Positions 1 through 64,000 of a stretch of DNA of 64,000 nucleotides are shown here, piece after piece. The DNA is taken from NCBI RefSeq assembly GCF_009914755.1, contig NC_060942.1. One strand, written 5' to 3'. The notes beneath the pieces were generated by a model that ran no database searches, was not told where the DNA came from, and saw only the letters and a program-made list of their open reading frames with translations. Origin of the DNA: the human T2T-CHM13v2.0 reference genome, Homo sapiens. Within the stretch, counting starts at the first letter, position 1. Each line of letters opens with the position of its first letter. A program made the translations under genes and the position numbers.

Positions 1-173
1 TTTCACTCCTTTTTGAATAACTAAAAGCAAATTCAGTATTCTGGTGGGAACCATTTATTATGGAAATTCTAATATAAATTATGTATCAAATGCTAACTAG
101 AAATTGCAAAATTTTGCTGGAAGTATTTGAAAAGTTCAAATTATTTTCCACTATTCATATCATAGCATCATAA

Positions 174-567
<394 letters not shown>

Positions 568-2401
568 ACAATTTCTTTTTAGAAATGAGACAAAATTGTA
601 TTTTTATGGCATTGTGATGTTGGACAATCTCAGCAGTTCGGTATTTCATTTGACCCTCTACTCAGGGCAACACCTGAACTACTTGAAATAGAAGAATATT
701 GATTCCATGTTAAAATCTTTTGAAAAAGGTATTTTAAAGACCTTCATTAATAACTCACCTCAAGACTTAGCATTTCTCTTTTTTCTGTTTAATTTACATC
801 TGCAAATTGAAGACAAAATTCATACCTCTATTGGGCAGGGAACAGAGAAGTAATTGACCATTTGTTGCATAACAGCCCATTGGGGAAAACCAGTAAAGAC
901 CAACTCATTCATTCATTCAGTCTTCAATCAATATATATTTATAGATTGCCATCTATGTGCTATGCACATGCTGGATTGTACAGATGCTCTTACGAGTCCT
1001 TATGCTTAATGAGTTTTATAGACTAGCAGGTGGAGACAACAAGCAATGAAATAAAAAAGAATTTTGAAAATGAACTCTTTCTGTCTGTGTTTTGATCAAG
1101 ACATTGACATAATGGACATGGGAAACCAAAGTCAATGTGAAATAAGTTCCCTGTGACACAGGATTTATAAGGTAATGAATGCACTAGGACTAGTGCATTA
1201 AAGTTTGGACCCCTCATCCAGATGAAGGTTGTACAAGCTTGCAGAGCAGAAAGAAGGATTTGAGGAAGATTTTCTTGGAGGAAATGATGTTTAGAAGCCT
1301 CTAATTTTCTATCTGAAGGGGTAGGGTGGGAGGAGAGCACCACATTCTTTCCCTCAATCCTTTAATAGGTTCACTTGGAGAGCTCTGTGTGTTTTAGGAA
1401 TGGGGGGAAGCTTGCACTGGGGTCTCACTCTTCCTTTGGAAATCCAGAAGGTGACAGAAAGGATGATACACTGCTTTGATGCTGCACAGGGATCAGCCTG
1501 CGTGCCTAGAGTTTATCAGAAGACATGTGAGTGTTTTTCATGGAAGAAAGGGCCAAACTGGAACCATCCTAATTCCTGCTGTGGAGCAAAGGGAGAGGGC
1601 TGATGGTAGGACTTAAAGATCAATGCATCCCCTCCCCTTCTCATCTTGAGAATTGCAGGTAAAGAGAGTCCCTAAGGATGAGAATTCCAAAAAATTGAAA
1701 ACAGAACACCAACTCATGAGGGTAAGAGTTCAGCTCTAATAAGTTGCTTGACCCAGATAGCTCAAAGCCACCTAACCACTATTTTTATTTGCTAAATCGG
1801 TCAACTGTTTGCTTCCTTCCCTTCTTGTCCATAGCTGAATGAGCTGCTGTCCAGCGTGAAAGAGTAGGGAGAGAGCAGAAGCTGGTCACACCCCTCTCTG
1901 GCAGCAGGCAGCTGCCAAATGTAGGCCTAAGCAAGAGAGAGAGGAAGAATTAACTTTGAAGGAATATTGAGGAGTTGCTTAATATTTTGGGGAGAACACA
2001 TTCCAGTTAGTGAATCAAGTTTTGTGAATTAATGTGATCATAGGACTCTCTTTTTCATGTAAGCAGAAAATTGTGGGGATCCACCAACTTTCCTTACAGA
2101 GATGGAGGAGATTATCATCACTGAACAAAAGTTTACAGGGACACAAATAGACAAATATAAATCTGTGTTTTTGTCCCAGCCACATCCACATCCACATATT
2201 TGTGGGAGGAACACAAGGTTTTAACAGGGGGCATGTTGCAGAGGCATTTTTCCTAGATTCGGGGGTTTCTCAGAGGAAGTAACATTATTCCAAGAGCAGA
2301 AGCGATGAGAGGATTTCTGTGCAAGGTTGGCAAGTTAAACACTTTCACTCCCTCCCAAGGTCTCCACAAAACAACTATATGGTGATTTTTTAAAAAGTCT
2401 T

Positions 2402-2725
<324 letters not shown>

Positions 2726-3399
2726 CTAAAGGATAAGAACAACAAAAAAGGAGGCAATAGCTGCAAAGTTTTGTAACCTGGAAAGTAGGTGGGTGAGTAG
2801 TGAAGGACCAGAGAGAATGGAAGTCTAAGCTAAAGTAGAGAAAGATGAAATCCAACACACTTTACTCCTCAGGATTGACAGCTCAGAAATAAGTAGCACG
2901 TGGCACTTCCAAACGTGGGCTACTTAGAAGGACTAACATGAGGAGGATTGACGGAAAGCTCTTGAAGTACTCAGATTCCCAGATCACCTTGCCAGCTTCA
3001 TAAAGCCATGCAAAAGATCTTCCCAACCCTGGCAGGAGAAGGTGGATTTATTTTTTCTAGAGACAGTGGACTCAGTTAAAGATGGAGATACCATAAAAAA
3101 ATTAGGAGATAAAATGCACGTATACAAAACTGGATGTTGAGAGCATCTCCTAGCCTCCTTCCCACATTCAGCTTCCAGAGGTCCAGCAGCCAGGTCTTCA
3201 CCTTCCATGCAGGGGGCAGTAGAGCTTTCTCTGAGGAATCTGACCAGCCCACGAACAAAGACCTGCAAATATTGACATCAAGGCTTCCCCACTTTGATGG
3301 CTGGGGAAACTGCCCAATCAATTACCCTAAAGTTCACAGTTCATAAGTTCTACACACACTTACGCTTGAAGGATTTGGTCCCCCCACAACGCCACTTAA

Positions 3400-3790
3400 A
3401 CGTGAGCAGACAGCCAAGGATAATCAGATGTCTGAGTAAAGCGTCTAACAGAGTGCAGGAAGCCCAATATCGGAATAACAGGAGCTGAAGAAGAGAGGTA
3501 GATAAAATGCAAAGTAGGATGTAAGGATCAATTCAAGTAAATATCTCAGAATTAAAGGATTTGAGTTCTATATTGACAAGCTCACTGAATGCCTAGCAAA
3601 ATAAATGAATAAAAATAGACCCAAGACATATCATTATTAAATTTCAATGCACTAGAGAGAGAGAGAGAGAGAGGATCCAGGATTAGAAAGATAAATGGCA
3701 TCAGATTTCTCATCAACTAGAAGCCAGAGGCCTTCACAATTTCCATACTCAGCAAAACTACAAATCAATTTTCAGGATAAACAAAGAAGG
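3400..3790 (+). mobile_element. Ancient L1 (L1M) 5'/ORF1-like fragment
   Basis: Degenerate similarity to old L1 ORF1 region; boundaries approximate. Confidence 0.4.
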
Positions 3791-4441
3791 AGGAAAGTAG
3801 AGAACATGAGAAACACTTGAGAGGGGTAAAAGGAATCCCCAAGATGATGGTGACGGGAGATTCTAGGATGACAGACAGTTACCAGGTGAGAAGCTCCAAC
3901 AGTCCAGGTTGGAGCAGGAAGGCTGTCAGAGAGGTTTCTTTAGGAAGGTGAAACTGATAGAATGCTTGCTATGTCCAAACACTTAAAGAGGAAATGTAGA
4001 CAACTGATGAAGGAGTTGCAGGTTGAACTGATAAATACGTAAAAAATTAAGAAAACAAAAATTAATATTATTATTAACTTTAGGAAAAAGAAAAATTCAT
4101 GCAAGAAAAGCAAAGAAACCAGGTTAACTCCATGGCTCAGTGTGTATGTATATATTTGCGTGTCGGAAACAAGGGAGAGAATCACAATAAATCTTCTTCT
4201 TTAATAGTGTCAAGTCAATAGATAAATGTCTAAAACCCAGAGCTAACAAAATCAGCAAGTGGCAGCACAAATCTATTATTTAGAAACATAGAGGTAATTA
4301 CCAAAATATATAGTTAGAATAGGTGAAAGTGATTGCCTTTAGGGGAGAGGGGAAAAATGAGTGGAAAGAGTAGGGCATTATCAGTAGGGCAAACTTTTGT
4401 AGAGCTGTTAAAATATATTCTGTATAAAAGAACTACATTTT

Positions 4442-4704
4442 TTTCTTTTTTTTTTATTATACTTTAAGTTCTGGGGCACATGTGCAGAACGTGCAGTTTT
4501 GTTACATAGGTATACACGTGCCATGATGGTTTGCTGCACCCATTAACCCATCATCTACATTAGGTATTTCTCCTAATGCTATCCCTCCCTTAGCCCCTCA
4601 CCCCCCGACAGGCCCCAGTGTGTGACGTTCCCCTTCCTTTGTCCATGTATTCTCATTGTTCAACTCCCACTTATGAGTGAGAACAGGCAGTGTTTGGTTT
4701 TCTG
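4442..4704 (-). mobile_element. 5'-truncated L1PA 3' end
   Basis: L1 3'UTR consensus; TSD aagaactacatttt at 4428-4441 and 4705-4718. Confidence 0.9.
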
Positions 4705-5083
4705 AAGAACTACATTTTTAAAAGGTGAGAAAGTTCAGGTGATGGCATTGTGGTGATTGGGTTAAAGTCCTTGGGGTCGGGGGTGGGGAAGAGAGAGAGA
4801 GAGAGAGAAAGAGAGAATGGCTCATATGAAGAATCAAAAGAAGTTCAATATAAGTGTGATGGGCAGAGGAGTGGTAGGGATGATGAAAAGGGCAGAAATG
4901 AGATATGAAGCTAGAGGATTAGTAGGGGCTAGATCATGAATGGGCTTTAATTTTATTCTAAGGACAACGAAAATCCAAAGAAGAACACTTTCACATTGAA
5001 GAACACTTTGACATTTAAGGAAGAGGAAGCTCTAACAAAAGTAGCTTAAACAATAAAGGATCTCATTTTACTATGTTTTATCA

Positions 5084-5398
<315 letters not shown>

Positions 5399-5402
5399 AA
5401 TA

Positions 5403-5767
<365 letters not shown>

Positions 5768-5894
5768 TCAGGATCATTTCTTTTTTCTACCCTGCTCTTC
5801 TCAGGTGCCAAGTATGTCCCTCAGAATAGCTGCAAAAGCCAGATGTTGCTTTTATTACACAACAGCATCCAAAGGGTAGAAATATCCATATGTT

Positions 5895-6450
5895 TCTGTA
5901 TCAGTTATTTATTACTACATTGAAACCTACCACAACAAAATTTAATGTCCAGAAACAACCACCATTTTACTTGCTCATGATTCTGGGACTCAGCAGAGTG
6001 GGTTGGGTTCAGCTGGGCTGTTCTTCTGTTGCTCTTGCTTAGACTCTCATTCACCTGCAGTCCGTCAGTTGGTGGCTCAGCTGGGGTGGTGTTGTTCTAA
6101 GATAGCCTTACTTATAGGTCTGGGGCCTCAGCTGCATGGTTGGGGCAACTGGCTTCCCTGCTTCATGTGGTCTCATCCCTCAGTTGACTAGGCTTGGCTT
6201 CTTCACATGGCAATCTCAAAGCAGTGTTCCAAGGTAATGAGAGCTCAAGCTACAAGGTTTCTTGAGGCCTAGACTCAAAATCACACAATACCCAATTGGC
6301 TCCATTCTGTTGGTTAAAGCCAGTGGCCAGCTCAAATTCGAGGAATTAGGAATAGATTTTACCACATGATGGGAAAAACAGCAAAGTCATATTTCAAAGG
6401 TACACACACATAAGAATGGTATACATTATTATGGCCATCTTTGCAAATAA
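5895..6450 (-). mobile_element. MLT1-family MaLR LTR
   Basis: Resembles MLT1 reverse strand (cttgctcatgattctg...agctgggctgttcttc). Confidence 0.6.
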
Positions 6451-6804
6451 ACCTATCGGAGCCCCTTTTTAAGTAAGAAATATTGTCTCAAATCACAGTC
6501 AATGAGTTATTCTCAAGCCCTTTTCTAAATCAGTCACTGGGGAGGACAATAAAGTTATTCTCATTGAGTAAGCTTAATAAGGATTGATTGACTCCCTGGG
6601 ACTGAGAACACATCTTTCTCTGAAGCAAAATGATTTTTGTTGCAAACAAGTATGTGTGTGGGATCTGGGTAGAGAAATAAATAGTATCTCCCAGGTTTTA
6701 CTAAAGGAAGGTTATTTCATTTTTAAGATATAACCTTGATTGCAGTGTGAAGATGAATTGGCGTGAAGCAAAATTGAAGGCACGTAGATCAGTTGCAGGG
6801 TTTC

Positions 6805-7178
6805 TGTTATGGTTTGGCTGTGTCCCCACCCAAATCTCGTCTGGAATTGTAGTTCTCATAATCCCCACATGTCGTGGGAAGGACCTAGTGGGAGGCAATT
6901 GAATCATGGGGGCAGTTACTCTCATGCTGCTGTTCTCGTGATAGTGAGTGTGTTCTCATGAGATCTGATGGTTTTGTAAGGGGCTGTTCCCTCATTCCTT
7001 GGCACTTTTCCTTCCTGCCGTAATGTGAAGAAGGATGTGTTTGCTTCCTCTTCTGCCATGATTTTAAGTTTCCTGAGGCCTCCCCAGCCGCGGAACTGTG
7101 AGTCAATTAAACCTCTTCCTTTCTGAATTACCCAGTCTCAGGCAGTTCTTTATAGCAGCATGAGAATGGACTAATACA
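6805..7178 (+). mobile_element. THE1-family solo LTR nested in MER20
   Basis: tgttatggtttggctgtgtccccacccaaatctc...ctaataca; 5-bp TSD gtttc/gcttc. Confidence 0.88.
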
Positions 7179-7385
7179 GCTTCTGAACCTCAGCACTATT
7201 CACATATTAGGCCAGATAATTCTTTGTTGGGAGTGGGGGACTGCTCTATGTATTATAGAACGTCTGGAAGCATTGCTGGCATCTAGATGCCAGAAACTCA
7301 CTCTGAATTGAAACAACCAAAATTGTCTCCAGACATTTTGGATATTTCCTTGTGGGCAAGGTCACCCTTTCTTGATAACCACTGA
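7179..7385 (+). mobile_element. MER20 (hAT) remainder; first bases at ~6796-6804
   Basis: aacctcagcactatt...gtctccagacatt...aaccactg. Confidence 0.75.
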
Positions 7386-9551
7386 GGCTGGAGGCTAATG
7401 CAGTTATCTATTGCAATGGTCTGAACCAAGGTAGAGGAAATAGGCATGGAGGCAAAAATAATTTAAGAGGTCTTTGATTTGGCAAATGATAGAATTGAAG
7501 AGAATTGGAGACTTCGTATACAATTTTTAATTTTAAGTTCGTCTGAAAAATCAGATCAGGCTACACTGGACCCAAGAACTCAGGTGGCAAAAATCTGCAG
7601 AGTTGAGTTTGCCCCAGTTTGTCCCAGTCTCTCCAAGGCCTTCTTGATTCTTTCCATTGCTTGCCTACCTACCCCTGCAAGAATTTGAGCTTAAGACCCC
7701 TGCCTTTGTTGAAGCTTTCTGGCTTTGAAATAGATACAAACATGAGAAGCATTACTATCTAAAAGGCCCCACATTATATCCTGTGTTCCCTCTGGCACGT
7801 ATATTTAAATCGGACCTCTTAGGTCTCTTTTAATATATCATTCATTTTTTTTACATTCTGGTTCTAAAAGTATTACATGTCTGTTGTGGAAAACATAGAA
7901 AATACAACATGTATATTATCCCCAAATCCTATAGTCCTCTTGGATTTTGTTTTAGCTTTCCATATATCTTGGAAGTGGTGATTAGGACTCACAGGCCACC
8001 ACCAGGAAGGAGCCAATCCTCTCTGTCTCCACTTGGGTAAACTTTATCGCATTTCTTAACCCAGATCCCAGGATGTTTCAGGACTAGAGCAGAGAGTTTT
8101 TTCCCAAACATCCATGGAAGAAAATTAAACAAGCTGTATTTTCCTCTTTGCTTTTGTGCATTTTAAGTCCATCATTCTGGGGGTTGCTAAGAATGTTTTT
8201 GAAACAATCAAAAGTTCAGGCAATTAAGTGGTTTTTTACATTGCCCCTCATGTCTCTTAGTGTTTCAAGAAAACATTTTCCATTCATGTTAGTTATCTCA
8301 AATTATTTTAAAAAATGAGCCTTAAGTGTACGATTTGTAAGTATGTGACAAAGTTCTTTTAAAACTGCTTGAATAATAGAAAAAACATGACATGCCTCTT
8401 GGAGAGCACAATGGACCATAATAATGTGAGGGAGAACAGATAAGAATGGATGTAATGGTTAGAATTAAATGATGTCTGACAATTACTTTCAATTTGAACT
8501 GAGGTGAAGAAAATCAGAATTACAATACTCTTGTGATTAAACTTTGATGAGATGAAAATGTCATTGTTTGATGAGAATTTTTTATTAGAGTTCAAAGAAT
8601 ATGAATGATTTAACCACAACATACTAACACCACAGGGCTGAATAATCTATATCTGAATTTCTCAAGTCTTCCTTACTGCAGGTCACTGGAGAAATCTCAG
8701 CTGCTCTCATTCCTCAGTTCTGTGACTGTTTCCATAATATCGGGTTTTGGAACAACAAGATAAAACTCAAGTCCTTTGTGATAAGTTTTGACATTGAAAT
8801 CTTGGAGTAGCTTAATATGGTGAAACTTTTCCAGGAGCCAAGTACTAAAATTTAGACTCATTTTTTTAAAGAAATAAATTTTAGAGACTAGATGAGAGAA
8901 ATGGAAAAATCCTGCTTTTATTCTGCATTCATTGATGAAATCAAGTGAGTCTTTTCATTTCATAAGAAGAATCTGTTTCCCTTTAAAGTGACGTTTTGGC
9001 AATTAAAATTGAGGTATGGGCTTGAGTTTGTTAAAGACAATGCATAGCCCGGTTCTCTTTGGGGCACTAATTACAATATAGGATGACAGGTACATGCTGA
9101 CTTAGCACAGGGACTTTTTTCCGTACAGGGGCAACGGCTGTCTTAGTGATTCCTGCAGTCAATCGAGGGCAGAAGAGCTGGGAGCCCTTTTCCACCTACT
9201 TTGCTGCTACTGTGGGATGAGTGCTGTCCTTCCCTCCCTCTTCTCTTTTCCTCTCTTTCCTTTTTGGGGGCCCCAAATTTAAAAAATAGTTTTCCACAGT
9301 CATTGGTAGTACATTTTTTCCCACATTTTTAAAGATATTTTTTCTTCCAAGAGTCTGAAGTCAAAATGTTTGGGGACTTAGGGTACAATCCGGTAGTTTG
9401 GAAACAGGAAGGTGATAGTTATGATCAGTCCTATTTTTATAAATGCAAATCTTGGTCCTCTTATTGAAAGAAAGAGAAAGTACTGAAAATAGTCATTCTA
9501 TCCAATCATTCCCCGAAGCTGTTGGCAGTGTAACAATGTTACAGTTTGGCC

Positions 9552-9554
<3 letters not shown>

Positions 9555-9598
<44 letters not shown>
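9555..9598. repeat. (CA)n microsatellite, ~22 units
   Basis: Directly seen. Confidence 0.97.
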
Positions 9599-9599
<1 letters not shown>

Positions 9600-9916
9600 A
9601 CTTTTATTTTGTTTTATTTTTAAAAAGCCCATCTTTCAACTCTATAGGCTGATTTAGGGTAAGTGATCAAACACTAGCTCAAGTGATTGCTGAACACCAT
9701 CTTACTGATTTTCTTATTCACATTTTATAAAATAAAATCAATAAATATTTAATAAATAAATTTAACTTATTAAAATTTGTGATAGATCTTTGAACAAAAT
9801 AGGCACTCAAGCACATATAAATTGGGTGATTAATAGGTAAATAAGGATTAAAATACATATTGACAATTGAAATTGAGATGAGAGCTTAAGTCTCAATGAA
9901 AGGCAGAGAGAAATGA

Positions 9917-10940
<1,024 letters not shown>

Positions 10941-11284
10941 GACTAACAAGGAAATTTGAGCCAAAAAGTGGAAGGTATATTGTATAAGAGGTTTCTGTCA
11001 CCCCCCCTGCTCATTAAATAAAGAGTTTAATTGGCCATTCAAAGTCCCTTTCAAAAATACTTTGTAAGTTTAGCCGATTTATCTTCATGGCATTTGCACT
11101 TGAGTGTTTAAATCTTCCTTCAGAGGTGGTCAAAATGATTATTATAGATTAAGTCGGGAACTACTGAAGAGTTCCAATGCACTGCAATCTCTGTTGGATA
11201 TGAAAAAGTCAAAGGCTTGGAAAAAGCAGATAATGAAAGCTGGAACTAGTGGAACCCCAAAGCACCACAGGTAAGAGACAACAC

Positions 11285-11935
<651 letters not shown>

Positions 11936-12704
11936 TATTGAAATGTGGAAGATCTTCTCACTAACTTTGCAGTTATCCTCAACTGTCTTTTCTAAACTAA
12001 ATGAAAAACGTTTCAAATAGTGGGATTTATAACATTTTCCTAAGGATAAAACAACCAAAAATTTCCTAAATTATCCAAAGTATCCTAAATTAAACCCATT
12101 GTAGCAGTTAACGCTATTCTATTATTTGAGACCTTTTGTAAGGTCTGCAATACTTAGTCTAGCCCTGTAGTACTTACTTTATTGCCCTTTGGTGGCGTTG
12201 ACATGAGGTGTTCCCATAGTATAGCTAGAACATGTTTTTATTTTTTGCCATTTAAAGGAAACATGGCTAATGGGAAATGAAGCTGATAGATGAATGGGAG
12301 AACTTTGTGTGATTCAGGGGAACTGTGTGGTGATTGGGATTAATTGGGATCCGTATTCCAGTTTTTGCTTTACTTTTAAATGTAATTTTGGGTAATTTAC
12401 TTAATTTCCTTGACACTTGATTTCCTCATTTTTGGAAATGGGAATGATAATATTGCTTGCCCCACAATGAGCTTTGAATATTAATTAATTGAGAATAATA
12501 TTTATAAATTCAAAATTCCCATATATATGCTCACAATTGATAATTATTCTAATGCATTCATTTCTCCTCTTCCCTTGATACCCTTGGCTGATGCTTTCAT
12601 AATTCTATAACTCTTCTGTGAAAAGCAGTCCTTGAAAAGATAGAAGGAATACAGGCTATGATTTTCATTTGCTCATAGATTAGTATCTCCAGATTAGAGT
12701 GTTT

Positions 12705-12812
12705 CTGTCATCCACCCATCCATCCATCCATCATTTATCATCCATCTATCCACCTATCCATGATCCATCCATCCATCCCTCCATCATCCATCCATCCATC
12801 CATGCATCCATC
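12705..12812. repeat. (CCAT)n degenerate microsatellite at the tail of an L2-like relic
   Basis: Directly seen; followed by tttattgagcat. Confidence 0.85.
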
Positions 12813-14099
12813 TTGCATTTATTGAGCATCAGCCATGTGGTATGTCAAAAGGTTACAAACATCATAATAATTTCCCAGAGATTTCTGAACATGTGGAAAT
12901 TGAAGAACTCAACTCAGCTTTTTAGAGTTCTTAATGTTGCCTTAAACCCAGAGATTGAAGAAGTGGAAAAATGAAAAAATAGTAAGAATTAATTCAGGTG
13001 ACATTGTTTTGGACATTTTCCAAATGGGATAATTATCCAAAAGCAAGCCGATATTTATATCTGTGGGTTTCTATGCTTGTTAAAATACTTTCTTTTTGCT
13101 GAAGTACTCATTGAGCTAAATTTCATCTAACATCTGGCTATTGTATAAATATAGCAATGAAAACATGTCTAGTTGCCTACACATTAGGCATAAATTTTAG
13201 AAATCCAATTAGTGTTTTATTCTTTGTGTGCATTTCCCTTTTTCTTTAGTGTTGAGCTAATTTTGGGCTTCTACCTGAAACTATAAGAATTCAAATATTT
13301 AGCACACATCTATGCAGCAAAATCCAACTAGATTGAACATTTCCTAATGATTGTAAGATATTAATTAATTTCTTTCTTTATCCATGCAACAAGCAGTTAT
13401 TGAGTGAAAAGTCAAGCCTCGTCTCAGTGTCAACGGCTGGAGGTGGGAGTGGGAAGATACAGAATACATAAGACACAATAAGGAGTTTAGAATCTAGTGG
13501 AGGAGATAGACACCTACACCAATGATTTCACTACAGTGTGACCAATGCTATAAGTGTGGTACTTATCCACCTGGCTCCTAAGGCATCACTCACCACTCAT
13601 CTGATGGGTTGCACACTACATATATAATTGTCCTTAGTCTTCCACTGAGAGTGTATAACCTCTCAAAATTGAGAAGCCCCTCAAACCAAGAACCCAGGGA
13701 GTTAAACCAGTACTCATTGAGCCTACATTATCCATCTGGGTAGGCGGAATCTGCCAAATGGCCTGAGGATGGATCATTTATTTAGCAATACCAGTCGCAG
13801 TTGTTTGTGTCTTCACTTTTAGATTCACCATAATGATAGCTGATAACCAATGGTTTATTTTGCATAGATGCGGACATTTTGAATTAAGCCTGTACAAACA
13901 CAATTTTCACTATCTCTATCAGGGCATCCCATGGTGTATACTCTGCAGGCTTTCAAAAAATGCATTTGATTTCATGGGCTTACCACCATTTCCTTTGGTG
14001 TTGATTATACTCAAATATCTAAACCTGCTGATCATTCTAAAGGATGAACTTAAGATCTAACTACAAATGAATTTTTAACTTCATCAAACATAATGTTTA

Positions 14100-17000
14100 C
14101 CTTTTAAAACATCCAAATGTTTATTTTCACAAGCTTAGTAGTACAAGATGCAACATAATTCAAGAAAATCAACCACAGTGCTAATACTTTAATATATTAT
14201 TCCAAATATTAGACGTTACAGTTTAAATCTTTTTAACATTAGCTCTAATGTTGGAATAACATTTAAGTTAATAAATAACTGTGAATATAACCATATGTTC
14301 AGTCTATTCTCCCCAGTTTATCCTAAATGACAATTTTATTGTGATTTGGGTCATAAAAGTGATAAATAATTGTTTATATGTTTTCATAAATTGCATGTTT
14401 ATTTAATTAATCCTGAAGAGAACCTAGAAATACATTCCAATGGGTTACATAAATTAGACGTATTTTTTAGCTCTTCGATTTTTTTTAAACATGAGTGAGT
14501 CACACTGTAACTGCTCTTAAATTTAGTGTTCATTGCACATAACATTTTTTGAAATGTATTTTCACAGGCTATAGGTAGTCATTTGCAAAGATGGCCACAA
14601 TTTTTGATCCTTGAATTAAATGTCTTTCATTTATTTCAGAGAATTATGAGTTTCAAAAGCTACTGCTCTTATGGGGCAATCTGTAGAGTACTAAACTCAC
14701 AAAATTTGTGGTAACAAAAGAGAGTTTTGTTACATTACACTTTCCAAATAGTAACCACATCTTCCTACTAATTTTCATGTTAAAAACACTTTAGGAAAGA
14801 CAGAATTACTTTTAGGTATAAAATGTTCTGAATTTGCAAATTCTATAGTGCTTATGAGAATTTATATTGGCTTTTATATTGTTTGATAAGGTTGTCTGTG
14901 CCCCCCAGACTTCCATCTTCAGTTGCCACAAAGGCAAATTCTCTGTGAATTGTTCGTAACGTGAGGTTGGTGTCAACATGCTGCAATCAGAGGCCTTCTA
15001 GGATTCATCTTACCATTTGAATTTACTGCTCTAGTTTGGAATTTTCCTGTCATTATCGAGTTTAAACCAATACATGTGTTGTCTGGTTTCATGGTCTGAG
15101 AACAGTATTCTGTGCTCTTTGGAATCAGATCTCTGATAAATCATATAGCTCAATTTCATCACATATGTTTTCCAAAGATTTCTAATCTCCTTGTAAAGTC
15201 TTCAATACTGAGCAGCAGCTCTAGCTAGCACCTATGAGCTGCATTAGGAAAAGGCTCAGATAATAAAAAGATAGTATAAGGGTTTAGGAAAAGCATCAAT
15301 GGCAGAAATAAAGTGTAGGAATCTTAAATTTAGGCAACTACTTAAGTCCAGAAAATATTTCCTTCCAGTACAAAAGGTTAAGGCTCTTTGAAGAAAATGT
15401 TATCTTCAACAATGGAAACATACATTGAAATTCTGGTCCCCAAGTTTTTAAGAAAGCCTGAAAGCTTAAAATAAGACTCTTTCCCTTTTGTACACTTTTG
15501 ACAAACTATGTGCGTTTTCAGTGTAGGGACCACCTTTCAATTTTAGGGTACTTGTACTCTTCCTTAGGGAAGAGACAGTTGGCATTGTTTCATGGCTGGG
15601 TATAATTCATTTATGTCTTCCCAGTTTTTCCTCTCTGATCTCTTCTCTGTGTATCTGTCAGCAGTGGTCTCCTGGGAGCAGCACTATGCACTTCATTAAT
15701 AAGAAGGGATTAAAGAAAAAAGCCCCAGTCTCCTAATACACTTGGATAATTTGGTGCCATCCACAAGGCGATAGACCCCTGCTGCATAGATGTCATTAGA
15801 AAGGTACAATTTCATTACTTTTTACTGGCAGAGCCTTGAGTGAAATACAAAATATGTTGTCTCATATGTAGGGGCAAAAAAGTGCTAAAGCTTTCATTCA
15901 TTTCATGCCCCTAAAAATAGTAGAATGCAAAAAATGTATTTTATGGTTTTCACATGTATATTGCCTTCCTTTAGTAGTCCTTGAAATCATACTTCCTATT
16001 AAATATTGAGCAAAATAAAGATTAAAAGAAAATTATTTATATTCTTAAATCTCAAATGAGATTTATATATTTTTATTAATTAACACACTTGTTTTGAATA
16101 CATACTATGTGCCAGGCTCTCTGCTAGCTACTAGAAAACAAATTACAAAAACACCATTCACTTTTCTTTAACCGTAACTTATTGAATGCTATAATTGGAA
16201 GTGAGTGTAAAAGTGAGTGTATATGAAATAAACCATATGGCAGAATAAAAATGATTATAAGCCAGTATATTGTAAGTGTATTCAAAAAATCTGCTTAACA
16301 CTTCCTTGTTAACCGAACTTATTTTTAAACTGACATGTTTGCTGACGGTTGATATTACCTTTTGAACTGAACCACCCTGATTTTAAGCCTCTAAGTGGTA
16401 TATTGTGCAAACATTTGAAATGACGGTGCAAACCATCTTTGGGAGATTTGTACCCTAGTTTCTATAGGTGCCGTCCCAGCCAGGAAGTAACTATGTGTCA
16501 CTGGCGCAGTGTGTGGTGTGGCCACGCCCCCTGAGAAAGGGGCCTGGGATTTAGGCACCTGCGGTATGCCAGTGGCACTCCCAGGCATAACACTGGTGTG
16601 ACGACTCTCTGGGAATCTCACACATCACTCTTTCCTAGCACCGAAGAGAATCAGGTTTAATAGTGGTCCATTATCTCACTGCCACAGACACACAACTGCC
16701 ATTAACGCTAAAAAGTGACACAGAGTTGGAACCATGCTTGAGAGAAGACAGCCCTTGATCATCAGTTATTTACAAGTCACTCCTTGCAGTGATAGGTTTC
16801 TGCTTTACTTCTAATAGCTTTTGTTTAGTGAAATTGACATTTGCACTTCTTTGTCTAAGTTAACGGCTAGACTAGACAGTTAAGATGACAGAAACTGGGG
16901 TTTCTGGAGAACATTCTAGTGACAAAAGGCAAAGCAGGACAGAAAAACCAATTATTTTGACAAGTAAGTGAGTCAGTAACAAAAATAGTTTAAAAATGTG

Positions 17001-18263
17001 TTGGGTTAGCTACAATATATCCAGAAATGAAAGATTGTTCGTCTAGTAAGCTTTGAATACAGAGTGATCTGATGTCCTCACCCTTTTATTCTGCAACCAT
17101 GTTGTACCTTGTCTGTCATGCATTTTAATTCACTCAAATATCATTACACTTGCAGTAAAGATTATCAACAAATGTCACGAGAAGTGAGAGAGCAGAGATT
17201 GGGACAGGGCCTTTACACCTTCTAGAGTGAACACAGCTTAATAATCAACAAAAAGCCAGGACTCAACTAGCTAAGTTCTTGTTATCAAAAATATGTCTCA
17301 GCTAATGTTTAAATATAGATAACCAAAGTTACAAACAAAATCCCCAGTTTTGCCAATAAATTTTTTAAAAATAAGCAAAGTGGTAAAGGGGTTAAAAGCT
17401 TAGATCGTAAAACTGGTGTGGTGCATTTGAGGGTGTGCACTGAAAACAGATCAACCGTTTGATACCCGAATACAGATCTCCTTTTTGTTTGTGATTTTTG
17501 TATGATGATAACTTTGCCTCTGCCTCTACAAGATTTTACGAGTCTGCTTGTCTTGAATCTCAATAGGTGCCCTTATGATTTGGGAAGGATTTCTGAATAT
17601 TCTTTTCAAATTTCTGGGCTTTAGTCCCACATTACCTTGGGCATTGAGGAGGAAGAAATACCATGAAATGAAGTTAGAATTGAAACTTGGGTATTTGTGA
17701 TATAAATGGAAGGAAGTAACTGATGAGCAGTGACACTTGCTAATGCTCTTTTGCCAAGGTAGTCTATGCATAAGGGATTGCTCATAAAAGAACTTGTTAT
17801 ATTTTCTCTCTTGAATGTGCATGACTGTGACATACTGTATTTTGCCATTGTTAAACTCAGTTTAATAGAATAAATATTCAAATAAGAATTGACTATACCA
17901 ATATTCCAGTAGAGAAGGAATAAGCTGATAGACGTGTCTTTGAGTTCTGTCAGGCAAGACTTAACCAAATCTTGACACACGGTTAAAATTGGTTGTTAAT
18001 GAAAGGTAACTAGATAAAATAGGTATATATTTGCTTAAGAACATTTTAAAAATATTTCTTTTTTTAGATTTGGAATTCACAATAGGTTTCTTCCGTTCCT
18101 CCTTTGTAAATTATGAAATATTTATTGTTTAGACTGAGTAATATGACATGAAACAACAAACCTGCACATTTCTAATTTATAACAAATCTGTTTCCTTAAT
18201 GGGTGGAAGGAAATCTGAGGACAGTTCTAAGGAGTCTTGTCTGCTTTCAGTGCGATCTTCTAG
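14100..18263 (-). other. AQP4: AQP4 long 3'UTR
   Basis: Repeat-poor AT-rich stretch after the stop, ending at an AATAAA; consistent with the known ~5 kb mRNA; end approximate. Confidence 0.7.
14120..14125 (-). terminator. Distal polyadenylation signal AATAAA
   Basis: tttatt on + strand; other candidates at 14335-14340 and 18121-18126 (proximal). Confidence 0.6.
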
Positions 18264-18266
18264 TCA
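18177..18266 (-). CDS. AQP4: AQP4ex stop-codon readthrough extension (29 aa: X-LEDRTESRQDSLELSSDFLPPIKETDLL*)
   Basis: Stop context TGA CTAG followed by 28 open codons to TAA at 18179-18177; known readthrough isoform. Confidence 0.9.
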
Positions 18267-18542
18267 TACTGAAGACAATACCTCTCCAGATTGGTCTTTC
18301 CCCTTCTTCTCCTCTCCCCGGTCAACGTCAATCACATGCACCACTCCAGGTTTTAGAATCAGGTCATCCGTCTCTACCTGACTCCTGTTGTCCTCCACCT
18401 CCATGTAGCTTCCTTTTGTTTGCTGGGCAGCTTTGCTGAAGGCTTCTTTAAAACGACGTTTGAATTCAACATCTGGACAGAAGACATACTCATAAAGGCC
18501 ACCAGCGAGGACAGCTCCTATGATGGGCCCAACCCAATATAT
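18264..18542 (-). CDS. AQP4: Aquaporin-4 coding exon 5, ending in PDZ-binding SSV then TGA
   Basis: ccttag|ATA; IYWVGPIIGAVLAGGLYEYVFCPD...GEVLSSV*; exons total 32+415+165+81+279=972 nt = 323 aa + stop. Confidence 0.98.
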   Translation of the reverse strand: MYWVGPIIGAVLAGGLYEYVFCPDVEFKRRFKEAFSKAAQQTKGSYMEVEDNRSQVETDDLILKPGVVHVIDVDRGEEKKGKDQSGEVLSSV

Positions 18543-19375
18543 CTAAGGAAAAGATGGAAGAGGATAGAGTGTAAGTAGAGAAAAGCTATTCCATTGAGCA
18601 GCTCATGAATGTAGAATCTAGCTGGGTTAAATTAAGAGTGTATTTGTGTCATGCATCAAAAAGAGGGGAATTGGAGAGGAAATAAGAAAACACACCAAAG
18701 CCTCATCAGAGATCCATAAATTATTAAACTGCATTTGAACAGAAAACAAAAAGAACTGTTTCATCTCCTATCCTCTTTTCATTAATTATGTTCTTTCCAT
18801 CTTATGATAATCGTTAATGTAAAGATAGATCCTCTTTGGTGGTACTACAAATTAAGCGCACTAAGAATTCTTTAACTAAAATAAAAAAAAAATTTCTGGA
18901 GAGTCCTTCTCTTATTTTCTCAATATTGCCATTTTACACTGGTTTCCTGCACAATCATGATCATAACACAGTTTTTATCTTTTGGGGATTCCGTTATTCA
19001 GGTAAGCATGATCAAAACCAACCCAGCTCCACCACTTAGCAGAGTTATGAGTGCTTGTATCAGTTACGTAACTTTCCAAGTCTTAATTTCCTCATCTGTA
19101 AAGTGGGGATTATAATAATACAAACCTCACGGGGTAAAAGGATTAAATGCAACAATACTTGTAAAGTACTTGATAGTTTTTAGCTCGTAGTAATCTGCTC
19201 CATTCCAGGCTTCCAAAATTTGGTGATTTGATTTAAATGAAAACCTCGTGTTCATTACTGTGCAGATAGCTTTCATCTATGCGGTTCTCACGATGGCTTG
19301 GTGAAAAAATATGAGTTTATGGCTAGTTGAGAAGTAGCAATTCCATAGGATTTCAATAAATGGAAATTATTATTA

Positions 19376-19714
<339 letters not shown>

Positions 19715-20041
19715 TAAAGTTTTGAGTTTGAATGAAGTGCAGACATTTGCTTTAGAGCACATGTGTGCTGTAGAATATTAGACATTTATTTAACAGACGC
19801 ACTTGGGCAACAGAAACCCTGCTTGTTGAGCACTGTCCCCGGGCCAGCCGTACTTGGCACTTTTCTTGTATAATCTCATTTAATTCTAACAATAACCAAT
19901 GAGATAAATATTATTATTCTTCCCATTTTATGAAAAGAAGAGTGACACTCTGAGAGGGTAATAAGCTTGCTTAAGATTTTGTGCTTATCAAATGGTTGAG
20001 CTGAGATTTCAGACCTGTCTGACTTCAAACCTCTCATTTGA

Positions 20042-20353
20042 GGCTGGGCACAGTGGCTCACACCTGTAATCCCAGCACTTTAAGAGGCCAAGGTGGGTGG
20101 ATTGCTTGAGCCCAGGAGTTCGATTCAGCCTGAGCAACATGGTGAAACCCTGTCTCTACAAAATACAAAAAAAAATTAGCTGGGCTTGGTGGTGTGCACC
20201 TGTAGTCCCAGCTACTTGGGAGGCTGAGATAGGAGGATCACTTGAGCCCAGGGAGGTCTCGGCTGCAGTGAGCCATGATCGTGACACTCTACTCCAGCCT
20301 GGGCAACAGAGTAAGACCCTGTCTCAAAAAAAAGAAAAAAACAAACAAACAAA
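20042..20353 (+). mobile_element. AluJ within MIR, AQP4 intron 4
   Basis: ttgcttgagcccaggagttc J signature. Confidence 0.85.
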
Positions 20354-21290
20354 ATGAAAACCTCTCTTTTGAAACACTGTTCCAAACACTGCAGTATACT
20401 GTTTTCCACTGTACTACACACTCATTTGAAAAAAAACATGATGGATGCTTTTTGTTTAAAACACCCTCTGCAAATTAATCTCAGTTTGCATCCTCATTGT
20501 AAGATTTAAATAAAATTCAAAATTTAAGCTGAGGCTGAAGACATAACATTTACGGGGAAACTGTTGCTAGTGTGGCTGGAAGAATCAAGTTCCTCTCTTG
20601 AACATGAAAAAACCCATATGAGCCTTTATCTTCTCTATGCCCTTTTAAAGGAGAAATGAGAGCCCTCCTCTAAATGTCTTTGCTCTTTGTTAGTAAGGTC
20701 TCATTAGACATGTACTATTCCACAGGCTACAAATCCCACAAGGGAGACTAGAACAGCAAAATAATTACTACCCTTTCCAAAACATCTGTGAATAAGATAC
20801 CCAGCTGCATGTTCTCAAAAATAAACAAATCTCAGTGTCAAGTTGCTATTTCAAAATGAAGTCATATGTACTTTAAAGTAAAGAATCTTTATTGCTAAAA
20901 ATCTAGAAAATGTGTAAAAGTATAAAGAAAACTAAAATAATATCATTACACTATACAAAAAACCCAATTAATATTTTAATGTTATTCCTAATCTTTCTAC
21001 CTACAAATATACTTTAAATTAGTTCTAAATTTCATACAACCATTGCTATTTTTAGTAGAATTAAGATTGGTATAATATAACATGGGGCAACTTTTAGTTT
21101 AATCAACAAGCTAAGAATGTTCCTACTATTTAAATCTTAACTAGTTTACTGCAACTGACAAGTAATTAGTAAAATATATTTTTTCATCTACATTTTCAAG
21201 TGCTTATAAATTTAACTAAAAGTTGTTAATGACAAAATAGTTTCAATTTAATATGTTGAACTGAAAGTTGTATTTTCATTGTAAGATCAG

Positions 21291-21591
<301 letters not shown>

Positions 21592-22824
21592 TCATATACT
21601 ACTCACTAAAAATTTCCATTTCTGTTAATGTGGTAACAGTTTTTGAGACATAAATGGAGGTATCAGTGACAAAATGACTAATCTCATGGATGGCATTTTT
21701 GGCTAAGTCTTGGTTTGAACGCTGACTCTTATTCTGTTATTTAATGCTGTAGATTACTTTTAAAGATTTGGTATACTTTTCTTAGAAGTGAATGCACATA
21801 GCAGCGGTGCATTTTCTTGTCATTTGCAGTGTACACCATAGATGAATGGCTGTGACTAGGTTGGTAATCACTGTCTGAATAAACACAAGGGGCATATTCT
21901 GTTATATTCATGAATTTTTTAAAGTTGTAAGTGACATTTGCAATATATAAATTATAATAAAAGCTAGCGCTCTTTGAAGCTGGCTTACAGGTCTCATATT
22001 TTTATTGGCTATTGTAAGTTAGCATGTTGGTGGCCTTCACAACTGCTGCATTACTTATTTAATTTTAAAGGATTTAAATTCCTTTGCTGTGAGAAACAAC
22101 TGAAACAAAATTAATTATAATATTTTAAAATGGACACTGCTATTCTCTGGAAGCACTGCCACTACATTAATAAATATTTATTTATAATAGTTTAGGTTTG
22201 AGACTGAAAAGTGAGCCTTTTCTGTGAGTCATTTATTTTTCCGGTAACAGTTATGGTGATAATAACATAAACCTTTGCACTATTTATTCGACACCATCTG
22301 CAGTTCAAATACTTGCAACTTACATACTATTAATTGAGTTCATGCATTTGTAAACAAAAAAAGGGTAAATATCTTTGCTATGGGCAGCGCTTTTAAGTAT
22401 TTCATTCTTTCTCTTTTTTTTGCAATTTTTTTCCATTATAGCTGGGAAGACTTTACTTTCAATTATTTAAACACCATATTCACTACACCATGCTGACTTT
22501 AACTTGTTCCACATAGGCAACCTCTATATACAGTGTATTCTGCTGCAATCTGTTAGATACAGTGTCTAAAATAGTGCTTCAAAAAAGGAAAAGACTATTA
22601 TTGGAGGCCTAGAACCTTCAGTTAGAGATGTTTTACATCTCTTATCTTTTTACAGCAGATCTGTGCTATTCTTTCCCTAGTCTTTATGAAAGATGTAATA
22701 AAGTGAGGGTCAAGGTTGGAGAAATGCAAGAGAAAGTAGTAGGCAAAATAATGAAAAATAAAAGAGCCCCACAGGTAATTGTCCTCAACTGTAGGAAGAT
22801 GGGAACTATCAATATGAGGGTTAC

Positions 22825-22905
22825 CCAATGGTTTTCCCAATTTCCCATGATAACTGCAGGTCCAAAGGATCGGGCGGGATTCATGCTGGCACCAGTATAA
22901 TTGAT
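22825..22905 (-). CDS. AQP4: Aquaporin-4 coding exon 4 (81 nt; second NPA motif)
   Basis: tatag|ATC; [27 protein letters not shown]|gtaacc. Confidence 0.98.
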
Positions 22906-23183
22906 CTATAGGAAACAAGAAAACAACTTCAGACATTGCTGAAACAGGGCTACTAGCAAGTATCATTCATTGCAATTTGCTGTCATTTGTCACTTAGAGG
23001 AACCTCAAGATATTAGCAGCTATATCAACATTCTCATTGAGCAGTTGGAAAAATTATAACCTAAAATGGACAGTCATGGCTGGATACTAAAGAGCTACTG
23101 CTGTAAAACACAACATCTTCAGGCCAGCTAGAGTGAGGATAAATGAGGTGGGATTGATTATTTAAATGGACTTGGAAACTTAC

Positions 23184-23348
23184 TGCAAATAAATGTCCAA
23201 TTGCAACAGAAAATCCAATTGCTAAAGCTATTGAGCCAGTGACATCAGTCCGTTTGGAATCACAGCTGGCAAAGATAGTAAACACCAATTGAAATGTGAT
23301 TATCAACTCAACCAGGAGACCATGACCAGCGGTAAGATTTCCATGAAC
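23184..23348 (-). CDS. AQP4: Aquaporin-4 coding exon 3 (165 nt)
   Basis: ctctag|GTTCAT; VHGNLTAGHGLLVELIITFQLVFTIFASCDSKRTDVTGSIALAIGFSVAIGHLFA|gtaagt. Confidence 0.98.
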
Positions 23349-24234
23349 CTAGAGAAAGAAAAATATTCCATCAGAATTGAAGCAAGAGTATTTTCGATGA
23401 CAATGTATTAATATCATTGTGAAAGGCACATTTTATCTGTGTAAAAAGTAAAGGTAAGTCTTCTACCCCACCTTCAACTGAGAATTTCCTTCTCTCACCC
23501 CCCAAAAAGAAGGAATAAATTTATATTCATTTTGGGTCATCACAGATGACTGTGATTACTCTTACAACGACCAAACAGGAGTTTGTGCTGAATGTCCTTT
23601 TCTACAAAGGAAGCAAAATGTGCCACTGCAGCACTTAACTCGTAAAAGAATTTCTTGAGAGCCTTGTGATTTTATAAGGCAATGATTAAATCCATTAATT
23701 AGGTTTAAATTAATTAATATATATTTCAATTAAAATTTAAGCCATGTGTGTTTTTTTTTAATCAGCCCTGGTGCTGAGTTAACAATTGATACTCCTAATC
23801 AGCTAAGAACAAAACTAGGATCGGATGTCTATTTTTTTAAGCATAACCCTTTATGTAGATCATTGTACATCTTATGAACATGACAAGAAAATAGTTTTTT
23901 TCTGCTAGTGAACAAATAACTGTAAGGAAAATGCATTAAGCTAAATATAAAGTCAATATAGTAATTGGAATGGGAGAAGGGGAGGAAAAAACCAACACAA
24001 TTTTCGGGCCACCTAGATTTTGTTATTTTTAAGGCACTCAAGAGCAAACAATGATTTCTTACAGATATACCTAAATACTGCCAGAATCAGTTTTCACACT
24101 ATTAAGAATCATCAAAAATTCCCTAGGAGTAAATTAGCTATTTTAGGGATGTGCCTCATGCCACCAAGGCATTATTTAGCAAAGAGTTTGCAAGAAGCTT
24201 GGAGTCCTAGTTTGAAAATAGCTAAAGATGCTAC

Positions 24235-24649
24235 CATGGTGACTCCCAGGCCTCCCACCACACTGGGAGGTGTGACCAGATAGAGGATTCCTGCTCCAAT
24301 GATGGCCCCCAGGCACTGGGCTGCGATGTAGAAGACAGACTTGGCGATGCTGATCTTCCTGGTGCACACCATGGCCACAGTCACTGCAGGGTTGATGTGG
24401 CCACCGCTGATATGGCCAAAGCACTGCACCATGGTTGCAATGCTGAGTCCAAAGCAAAGGGAGATGAGAACCATGTCGACCGGTAAAGGCTTTTCTGTTC
24501 CACCCCAGTTGATGGTGGATCCCAGGCTGAGGAGAACAAAAATAAGCATGGCCAGAAATTCCGCTGTGACTGCTTTCCAGAAAGCTTGAGTCCAGACCCC
24601 TTTGAAAGCCACCATGATGTTCTCTCTGGTACACAAAGGTCCACACTTA
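24235..24649 (-). CDS. AQP4: Aquaporin-4 coding exon 2 (415 nt; contains M23 ATG at 24615 and first NPA motif)
   Basis: ttttcag|TAAG acceptor; KCGPLCTRENIMVAFKGVWTQAFWKAV...SGGHINPAVT...GLGVTM|gtagca; MIP family signature. Confidence 0.99.
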
Positions 24650-25229
24650 CTGAAAAGAGAAACAAATCAGCATCAGAAGCCACTACACCCAGGTTTATGA
24701 ATTTAGGTGAAGGGAACAAGGCCTGCCATCTTCGGGTACTGTGGGCAGGGGCTGCCAGGCGTGATTTGCACACCAAGAAAGAATGCTTCTGCTAAAGCTC
24801 CTTCATGAATAGTCAAGAGACTGTTATTCTAGTCTCCTTTCATTTAATATTCAAAGATCATCCAGTTTCACGGAAAATTATCCAAACTGTCCCTAGAAAG
24901 GAAAAATGTCTAAATCAAATTCCTTAAAATATTAAGAATAAAATATATTTACCTTGTACTTAATTCCCTTAGAGCAAGTTTTTAAGTTTCGAGTACATTT
25001 TATATGCTACTTACATTTCGAACATAAAGCATTAAAACAAGGTGTGCGTGGGGGGGGGGGGGTCGTCTTTTCTAGCTTTGCATTTGATTGCTTTGAAATG
25101 GCATTCTGAAAATCTCCCCCTCCCCCCAGACTCTGGATTAGGGGGAAGCCTTCTAGGAAACCAGGGTGCTGAAGGCTGTCTTTTGAGAAAGTGAACTCAT
25201 TGAGGGGAGAGGAGCTTCTGGTGACTAGC

Positions 25230-25630
25230 AAGGGCGATGGGAACAGGCAGGGCCTCAGCTGGGACAGCGACACTCCCTCCCTCTCCTTTGCGCCAGGAAC
25301 GAGCAGGCTGCCAGCGGGAGGAGTCCGGGAGCTGAGCCTGCCCAAGGGACACGCGCACCGCCCAGATCTGGGAGCGCGGCACGGGGACGTGTAAACCTCC
25401 GTCCCCAGGGAGCCTGGAGCACCTCTCAGAGGGCGGAGCAGCGGCCATTCCCGGCCCGTGGCAGGCTCCCGGGCGGCGGCCAGGTGCACACGCAGAAGCG
25501 GCCCCGCGAGCTCGCCCGCCTGCCCGCCGGCCCGGTGCATCCTGGCCGCTGGAGGTGGGGAGAGATGGGAGTGGGGGATGCTTTTAGGGGAGGAAGGACA
25601 GCCTCTCCTCGTGCCCGACCCTCTCTCACC
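25230..25630. promoter_or_regulatory. CpG island in AQP4 intron 1 (probable alternative promoter)
   Basis: Very GC/CpG-rich (cgcgagctcgcccgcctgcccgccggcccgg), GC boxes, flanked by poly-G runs. Confidence 0.75.
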
Positions 25631-27319
25631 CCTTGACCCTGACCGTACAATGCAGATAAACCTGCCAAAGGGAGCCTGGAGGCTGGGGTGTGCCAGCAAT
25701 GCCCCGGTACCTTTCCTGCCTTCATGGTGCAGAGCTCGGGAAGTCAGGAAAAGCGGGTGTGGTTAGGGAAACTGTGGGCCCCTGAGCAGAAGGCTCTATG
25801 GAAAACGGCTTTTCTCTACGGTCTTTTTGATGGCTTTCTGTTACATGGGCCTATAGGACAGTGTGTCTCACCTTGTGGAGCTTCTCTGGGGAGGGTGGTG
25901 GGCAGGGAGTCTGGGAGAGGGAGGACGCCTTCTCCTCCCGTCTATATCCCTCTTGCTGTCATTAGATCTTTGGAGCAGAGAAGGGGTGGTTTGACGATAT
26001 TGATGCCAACTGCTCATTCTGGCAGGAAATGGCTAGGATTCCCCTTTTGGGGGGGGGGGCAATTACCCCAGTTACCCTATCATCTAAGACTTTTGCCCTT
26101 GTCCTTTGCCTGTGATAGTCATGAGAGCCAAGAAGTATGGAGAGTATTTACCAGAGAATCTAATTGCAGAGGACCACGTAAGGGGTTAGGCAAGAAAGCC
26201 AAGTACTTTAAGAGATTAGTATTATTGTGGCTTTCCCTTTGACAAATTGCGGGGCCCTCATTTCCCCATGTCACTGAATGTTCCCGGGAACCTGCTTTCT
26301 GCGTGGGTAGTGAGGAAATGCAGTGCCAAAAAGGGTGAGGGGAATTTCCAGCTCAGCCTAGCCCTTAGTTTGCTATGGGGCTTTGCTTTAGAGGTGGAGA
26401 GAGAAAAACCCTTTCTTGCCCAGGCCCGGGTGGCAGGATAAAGGAAGAGCTGGCTCCACAGGGGGGTGGCCAGCCACATCCCACGCATCCCCTGCCCCAG
26501 TGAAGCGAATCTCAGAAGTATGAAAAACCCCAGGTGGGATGACAACGACATCATACTCTCTAGAGGAAAAGAATGTAAAGAGACAAAAACGATGGTTGCA
26601 ATGGGGCAGGGAGGGCACCCTGGAGGAGACACTAAAAATATTCCCAAAGACGGTAAACTCAGAAAAGTCACATATTGAAGAAGTTAGGAGAGTCACTTCT
26701 GAACTCACCGGCAGCCCAGGGCTGTAGCCGGGATGGCAAAGGGGGCAAAATGCGATCATAGGTGCTGTCGTTTGTGGTCAGGGTTAGGGGAGAAGGAGGA
26801 GGACAAAACAGTAGGCTAAGGAAGCTAGGTGGGCAGGAAACGTCCTTTTCAGCCCCGCAGGAGACACCAGAAGAGGTGGGACCCAGAAAAGGCCAGCCCC
26901 GCTGCTCACCCCCTTCACCTCTCACTTCTGCCATTTCCGGAGTTCTCTCCCTGCTTGGCCTGTCATGCACCTGTTTACCTCTCCAGAGGTAGTTGCTCTT
27001 TCAGCTTCAAATATTCATCAACCAGAGAAATTTAAAACAGTGCAAAACACCAACACAAAACATAAACATGCTCTTTAAGAATGTTTTTAGCTTTTTTTTT
27101 TTTTTAAATCCACAAAAATCTGATCTTCTTCCAAGGCAGATGGACCAGCCTCACTTGGCTGTGAACCGTGAAGTTTGCTGGCAGCATATACATATCTCTG
27201 GCCTTATGAGGGCTCACCCTAGCGTCACCCATAGCACCCTGCTTTTATTGTCAGTGTTCCCTTATATGTTCACAGTCACTGGAAATGATCAACACAATTA
27301 GATTTGCTTCTTTTGCCCC

Positions 27320-27413
27320 AGAACAAAGCGGGTTTGTTGATGTACTGAATCGGACACATTACTTTCTAGCTGAACACTCAGCTTCATCCACTCCAGGACA
27401 GCTGAGCGTCTGG
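27320..27413 (+). ncRNA. AQP4-AS1: Probable first exon of antisense lncRNA AQP4-AS1
   Basis: Strong + strand donor TGG|GTGAGT at 27414; recalled head-to-head antisense lncRNA at this locus; start approximate. Confidence 0.4.
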
Positions 27414-27710
27414 GTGAGTAATTTTTCCGAAGAAATGTACTATAGCTAGATTCACCTCCATAGGGTAATTTTCCTGGGCTTTTGCAGATCTGAAACATAT
27501 GGAGGATTTGGCTAAAAAGCATCCCTTTTCTTCTACCTTCTCTATGCCTCTCTTCTGAAAATGCCCAGTACTCAGATCTAAAAGAACCACCCACCTGCCC
27601 TATAGCTGCCTTCCAGATTCTGCCTAAGAAGGCACAAACATCTATAATAAAAGAGACAGTTTCATCTTTTGGCCCTAAGCGTTGTTCCCTTAAGGCAAAG
27701 AAGGACTTAC

Positions 27711-27742
27711 CCCCACCGCCTTGCTGTGGGTCTGTCACTCAT
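27711..27742 (-). CDS. AQP4: Aquaporin-4 coding exon 1 (M1 start; MSDRPTARRWG)
   Basis: Reverse complement reads ATG AGT GAC AGA CCC ACA GCA AGG CGG TGG GG|gtaagt; matches the known AQP4 M1 N-terminus; canonical donor at 27710. Confidence 0.97.
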
Positions 27743-27771
27743 GCCTTCCCCAGCCAGAGTGCAGCTCTCAT
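27739..27771 (-). CDS. Out-of-frame uORF in AQP4 5'UTR (MRAALWLGKA*), stop overlapping M1 ATG (ATGA)
   Basis: ATG AGA GCT GCA CTC TGG CTG GGG AAG GCA TGA read directly; requires TSS upstream of 27771. Confidence 0.7.
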   Translation of the reverse strand: MRAALWLGKA

Positions 27772-27779
27772 TGCCTGCC

Positions 27780-27900
27780 CCGCAGCTCCCTGTGTGCTGG
27801 GAGTCAGATTACGGCCACTTGTCTGATTGGGTTTTTGGAGTGTTAGGGGTGGAAAGATTCTGCACCATGTGGCAATCGCTAAGTTATATTTGAACTTGAA
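27780..27900 (-). promoter_or_regulatory. AQP4 M1 proximal promoter region (CCAAT ~27825-27829, ATATAA ~27884-27889)
   Basis: Motifs seen just upstream of exon 1; TSS not determinable from sequence. Confidence 0.45.
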
Positions 27901-28446
27901 GTAGCTTTTCTGTACCTGATCACTGTAGACACAGGGCATTTCAGGAATGCAAAAACATTTACTTAATTTTTTTTTTTTTGAGACAGTAATTTTTGAAAAT
28001 GAGGATTTCCTTAAATCTTTATTTGAATTCTTTCTACCATGAAGAATTGTTCAGAATTTGTCTTGTTTGGTTATATGTTGTAGTTGAAATTGGGCAATTA
28101 TTAGAAAATGAATTTGTATAATCCAGCAGTTAACATGAATTTAGATAGAGACTTCAGTGCATTTAGTTTTTAGCCAATGAATTCTGTTTGAAGTTTTTGA
28201 TCTGAGAAGAAGCATTATAAGAACAATATATAACTGCAGCTCCATTTATAGCACAGGCAGCACTGATTTGGACAATAAAAATAAGGAAACATAGGAAATA
28301 CAGGAAAAAAGACTGCTCTAGGGTGCTCACCTGACTGTTACATTAATAATCTGGGGATAAGAAGTAGCAAACTTAAAAAATATCAAAGTTGGATGGGGAC
28401 GAAATTATGGGGAACTGTAGGTAAATTTAACCTCTGGAAACTTAGG

Positions 28447-28621
28447 GACAGGACTGATTTTATAATTTACTGGTCCCAGTGCAAAATGAATGCAGGACAC
28501 CTTGGTAAAACACTATTTAAATTTCAAGATTGCGACAGCAGAGCATAAATAAAGGCTGGGTGCTCCTAAGGGCAGGACCTTGTGCAGCTGCGCAGGCTGC
28601 ATGCTTATGAAGACGTCCCTG
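28447..28621 (-). mobile_element. MER91-like hAT MITE
   Basis: tttcaagattgcgacagcagagcat...tgtgcagctgcgcaggctgcatgcttatgaag...ccctg. Confidence 0.6.
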
Positions 28622-31600
28622 CCGAAGGAGTTTGGTGAACTCTAGAAGGGTCTAACCATTAGCTACCTGCATCACCATCTCATTATTATTTTTTCTTTAA
28701 ACAGATCTTAGGTGCATGGGATTGGAATAATCAGAATTCCTGATTTATGACACTCTGTCATCACTCGTGCATGTATGGCCCTCTTATTTTCTAATAGTTA
28801 ATTATAATGGCTTTTAAATAATGTAATGAACATCTATGAACCCACCACTCAACCCAACATCTAGAACAATGATAATAACTCACATTACCTACGGATGCCT
28901 CCCTTTTCCCACTTTATATTTCAGATTGGATTATTTTTTTCCAGAATGAAGTATGACAAGAAAGAAATACATGAGAGAAGAAAGACTGTTATACTTTTAA
29001 ATCCCAGTTACAGTTTTTTTGTTTTGTTTTCATTTGCGTACTTGAGACATGGGAATGGGTGAAGAGCTCTCATTAGAAAGAGGAATTCAAAATTTGAGTG
29101 TGACTTTCAGAGGAGCACTTTATTACTGTTTCAAGCATTCTCAGCTAACCAAGATTGAATTTAGATTCTTAAGAATATGGTTGCACACTTATTATTGTAC
29201 ATCAGTGGTTTCTACCTTTAATATGCTCCCTGAAAGTCAGAATAAATTCTGATGAGAGGGGCAGGGAGAATTTATATGAAGCCACAGAGAACACTTAAAA
29301 CATTTCATATTGATTCTTAAAGCTGTTTACCATTTGGATTTTAGAATGAGATTTTTAAAAGGTGCAAAATGTTTGTTACAAATTGGAAAACTGTGAGTTT
29401 CTAGGCAGATGTGCTAAATGTCATTACTCTGACCCTAAGACATTTGAGTCAGAAGTATTTTGAGGGCTGTGAAGCTAAGGCACAATGTAGCCATGTTTAG
29501 GGGCTTCCTTGTGAATGAGTACGGTGGGCAGATCCTCAGGAATCTACAGAGTGGGGCTCTTTAGGGCTACCGGTCTGGTCGGTGGGTGGACATTTTCTAG
29601 GTCCACTCTTTACAGGTTGTCCTAGGCTTATTAGCATTCTCTGCACAGCCTCGGCAGTTGCAGTTACCATTTTACAAAGTGCCAGCAAAACTTGGTTACC
29701 ACGGTTTCTCAGCCTCTTTCCCTGTTTTCTGGCTGGCTGATGCTTTCCAGGGCAGTTCCTAAGGGATGACTGTTCCCATCAAGGAAGGGGTCACCCTCAT
29801 TGGCTCCAACCCCTACACTTATTAGTACTCTCAGCAGAGTAGCTTAAAATTGACCAGGGATTAACTCTTCACCTACCAGAGGTAGTTTTTCTTATTAAGT
29901 ATTGCTAATTAACCTTTTTGTACTTGAGCTGCTACTACTGATCTTCCTGTGATACTGTCAGCTCTATGCAATAATCAGCTACTTATCTGGCTTTTCTTTG
30001 GACTAGGGGCAGAAATTTCCCACAGGATTGTCTGTGGCTTTGTATGCAGAATGCGATAATGAAGGAAAGCAGCTATAATGTGCTTGTAGTGGTGGTGGAC
30101 CACCAGGAGGTGGGAAGCTCTGGTGAACATGAGTAATACCTTCTACATTGAAATGTTTTGATGTGGACCTGGATCCAAGTGAGAGTTGGAATCTAACTGC
30201 CCCCCACCCCCCACACCACTGGTATGTTTAAAAGGGCGCAATTCATTAAAAAATTGAATAACAATTTATTATATTTTCTTGACTTTCTCATTGTATAGTG
30301 TTACGAACTTTTGGGGGAGGATAGTTACATGGCATATTGATTTAAAATTGGTCTTTATGCCAGACCACCTTGTGAATCTTTAGTTCAATAGCCTTGCGAA
30401 GTTGTGGGTCAGTAACACATGAGGAACCAGAGAGAAGCGTAAGTGAAAATGACAAGTACTTAGCAAACACTAGCTAATTGACACGCTTTTTTTGTTGTTG
30501 TTTCTGAATTTTTAATCTACTATGCCATACTATTTTCCTTGGGTGCTGTTGTATATCTTTGGGATTTGTGGACTCCTTCTCCCATCCTTGCCCTCAGAAC
30601 TTTTAATATTTCTTCATGTGTTCAGAGATTGAAAACTGAAACAAAAGCACTAAACATGCCAGCAATGCCTCAGTACCAGACGGGAAGTGTCTCCAGGCTG
30701 GTAGGGGCAGATTCAATCGCAACTCATAAATCTTACTTTGCTTTTCATGAATCTCAGCATCATGAATTCCCCCAGAGCACTTATATATCAGTATGTTCAT
30801 TAAAAACAAACAAATAAACAGAACAACAACAGCAGCAGCAGCCGCAACCACAACCATCACGACGAAGGGCTTAATGGGGCTTTGTTCCTTTTTCAAGGAA
30901 GCTTTACCTTATGGTTATAATTCAGGATGGCTTCCAGAAATAGAGTTCACCACCGAAAGAGTGAAATAAAAATAATGATCAAATACAGCAAGGAATCAGA
31001 GTGTTTAACTTAGCTTCCTGCTCCTTAGTGAGGTAAATTGGAGAAAACCTATCTTTCCAATGGTTGTTGAACTTTCACAAACACCATAAATCTCTCTCTG
31101 TGCCCCACGCCCCACAGATCCAGGTTTTTATGTTTGTTGTAGCAGGCACATTTTTCTTGATTCAGATCCAGGCGGACTGCTTTGGTGGGGGAGTTGTACT
31201 CTGCTGACATTTAAGGCAGGAATTCCCTGGGAAAATAATCAAGAGATTATTTTGGAGCTGCTGGAAAAGCTCCAAAGGGTTTAGGGTTCCCCTCACTAGG
31301 CAAATAAGGAGAGAGAACGAGAGGGAGGGAAAGAGAAAACAGAAGGACTTTATTGAGTGACTGTATTTCATCTGAAGCTGGTACAAAAAACCAGAAATGT
31401 GGTTGGATGACTGGATACTTTTCTTACACCTTATCTCTTACCCAGCTAATATGACAGCTCAGAGTCTGGTTGGGCATTTAAAAAAACAGCTCAGACGTCC
31501 ATAGTAGACAATCAGTTCTCCGGGAAGCAAAGGACTTCGGGATTTAATGGGTTGGACAAAATGTTTGAAATGGTTAACAGTCTAAGTGTAGCCTGTACTA

Positions 31601-32757
31601 GTAATTGTTTTAAAATTTAAATTAAATTTGAATATATTAAAAGCTAAGCCAACATTTTGGTGACCACTCTCACTCAGCAACCTCTGTCATCTACACAGTG
31701 ATCATTACAGAAGGGCTCAGAGTACCCATATTTTTAGCAGACTGACAAAGATGTTTCCAGCTTCAAGGACAGAAAAGGTGTTTAAAATTCTGTACACATG
31801 GGGTATGACTGGCAGAGTAGGCCAAAAAACTAGGTGGTTAAAAAAAATGCTTTCAGAATAATGCTAGAAACAGAACACTTTTTAAAGAAGCAGAAGTGGC
31901 CATAATCTGTGACCACAAAAAGAAATGACTGATCTCAACAGTCAAGTTATTTAGGAATGGCCTTCGATGACCTTTCTAATAATTCAGATGCTTTCTTTTT
32001 TTCCTTCCTAAGTGATCATACATCCTTCTCTTTAACCTCTGTGCTTTTTTTTTTTTCACATTCATACAATCAGGAAAGCACATCTGAAATTCACAGGGAC
32101 TTAGAAGTGTCAAGTCTTGGCATTACTGGTTTTACCTTTCCTGGGTGTTCTTATCTCTTGCCTCACTTTGGCCTGTATTTTTGCTGCAGGGAGTATGCTG
32201 CGACCACACCTTGTCAGGCCCCACCTTGGAGCCAACTTAGGTGATTCTTTTATCCTCAATCCCTTTCCCTTCTCTCACTGCCACAGGATTTTCTGATTCT
32301 TCTTCAAACACTCCTCAGTATTTATCTCCTTCATGAAATCTGCTCTTCGCAAACTTGCTTGGTTCTAGTCACTTAAAAAACCCATAACAACCGGAAGCCT
32401 ATGTGATACTCTACAGTTATAACTAGGTAATATATTGACTCATTCACTGGTGTTTTGATGCTACCTTATCTCTCTTTTAAAATATAAGCTGTAGTTATGG
32501 GAATATATGTCCTGTGAAATTTCTTACTGTGTTGGTGTTGATGATGATGATGATAAAGTGATGGTAATGATTTTGTTGATAATACCATTGTGTAGTGGAA
32601 GGAGAAGGGTAAGATTTGGCAGTCTTGGCTCGATCATTTACCTTCTGTTGGCTGTAGACCCTTGACCTCTTTGAGCTCTGTTTTCATCATCTGAAATGGA
32701 ATAGATGATTATCTGTTCTGTGTTTTTGCAAATTTATGGGAAATCTATGATGCCCTC

Positions 32758-33165
32758 TGTGATGGTTTGGCCTGTTTGACCCTTCTAAATCTCATGTTGA
32801 AATTTGATCCCCAGTGTTGGAGATGGGGCCTGGTGGGAGGTGTTTGTGTCATTGGGGTGGATCCCTAATGAATGGCTTGGTGCCATTCTTGCAGGAGTAA
32901 CTGAATTCTCACTTAGTTCCCATGAGAACTGGTTGTTGAAAAAAACCTGGCATCTCTTCCTCCCTCTCTTGCTTCCTCCTCTCACATGCCAGCTCTGCTT
33001 CCCCCTCCGCCATGAGTGGAATCTTCCTGAAGCCCTCACCAGAAGCAGATGCTGGTGCCATACTCCTTATACAGCCTGCAGAGCTGTGAGCCAAATAGAC
33101 CTCTTTTCTTTTTGAATTGCCCAGACTCAGTTACTTCTTTATAATAATACAAAAATTGACCAAGG
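32758..33165 (+). mobile_element. MSTB-type MaLR solo LTR
   Basis: tgtgatggtttg...aaatctcatgttgaaatttgatccccagtgttggag. Confidence 0.85.
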
Positions 33166-33498
33166 TGTCCTTCTCACCTCATTCTGGTTTGAGTCCAACT
33201 TTTATATGCTTCCATAATAGTTTGGGCTCCCGAATTCCATTGTAGAGTTGTGTCTAGCATGCTGGAATCACTTGTTTACTTTTATCTCCATCACTGGCCT
33301 GTGATGGCAACGGGAGTAGGGAACACTCTCTTAGTCATCTTACTAATTAGTCACATTGTAAAGATTAAAAAGAATTGTGGAGTAAACAAGTGAATATGGC
33401 TCAAATAAGGCAGTATCAGCAGGAATGCTTTGCAAACAGTGTTAATAAATGTGAGTAAGGATGATGCTGAGGCTCATGATTTTAAAAAAGGCATTCAA

Positions 33499-33800
33499 GC
33501 CGGGTGTGGCAGCTCATACTTCGAATGCCAGTGCTTTGGGAGGTTGAGGCAGGAGTATCACTTCAGGCCAAGAGTTCAAGACAGCCTGGGCAACATAGAG
33601 AGACCCGTCTTTACAGACAATTTTTTAAAAATTAGGCATGATAGTATGCACCTGTGGTCCCAGCCACTGGGGGGCTGAGGTGGGAGGATCGCTTGAGCCC
33701 AAGAGTTTGGAGCTGCAGTGAGCTATGATTACACCACTGCATTCCAATCTGGGTGACAGAGTGAGACACTGCTGCTAAAAAATAAATAAGTAAATAAAAA
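33499..33800 (+). mobile_element. AluJ
   Basis: Diverged Alu. Confidence 0.82.
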
Positions 33801-35423
33801 AGGCATTTGCTTATGAGTTAAGAAACTTATCCATGTCAAACCTTGAAAAAAATCATGCATTCTTAATCTTATTATCCAAATTACAGAATGAAATAATAAA
33901 TCTTTTCTAGCATAGGTAAGGATCCATGTTAATGGATGCATATTGCTTTTAAAATAAGAAGTTAGGTAACTGTAGAGTATAAACATTAACGATAAAATTT
34001 CATAAACTTCAAATGTATATAGATAATTCCATGGCTACATTTTAGAGTTTAAGGCAGAAGTAATACATTTTGAAACTTTACTTTGTTTTATGGATTAATA
34101 AAAAATATCTTGCAAATTTTATTAAAAAATAAGAAGCTGATTAGTATATCATCTCCTCATTGGCTTATTAACTCTTTGTGGTTGATAATAAATGACATTA
34201 CTGAGTACTGCTGCGAATAACACCGTGGAGAATCAGTAACTTGGTGAAATTATGGTTTCTAAAGTAAAGGTGCTCCTCAGTGTCACCCTGCAATCCTATA
34301 TGGGTTCAGAGTCATCTGTCTTTCTCATTCTCCAGTCAGAACCCTAGCTGAGACAGAAAATGACTCTGGCTTCCCTAAGCAAAGGAAAGTTTATTGAAAG
34401 TATATTGAGGCTCAAAGAATTGTGGGGAGGATGGAGAACCAGTTTGCAAGTGGCAACACCCCAGGTAGCTCTGGAAGCTGGAGGCAGGACCTGCACATCA
34501 GCTGCTGGGATGGATGGACTTCCAGCCTTCCTCCTTTTCTGGCATTGCTGCCTTCAGAAGCAAAATTGCAGAAGTGAGCATTTGATACTGGGTCAGGGAG
34601 AGAGATGACTTCCATAGAGGGAGAGAGTCATCAGGCATTATCCTCCTCCCAAGGCCACACTCAGTGGGTGAGGGGTAATAATGATGGCAGCTCTTTTGTA
34701 CGATCTCATTTAATCCTTAACACAACCCTTTGAAGGAGACACTATTGCTGTCCCTGTTTACAGATAAGGAGACTGAGGCAGAGAGAGATGACAGACTCTG
34801 CTTGAAGGTCACACTGCCAGTGTACAGTGAAGCTGGATTCGAACTGTGGCAATCAGACTCCAGAGTTCTAGTTTTTTATCACTTTAGCATGCTGCCTCTT
34901 CAAGAGGACTCTGGTAGGCAACTCAGCAGGAGGCTTGATACAGGCAGCTGAAAAATAGCAAATGCCCCTTTGCACCATTCTTCCACCTGTCTCCCTTTAC
35001 CCCAGTTCTGCATAGAACACATGCCTCATTCTTCACTGGGAAAGTAGAGGCCTTCCACCCAAGCACTCTGTCCACTGCTCTCTTTCACCTACACACATGG
35101 CCTCTAACATTTCTGTAGCCAAAAGAAAATTTTGTATTTTTTCTCTTCAAATCAAATGCCATCTCCGTTCATCCAGCTACCCCACGTCAGAAAGTGGAGA
35201 GTCATTCCTGACTTCTTCTCTCAACCCACACTCCCAATCAATCACAGGATTCTGTCACTCTCACCTCGTAAATATCTCTTGCATTCTTCTCCTCTTTTTA
35301 CCCCATTGTCACCTTCTTAGGTCAAACCTTAATGATTTACATTTGGATTATTAGCCTCCTAGAGAGTCTCCCTCCCATAGCCCTGTACCCCTCTAACCCA
35401 TCATTGCCTCAGGAATAAACCTC

Positions 35424-35722
<299 letters not shown>

Positions 35723-35914
35723 AGAGTAAGCTTTCTAACACACAACCTGAAACTGATTTTGCAACCCTCTGGCTTAAAATCCTTCAAAGGTGCTGCTTGT
35801 GTTCCAGGTAGATCTCAAACTGCTGACCCTTGCCATTTAATCATTGGCTGCAGGTTCTCCCCACACTTGGCTCCCACCATCCTGACACCCACTTTTCTTT
35901 CTAGTTACACAGGA

Positions 35915-36190
35915 CTGTGTTGGTCAGCTCAGGCTGCCGTAACAATGTACCATAGACTGGGGGGCTTGAACAACAGACATTTATTTTCTCACAGGAGACT
36001 GGATATCAAGGGTAATTTGGTGACTTTGGTTTTTCCTGGGGCCTCCCTTGCTTGCAGGGGATGCCTTCTTGCCATGCCCTCACATGTCCTTTTCTCTGTG
36101 TGTGCACATCCCTGGTATCTCTCTGTATGTCCTGATGAGTTCTTTTTGACATCTGAACTTGGAGGAGGACATAATGCAGTGCATAGCAGG
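35915..36190 (-). mobile_element. MLT1-type LTR fragment
   Basis: ggctgccgtaacaatgtaccatagactgggggcttgaacaacagacatttattttctcaca. Confidence 0.7.
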
Positions 36191-38474
36191 GACCTGTCCA
36201 ACAGAAGTCCTAGGGCTTCTTACACATTCTTTCTTCCCTTCCCTGACTAGGTAACTTATATCTCATCCTTTAAAATTCAATTTAAGTTTCACTTTTTCTG
36301 TAAAACCTTTCCTGTTCCTCTAATTTTATTTAGATGTCATTTCTCTTTATTTCTCCCACAACACCCTTCCAAAATAGCTTCATACCTCCCTATTTCCAAG
36401 CATATAAATATCAGATCCCCTTCATGTTGCTCCCCAAAAGACATGAGTTGCCCCAGTAAGCAGGTATAAGAATCAAAGGCCTTTTTCACCAGTAATGGAT
36501 GACTCACTAGGAATTGTACACAGGGCTGCTTTAGTTATAATTAAGGGTTGTGTTATAATTACACTGCTCCATAATTTATGGTTGTACTTTGGTCTTCCTT
36601 GAAAATAGAGTAAGTTTGTAGAAAAATTGGCTAATTTCAGAATCATTTGATAAAATCTTTTACCAAACACAGAATCCTATACTGTTTAACTGGTTAGAGT
36701 AAAAAAATAAATTTTTATTTCAAATGGGAGAGACTTCTTGAGAAACAATTTAATAAACCAGTAAAGTACTGACATAATGAACTATGATTTGTATTGATAT
36801 CTGAGAGTGATTGGTACAATAGAACATTGTAACAAAGTCTGAATGGTTTCATAGACATACTCAGTATATACTTAATATTTTTGTTGTAATCATTTTTTTT
36901 TGTGCACAGTCTTTGTAACTGACCAAAGGGGCATATGAAAATCACCTGATAAGCTTTCAAGAGCAATGTGATTCTTATTTCTTTTTATTGCTAATAATTC
37001 CATTTTAAAGATGAAGAATTGTTGTGTGGAATAAATGAAAGAACTCTATAGTGCCTTCGTAGTTTCAACACTTTACCCTTTGAAAGCATATTACACTGGA
37101 GATCTCACAGAATAAGTATAAAACCTCATATTACCCTTTTCATACTGCACAACATTTTGAGTAGAGAAAGTGCTGCCCCAAGTGCCTTGTGGCTCGTGAG
37201 ATGTTAGGGAGGCCAAAAGAAATTGCTAGAACCAGAACTCATGAGTGCCTCAAGGCCTCAGCCTCAGTTGAGATCATTAGGTTTAACTACAGCTGAATAT
37301 GGGAATATAGTTCCTCAGACACTCCTAAGTATTATGTCATCCCAGAAACCTTTAATTTTGGTGAAAGAAGAACAAGTGCTTCCATAGTTGATAAGATTAA
37401 AGTTCTAATGGTTAGTTGTCTGTCAAAATTACATAGTAGTAGAACACATGAACTATTCCCCGAGTTAGGGTTCTGAAGATTTAGCTCTAACCATTGTAAT
37501 TTGTTCACTCCAACAAGGAAGCTGAACTTTGATCTTCTTGGTTGCATCACATCCTCACTACATAATACATGGAGTCAACAGTCCATATTGTATCTTTTAA
37601 AAGAGAAAGTGAAAACAGATCCATTTAACCATTTTCCCAGTAAAATTGTTTGCTCTCTGAAGCTAAAGATGGCAAGGTGGTCACTTTCAGTGAGCACCTC
37701 AATCTTGAAATCTTGATCGAGGTGTGTGTACTGTGTACAATTCCTAGTGTGTTGTCCATCTAGTAGAGTTAGATTTCAAAATCAACAGCAGAAGTAGAAC
37801 TGAATAACTGAACATTTATAAAATTAGAAGATAAAGAGTGGACTAAGCAACTAAGAAAGTATTTTAGGACACTTTAAAACACCTAGAAATAAATTAGTTT
37901 AAACATTCAGTTTGTTACCTATGGCAAAACACTAAAATTCTTGAAATGTTGGGAGTGGACAGGCAGGTGTTTGAGATATCATTCTTTCTATTTCTGTATG
38001 GTTGAAATATTAAATAAATAAGAAATTAAATACATATCGTAAATGCTGGTTGATATTATTATGCTCAGTGTTCCTGCCCAGCTGCTTCCGCAGGGTAATG
38101 CTCTCTGAAGATTTATCCATGATTCAGGAATACTCCCCCCAACCTGGGGGCTCTGATGCTGCTCCGTCTTCCCTTTGCTTGGCTCTGATAGGTACCCTAG
38201 AGCCACTCCCCTGGCTGCTCAAACTCCTGGTATCCCCTGCACTTTCTTCTTATGTTTAGCCAGTGATTTCAACTCCTACATCACAATGAAAAGAAACCTT
38301 CAAAGGGAAATCCTTCAAATTCCTGCCACCAAATCTAAAAATGTCTCCACATCTGTGTCATCCCCTCCTTCTGTTTCTTACTGGAGAAATATCCCTCCCT
38401 TATCTCAGATGAATTTCTCCACTTCTGTTATGGGTTCCGCCCTCTCCTACCTCCTCTAGTACCATTCTCTAATC

Positions 38475-40538
38475 CAGCAGTCCTCAAATTGAACTATATA
38501 TGTTGACATCATACTAGGAACTGAAGCAGAAAAATTTTAAAAATATGTTATAATTTTCTTAAAATATCAAGAATAAACCCAATATATGTTAACTAAATTG
38601 AATTTTTATTTATTTATTTGTTTATGTTTTTGAGACAGGGTCTTGCTCCATCCAGGCTGGAGTACCGGGGTGCTGTCACAGCTCACTGTAGTCTCGAACG
38701 CCTGGACTCGAGTGATCCTCCTACCTCAGCCTTCTAAGTAGCTGGGACTACAGGCATGCACCACCATGCTAAGCTAATTTGCAAACACTTTTTGTTGAGA
38801 CGGGGGGTCTTGCTATGTTGCCAGGCTGGTGTTGAATTTCTGGTGTTGTTCAGGCTGGTTTCAAGTGATGTTCTTGCCCCAGCCTCCCAAAGTGCTGGGA
38901 CTATAGGTGTGAGTCACCTTATTTTATAAGTCACATTTATTTCATAAATAAAAATAAATTTAATTTTCAAAACAAAAACAATTAGTGAAAAGAGAGCATT
39001 GTTTTATATTTTTTCAAATCCCTTTAAGTCTGATTTAGTAGAAATCACCTGGATTTCTGTATACAATCTATTGTGAAATAGTTATTTAGTTGAAGTATGA
39101 GAAGAGAGTCCTACCCCATACACATATGTAGTTGGAAAAGGGAGGACTTTTTTTTAACAATCTGTTCAGATAATTGTGGATATTTTTCTTTAATACTATA
39201 CCAAAACTTAACAAGTGGTACTTTCTTAAATCTAGTTGCAATGTGGAATCTGAAAGTATATTAATGATTTTTTAATATCTTGTTACTTTAAAATCCATTA
39301 ATCTATTTACACTTTGAACTAATTTTTTACTAAGGCATGATTTTTAACATTATTCATGGTGTTTTGAAAAATATTGGTTCACTGAGGTGTGCAGACCATC
39401 CAAATGTTGGCATATTTTATTTTATAACATAAAAATACCACATTCATTAATATGACCAATGACATCAGAGCATTTAAGCATTGAGAGCTGTCAAACTCAT
39501 GAGGCTGATACAAATTTTCCAAAATTATAATTTTTGCTTAAAAGCTCAAATATTAATATTGGAAACAAATTCCATCAGTTTTTCTTGAGGTGACAGGCTC
39601 ATTTTGCTTACTTTAAGAAAATATCTTCCAAACATTCAATTTGAATAGCCATGGTTTGTTAGCCATTCTTTGAAGTAAAAATAGTATTTCATGAAAAAAG
39701 GGGTTAGTTCAGCTCACAACTATATAGACCCAAAAAAAAAGCCATCACACTTGGTCTACAGGAGAAGTGCTTTATATGCACTTTCCATTTTGCCACATTG
39801 AATGCTAAAAAGATATGGACTGTGAATCAAGATATAATAAGATTAAAATTTGTGTGTGTCACCAAGAACTTTCTTAAGTGAAACTGGTGTTGATCTTACT
39901 GTGTGTGGTGGTGAAGAGGATAATGACCGCCATGATGGTGTGATGGCTCTACCTTGATTCATGCCATGGGGCCAGCAGTTTTATCCATTGCTATGGTTTG
40001 AATGTGTCCCCCCAAATTCATGTGCTGGAAACTTAATCCCCAGTGCAACAGTGTGGAGAAGTGGAGCCTTTAAGGGGTGATTAGGTCATAAGGGCAGAAA
40101 ATGAATTAATGCCAATATCGAGGGAGTGGGTGAGTTATTGTGGGAGTGGATTCCTGATAAAAGGATGAGTTTGACTCCGTTCCTCTTGCTCTGTCTTGTG
40201 TTTTTTTACTCTTCAGTCTTCCTCCATGGGATGATATAACAAAAGGGCCCTTGGCAGATGCAAGCCCCTTGATCTTGGACTTCCCAGCCTCCAGAACTGC
40301 AAGAAAAAAAATCTCTCTTCTTTATAAATTACCCAGTCTCAGATGTTCTATTATAGCAGCACAAAATGGACTAATACACCCACCATTGCTTTTGCACTGA
40401 TAATACAAAAGTCACATGGTGAAAAAGGCAAATGCTATCTTATTATTATTATTATGAATACAGTTTTGATCTCTCAGCCTCCCTGAAAAGGTTTTTGGGA
40501 CCCCTAGAGGTATGTAGGCCACCCTTTGAGACCCACTG
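38475..40538 (-). mobile_element. Charlie1-family hAT DNA transposon with nested AluJ (~38602-38919) and MST/MLT1A LTR (39989-40378)
   Basis: Termini cagcagtcctcaaa / tttgagacccactg; 8-bp TSD ctctaatc / atctaatt. Confidence 0.75.
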
Positions 40539-42245
40539 ATCTAATTGATTGTCTCCTTTTTTTGTATCTTAATTCTCTAATTCATATTGTGTCTGTATCT
40601 TTTAAGCATGCTGATATGTCTCCCAACTTAGAAAAAAACTTTAAAGGTAACTCCAAGTTACTCACCAAAGACCATTAAATCTATTTTCCCTTTACAGCCA
40701 AATGTCTTTAAAGAATCATCTCCACTTATTGTCTCTGCTTTTCCCGTCTTCCATGCTTTCACACCCATTCCAATCTCATTTATTCCCTTATCTGTTTCTG
40801 TAAACTGCTCTTTTTAGGTTCCAAGGGCCTTTCCTGTCATGTGACTCCAGGAGACATGCTCCAGTCCTTACCTTCCTTGACCCTTCTGCAGCATCTGACC
40901 CCTCTGACCACTTTGTTCATCACAATCTGTGCCATGAATTCTGCTAAGTGCTTTAAATGAAATAGCTCATTTAATCCTCACGGTAACCTGGTGATATAGC
41001 TAGGATTGTTATTCCATCTTATAATTTAGAAAACTGAGAAAACTGCCCGAGGTCATACAGGTCACAAGTAGAAGTATAGAGTCTCAAGGTCAGCTCTCCA
41101 TGACCCCAGATCCAGAGGCCTTAACCACAATATACCCCTTTTTGGAAACACTCACTTCCCTTTCCCACAGTACCACTCTCCAGGTTTATTTTCCTTCCTC
41201 TCTAGGTCTTTGTATGTGAAAAAAAATACACTTGTTCCACGTTCTTGCTTTGCTTATAGCAAAAGTCCTGGGAAAGGTTACTTAACTGGCCATGGCTAAG
41301 TAATGGGCACACCCAGCCCCTGCCTTTGCCATACTGAGGAATGGGTTGTTTGTATCCTTTAGCTCTGGAAGGTACCCCTAAGCCTGTACCCAAGGGACTT
41401 GCTCAAGCCAAAGAATAATTGGATGTTACTTCATTCAGAATTGATAAATGGTCACTAGGATTTATTCTTCTCTTTCTTCTTTTTTTTTTCACTGACTCCT
41501 ACTCATATTTTAAGACTCAACTTAGATACTGCTCTTTCCCAGAAGCCTTTCCTGACTTCCAAATCTGGATTAGCTGTGCCCCTTGGTGCCCTGAGCTTCC
41601 TCCCTTGTGGTATTGTCTTATGGTGCATTGAAGTTGCTGGCTTACATTTCTTCTCTGAGTTCTAGCTTTCAGATGGCGAGATTGTGTCTGAGTTTCACCT
41701 TACACCCCCAGAATCTGGTACAGGGCCTGGAATCCATGTCCCTTAATATTTGATGAATAATAAATATACTGGGTGTGAGGAACGAATGGGACCTTCCTGA
41801 GATATGTATCTGGAAGTCATTAATGGGGAAAAGTGCTCTCAAGAGTGGTCTAAAGATTTTAGAATTATTTTCACAGAAATAGTGTTTGAAGTCATTGGAA
41901 CGAATTAGACACTATGGGAGAAAGAAGAAAAAAATGTCTCCGGGAATGGGAAAATAAGAGCCTATGAAGGACCCTGAAAAACACATGGGTTAGAGTTGAA
42001 ATTCATGTGGCTGCAATGCTGTGGAAACAAAAAGAGGGAAGTTCATAAAATAGGGATACCCTGGGGTCCAACAGTTGCAAACACATTAAAGGGAATAAAA
42101 ATTTTTTAAATGCCATGTGATTTTGAAATAATTCTGTGGTTTTAAAAAGAACTGTTGCAGTTGAATAAAGATAAAAATCACGGAGTGAGGAGAAAGTGCA
42201 TAGTGAAGAAATCGAGGTTGAAGGTGAAGCATAATATATACAGCT

Positions 42246-42412
42246 CAGTGGTTCTCAACCAGGTATGCACATCAGTTCACCTGCACAGATGTACAAATCA
42301 CTAACCCTGGCACCATTTGCAGTTTTCTCATTCAGTAGATCTGGAATGGGGCCTGGGATTCTGTAATTTTGAAAAGCGTTATAGATAACTGAACCTCTGG
42401 TTGAAAATCTTT
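42246..42412 (+). mobile_element. MER5A-like MITE
   Basis: cagtggttctcaacc...ttcagtagatctggaatggggcctggga. Confidence 0.7.
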
Positions 42413-42476
42413 AGTGTATGTCCATCACTTTATTAGTTTGGCTGGTGCACCAATGAAGGAAGTAAGGTTAGGGGAA

Positions 42477-42648
42477 GTGTTATGGGCTGAATTGCATTCC
42501 CCCCAAATTTATATGTTGAAGCCTTAACCCCCAATATGACTGTATTTACCTTAAATAAATAATGAGGATTAAATGACATCATACAGGTGGGGCCCTAATC
42601 CAAAAGGGCTGGTGTCCTTATTAGAAGAGGAAGAGACACTGGAGTATG

Positions 42649-42687
<39 letters not shown>

Positions 42688-42836
42688 CACTGAGAAAGCA
42701 GCCATCCACAAGCTAGGAGGAGAGGTCTCACCAGAAATAAATCCTGCTGGTACCTTAGTCCTGAACTTCCAGCCTCCAGAGCTGTGAGAAATAAATAGCT
42801 GTTGTTTAAACCACCCTGTTTTAGTGAGCTTCACTA
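42477..42836 (+). mobile_element. MLT1 LTR with internal (CT)n
   Basis: tgttatgggctgaattg...ccccaaatttatatgttgaag...cttccagcctccagagctgtgagaaataaa. Confidence 0.8.
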
Positions 42837-44387
42837 AAAATAAGGGAGAGGCCTTTATTTCTAGGATACTGGAATCTAGTATCCTAGTTATTTCTAGGAT
42901 ACTAGAATCAAGTTAGAGGGAGAGAATGAGCCAATAGCAGTGGATAGGAAAAAAACAAAATGATTGAATAGAAAGGTACAGCTGAGAAAGCCAGAATCTA
43001 GAAAATGTGAGAACTGGGATTACAGAGAAGTCAGCCTTGGAGAACCACATTATAGCATTTCTGTATATTTTTCATTTGATCCTACTAATGGCTTTGAGAT
43101 ACGCAGATGAGGAAGATTGATTTCATAGGGGCCAGATTTGTACAGTTGTGAACTGGAAGACCTAGGACGAGGAACGTGTCTGAATTAGCTTTTCCTAATG
43201 AGCTCTCCTTCCACAGCATTTTCCAAACTGCTTTCATTTCTGTGCCACCTTCACCATTTCTGCCATATTGAAGTCAGCTCCTTACTATTATTTTTTTGTG
43301 TGTATGTATATGTACACGTGTGTGTGTGTGTATCAACACACATATTCAACTCTGATTTTTACTTAGCATCAACCTATGCAACAATACCACAGGTTTGACA
43401 CGCTAGTTATATTTTTAAAATGCATATTAAATTCAATATATATACTTTCAGGAAAATCCATTCCATGTATCACCTAAGGGCATCTTGCATACCATCAGTG
43501 GCCCATATGCTGCCTCCATGATGAGGAATGACACTGTTTTTGAGAAAGGAGGAAAGAAAACGAGGATTCAGGAGGAAATGCCTTATATTAAGATGGAGAT
43601 GAAGATTTGTGTGCATCTCATTTGAAGGTGGTTAAAGGTGGTTAGCCCCTCAGGCAGTACAGATCAAGGAATGTTGGATAGGACATCACAGAAATCATTA
43701 GAGAATTAATTACTCCAGAATAGAGGTTTTACATTTTTCAAGTGGTGACTTGGGCTCTGCTGTCTGTTAGTACGTCCCCTGCAGAGCAGCGAAGGATGAA
43801 GGCAGCAGTAGTCCTGGCCTTAGACCTAGGCACTCGGGACCCCTGCCCTGGGTTCCTGTTTGAGGATGCTCTGTTCCTTCCCAGGATACACCACCTTCCT
43901 TCTTGGGCACACCCACACTCTCCATAACTAGGACTCTGGAATTCTCTGCTCTTAGAGACTGGACCTGTCTCTTCTTTTGCTTCCCTCTCCCCACCTGAAC
44001 TACATTGCCTCTGTCTGCAACCTTAGGTTCCAGTGACGGCCAATAGACAGCTGGTGGCCAATAGTTAGCAGGTGTGTGTGTGTGTGGACCTAGGACTGAG
44101 GTGTCCACACACACATATGCTAGGCTCCTTGTGCTGCAGAGTAAAGCCATGGGTGGAAAGAAAAGGGAGGGACCCAGTCATGTAAATATTAGGAAAGAAC
44201 TTGATTACTGCAGACTCAGAGAACTGAGCAAAAGAGAGAGAAGCAATTCTCAGGGAACAGGAGAGACAGTTCAAAGAGAACATGCCCTGCAAGTTCCATC
44301 CTCTGCACATTCTTACCACTTTGTAGTAGGAATTAGAATTATCCACAGCTGTGCAAATATTGTGAGGAAGACTTTATTTAAAATGGG

Positions 44388-44669
44388 GGCTGGATGTGGT
44401 GGGTAACACCTGCAATCCCAGCACTTTGGAAGCCCAAGGCAGGATCCCTCGAGCTCAGGAGTTTGATACCTCGTCTCTACTGAAAAAAAAAAAAAAATTA
44501 ACTGGGCGTGGTAGTGCACGCCTGTAGTCATAGCTACTCTGAGGTGGAAGAATCCCTTGAGCCCAGGAGTTTGAGGCTACAATGAGCTATGATGGTACCA
44601 CTGCACTCCAGCCTGGGTGACAGAGCAAGATCCTGTCTCATAAAAGAAAAATAAATAAATAAATAAGAA
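44388..44669 (+). mobile_element. AluJ with internal deletion
   Basis: Alu consensus. Confidence 0.82.
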
Positions 44670-45619
44670 ACTTTAACAAGCAGACCAAGAGATAGAGTGC
44701 TGTGTGCGGTTAGTACCAAAGACTAGATTCATAGAATCCTCACTGTGGCCATTTTGATACAGACTGAATTGGAACAGGACAATGTAGAACACAGAGGAAG
44801 AACAGCAACAGGAGTGGAAACAAGACAACAAAAAGGCCCTGCATGAGCTGTGCACAGAAATGTTCCCTTACTTGCACTGGGCTAAGATTTTCACCAATTC
44901 TTCAGGAAAAAAGAAAATGGAAGTTAGCATTGAAATGACACCAAGTATTGTTGGTTTTGGTTTCAATCAGATACATATGTATTGAACAAACTCTATCTTT
45001 CATATATTAAGGAAGGCTCTGGTGTTAATAAAATAGCATGAAAATAAATTCCTGCAGGAATCAGGTGGGAGAGAGACTACAGGTGGAGAAGATTTAACAT
45101 AGAGATTTGGAGTAATTTGTTTGGAAAATGTGCTATGGAAGGCACGTAATATAAATAATAAGGTTTTGGTCAGCTAGCAGCACATTTGAAGCTAGCATGG
45201 ATGTGTAGGGAGGTCATCAAGATTCTATAGTTTTCCTTAGTAAGGCTCTGCAGTTGGGAGGAGGAGCAGGATGAACGGGTGGAGGGAACTGGGTCAAGCT
45301 TGGCACAGTACCCACTTAAATATTGAAGTGGCTGACCTTGCTGCCTGGGCTAATTATCATCATCATAATCACTAAAAAATTTTTTTGAGCTCTTACTATA
45401 TGCCAGTTTCTGTTCTTAAGTCTTTAAATGGATCATCTTTGGGCTGGGCAGGAGGCATGTGATCATAAGAGAATCAGCAAGCTGTGTAAGATGGAAAGGC
45501 AGGCAGAGTCATTCCAAAGCTTAGTAAAGGTTCTAGAAATTTGTATTCAACTGCTTCAGTGTATACTGAACATGGATGAAGTTCAGTATGAGAAATTCAG
45601 CTTTAAAGATTTGACAGTT

Positions 45620-45974
45620 CCAAAATTAATATTGTTATAATGTCCATACTACCCAAAATGATCTATTGATTTAATGAAATCCCTATCAAAATTTCAATGA
45701 CATTTTTCCTAGAAATAAAAAAAAATTCTAAAATTTTCACGGAACTACAGAAAACTCTGAATAGCCAAAGTAATCTTATGCAAAAAAGAACAAAGCTGGA
45801 GGCATCTCATTACCTGACTTCATAATATACTACAAAGCTATAGTAATCAAAGCAGCATAGTACTGGCGTAAAAATTGATGTACAGACTAATGGAACAGAC
45901 AGGAGGGCACAGAAATAAATCTGCACATTACAATCCATTGTTTTTTGACAAAGAAGCCAAGATGTATACACTGA
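45620..45974 (+). mobile_element. L1M(A) ORF2 remnant, left half (interrupted)
   Basis: aatgtccatactacccaaa...aagaacaaagctggaggcatc...tttttgacaaagaagccaag. Confidence 0.88.
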
Positions 45975-46034
45975 AGCAGTTGAATACAAATTTCTAGAAC
46001 CTTTACCAAGCTTTGGAATCACTTTGCCTGCCTT

Positions 46035-46440
46035 CCCATATCTTGGGGGGTGTCCACCCCACTGCGATGTCGATCGTAATACCCAGCCAGGGGAGGGGGG
46101 TGATATTACTCCCCATATGGCGGGGGGTGTCCACCACCCTGCTATGTGGATCATAATACCCAGTGGGGTGGAGGGGGGTGATATTACTCCCCATATGGCG
46201 GAGGGTGTCCAGCCTCCTGCGATGTGGATTGTAATAACCAGGAGGAGAGACGGGGGCGATATTGCTCCCCATATCGCAGGGGGTGTCCACCCTTCTGCGA
46301 TGTGGACCGTAATACCCAGTGGGAGAGACGGGGTGATATTACTTCACATATGTCGGGGGGTGTCCACCCCACTGCGATGTAGACCCTAATACCCAGAGAG
46401 GGAGAAGGGGTAATATTACTCCCCATGTCATGGGGGGTGT
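46035..46440 (-). repeat. SATR2-like satellite block A (~5 x 77 bp)
   Basis: Units ggggtgtccacccc.ctgcgatgtggatcgtaatacccag...gatattactccccatat; family name from recall. Confidence 0.8.
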
Positions 46441-49400
46441 TCACCCTCCTTCTATATGGGGAGTAATATCATCCTCTCCCATCCTGGATATTAGGAACAA
46501 TTTCACAGGGTGTGTGTACACAGCCTGCAATGTTGAAAGTAATGTCATCCTCTCCCCCTCCGGATATTAGGAACAATATCACAAAAGGACTGTACACTTT
46601 TTGCGATATTTCGAGTAATATCATCCTGTGATTCCCTGAATATTGGGAGACATATTTTCCACAAGGTGGGTGTACACTCATTGCTATACTGGGAGTAACA
46701 TCCTACTGTACCCCCCGGAAATTATGAGCAATATCACAGGGGTGCACAGCCATTGCCATAGCAGAAGTAATATCATGCGCTCCCTCACTAGTTTTTAGGA
46801 ACAATATCACAGGGGGAAGTACACCTTCTGGGGTATTGGGAATAATATCATCATCTCTTCTTGTAGATATTAGGTACAATATCACGGGGGGGGGTGTACA
46901 CCCCTTGCTCTATTAGAAGTAATATCGTTCTCGCCTCTTCTAGATTTTACCAATAATATCACAAGCGGGGTGTACATCCCTTGTTATATTGGGAGTAATA
47001 GCATCTTCTTTCAACCTGGATATTGAGAACAATATTACATGGGGGTGTACATCCCTTCAATATTCGGAGTAACAGTATCTTCTCCACTCCTGGATATAAG
47101 AAACAATATCACAGGCAGGGTGTACACCCCTTGTTGTATTGGGAGTAATAGCATCTTCTTTCAACCTGGATATTGAAAACTGTATCACATGGTGAGTGTC
47201 CATGCCTTCAATATTGGTAGTAATACTAATTTCTTCCCTCCTGGATATAAGAAACAATATCACGGGTGTGGTGTACACCCCTTGCAATATTGGGAGTAAC
47301 GTCACCTCTCCCTATGTGGTTATTACGGAGAAAATCACAGGGTGGCTGTACACTTCCTACGTTATTGGGAGTAATATCATCCACAACCCCCCTGGATGGC
47401 AGGAACCGTATCACAGAAGGGGTGTACAGCCCCTGCGATATTGGGAGTAATATTATTCTCTTGTCCCTGTACGTTAGGAACTATATCACAGGGGGGCTGT
47501 ACACCTTCTGTGATATTAGAATTAATGTTATCATCTTCCCCACTGAATATTAGGAACAATATCACAGAAGGGTGTACACCCCCTGCGATCAGGCCAGTAA
47601 TATCATCGGCTCCTTCCCTGGATATTAGGAACAATTTCACAAGGTGTGTACACCCCCTGCGCTATTGGGAGTAACATTATTCTCTCTTCCCCTCGATATT
47701 AGAAAGAATATCACAGGTGGAGGGTACACCCCACCCCCTGCGATATTGGGAGTAATATCATCCTCTTTTAACCTGGATATTAGGAGCGGTGTCACAGGGG
47801 GCGTGTACACTTCCTTCGATACTGGGAGTAATATCCTCTCTCCCCGTAAATAGTAGGAAAAATATCAAAGGTGTGTACAGCACTTGCGATATTGAGAGTA
47901 ACATAATCCTCCCCTCACCTGGATATCAGAAATAATATCACGGTGGGGGGGTGTACACAACCTGCGATATTGGGAGTAACATTATTTTCTGCCCCCATGG
48001 ATGTTGAGAACAGTATCACAAGGGCGGTGTACACCGTCTGCGATAATGGGTGTAATAGCGTCCTCACTCCCCCTAGATATTAGGAACAATACCACAGGCA
48101 GATTACACACCCGCTGCAACGTTGGGAGTAATATCATCCTTTCCCCCCTGGATACTAGGAACAATATCTCATGGGAGGTGTACAGCCCATTCCATTTTGG
48201 GAGTAATATTAATTTCTTCATTGCTGGAAATAAGAAACAATATAACAGGGGTGGTGTACACACCCTGTGATATTGCCAGTAATAGAGACTTCGCCCCCCC
48301 CACCGGATATTAGGAACAACATCAAAAAGGGGTGTATACAGCGATATTGGGATTAATATCACGCTCTCCCCCTTGAATTTAGGAACAATATCAAAGAAAG
48401 GGTGTCCACCCCTTGCGATATTGACAGTAATTACATCCTCTCCCTCCGTGGATTTTAAGAACAATACCACATAGTTGGTGTACACGCACTGCGATACTGG
48501 AAGTAATGTCATCCTCTTCCCCCTGGATATTAAAAACAGTATCACAGAGGTGGTCTACACCCCCCGCGATGTGGCCAGCAATATCATCCTTTCCCCCACT
48601 GGATATTGGGAACAACATCACAGGGGTGTGTACACCTCCTGCGCTATTGGGAGTAGTATCATTCTCTCTTCTTCTGGATATTAGGAATAATATCATAGGT
48701 GGGGTGTACAACCCCTGCGATACTGGCAGTAATATTATCCTCACGCAACCTGGATATTCAAAACCGAATAACAGGGGGGTGTACACCCCCTGCGATATTG
48801 GTAGTAACATCATTCTCTCCCCCACTTGATATTACAAAACAATATCCCAAGAAAGGGTGTACACCCTCTGAGATATTGAGAGCATTATCATCCTCTCCCC
48901 AACTAAATATGAGGAACAATGTTGGTGGGGGGGATGTACACCCCTTGCGATATTGGGAGTAATATCCTCTCCCTCCCTGGATATTAGAAACAATATCAAA
49001 GGGGTCGTGTACACCCCCTGTGATATTGGGAGTAATATCATTCTAATCTCCCCGGGATATTTGGAACAATATTATGGAGGGGGTGTACAACCTCTGCCAT
49101 ATTGTGAGTCATATCATTTCTCTTCCCCTGGATATTAGGAACAATATCTAGAGTAATAATATCCCTTCCCTTCTGGACATTAAGAACAATATCACTGGGT
49201 GGGTGTACAGCCCCTGCAATATTGGGAGTAATATCATCCTCTCCCTCTCTCGATATTAGGAACAATATCCCAAGGTGGGTGTACATCCCCTGCGATATTG
49301 GGCGTAATATCATCGTCTGCCAACATGGATATTGGGAACAATTTCACGGGGTGGGGAGGGGGTGTACACCTTCTTCCATGTTGGGAGTAATATCATCCTC

Positions 49401-50325
49401 TCCCCCCGAATTGTAGGAAAAACTTCGAAAGGGTTTTACCACTTGTGCAATATTGGCAGTAATATCATCCTCTCCCCACCTAGATATTAGGAACTATATC
49501 ACAGGATGCTGTACACTTCTTGCGATATTGGGAGGAATATCATCCTCTCCCATCATGGATATTAAGAACAATATCACAGGGAAGGTGGACAACCCCTGCG
49601 ATATTGAGGGTAATATTATGCTCTCCCCTTCTGGACATCAGGAATAATATCACAGGAGGTGTGTACAACCCCTGCGATATTAGGAGTAATGCCATCTTTT
49701 CCCCCCGAATATAAGAAACAATATCACAGGAAGATGTACACCCCCTGAGATATTGGGAGTAATATCATTCTCTCCTACTCTGGATATTCAGAACAATATA
49801 ACGGGGGTGGAGTGGCGTGTATACCCCTGCGGTATTGGGAGTAATATCTTCCTCTCCACCGCTGGCTATTAGGAACAATGTCACAGAAGGGGTGTACACC
49901 CCCTGGTGTATTGGGAGTAATATCATCCTCTCCGTCCCTGGATATTAGGAACAATATCACTAAGGAGTGTACACCTCCTGTGATACTGAGACTAGTATCA
50001 TCCTCTTGCCCCCTGGATATTAGGAACAATATCACAGGGGTGGTGTACACCTCCTGCGAATTTGGGGCAAATGTCATCCTCTCCACCTTTGGATATTAGA
50101 GACAATATCACAGGAGGGGTCTACGCCCCCTGCAATATTGGGAGTGATATCATCCTCTCCCCCCCGGATATCAGGAACAATATCACAGAAGGGATGTGCA
50201 CCCACTGTGATATTTTGAGTAATGTCATCCTCTACCCGCTGGCTATTAAGAACAATACAGGTGGTGTAAGCTTTCCGCGACATTGGGAGTTATAGCATCG
50301 TCTCCCCCAGATATCAGGAACAATA
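46441..50325 (+). repeat. SATR1-like satellite block B (~50 x 75 bp)
   Basis: Units gggggtgtacaccccctgcgatattgggagtaatatcatcctctccccctggatattaggaacaatatcaca. Confidence 0.9.
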
Positions 50326-50604
50326 ATATTAATATTAATAATTAATATCAATTATTAATATTAATAAAATGATGCTAATTAATATCAATCATTACTATTA
50401 GTAATTAAAGTGCTTACAATGAAATTAATGTTAATAACATCAATAAGAGCCATAGTAAATAAAACATTAGCAATTTATATTGATTAATAACTAGTATTAG
50501 TATTAATAATTAATAATACCATTATGTTAGAAATCAGTATTAGTTGCTATCAATAATTAATAATAATAATTAGTGATTACTAATGACATTATCACTATTA
50601 TCAT
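50326..50604. repeat. AT-rich low-complexity spacer between inverted satellite arms
   Basis: taatattaatattaataattaat... strongly AT-rich. Confidence 0.9.
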
Positions 50605-51670
50605 TTCTAATACCGCACGGGGTCTACACCCAACTGTGATTTTGTTCCTAATAGTCAGGGCAGGAGAGCATATTAGTTTCAATATCGCAGTAGGTGTACA
50701 CCCGCCCTGTGATACTGATTCTAATATCCACGGGTCAGAGTATGAAATTACTCCAAATAGAGCAGGGGGTGTCCAGCCACCCGGTGATATTGCTCCTAAT
50801 ATTCACAAAAGAAGAGAATGATATCACTGCCAATATCGCAGGGAGTGTACACCTCTTCTGTGATACTGTTCCTAGCATCCGGAGGGGGAGAGGATGATAA
50901 TACTTAAAGTATCGCAGGATGTGTACACCCACCCTGTGATATTGTTCCTAATATCCAGGAAGGGAGAGGATGATATTACTCCCCTCATAGCACAGATGTA
51001 CACCCACCCTGGGATGTTGTTCCTAATGTCCATGGAGGAGAGAGGCTGATATTACTCCCAATATCGCAGGGGGTGTACATCCACCCTGTGATACTGCTCT
51101 TAATATTCAAAGGCCGGGAGGTTGATATTATTCCCAACATCGCAGAAAGTGTACACCCCCGTGTGATATTGTTCCTAATATCCAGAAGGGGAGAAGATGA
51201 TATTACTCCCCATATCGCAGGAGGTGTACAGCCACTCTGTGATTTTTTTTAATAAGCGGGGGGGTGGGGGGAGAAGATAATATTATTCTCAATTTCTCAG
51301 GGAATGTACAACCCCCTGTGAGATTGTCCTTAATATTCAAAGACAGAGGGGATGATATTACTCCCAATATCGCAGAAAGTGTACACCCCCTAGTGATATT
51401 GCTCCCATGATCCACGATAGAAGAGGATGATATTACTTTCAATATCACAGAATGTGTACACGCACCCAGTGATATTGTTCCTAATTTCAAGGTGGGAGAG
51501 GATGATATGACACCTAATATCGCAGAGAGTAAAAACACTCCTGTGATATTGTTCTTAATATCAAGGGTGGGGAGAGGACGATATTACTGCCAATACTGCA
51601 GAGGGTGTACACTTGTCTGGAAATAGTTCATAATTTCAAGAAGGGAAGATGGTATTACTCACAATATCAT
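50605..51670 (-). repeat. SATR1-like block C (~14 units), inverted relative to B
   Basis: Units gtgtacacccc.ctgtgatattgttcctaatatccag...gatgatattactcccaatatcgcag. Confidence 0.9.
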
Positions 51671-51689
51671 AAACAAGCTGTCGGTCCAC

Positions 51690-51971
51690 CGTGGATCGTA
51701 ATATCCAAGGGAAGAGAGGGGGGTGATATTACTCCCCATATCGTGGGGGGTGCCCACCCCCCTGCGATGTGGATTGCAATATCCAGGGGGCAAGATGGGG
51801 ATGATATTACTCCCCATATCGCGGGGAATGTCCACCCCACTGCGATGTGGATCATAATATCCACGATATGGGGGTGATATTACTCCACATATTGCAGGGG
51901 GGTGCCCACCCCCCTGCAATATGGATTGTAATATCCAGGGGAGGAGAGGGGGGTGATAATACTCCCCATAT
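51690..51971 (-). repeat. SATR2-like block D (~4 units), same type and orientation as A
   Basis: gtggatcgtaatatcc...gatattactccccatatc. Confidence 0.8.
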
Positions 51972-52027
51972 TCTCTTATGATCTCATGCCTCCTGCCCAG
52001 CCCAGAGATGAGACTTTCCTTACCTAA

Positions 52028-52712
52028 TGAGAAAAGGACAGTCTCTTCAACAAACAGTGCTGGAAAAACTGGATATCCACATGTGGAAGAATAAAAATGG
52101 ACCCTCATCTCACAACATACACAAAAATCAACTCAAAATGGATTAAAGACTTAAATGTATGACCCGAAAATGTAAAACTATGGAAGAAAATATAAGGGAA
52201 AACCCTATGATGTTGATCTGGACAGTGATTTTTTTGGATATGACCCGAAAGGCACAGACAACAAAAGCAAAAATAAAGAAATGGGATTATGTCAAACTAA
52301 AAAGCTTCTGCCCAAGCAAGGAAATAATCAATAGAATGAAGAGACAACCTATGGAATGAGAGAAAATATTTGCAAACCATACATCTGATAAGTGGTCAAT
52401 ATCCAAAATATATAAGGAAATCAAATGACTCAATAACAGGAAATCAAATAACCTGATTTACAAATGGGCAAAGGATCTGAGTAGATATTTCTCCAAAGAA
52501 GACATGGAAATGGCCAATTGCTAAGAAAGTAGATTTAAGTGTTCTTTTTACAAAAAAAGATAAGTATTTGAGATAGGGCTTTGTTAAATAGCTGAATTTT
52601 GCCAATCTACAATACATAAATATATCAAAACATCATGTTGTATGCTATAAATATATACAATTTTTATTTGTCATTTAAGGTAAACAAATTTTTAAAAATG
52701 AAACAAACAAAA
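52028..52712 (+). mobile_element. L1M(A) right half: ORF2 remnant and 3' end
   Basis: gaaaaggacagtctcttcaa...aaaatcaactcaaaatggattaaagactt; continues the L1 sequence broken at 45974. Confidence 0.88.
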
Positions 52713-54890
52713 AGATTTGACAATTCCAGAATGAATGACTGAGATAAAATGTAGTGATCTGATCATCTTGAAAGGTCATTACAATTGATTGAATTATTTT
52801 GGCTGTTGTGGAATATTTTCCACGTGGCCTTGTTTGGAAGCAGGGTTATAAATAAGGTCATCCCTTCCTGATTTTAGGGATGTGAAATCAAACTTAGTAT
52901 TTTAAAATTTTGTTTTGAGTTGGGCTTCCACTGGTAGAAAAATAAATGAGAACTTAATTCCATTATTTAGAATTGAAAAAATAGATTTTTAAACAAAATG
53001 ATTTGTCTACCTGTGCTGTGGTGGAAAAGTATGGGTGTCTGTGACAGGGTTTCCTTTATCAAGTGAAAAAACTTCAACCCAGACTGGGCTAATTTTTCAT
53101 TTGGTAATATGGCCATATCTGGGAAGCAATCATTTCCAGATCTTAACTGGCATTTCAATTACTAACTTTTACATTTCACATGTTTAATGGAACCTGGAAA
53201 AGGAGACACAGATTTTAGTCTTCTTGGCTAGTTTGTGGGTATAGAACAATCTTAACTCGGACATCGTGGAAGTCAGTGAGCTGTGTAGACAGGACCTTCT
53301 GGGGAGCTGATTGTTCATGCACTGCAAAACTCTCTTTCAATTATTGAAATCAACTTTTTTCCAATGCCTCAAAGCAAGGACGATTCTGAGGCCTTTGAAA
53401 GCAATTTTTCATTTTGTTTCTTTGCATACTGACACATCTCGATGTTTACTACGTAACAGAAGAGCTAATTTAAAGCAGTGTGTTGCTAAGCCTAGCTCTC
53501 TCCCTATGTCTCCCTGCCTCTGCCACCCTGGATCCTGTGGTCCTCAGTACTTTTCTGTGCCATACATTAGAATCCCAGAATGGCATTCTAAATAGGAGAC
53601 AGGCGGCAGAGTAGTAAAAATTGAGTGAATTTATGATTCAACTGAGAAGATTCTCTTTCCAGTATTCTTTTCCCCAGTAAAGTGATTGTACTGATTCCTT
53701 TGTAAATTTGGTCGCTTGGAAAGTTCTAAGGATTGAGCAAATTGCTTTTAAAGAATCTCCATTTTCTGCATATGTATGTCACCTACTCAAAATCTTATTT
53801 TCCAGTTTAAATTATTTTCTAACTAATATGTTATACTTCCCTCAGCAATCCCTCAACTGTAAGAAAAATGCATTTTTTTCTTCTAGTGATAAATAGTAAG
53901 TTCATTGCATTTCTTAGAATATAAACATTCATAATTGATAACGTCCACACATCTCCCCAGTCCTCATGTTTGTATTATTAGCTTAATATGGAAAGACTGT
54001 GTGTGTGTGTGTATGTGTGTGTGTGCATTTGTGTCCATAATAAAAGAGAAATCTTATGTGTCCATAATAAAAGAGAAATCTATTTTGCTAATGAGAGTTT
54101 CCAATCAACAAATTTTGCCTTGTGAATTACAGTTTTAAAGTACTTTCAATTATTAAATTTATTGCTATTTAAAATCCTATTTAGGAACCTTGCTATTAAT
54201 ACTAGAACTTTAGTTACAGCCTCAAGTTTGAGCCCCTCCCAAAAAATCTCATCTCCTGGAGCCTGCAAAAGTGTATAAAATATGTTCAGAAAAATACATC
54301 TTGGACAGCCATGGAGTGGAATGGAGAGCTGGTGGGATATATGGCTGAGAGGAGAGGTCCAAGACAGTGCCTTTCCTGGTCACAAGGTCAAGGTCAATAT
54401 GGCTCACATGGGTGATGCCATTTTCTTCTTGTTCTCATAACATCCAGAAGATGTGCTGGCTGATCAGCAGTTTTGCAGAACTGCTACTTTGGTTCTCAGG
54501 GAGTGCTCTAGAATATATTTACATAACTTGAGAAAAATGTCTTGAGCATATACTGCATGGCCAGTACTGTGCCTGAGCCCTCTTAGTGTCTAGATGTGAA
54601 TTGTAGTTATAGTCTCATGGCTAAAAGTTGTTTTGTATTTCAGTCTCTTCTGCCACCTGGTTTTTAAAATGTTTTCCTTTTTGAGAAAATCACAATTACC
54701 TGTATATGTAAATTTTATTGTTAAAGATGAGTACTGATATTTTGACTTTATTTTGGGTCATAGGCTTGCAAAGCTTTACTTAAGACTTCAGTAAGTAAAG
54801 GCCCATGACTGATTTGTAGAATCACTGAAATAATAGTAAGACTCTACTTCTCAGAAGATGAAACAGAGTCTTAGAGAAGTTTATTACTAA

Positions 54891-55206
<316 letters not shown>

Positions 55207-56919
55207 TGACAGTTGTGTTTTTAACTTGAATTTTATACTTAATTTTTGATAAGAATTTTTATTTGGGGTGTATTATGATATTTGAATATATGATATTTTG
55301 TGGGTATGGAGATTGCAGATGATTTACCAGATTTGCAGAGCAAGTAATAGAGGACAGTTTATTCCTTCTTAGTTTTCACTTGCTCTTCTTCCACATGTGT
55401 TAGCCACTGTTAGCTCCACTCCAGATGAGATAGAGCTTCTTTTCTGTCTGAGCATGAATTTGCTGGGAGCCATGAGATAAGTTTTTTCTTAGGTCACATA
55501 GTTATTAAATAAATATTCACTGAGTTTAATTTATGAACAACGAAAGTAAAACCAGACACGATTCCTCCCCAAAAGATGAGCTCATGTGAAACAGTGGGGA
55601 ATGCATCATCTTTCAGGTTACCAGTGTATGGTGGCACTACAGTATCAAGGTTATGTATTATAGACAATAAGTAAGGAAGACATATCTGAGCTGATTCTAA
55701 GATCAGAATCTGGTGATGTGTTAATTGAACACTTGGCAATTGCTTTCTTAGTTTACCCATTCAGATTACTTATCCTATTGAGGAAATGAAGATAGAAAAG
55801 ATTGGTGGCTTTATTATATGTTACACTGATGCTTTCGGTTAGAGAGCATGGGTTGCATAAAATATTTTAAAATGCGGATGGATAATTTTTAGACCAGTTA
55901 GGATGGCTACATTAGAGAATCCAAGACAATGTCTGCCATTATCTTTACAATACACACTGATTTTTGTGTGTACCTTGTCATTATGTAAGCTTCCTACAGG
56001 GCTGTGGTAAGTCATGGACAGGGTTAAGGAGAAGGGTACATGTCGAGAAACTAAATCACATTTGGAGAGGAGATGTAACAAAGGTAGGGTTCAGAGGTTT
56101 ACTGGTAACAATTCCAAATTTGGAATGAAAAAGTTACTCTTTGTTTAGCGTTCGAGTTGGGAGTTTGCCCTGCAAGAGACAGTCAACCACTGACTTCAGT
56201 CGAACGTACTTGGAAAGGGAAGAACTTAAACCAGCCATGAACAGAAGAAAGCCAGGTTTTCTGGAAACATCGCCAAAACCCAGCAATTTCTCAGAATTTT
56301 CAGAGGCGCCAGGGGGGTGTTTGCATTTCAATGGAAAAAGTTCTGAAAGCTCTGGAAACTATTCTCAGTTTTACTTTCTCATTGAAAGGCAAAAACCATG
56401 GCTGTAAGTAAGAGACAGAAGCATTTGCTATGGCTTTGTTAAGAATTAAGAAAAGGGACCTCTGGAAAATTTGAATTGTCCAATCCTTTGCCACAGAGCC
56501 AAGACAAAGTGGTCCAAGTCATAATGGCAAATAGAAAATAAAAGTACTGTTAGCTTTAAGACAAAAGTACTCAATGTCTGGAGCCACTTTCCACCAGCCT
56601 GGGTTTTAAAAGAAAGACAGAACTTTCTAGATTTAAAGAGACATAGTTGCAGCTGTATTGCAATAACATAATGGTAGCTCTCATAAGTACATACTTGTCA
56701 TAAGTATTTAATCTTTTCACACACTACAAATACCTTGTTAGGTTGCTAAGGGGTTACAGTACTTATGAGAAACGATCTTTGAGAAGAAGAAGAATACTAT
56801 TTCCAGTTAAGATTTAGAAGAATTTTAAGTAGATCTATAGTAACAGTCAAAAGTAGAAAATATGCAGTATAGCAAACAAAATTATTTTTGGTCTAATTCT
56901 ACCACATAAAACTTGAAGG

Positions 56920-57405
56920 CAACATTGTCCAACAGAAATACACTGTGAATCACATATGTAATTAAAATTTTCTACTTGCTACATTTAAGAAGTTAAGACA
57001 AACAGGTAAAATTAATTTTAATGCTGTATTTTGTTTAATCAATGTCTCAAATATTATCATTTTAATATATAATCAATATAAAAAATTAGAAGTGAAATAC
57101 TTTACTTTTAATCTTACTGTATGAAATTTATAATTTATGTTTACAACATCTCTCCATTTGGATGCTAAGTTTTCATTGGAAATACTTGATTTGTATTCAG
57201 ATGTCATAAAATTTATGGTTGAAAAAGTAGATATATAAACATACTTAAAAATTTTCTAATAATTGAAATGAGTAGCAATTTTTAGTTTTAAACTCATTAA
57301 AATTAATAAAATTAAACATTCAATTTCTCAGTTGCACTAGCCCCGTTTCAGGTACTCAACTCAGCAGCCACACGTGGCTAAGTGGAACTGTATTAAACAG
57401 TGCAG
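56920..57405 (+). mobile_element. MER33/Charlie5-type hAT derivative
   Basis: ttgtccaacagaaata...ttgcactagcc...agccacacgtggcta...gtattaaacagtgcag. Confidence 0.7.
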
Positions 57406-57954
57406 CTCAAAAAGGTTGCTAAATTCATCTTTTATTATTCTGTAATTTTGCTCTTTCAAATATTAGCTAACCAGATAAGCTTGTGAAAGTGACTAATGCC
57501 CCCTTTATTATGCGAAGATATTTTGGGGGGAATACAAATTGTTCTGTGAGCTTCGACCTACCCTTTGCTATAGAGGTCATTTCTCCATTTACTGTTAAGT
57601 GTGCATATCTTGCTGGAACTCTTCAAAAACCCTGAGCGAGCTTTCCATATGGGAAGCAGTGAGTCACTTGGTGGGGGGATTTCGGGAGAGGAAGATGAGG
57701 AGGTGAAGTAGAGTCAGCAGGAAGAGGAGCATTTTTCAACCAGGGTCAGAAATGTGAACAGTAATTTTCAGGAAATAACCACATATTTTCTTATTATTAA
57801 AATAATTATTACTACAAAAAAATTAATAACATTCAGATAAGCCTGAAAATATAGAAACCATGCATAATTCCATTACCCAGAGATAACCACTGGTAACACT
57901 GAACACATGTCTTTTTAGTCTTATAAATTTATTCACATTAATGACTACTTTCTA

Positions 57955-59760
<1,806 letters not shown>

Positions 59761-59971
59761 CTACAATAGGTCCAATCTTAGGTGCCTACCCCCATCCCCA
59801 ACTCAGGCTAACTACAGACATGACAAATAAACAGAAACGCAAGAATCCTGTGTTTCAAAAACATTCTCTCAGTACATACACATATTTTAAAACGTACTTA
59901 CAACATTTAAAATTGAAATCCTACTGTACATACTCACTTGTAATCTGACTTGTCCCATTCATCATAAACAC

Positions 59972-60610
59972 TTTTTTTTTTCTCAATTTTAAGTTCAGGG
60001 GTACGTGTGCAGGATGTGCAGGTTTGTTACATAGGTAAATGTGTACTATGGTGGTTTGCTGCACAGGCCATCCCATCGCCTGGGTATTAAGCCCAGCATC
60101 CATTAGCTATTCTTCCTGATGCTCGCCCTCTCCCCACCCGAACCCTCTGACAGGCCCCATTGTGTGTTGTTCCCTGCCACGTGTCCATGTGTTCTCATCA
60201 CTCAGCTCCCACTTATAAGTGAGAATGTGTGGTATTTGATTTTCTGTTCCTGCATTCGTTTGCTGAGGATAATGGCTTCCAGCTCCATTCACATCCCTTC
60301 AAAGGACATAATCTCATTCCTTTTTATGGCTATGTAGTTTTTCATGGTGTATATATGCCATATTTTCTTTATCCAGTCTATCATGGGTGGGCATTTAGGT
60401 TGATTCCATGTCTTTGCAATTGTGCTGCAATGAACATACACGTGTATGTATCTTTATAATAGAATGATTTATATTCTTTTGGGTATATGCCCAGTAATGG
60501 GATTGCTGGGTCAAATGGTATTTCTGCCTCTAGGTCTTTGAGGAATTGCCACATTGCATTGTCTTCCATAATGGTTAAACTAATTTACACTCCCACCAGC
60601 AGTGTAAAAG
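59972..60610 (-). mobile_element. 5'-truncated L1PA (older) 3' end
   Basis: L1 3'UTR and ORF2 end ([23 protein letters not shown]); TSD ataaacacttt / atgaacacttt. Confidence 0.9.
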
Positions 60611-62080
60611 AGATGAACACTTTCCAATGTCATGAAATATTCCTCTCAAGTTGGATTTGTGGAGGTTGTATTGTATTCTACTGGTCAGATGCCACTCAGT
60701 TCATTTATTGTGTCTCCTTCCATCAGCAAGGTTTAGGCAGGAAAATGATGTTTATGTTTTAAGAAAGTACTCTAATAACAAAAGAGAGAGAATCAGGGGA
60801 AGCTGTTAGAAATCTCTTGAGGAGGACCAATTAGGTAGACACAGTGATGGCCTGAGAAAAAGCAGTGACCTTGGGATTGTGGGGGTGAGAGTACATTAAG
60901 GTGGGCAAGTGAGTGGGAAGAGAGAGATGTGTGCTCTATTATGCATTTTTCTAGCATAGAGATCAAAGGCCTTTGGTAAATCCAAGTGGCAATGTTCAGT
61001 GCATTTTCCATTCTTTCAAAGCAGTGCATGTTTCACTCTTTTTAATTTTGAAATACTCAGTATTTTAATAACTGTGTACCATATAATGTAGAGTTTACAT
61101 GTAAATGTCTTCATTTGCATTTACACATGGCTTCTTTCCACAAAGTTGTCATTTCTTTAGTTTTCTGCAGCATAATTTAATTGCTTATCTACCAGTCCTG
61201 AGTAAACTCACTCACTTAGGGTTTTCTCAGCATTTCATAGATCATAGATCACCTCTTCCAATTATAGGGGTCATTCTTTCCCACTTTCCTTTCCAAGGTG
61301 ACCTGTAACTTCTGGGCAGCTTACATTGCCTCATGACCTCTGGATGAAAGTGCCTACTTCAGGGTCTTCCTCTGGCTTGTGTTGGCACCTCTGAGCTGTC
61401 TGTAGGTCCACTGTGATTTCTGGTTGCTGATGCCTGTCATTGTTCTGGCATCTTTGCAATGACTGTGAACACATCTTAGTGTCTCTGGTCACTGGTCTAT
61501 ATGTTTCGAGTCATCTTTACCCCTGAGGGCTCCTTAGGTCCATTGTCTGCTCTCTGCAGCTCAGGGGAACAGACAGCACAGAGTCTCTGTGGTGGCTTGT
61601 CTACCATTCCCTGGAGACTGAGAGCTGTCTTGGGCTCTATTTGCCAGGTTTGCATGCCTACCTACCATTGTGGCTCCTTTGTAACTCCCACAAATACTTA
61701 ATAATTGTTCAAGAATGTATATAGATAAAGGGAGGCATTATTGCTATTAAAACTGCTTGATAACATCATGGAGATAGCATGAGACTAAGTCATTTGGACT
61801 ACTTGTTCATAAAAGACTTCCCATGGGATTAGAGAACACCATAAAGGAATGTTTTCTTTTAGTCACATTTTAAATTTCTCTATAGTAAAGCAAACCACAG
61901 ATAGAAGAGTCACCTGTTTTAAGGTTTCATTATTGCAAAATCTCTTGCCATTTGCCTTTCTTTACTTTCTAGAGCTGAAAAGGAATTGAGGCATAACTAA
62001 ATCCTCCTTTGTGATTTTTCATAGAAGAAAACTGAGGTCCAGTGGGGGAAGTGAATTGTACAAAATTACACACAAGTTAG

Positions 62081-62413
<333 letters not shown>

Positions 62414-62929
62414 TTCTGGAGCTCTTTTGAATTCATTCATTTCTTTTCTTTATAAATTACCCAGTCTGTAGTATTATGTTATAGCAATACAAAATGAACT
62501 AAGACAGTGACCATCATACCCAAGATTCAAGGAGCCCTCCCAACCAGCTATTAAGATTTGCTCCAGAAGCTCTTGCCAGAACTTGAGTCTCAAGCATGAT
62601 AAGTATCAACATGTCAATAAATTGTGCCCTATCATACATTAATATTTTGCCTCGTCTCCATTTATACAACACCTTCACATTTTTCTTTCACATGCATTGC
62701 CCTAATTTCTACTGATTTATATTGTTGATGTCCTACAATAGTTTTTAGCAAGCAAACTATTTTATTTCAGCACTCCTCCTCTTGGGCTTATCCTAGTTAT
62801 CAATCTGGAGGTAATGAGGGAAGATATTGAGGAAAGCAAACATTGTTTTATGAAGTGCCTGCCTCAGATATGTTTTTGTGTGATCTTCATGGAAGGTGAA
62901 ATTGCTTTTCTCTGGCAAGGGGAATAGCA

Positions 62930-63400
62930 CTGCTTTCCCCAGGCTGGGTATTCAAAGTTCTCAGACTCTGTTATCTAAAGGACCCCCATCCCAGGTTTCA
63001 GTGTCCCATTTTCTTCTGATCACTGCCTTGACCTTGACACAGAGGATCTATGGAGGCTGTGCACTCAGCTCTGTCATGCTACAATTTGATCCTGGGCCTG
63101 ATTTTCCAGCACAATCCACCCTGCTGCTTCAGGAGTTGAGAGTCTACTTGACAACTGTAAAAAAGGCTCTGGCTTTAACAATGTACCTTGTGTCATCAGT
63201 AGGCCACTCTGAGCCTATCATTTTCTTCCTTCAATGTTTCAAATACAGTTAAAGAAAGCCAACCCACTCCACAATCCTTACAGTTATCAAAGTCCAGATT
63301 CTGCATATTCCAATGACTCACCTTCCACTTGAACCTCATCCTGACTAACCACAGGTAGTAACCACAGCCTTTGTAGCTGGGATGCCATTCCTTGCTAGGG
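62930..63400 (-). mobile_element. MaLR internal-region remnant
   Basis: Degenerate similarity to MaLR-int (DCGVGWLSLTVFETLKEENDRLR). Confidence 0.5.
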
Positions 63401-63484
63401 GTTCCCATAATTTCACTCTTGTCTCCAAATGTTGTAGCCCAGTCTACTGATTTGAAGAGTGTCCTCTTCCCCCTGGCAAATTCA

Positions 63485-63903
63485 TGACTACCTGGAACCT
63501 CAGAAGTCACCCTTATTTGCGAGCAGGGTCTTTGCAGATGTAATTAGTTAAGATTAGGTCATACTAGATGACGATCGGCTCTAAATCCAACAACTGGTGT
63601 CCTTATAAGAAGGCCACATACAGAGGCACAGAGCTAAACAGGGAAGAACACCATGTGATAACAGAGGCAGAGCTTGGAGGGATGCAGCTACAATCCAAGG
63701 AACACCAAGGATTGCCAGCAACTACCATAAACTAGAAAATAAGCATGAAACAGACTCTTCCTCAGAGCTCCTGGAAAGAATCAACCTGAAGACAGCTTTG
63801 TTTCAGATTCCTGGCCTCCTGAATTGTGAGAGAATAAATTTCTATTGTTTTAAGCCACTTAGTTTGTGGTACTTTGTTACGCCAGCCCTAGGAAACAAAC
63901 ACA
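63485..63903 (+). mobile_element. MLT1C/D LTR
   Basis: gggtctttgcagatgtaattagttaag...tgtgagagaataaatttctattgttttaagccac. Confidence 0.8.
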
Positions 63904-64000
63904 CCCAGGTTCCCAAGAAAGCAGCATTTGAGGCAGAGATCTTATATGTGGTTACTCCTATGTGCTATTACACCTTACATGCTAATACTTCTGTATTAGG

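What the first reader, a model, noticed from the sequence alone, without database searches (positions are those of the whole stretch)
45975..52027. 6-kb satellite cassette inserted as one unit into an L1, carrying ~60-bp foreign flanks
Seen: L1 ORF2 sequence stops at ...gccaagatgtatacacTGA (45974) and resumes with apparently no loss at TGAgaaaaggacagtctc (52028), so TGA is duplicated or a microhomology. Between lie 60 bp of non-L1, non-satellite DNA (45975-46034), ~5.9 kb of SATR satellite, and 56 bp of non-L1 DNA (51972-52027). There is no polyA tail, long TSD, TIR or LTR. Inference: the satellite did not grow in situ from L1 but arrived as a cassette, possibly copied from a donor locus with its flanks. 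That would be a non-TPRT mobility route for an interspersed satellite family usually annotated only as SATR1/SATR2.
Basis: partly seen in the sequence, partly recalled or inferred. Interest (0 to 1): 0.8.

Follow-up and report, generated by a model that had tools for sequence, protein, structure and literature searches.

The report
Satellite cassette patched into broken L1
A 5.9-kb block of SATR1 satellite sits inside an old L1 as the scar of a repaired DNA break: its short "foreign" flanks are inverted copies of DNA lying next to the break, so the locus records how an interspersed human satellite reached a new site without retrotransposition.

Summary
An old, 5'-truncated L1 (starts 45622) is split with no loss, and 12 of 13 other L1 copies align across the join. 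The insert has no poly-A, long TSD, TIR or LTR.

The flanks are not foreign.
- Left flank 45964-46039 is the reverse complement of 45491-45566 (72/76). This includes 11 nt shared with the L1 end, which explains the "TGA duplication".
- Right flank 51970-52011 is the reverse complement of 45433-45474 (40/42).
- At that upstream site the two pieces lie 16 nt apart, with no satellite between them.
- The last 16-18 nt (to 52027) are an imperfect inverted copy of the first 18 nt of the resumed L1 (14/18).

The satellite (46040-51969) is SATR1. It is a pre-formed composite: (+) block, (-) block, AT-rich spacer, (+) block. The same layout occurs at 13 other genomic places. Its first and last monomers together make exactly one monomer.

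There are two close paralogues. chr4:22.567-22.577 Mb is a later partial duplicate that carries the right flank and L1. chr15:79.574-79.577 Mb matches at 92-96%.

Best reading: microhomology-primed, fold-back break repair that copied or captured the satellite. Whether this took one step or two is unresolved. It is a new member of a known kind.

The parts
45433..45474 (+). Upstream template for the right flank (its reverse complement is 51970-52011)
   Evidence: 40/42 identical; found again. Single-copy in the genome apart from the flank and its chr4 duplicate.
45475..45490 (+). 16 nt that separate the two template pieces at the upstream site. They are absent from the insert, where the satellite stands in their place.
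45491..45566 (+). Upstream template for the left flank. Its last 11 nt (45556-45566) are the inverted match to the L1 end.
   Evidence: 72/76
45567..45621 (.). 55 nt of non-L1 DNA between the template and the 5'-truncated start of the L1
   Evidence: L1 hits start at 45622 or later in 39 of 39 cases
45622..45974 (+). L1 ORF2 fragment, upstream half. Its last 11 nt (45964-45974, GTATACACTGA) are shared with the reverse complement of 45556-45566.
45975..46039 (+). Left flank: an inverted copy of 45491-45555
46040..46440 (+). GC-rich SATR variant block, (+) orientation
   Evidence: No SATR1 primer hits fall here.
46441..50325 (-). SATR1 block, (-) orientation. The strand switch lies at the unit's own palindrome, around 46430-46450.
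50326..50598 (.). AT-rich non-satellite spacer between the inverted SATR1 blocks
50599..51668 (+). SATR1 block, (+) orientation
51669..51969 (+). GC-rich SATR variant block, (+) orientation. The array ends in ...CCCCAT, the same unit phase at which it begins.
51970..52011 (+). Right flank: an inverted copy of 45433-45474
52010..52027 (+). Imperfect inverted (palindromic) copy of the first 18 nt of the resumed L1. It overlaps the right flank by GA.
   Evidence: 14/18 in chr18 and in chr4. Only 1 of 54,900 control positions reaches 14/18.
52028..52518 (+). L1 ORF2 fragment, downstream half (it continues further 3')
47061..56548 (+). Stretch duplicated to chr4:22567393-22576509

Best explanation
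A double-strand break (or collapsed fork) in the L1, at or just before the TGA at 45972-45974, was repaired by microhomology-primed synthesis with template switches.

The proposed steps are:
1. One broken end was extended on the neighbouring DNA 400-540 bp upstream, in inverted orientation. An 11-nt inverted match served either as the fold-back primer site or as the final annealing site. This synthesis made the left and right flanks.
2. The other end acquired an 18-nt palindromic fold-back copy of itself.
3. In the same repair episode, the growing strand left the upstream template at ...CCAT.
4. It then copied or captured a pre-formed SATR1 composite, probably one turn of a circle or a circle opened at a single point.
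5. It came back to the upstream template 16 nt further on.
6. The two extended ends joined at a 2-nt overlap.

No L1 base was lost. Later, part of the locus was duplicated to chr4. A copy on chr15 belongs to the same burst.

Shown: the local inverted origin of every flank base, the microhomologies, the pre-formed architecture, and the paralogues.
Inferred: that this was a single episode, the circular intermediate, the enzymes, and the dates.

The confidence given (0.5) is for the single-episode version. That the insert is a break-repair product with locally templated flanks, in one step or two, I hold at about 0.85.
For: Flank origins:
- The flanks are inverted copies of 45491-45566 (72/76) and 45433-45474 (40/42). 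They are colinear and lie 16 nt apart at the source.
- They are single-copy elsewhere in the genome.
- The terminal 18 nt are an inverted copy of the adjoining L1: 14/18, with 1 of 54,900 control positions as good.

Junction overlaps:
- 11 nt between the L1 end and the template.
- CCAT at template to satellite.
- AT at satellite to template.
- GA between the two tracts.

Feasibility of the fold-back:
- Only 65 of 55,600 window positions (0.12%) have such an 11-mer inverted within 600 nt upstream.
- In the ssDNA fold of 45433-45974, the centroid pairs the last 10 nt with 45556-45565.

The L1 is intact across the join.

The satellite arrived pre-formed:
- Its block layout and both kinds of strand-switch junction recur in 21 of 46 fetched SATR loci rows, representing 14 places.
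- The chr15 copy is colinear at 92-96%.
- The array's end joined to its start makes one gapless monomer. PMC7403614 gives this signature for reintegrated satellite circles (passages read).

Timing fits one burst:
- Flanks versus template differ by 6/118 = 5.1% (95% CI 1.9-10.7).
- chr18 versus chr4 unique DNA differs by 201/4336 = 4.64%.

One episode needs no coincidence to explain why a rare satellite lies exactly inside a ~140-nt repair patch.
Against: - No outgroup genome could be examined, so neither the empty site nor a patch-only intermediate was seen.
- A 5.9-kb excursion is long for polymerase-theta-type snap-back synthesis. The rest of the patch (123 + 18 nt) looks like an ordinary small templated scar, which fits a two-step history equally well.
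- The minimum-free-energy fold leaves the 3' end unpaired, and the fold as a whole is unremarkable (z = 0.43).
- The equal-phase signature could arise by chance. I estimate about 1 in 76 if the ends are free. It may be nearer 1 in 8 if the right junction only needs an AT (my estimate, not a tool result).
- No donor array at matching age is proven. chr15 lacks the outer ~0.3 kb and ~1.1 kb of the cassette.
- The three-copy tree is nearly a trichotomy, with shared derived sites 8/2/2.
- None of the array edges with at least 200 nt of flank listed, nor the chr4 edges, shows local inverted flank copies. The pattern is therefore not shown to be general.
- The ancestral status of the upstream site rests on parsimony alone. 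My recalled likeness of it to a MIR SINE was not confirmed.
Confidence: 0.5

Rival explanations
1. Two separate events. First, an ordinary fold-back templated repair left a ~140-nt patch in the L1: an inverted copy of 45433-45555 plus the 18-nt palindromic tract. Later, a second break inside that patch captured the SATR1 composite (for example an opened circle) and lost 13-16 nt.
For: - At the source the two flank pieces are contiguous apart from 16 nt. Without the satellite the patch is a typical small templated insertion (listings and abstracts of PMC11724301 and PMC4912351).
- The satellite junctions (CCAT, AT, a 16-nt loss, equal phase) look like stand-alone microhomology-mediated capture (passages of PMC7403614).
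Against: - It needs a rare satellite insertion to fall by chance inside a ~140-nt patch.
- The inverted repeat this patch forms with the upstream site has a 397-nt spacer. Breaks provoked by such repeats are expected near the centre, not inside an arm (established knowledge, not tested here).
- No copy of the patch without satellite exists in this genome.
Confidence: 0.3
2. Reverse polarity. The flanks came first, as an insertion of unknown origin in the L1. The upstream segment 45433-45566 is a later inverted copy of them, including 11 nt of L1, made before the satellite entered or by skipping it.
For: - The 11 nt of L1-type sequence at 45556-45566 would then be simple copying rather than a chance match.
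- The reference L1 copies show that ...ATACACTGA is L1 sequence.
Against: - It leaves the origin of about 120 nt unexplained. No other source exists in the genome.
- It needs at least three events within 600 bp.
- By my inspection, the junctions this model predicts (45432/45433 and 45566/45567) show no microhomology.
- The palindromic tract shows that the patch was built from DNA at the L1 break itself.
Confidence: 0.07
3. One reading: cassette and flanks were copied together from a distant donor locus.
For: - The cassette architecture is shared with other loci.
- One other locus (chr4) does carry the right flank.
Against: - chr4 also carries the palindromic tract, the downstream L1 half and 4.5 kb of chr18 unique DNA, so it is derived from this locus.
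- Both flanks match local DNA at 95%.
- No other genomic match exists.
Confidence: 0.01
4. In-situ growth. A single satellite-like seed in the patch expanded into the array by slippage and unequal exchange.
For: - The array has changed in length since insertion. About 650 nt are missing in chr4 and about 1.4 kb in chr15, relative to chr18.
Against: - The complex layout (two strand switches plus a 273-nt AT-rich spacer) is shared, colinear, with chr15 and with many older loci.
- The 16 nt at the source site have no convincing likeness to the unit (my inspection).
Confidence: 0.03
5. Transposon-like or retrotransposon-like mobility of a SATR element with defined ends.
For: - The composite is dispersed over most chromosomes: at least 460 matches, with 722 candidates of which 40 were scored.
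Against: - There is no poly-A, no TIR, no LTR and no TSD beyond an explained TGA.
- Array edges at other loci fall at different unit phases and different block positions.
Confidence: 0.01

Closest known systems
Spread of Rsp-like satellite to new euchromatic loci in the Drosophila simulans clade (PMC7403614; abstract and passages read)
   Same: - A satellite reaches new loci through microhomology-mediated repair (4-7 nt at junctions).
- Short duplications of target sequence occur at some junctions.
- The authors propose eccDNA reintegration, with the signature that the first and last truncated monomers make one monomer.
- Mixed clusters move as higher-order units.
   Different: - There the satellite inserts into another satellite (1.688), not into a transposon.
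- The passages read describe no inverted local templated flanks and no palindromic tract.
- It is a different phylum and a different satellite.
Fold-back (snap-back) templated inverted insertions at double-strand breaks: PMC11724301 (yeast), PMC4912351 (polymerase theta), PMC5728401 (SD-MMEJ). Only search listings and the starts of abstracts were seen.
   Same: - Inserted tracts are inverted copies of DNA next to the break.
- They are primed at short inverted matches.
- Several cycles of synthesis occur.
- The final join is at microhomology.
   Different: - The reported tracts are mostly about 5-34 bp (PMC11724301 abstract).
- Here the tracts are 65 + 42 nt, copied from 400-540 nt away.
- Here they also enclose a 5.9-kb satellite.
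MMBIR/FoSTeS complex rearrangements and fold-back inverted duplications in human genomes (PMC8421209, PMC3907307; listings and the starts of abstracts only)
   Same: - Template switching at microhomology.
- Inverted copies.
- Multi-junction products from one event.
- Long copied tracts are possible.
   Different: - Those are mostly disease or tumour alleles.
- This is an old, apparently fixed germline scar with a satellite as the long tract.
SATR1-SATR1v 'core unit' of macaque arrays (bioRxiv 10.1101/2025.08.04.668424; passages read)
   Same: The order of parts matches: GC-rich SATR variant array, inverted SATR1 array, AT-rich non-satellite repeat, forward SATR1 array.
   Different: - Macaque cores are mostly subtelomeric, multi-copy and flanked by large inverted segmental duplications.
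- Here there is a single interstitial core inside an L1, with 60-nt locally templated flanks.
- Homology of the AT-rich part to macaque 'rnd6' could not be tested, because no sequence was available.

Membership tests
SATR1 satellite | Matches the SATR1 consensus | tested here: met
   Two primers designed on the SATR1 consensus (supplement of PMC3606032) hit 35 and 22 times at 3 or fewer mismatches. All hits lie within 46481-51941, and about 0.01 are expected by chance. The outer GC-rich blocks get no SATR1_L hits and may be a variant; the names SATR1v and SATR2 were not testable.
SATR1 satellite | Interspersed (interstitial) distribution | tested here: met
   Matches on most chromosomes at 66-80% identity. 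It is called an interstitial satellite in 10.1101/2021.07.12.451456 (passage read).
TPRT retrotransposition (L1/SVA-type) | 3' poly-A and a 7-20-nt target-site duplication | tested here: not met
   There is no poly-A at either end. The only repeat is TGA, which is explained by the 11-nt overlap with the template.
DNA transposon / LTR element | Terminal inverted or direct repeats at the two ends | tested here: not met
   Each flank's only other match in the window is the upstream site; neither matches the other end.
Fold-back / template-switch break repair (SD-MMEJ, TMEJ, MMBIR class) | Inserted tracts identical to nearby DNA in inverted orientation | tested here: met
   72/76, 40/42 and 14/18
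Fold-back / template-switch break repair (SD-MMEJ, TMEJ, MMBIR class) | Microhomology at the junctions | tested here: met
   Overlaps of 11, 4, 2 and 2 nt. The 11-mer configuration occurs at 0.12% of control positions.
Fold-back / template-switch break repair (SD-MMEJ, TMEJ, MMBIR class) | Dependence on a particular polymerase or pathway | not testable with these tools
   This is an ancient germline event, so there is no enzymology.
eccDNA reintegration | First and last truncated monomers together form one monomer | tested here: met
   The array end (51969) joined to the array start (46040) aligns without a gap to internal units. All the best joins lie on one diagonal, end minus start = 5929.
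eccDNA reintegration | Existence of SATR1 circles | not tested
   No circle-sequencing data were available here.
Segmental duplication (chr18 to chr4) | At least 1 kb at 90% identity or more, including non-repeat DNA | tested here: met
   Window 47061-56548 matches chr4:22567393-22576509. The unique part is 93.4% identical by BLAST over 4615 nt, with 4.64% substitutions.
MIR SINE (upstream template region) | Similarity to MIR copies | tested here: inconclusive
   A profile built from 9 MIR-like copies, found with a recalled 20-nt core motif, gave no hit. The alignment score was 16.5 against 14.1 +/- 2.0 for shuffles. The profile's 5' part was poor, so the test is weak.

The most novel reading that the evidence does not exclude
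Interstitial SATR1 composites spread as circular copies that are read through, or captured, during fold-back and template-switch repair of chromosome breaks. On this reading, the chr18 locus is a fully legible fossil of one such jump, and it (or a lost master) seeded a short burst, roughly 15-30 million years ago, that also produced the chr4 and chr15 copies. That would give human interspersed satellites a defined, testable, non-retrotransposon mobility route.
Probability: 0.3. Interest if true: 0.65.

Novelty: new member of a known kind. Interest (0 to 1): 0.45.

Why it matters
How interstitial satellites such as SATR1 come to lie at dozens of unrelated sites is poorly documented in primates. 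In the 28 papers that mention SATR1, I found no account of an insertion junction. That statement rests on titles and the starts of abstracts, plus passages read in three of the papers.

At this locus both junctions, the intact target and the local templates can be read base by base. It therefore shows a concrete route: break repair with fold-back synthesis and template switching, possibly through a circle.

It also corrects a tempting misreading. The "foreign flanks" are a local repair patch, not cargo from a donor locus.

The work also shows that SATR1 "arrays" are copies of one structured composite, and that such composites seed segmental duplications, as in chr18 to chr4.

The biology of AQP4 and AQP4-AS1 is probably not affected. 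The insert lies in an intron of the antisense RNA.

Tried and rejected
- MIR origin of the upstream template. This was my recollection. A 20-nt recalled core motif found 3 seeds, and an iterated profile recruited 10 hits. That profile did not hit 45250-45700 even at E<=100, and the consensus alignment was no better than shuffles. I dropped it as evidence; the test was weak.
- Source of the 16 nt at 52012-52027. There is no other copy in the window at 3 or fewer mismatches. There is no other exact genomic copy, and none of the 94 one-mismatch genomic hits (which include the chr4 duplicate of this site) points to another source or lies near a listed SATR locus. The origin was then explained as an inverted copy of the adjoining L1.
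- Local inverted flank copies at other SATR array edges. None was found at the edges with at least 200 nt of flank listed, apart from low-complexity and neighbouring-satellite matches. Only +/-1.5 kb was searched at each edge. None was found at the chr4 edges within 40 kb.
- Circular-permutation test on the chr15 copy. My reference overlapped the query, so the result is void. In addition, the chr15 right edge abuts a younger L1.
- Rooting the chr18/chr4/chr15 trio. It is nearly a trichotomy, so no donor could be named.
The wider survey of SATR loci is therefore limited to 3.4-kb loci.
- No primate outgroup genome is reachable with these tools.
- bioRxiv supplements (the macaque SATR tables) are closed, and they may list the orthologous locus.

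Full report
**Setting**

The window is T2T-CHM13 chr18:27032001-27096000 (hub note; confirmed). The feature lies in intron 1 of AQP4-AS1.

**1.

The L1 is one element, split without loss:
- L1 ORF2 similarity starts at 45622-45636 in 39 of 39 non-self genomic hits. It starts at 45622-45628 in 11 of 11 fetched L1 loci. The L1 is therefore 5'-truncated there.
- In all 11 loci the half ending near 45974 and the half starting near 52028 hit the same copy, on the same strand and in order.
- With the halves joined in memory, 12 of 13 reference alignments span the join and the 13th starts at it. The references read ...ACACTGA/G-G... at that point.

The insert lies between these halves:
- 45975-46039 is non-L1, non-satellite DNA.
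- 46040-51969 is a satellite with a unit of about 76 nt.
- 51970-52027 is non-L1, non-satellite DNA.
- There is no poly-A, TIR or LTR.

**2. The flanks are local, not foreign**

- A genome search with the left junction found, besides itself and two L1 hits, one match 400 bp upstream on the opposite strand.
- In detail, 45964-46039 is the reverse complement of 45491-45566 (72/76), and 51970-52011 is the reverse complement of 45433-45474 (40/42).
- At the upstream site the two pieces are colinear and 16 nt apart, with no satellite between them.
- The upstream site is single-copy in the genome.
- The first 11 nt of the left match (GTATACACTGA, 45964-45974) are also genuine L1 sequence. The L1 end and the template therefore overlap by 11 nt.
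- This overlap explains the "duplicated TGA". The break can lie before TGA, with the first TGA copied from the template and the second belonging to the resumed L1.
- Only 65 of 55,600 control positions (0.12%) have such an 11-mer inverted within 600 nt upstream.
- When 45433-45974 is folded as single-stranded DNA, the centroid pairs the last 10 nt with 45556-45565. The minimum-energy structure does not, and the fold as a whole is unremarkable (z = 0.43).
- The remaining 16 nt (52012-52027) have no other genomic copy. Together with the preceding GA, they form an imperfect inverted copy of the first 18 nt of the resumed L1: 14/18 in chr18, 14/18 in the chr4 copy, and 15/18 across the two. Only 1 of 54,900 control positions reaches 14/18.

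Every base of the "foreign" flanks therefore has a template beside the break.

The junction overlaps are:

| Junction | Overlap |
|---|---|
| L1 end / upstream template | 11 nt |
| Template / satellite | CCAT |
| Satellite / template | AT |
| Left tract / right tract | GA |

**3. The satellite is SATR1 and came as a pre-formed composite**

Identity and layout:
- Primers designed on the SATR1 consensus (supplement of PMC3606032) hit 35 and 22 times. All hits lie within 46481-51941, and the strand flips.
- Strand-specific motifs and profile scans give the layout below.
- The first strand switch lies at the unit's own palindrome.

| Block | Coordinates | Orientation |
|---|---|---|
| GC-rich variant | 46040 to ~46440 | (+) |
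| SATR1 | to 50325 | (-) |
| AT-rich spacer | 50326-50598 | none |
| SATR1 | 50599 to ~51668 | (+) |
| GC-rich variant | to 51969 | (+) |

The same layout occurs elsewhere:
- The pattern of (-) block, 300-750-nt gap, (+) block is seen in 21 of 46 fetched SATR loci rows, which represent 14 genomic places.
- Of those 46 rows, 18 were fetched because they matched the spacer, so that subset is biased toward showing it. In the 28 rows fetched by satellite similarity alone, 7 show the pattern.
- The abutting (+)/(-) switch occurs in 11 rows.
- The macaque T2T preprint describes the same order of parts as a "core unit" (passages read).

The array is an exact circular permutation:
- The array begins right after ...CCAT and ends in ...CCCCAT.
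- Joining its end to its start gives one gapless monomer.
- All the best joins lie on one diagonal, end minus start = 5929.
- PMC7403614 proposes this signature for reintegrated satellite circles (passages read).

**4. Paralogues and timing**

chr4:
- chr4:22567393-22576509 is a partial duplicate of window 47061-56548.
- It carries the right flank, the palindromic tract, the downstream L1 half and about 4.5 kb of unique DNA, so it derives from chr18 after the insertion.
- Substitution divergence of the unique part is 201/4336 = 4.64%. Excluding CpG contexts it is 166/4244 = 3.9%.

chr15:
- chr15:79574061-79577385 (inverted) is colinear with window ~46340-50879 at 92-96% where it is in register.
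- About 1.4 kb present in chr18 is absent there.
- It carries none of the chr18 flanks.

Relationship of the three copies:
- With four other loci as outgroups, the three copies share 121 derived sites.
- Singleton sites number 38 (chr18), 80 (chr4) and 24 (chr15).
- Pairwise shared derived sites are 8 (chr4+chr15), 2 (chr18+chr15) and 2 (chr18+chr4). This is close to a trichotomy, so no donor can be named.

Timing:
- Flanks versus template differ by 6/118 = 5.1% (95% CI 1.9-10.7).
- That fits the chr4 figure and excludes a divergence of 15% (P = 0.0007).
- My inference, using recalled primate substitution rates, is that all these events fall roughly 15-30 million years ago.
- The next nearest SATR1 loci are only about 80% identical.

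**5. Mechanism**

- The anatomy is that of a repaired two-ended break. Both ends carry inverted copies of their own neighbourhood, there are short overlaps at every junction, and the target lost nothing.
- This is the pattern reported for fold-back or snap-back templated insertions and for template-switching replication repair (PMC11724301, PMC4912351, PMC5728401, PMC8421209, PMC3907307). For these papers I saw only search listings and the starts of abstracts.
- Either end could have done the long synthesis. The 11-nt match serves as the primer site in one version and as the final annealing site in the other, and the product is the same.
- The open point is the satellite. It may have been copied or captured during the same episode, as an excursion from the upstream template that returned 16 nt further on. 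I rate this at about 0.5. Alternatively, it entered the finished patch later, at about 0.3.
- One episode avoids the coincidence of a rare satellite landing inside a ~140-nt patch. Two steps fit the small size of typical fold-back tracts better.
- Reverse polarity (the upstream segment copied from the flanks) is less parsimonious, and the palindromic tract argues against it. It is not excluded without outgroups. My recalled MIR identity of the template was not confirmed.

**6. Generality**

- The edges of other SATR arrays fall at different phases and show no local inverted flank copies within the 3.4-kb loci. The chr4 edges show none either.
- The fold-back patch is therefore so far particular to this locus. 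The composite architecture, in contrast, is family-wide.

**7. Verdict**

- The "foreign flanks from a donor" reading is wrong.
- The "cassette arrived by a non-TPRT route" reading is right.
- The locus is a clean fossil of break-repair-mediated satellite insertion, followed by segmental duplication.
- It is a new member of known kinds: templated or fold-back repair scars, and satellite spread by microhomology or circles.
- It is of moderate interest, mainly because every junction is legible and the outgroup test is straightforward.

Noticed in passing
L075 (chr15:79570001-79580000) 7393-9075: A younger L1 (the label 'L1PA-like' is from recall) abuts the chr15 SATR copy directly. It ends in a poly-A near 9060-9075, and no satellite or obvious target-site duplication follows. 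The array edge there may have been removed by an L1-associated deletion.
   Followed up: partly
L075 4036-4053: A small perfect inverted repeat (8 nt + 2 nt spacer + 8 nt) lies about 15 nt outside the other chr15 array edge. It could be another fold-back scar or just AT-rich chance.
   Followed up: no
L017 (chr3:75.66 Mb) and L034 (chr11:67.99 Mb): The two SATR loci have almost identical block coordinates: (+) 402-1974, (-) 1839-2581, (+) 2992-3428 in L017, against 404-1968, 1835-2581, 2983-3423 in L034. They are probably a segmental-duplication pair.
   Followed up: no
window 54900-55206 (AQP4-AS1 exon 54929-55050): The second annotated AQP4-AS1 exon lies inside a multi-copy element that hits many loci at 76-86% (the label 'Alu-like' is from recall). 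This stretch is inside the block duplicated to chr4, so chr4 carries a copy of that exon region.
   Followed up: no
L006, L016, L022, L025, L032 (edges of SATR arrays): A second, shorter-unit relative of the satellite (units rich in ...GTGATATTAGGAGTAAC...) directly adjoins SATR arrays at several loci. Mixed arrays of two variants therefore seem common.
   Followed up: no
window 49150-49800 and 46800-48150: There are length differences between the paralogues. About 650 nt present in chr18 and chr15 have no in-register match in chr4. About 1.4 kb present in chr18 (and, from 47061, in chr4) have none in chr15. In addition, the chr4 segment matching 49810-50250 has an unusually long branch (38 singleton sites in about 430), which could reflect conversion from another array.
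   Followed up: partly
window 52008-52032: ATGAGA occurs twice, 19 nt apart, bracketing the core of the palindromic tract. This would fit repeated anneal-and-extend cycles at the final join.
   Followed up: no

What the first reader, a model, noticed from the sequence alone, without database searches (positions are those of the whole stretch)
46035..51971. Satellite ends look circularly permuted at CCCATAT: footprint of an integrated circle
Seen: the array starts at CCCATAT (46035-46041) and ends at CCCATAT (51965-51971), the same position of the repeat unit. Terminal blocks A and D are the same variant (gtgtccacc/gatgtggat type) in the same orientation, and the interior is the other variant. 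Joining end to start gives one continuous in-register SATR2 block, and removing the array leaves ...gccttCCCATATtctcttatg... Inference: single-crossover integration of an extrachromosomal circle through a 7-bp homology, or a 7-bp TSD that happens to match the unit.
Basis: partly seen in the sequence, partly recalled or inferred. Interest (0 to 1): 0.75.

Follow-up and report, generated by a model that had tools for sequence, protein, structure and literature searches.

The report
One-unit SATR satellite insertion, chr18
This is one copy-and-a-bit of a known composite human satellite (SATR type), placed in an old L1 element by DNA break repair; its matching ends reflect the repeat's periodic build and short junction homologies and are not a clear footprint of an integrated DNA circle.

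Summary
A 5.94-kb array of 76-78-bp monomers runs from CCCATAT (46035) to CCCATAT (51965). Outer blocks A and D are one variant in one orientation. The interior is a second variant: an inverted block B, a 288-bp AT-rich spacer and a forward block C.

The circle reading is only partly supported.

1. The order variant1 / inverted variant2 / spacer / forward variant2 / variant1 is the periodic composite SATR unit. It recurs at other loci, in tandem and in other excerpts, so an excerpt of just over one period starts and ends in the same variant.
2. The flank has an array-free inverted paralog 400 bp upstream. It reads TTCCAT, 16 bp, ATTCTC, not one CCCATAT. So the 7-bp repeat is CCCAT native on the left plus AT native on the right, with 16 bp of target lost.
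3. A and D are no closer to each other than to variant-1 monomers elsewhere, and they overlap in period position.
4. Ends at other loci are variable.

The array plus the inverted 134-bp flank copy interrupt a contiguous old L1. This fits microhomology-mediated repair or template switching. Part of the array plus 4.6 kb of flank was later duplicated to chr4 (93.9%). A circle joined by end joining is not excluded.

The parts
45433..45566 (-). U(-): array-free 134-bp paralog of the array's flanks, and likely template of the flank copy. The 16 bp at 45475-45490 occupy the place of the array.
   Evidence: the only other genomic matches of the flanks, at 95%; 72/76 and 40/42 identical; sequence.
45621..45962 (+). 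Old L1 ORF2 fragment, left part.
   Evidence: aligns to L1 copies in L021 (8594-8252, 73%) and L022 (74%). The L1 and ORF2 names are recalled, not from a tool.
45964..46039 (+). U(+) left part: inverted copy of 45566-45491, ending in ...TCCCAT.
46035..46041 (+). Left CCCATAT. CCCAT aligns to native U (TCCAT in the paralog). AT is array or filler.
46042..46453 (+). Block A: 5 full variant-1 monomers (SATR2-like; all five carry TAATA[AC]CCAG, four of them TAATACCCAG) plus a partial monomer in which the orientation flips.
46454..50325 (-). Block B: variant-2 (SATR1-like) monomers in inverted orientation, 52 scored above threshold. The first 2.4 monomers after the flip are conserved at 80-90% at many loci.
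50326..50613 (.). AT-rich spacer of the composite unit. It starts with a roughly 40-bp palindrome at 50327-50366.
   Evidence: (81% to chr15, 77% to chr4, 66-72% elsewhere).
50614..51667 (+). Block C: 14 variant-2 monomers, forward orientation.
   Evidence: about 72% to B in every register, with no mirror register.
51664..51700 (+). Conserved junction from C to variant 1, the canonical start of a variant-1 block.
   Evidence: the 37-bp motif (up to 9 substitutions) is found in 11 of 19 loci..
51692..51971 (+). Block D: 0.6 + 3 variant-1 monomers (TAATATCCAG type), ending in CCCATAT at 51965-51971.
51970..52011 (+). U(+) right part: inverted copy of 45474-45433, beginning ATTCTCTTATG.
52012..52273 (+). 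Old L1, right part, contiguous in L1 coordinates with 45621-45962.
   Evidence: in the L021 L1 copy only 13 bp separate the two aligned parts.
47125..56548 (+). Segment duplicated to chr4:22567393-22576509: part of B, the spacer, C, D, U right part, L1 and 4.6 kb of flank.
   Evidence: The flank 51972-56350 is 93.9% identical over 4405 columns.

Best explanation
The block is one period, plus the start of the next, of the composite SATR satellite. The order is a variant-1 (SATR2-like) block, an inverted variant-2 (SATR1-like) block, an AT-rich spacer, a forward variant-2 block, then the first 3.6 monomers of a second variant-1 block. It begins and ends in variant-1 monomers because the composite is periodic.

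The array lies inside a 134-bp sequence (U) that is an inverted copy of sequence 400 bp upstream. U plus the array (45963-52011) interrupt an otherwise contiguous old L1.

The most likely origin is repair of a break, or a replicative template switch, that used short microhomologies:
- CCAT (4-5 bp) on the left and AT (2 bp) on the right at the two array-U junctions, with 16 bp of U lost.
- A CAAAGATG-like match where U rejoins the L1.

The two CCCATAT copies are what these junctions leave behind: CCCAT native on the left, AT native on the right. Later, part of the array plus 4.6 kb of flank was copied to chr4.

Shown: the anatomy, the periodic composite at other loci, the array-free paralog, L1 continuity, and the chr4 and chr15 paralogs. 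Inferred: the repair pathway, whether the U copy and the array arrived in one event or two, and the chr18-to-chr4 direction.
For: - Composite order recurs. Among 19 loci in hand, B-spacer-C occurs in 9, C followed by variant 1 in 14, and variant 1 flipping into inverted variant 2 in 9. Tandem repeats of the whole unit are seen, for example in L029 and L030.
- Macaque SATR cores are described with an inverted SATR1 array, an AT-rich repeat and a forward SATR1 array. SATR1-SATR2 cores there carry SATR2 blocks of about 377 bp (preprint 10.1101/2025.08.04.668424, passages). A is 387 bp.
- Empty-site paralog: (112/118 identical, with a 16-bp gap).
- The 16-mer is not array-like: 38 of 300 shuffles and 77 of 300 random genomic 16-mers score at least as well.
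- L1 continuity across 45963-52011.
- CAAAGAAGCCAAGA left of the insert resembles CAGAGATGAGA at the end of U.
- The chr4 copy shares the right junction, so the junction predates a duplication that is 6.1% diverged.
- The chr15 paralog (81-85%) ends at different points.
- Ends at other loci fall at many monomer positions.
Against: - U(-) is a paralog, not the true pre-insertion allele. Its 16 bp could have changed after the duplication.
- Exact phase identity of the two array ends is left to a 2-bp AT microhomology or to chance (about 1/76 to 1/8).
- A return of a template switch to within 16 bp of where it left U is not explained. The two-step alternative needs two hits in the same 134 bp.
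- The SATR1 and SATR2 names could not be checked, because no Dfam or RepeatMasker library is on hand.
- The survey covers 19 loci, several of them paralogous, not the whole genome.
- Monomer registers inside variant-1 blocks are not resolved by identity: 71-73% in every register.
Confidence: 0.55

Rival explanations
1. A circle holding a whole number of monomers (about one composite period) was excised from a SATR array by exchange between variant-1 monomers. It was opened at a monomer boundary and joined into a break in U by end joining, with 16 bp of target lost.
For: - The ends are in the same monomer phase.
- Both ends lie in variant 1.
- This matches the signature proposed for Rsp-like arrays in Drosophila (PMC7403614, passages).
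- Variant-1 block lengths vary from 1 to 12 monomers, so a 8.6-monomer donor block is not impossible.
- Four of the five A monomers form a local clade, so A may have grown after insertion.
Against: - There is no special A-D affinity.
- D plus A is 8.6 monomers, against 1-5 in the internal C|variant 1|B blocks in hand.
- The model does not explain the inverted U copy.
- The chr15 paralog is less than one period, with ends out of phase.
- No eccDNA data for SATR were found. Two searches were run; one search listed 25 of 31 papers and one search listed 12 of 31. Neither combined SATR with eccDNA.
Confidence: 0.2
2. One reading: single-crossover integration of a circle through a 7-bp CCCATAT homology already present at the target, or a 7-bp target-site duplication that happens to match the unit.
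For: CCCATAT lies at both ends, and removing one copy plus the array gives a clean join.
Against: - The paralogous empty site has TTCCAT, then 16 bp, then ATTCTC, not one CCCATAT next to TCTCTTATG.
- CTT follows the left copy in both the filled and the empty site, but not the right copy.
- There are no fixed termini or shared TSD-like ends at other loci.
Confidence: 0.05
3. The array first sat in the upstream U. U plus array was then copied in inverted orientation into the L1, and the upstream array was later deleted, leaving 16 bp.
For: - It explains why the array sits at the same point of U, without a second hit in U.
- SATR loci are rich in inverted arrangements.
Against: - The 16-bp remnant is no more array-like than shuffles or random 16-mers.
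- It needs a 6-kb inverted copy followed by a near-precise loss.
Confidence: 0.1

Closest known systems
SATR1/SATR2 mixed-array core units (macaque T2T preprint 10.1101/2025.08.04.668424; passages read)
   Same: - Two monomer variants in blocks.
- An inverted array, an AT-rich repeat and a forward array.
- SATR2 blocks of uniform size, about 377 bp there against 387 bp for A here.
- Interstitial, heterogeneous cores.
   Different: - This is a single unit in human chr18, inside an L1, with a 134-bp inverted flank copy.
- There are no large inverted SD spacers.
- Family names are not verified here.
Xiao/DA core duplicons with SATR-HERVE-SATR ends (PMC2700803 and PMC5088589; passages read)
   Same: SATR arrays mark the boundaries of duplicative transpositions. 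Here the chr18/chr4 duplication breaks inside block B.
   Different: No HERV-E or OR7E content was seen at this locus. The duplicated segment is only about 9.4 kb.
Proposed eccDNA reintegration of Rsp-like satellite in Drosophila (PMC7403614; passages read)
   Same: The first and last repeats together make a complete monomer, and there is microhomology at a junction.
   Different: - The target here is not another satellite.
- 16 bp of target are missing.
- A nearby sequence was copied in inverted orientation.
- There is no evidence of circles.
Microhomology-mediated template switching (FoSTeS/MMBIR) and templated insertions at break repair. This is general knowledge and is also discussed in PMC7403614.
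   Same: An inverted copy of sequence 400 bp away lies at the insertion site. The junctions carry 2-8 bp of microhomology and there is a small target loss.
   Different: The event cannot be shown to be replicative. The 5.9-kb satellite payload and the return to the same template are unusual.

Membership tests
SATR1/SATR2 composite satellite | Tandem monomers of about 76 bp in two sequence variants arranged in blocks. | tested here: met
SATR1/SATR2 composite satellite | An inverted variant-2 array, an AT-rich spacer and a forward variant-2 array, with a conserved junction into a variant-1 block of about 360-390 bp. | tested here: met
   Literature passages.
SATR1/SATR2 composite satellite | A match to the Repbase/Dfam SATR1 and SATR2 consensus sequences. 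| not testable with these tools
No repeat library is on hand.
eccDNA reintegration footprint | The first and last repeats together form one complete monomer. | tested here: met
eccDNA reintegration footprint | The array is a whole number of donor periods, so the end blocks complement each other. | tested here: inconclusive
   D plus A is 8.6 monomers against 1-5 in internal blocks. A alone spans a canonical block. Block sizes vary, and A may have expanded locally.
eccDNA reintegration footprint | Circles of this satellite are observed. | not tested
   No eccDNA data are on hand. Literature searches gave nothing on SATR circles.
Single crossover or TSD at CCCATAT | The empty site carries exactly one copy of the repeat and is otherwise intact. 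| tested here: not met
   The paralogous proxy site has 16 extra bp and TTCCAT...AT. It is a proxy only, not an ortholog.
Transposable element with fixed ends | The same termini at independent copies. | tested here: not met
   Ends fall at many model positions. The chr15 and chr4 paralogs end elsewhere.
Segmental duplication (chr18/chr4) | Long collinear homology that extends into non-satellite flank. | tested here: met
   93.9% over 4405 columns plus 96% over 214 bp.
Templated insertion by template switching | An inserted copy of nearby sequence, with microhomology at the junctions. | tested here: met
   The inverted U copy is 94.9% identical. It lies within a contiguous L1. Microhomologies are 4-5, 2 and 7-8 bp. 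The pathway itself is inferred.

The most novel reading that the evidence does not exclude
SATR composite units spread in primate germlines as unit-length extrachromosomal circles that rejoin chromosomes at breaks by end joining. The chr18 array would then be such a footprint, with A enlarged afterwards by unequal exchange.
Probability: 0.15. Interest if true: 0.6.

Novelty: new member of a known kind. Interest (0 to 1): 0.3.

Why it matters
How interstitial satellites reach new sites in primate genomes is poorly documented. SATR arrays mark breakpoints of large duplications such as 8p23.1 and Xiao/DA.

This locus gives a base-level view of one insertion: an internal empty-site proxy, junction microhomologies, a templated inverted flank copy, and a later duplication that breaks inside the array.

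It cautions that matching ends of a periodic composite repeat are not evidence for a circle. It also defines a simple test across primate T2T genomes.

Tried and rejected
Only two short chr15 stretches were added.
- Fixed transposon-like termini: rejected.
- The 16 bp of the empty paralog as an array remnant: not supported.
- B and C as a recent mirror-image duplication: rejected, about 72% in every register.
- Strong hairpins from the dyad symmetry of the monomer: weak, with z of -2.5, -2.1, -1.2 and +0.8. Whole monomers cut at the boundary gave z of -0.3 to -3.0.
- A donor locus: none stands out. Best non-paralog matches are 76-82%.
- U as a dispersed repeat: it has only the chr18 and chr4 copies. 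A MIR-like context upstream of U(-) is my recollection only.
- Breakpoints at the GTGT|ACAC centre of monomers were seen three times (chr4 left end, L019, L025). That is not more than chance among about 35 ends.
Full report
**Observation**

The window holds a 5.94-kb array of 75-78-bp monomers (TRF). CCCATAT occurs at 46035 and at 51965. 8 of the 12 + strand copies in the window lie in 46035-51971.

A monomer HMM chain resolves five parts:
- A: 5 full monomers, 46042-46428, +, with a partial monomer to 46453.
- B: 46454-50325, inverted.
- A 288-bp AT-rich spacer: 50326-50613.
- C: 14 monomers, 50614-51667, +.
- D: 51692-51971, +. Its first monomer is truncated.

Identities among 75 monomers show that A and D are one variant (A-D 0.809) and B and C another (0.73). 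The two variants are 0.67-0.70 alike. Both array ends fall at the last model position. What it left out is that the interior is an inverted block and a forward block around a spacer.

**What the structure is**

HMMs of the two variants were run over 18 other 10-kb SATR-bearing pieces of the same genome. These were picked from the hits and fetched. The same cyclic order recurs: variant 1, inverted variant 2, a gap of about 400 bp, forward variant 2, variant 1.
- Of 19 loci including the window, B-spacer-C is present in 9, C into variant 1 in 14, and variant 1 flipping into inverted variant 2 in 9.
- 33 of 74 block transitions fitted none of the three types.
- The unit repeats in tandem, for example in L029: C, v1x5, Bx11, spacer, Cx11, v1x3, Bx11, spacer, Cx11, v1x2.
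- The 37-bp junction from C into variant 1 (51664-51700) is found with up to 9 substitutions in 11 of 19 loci.
- The first 2.4 B monomers after the flip are 80-90% identical to many loci, while ordinary B monomers are about 72% alike.
- The spacer is conserved: 81% to chr15, 77% to chr4, 66-72% elsewhere.

The rhesus T2T preprint describes SATR cores with an inverted SATR1 array, an AT-rich repeat and a forward SATR1 array. It also describes SATR1-SATR2 cores with SATR2 blocks of about 377 bp (passages). A is 387 bp.

The array is therefore about one period of a periodic composite plus the start of the next variant-1 block. Matching end blocks follow from that periodicity.

**Tests of the circle idea**

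1. Monomer relationships. I used 101 variant-1 monomers from 20 sources, keeping only hits scoring at least 25 and covering at least 55 model positions.
   - 4 of 5 A monomers form their own clade, and D monomers pair with their chr4 orthologs.
   - Mean A-D identity (0.813) equals A against other loci (0.79-0.81) and is below D against several loci (0.81-0.83).
   - The related motif TAATA[AC]CCAG is in 5 of 5 A monomers (TAATACCCAG in 4 of 5), and TAATATCCAG in 3 of 4 D monomers.
2. Period position.
   - A, anchored on the flip, aligns over the whole canonical variant-1 block of L029, L030 and L031 (4.65 monomers).
   - D, anchored on the C junction, covers the first 78% of that block.
   - A and D therefore overlap and do not complement each other.
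   - Identity does not resolve registers within the block (71-73% in all).
   - D plus A is 8.6 monomers, while internal blocks in hand have 1-5.
3. Other loci.
   - Ends fall at many monomer positions. That automated list includes soft ends.
   - A chr15 paralog (81-85%) holds only 0.6 variant-1 monomer, B, the spacer and 3.6 C monomers, with ends out of phase.
4. Empty site. The flanks have only one other genomic copy.
   - It is an inverted, array-free unit at 45433-45566. The right flank is also on chr4.
   - Alignment gives 72/76 and 40/42 identities.
   - The paralog reads ...TTCCAT, then CTTACACAGCTTGCTG, then ATTCTCTTATG.
   - The filled site reads ...TCCCAT [ATCTTGGGG...CTCCCCAT] ATTCTC.
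   - So the 7-bp repeat is 5 bp native on the left plus 2 bp native on the right, and 16 bp of target are missing.
   - The 16-mer is not array-like: 38 of 300 shuffles and 77 of 300 random 16-mers score as well.
   - A single crossover or a TSD at CCCATAT is not what this proxy shows. It is a paralog, not the ancestral allele.

**Context and history**

- L1 copies in two chr9 loci align to 45621-45962 and to 52033-52273 with only 13 bp between them. A closer look places the L1 restart at about 52012. The L1 is therefore contiguous across an insert of one T, U left part, the array and U right part.
- U(+) is an inverted copy of sequence 400 bp upstream.
- The L1 sequence just left of the insert (CAAAGAAGCCAAGA) resembles the end of U (CAGAGATGAGA; CAAAGATGA in the source copy). 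This fits a microhomology-guided return to the L1.
- I infer break repair or replicative template switching. I cannot tell whether the U copy and the array came in one event or two.
- U copies differ at 6 of 118 sites. The chr18 and chr4 flanks differ by 6.1%. Those ages are similar.
- The chr4 copy begins inside a B monomer, at the GTGT|ACAC centre. It carries the same right junction and lacks the left L1 half and U left part. chr18 is therefore the likelier source.
- SATR arrays at duplication boundaries are known from 8p23.1 and from the Xiao/DA duplicons (passages).

**Comparison with print**

The signature 'first and last repeats together form a complete monomer' has been offered for eccDNA reintegration of Rsp-like repeats in Drosophila, alongside microhomology-mediated and template-switch models (PMC7403614, passages).

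A full-text search for SATR1 or SATR2 found 31 papers, of which 25 were listed. None in the listing treats this locus or SATR circles. A second search on eccDNA, satellite, reintegration and tandem repeat listed 12 of 31 papers, none of them on SATR.

**Verdict**

The locus is an ordinary member of a known composite satellite with an informative insertion site. The circle reading in its stated form is not borne out. A circle joined by end joining remains possible, at about 0.15-0.2.

Noticed in passing
window ~47125; L015 1393-1400 (chr4:22567393-22567400): The left breakpoint of the chr18/chr4 duplication lies at the centre GTGT|ACAC of a B monomer. Two other array ends (L019, L025) also stop at this centre, which is not more than chance among about 35 ends.
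   Followed up: partly
L015 5378-5586 against window 51692-51971: The chr4 D block has one monomer fewer. Its last monomer looks like the first half of chr18 D3 fused to the second half of D4, which is an in-register unequal exchange after the duplication.
   Followed up: partly
L041, L046, L047 (chr15:79574065-79579100): This is an older paralog (81-85%) of the last A monomer, B (without window 46830-48250), the spacer and C1-4. Its left side abuts the 5'-truncated end of a young antisense L1.
   Followed up: partly
window 50327-50366: An AT-only palindrome of about 40 bp lies at the start of the spacer (95% self-match on the opposite strand; DNA fold z -3.15).
   Followed up: partly
L021 7539-8594 (chr9:117997539-117998594): A variant-1 block abuts an L1 copy of the same region as the chr18 L1, about 330 bp further along the element. 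The junction lies at a TAA.A.CCAG-like stretch shared by the L1 and the monomer.
   Followed up: no
window 46435-46620: The first 2.4 B monomers after the A/B flip are 80-90% identical to more than 15 other loci. They are a position-specific, conserved piece of the composite.
   Followed up: partly
window 46035-51971: The hub's list of NCBI-masked stretches, headed 'longest', does not include this 5.9-kb satellite. It seems to be unmasked in that file.
   Followed up: no
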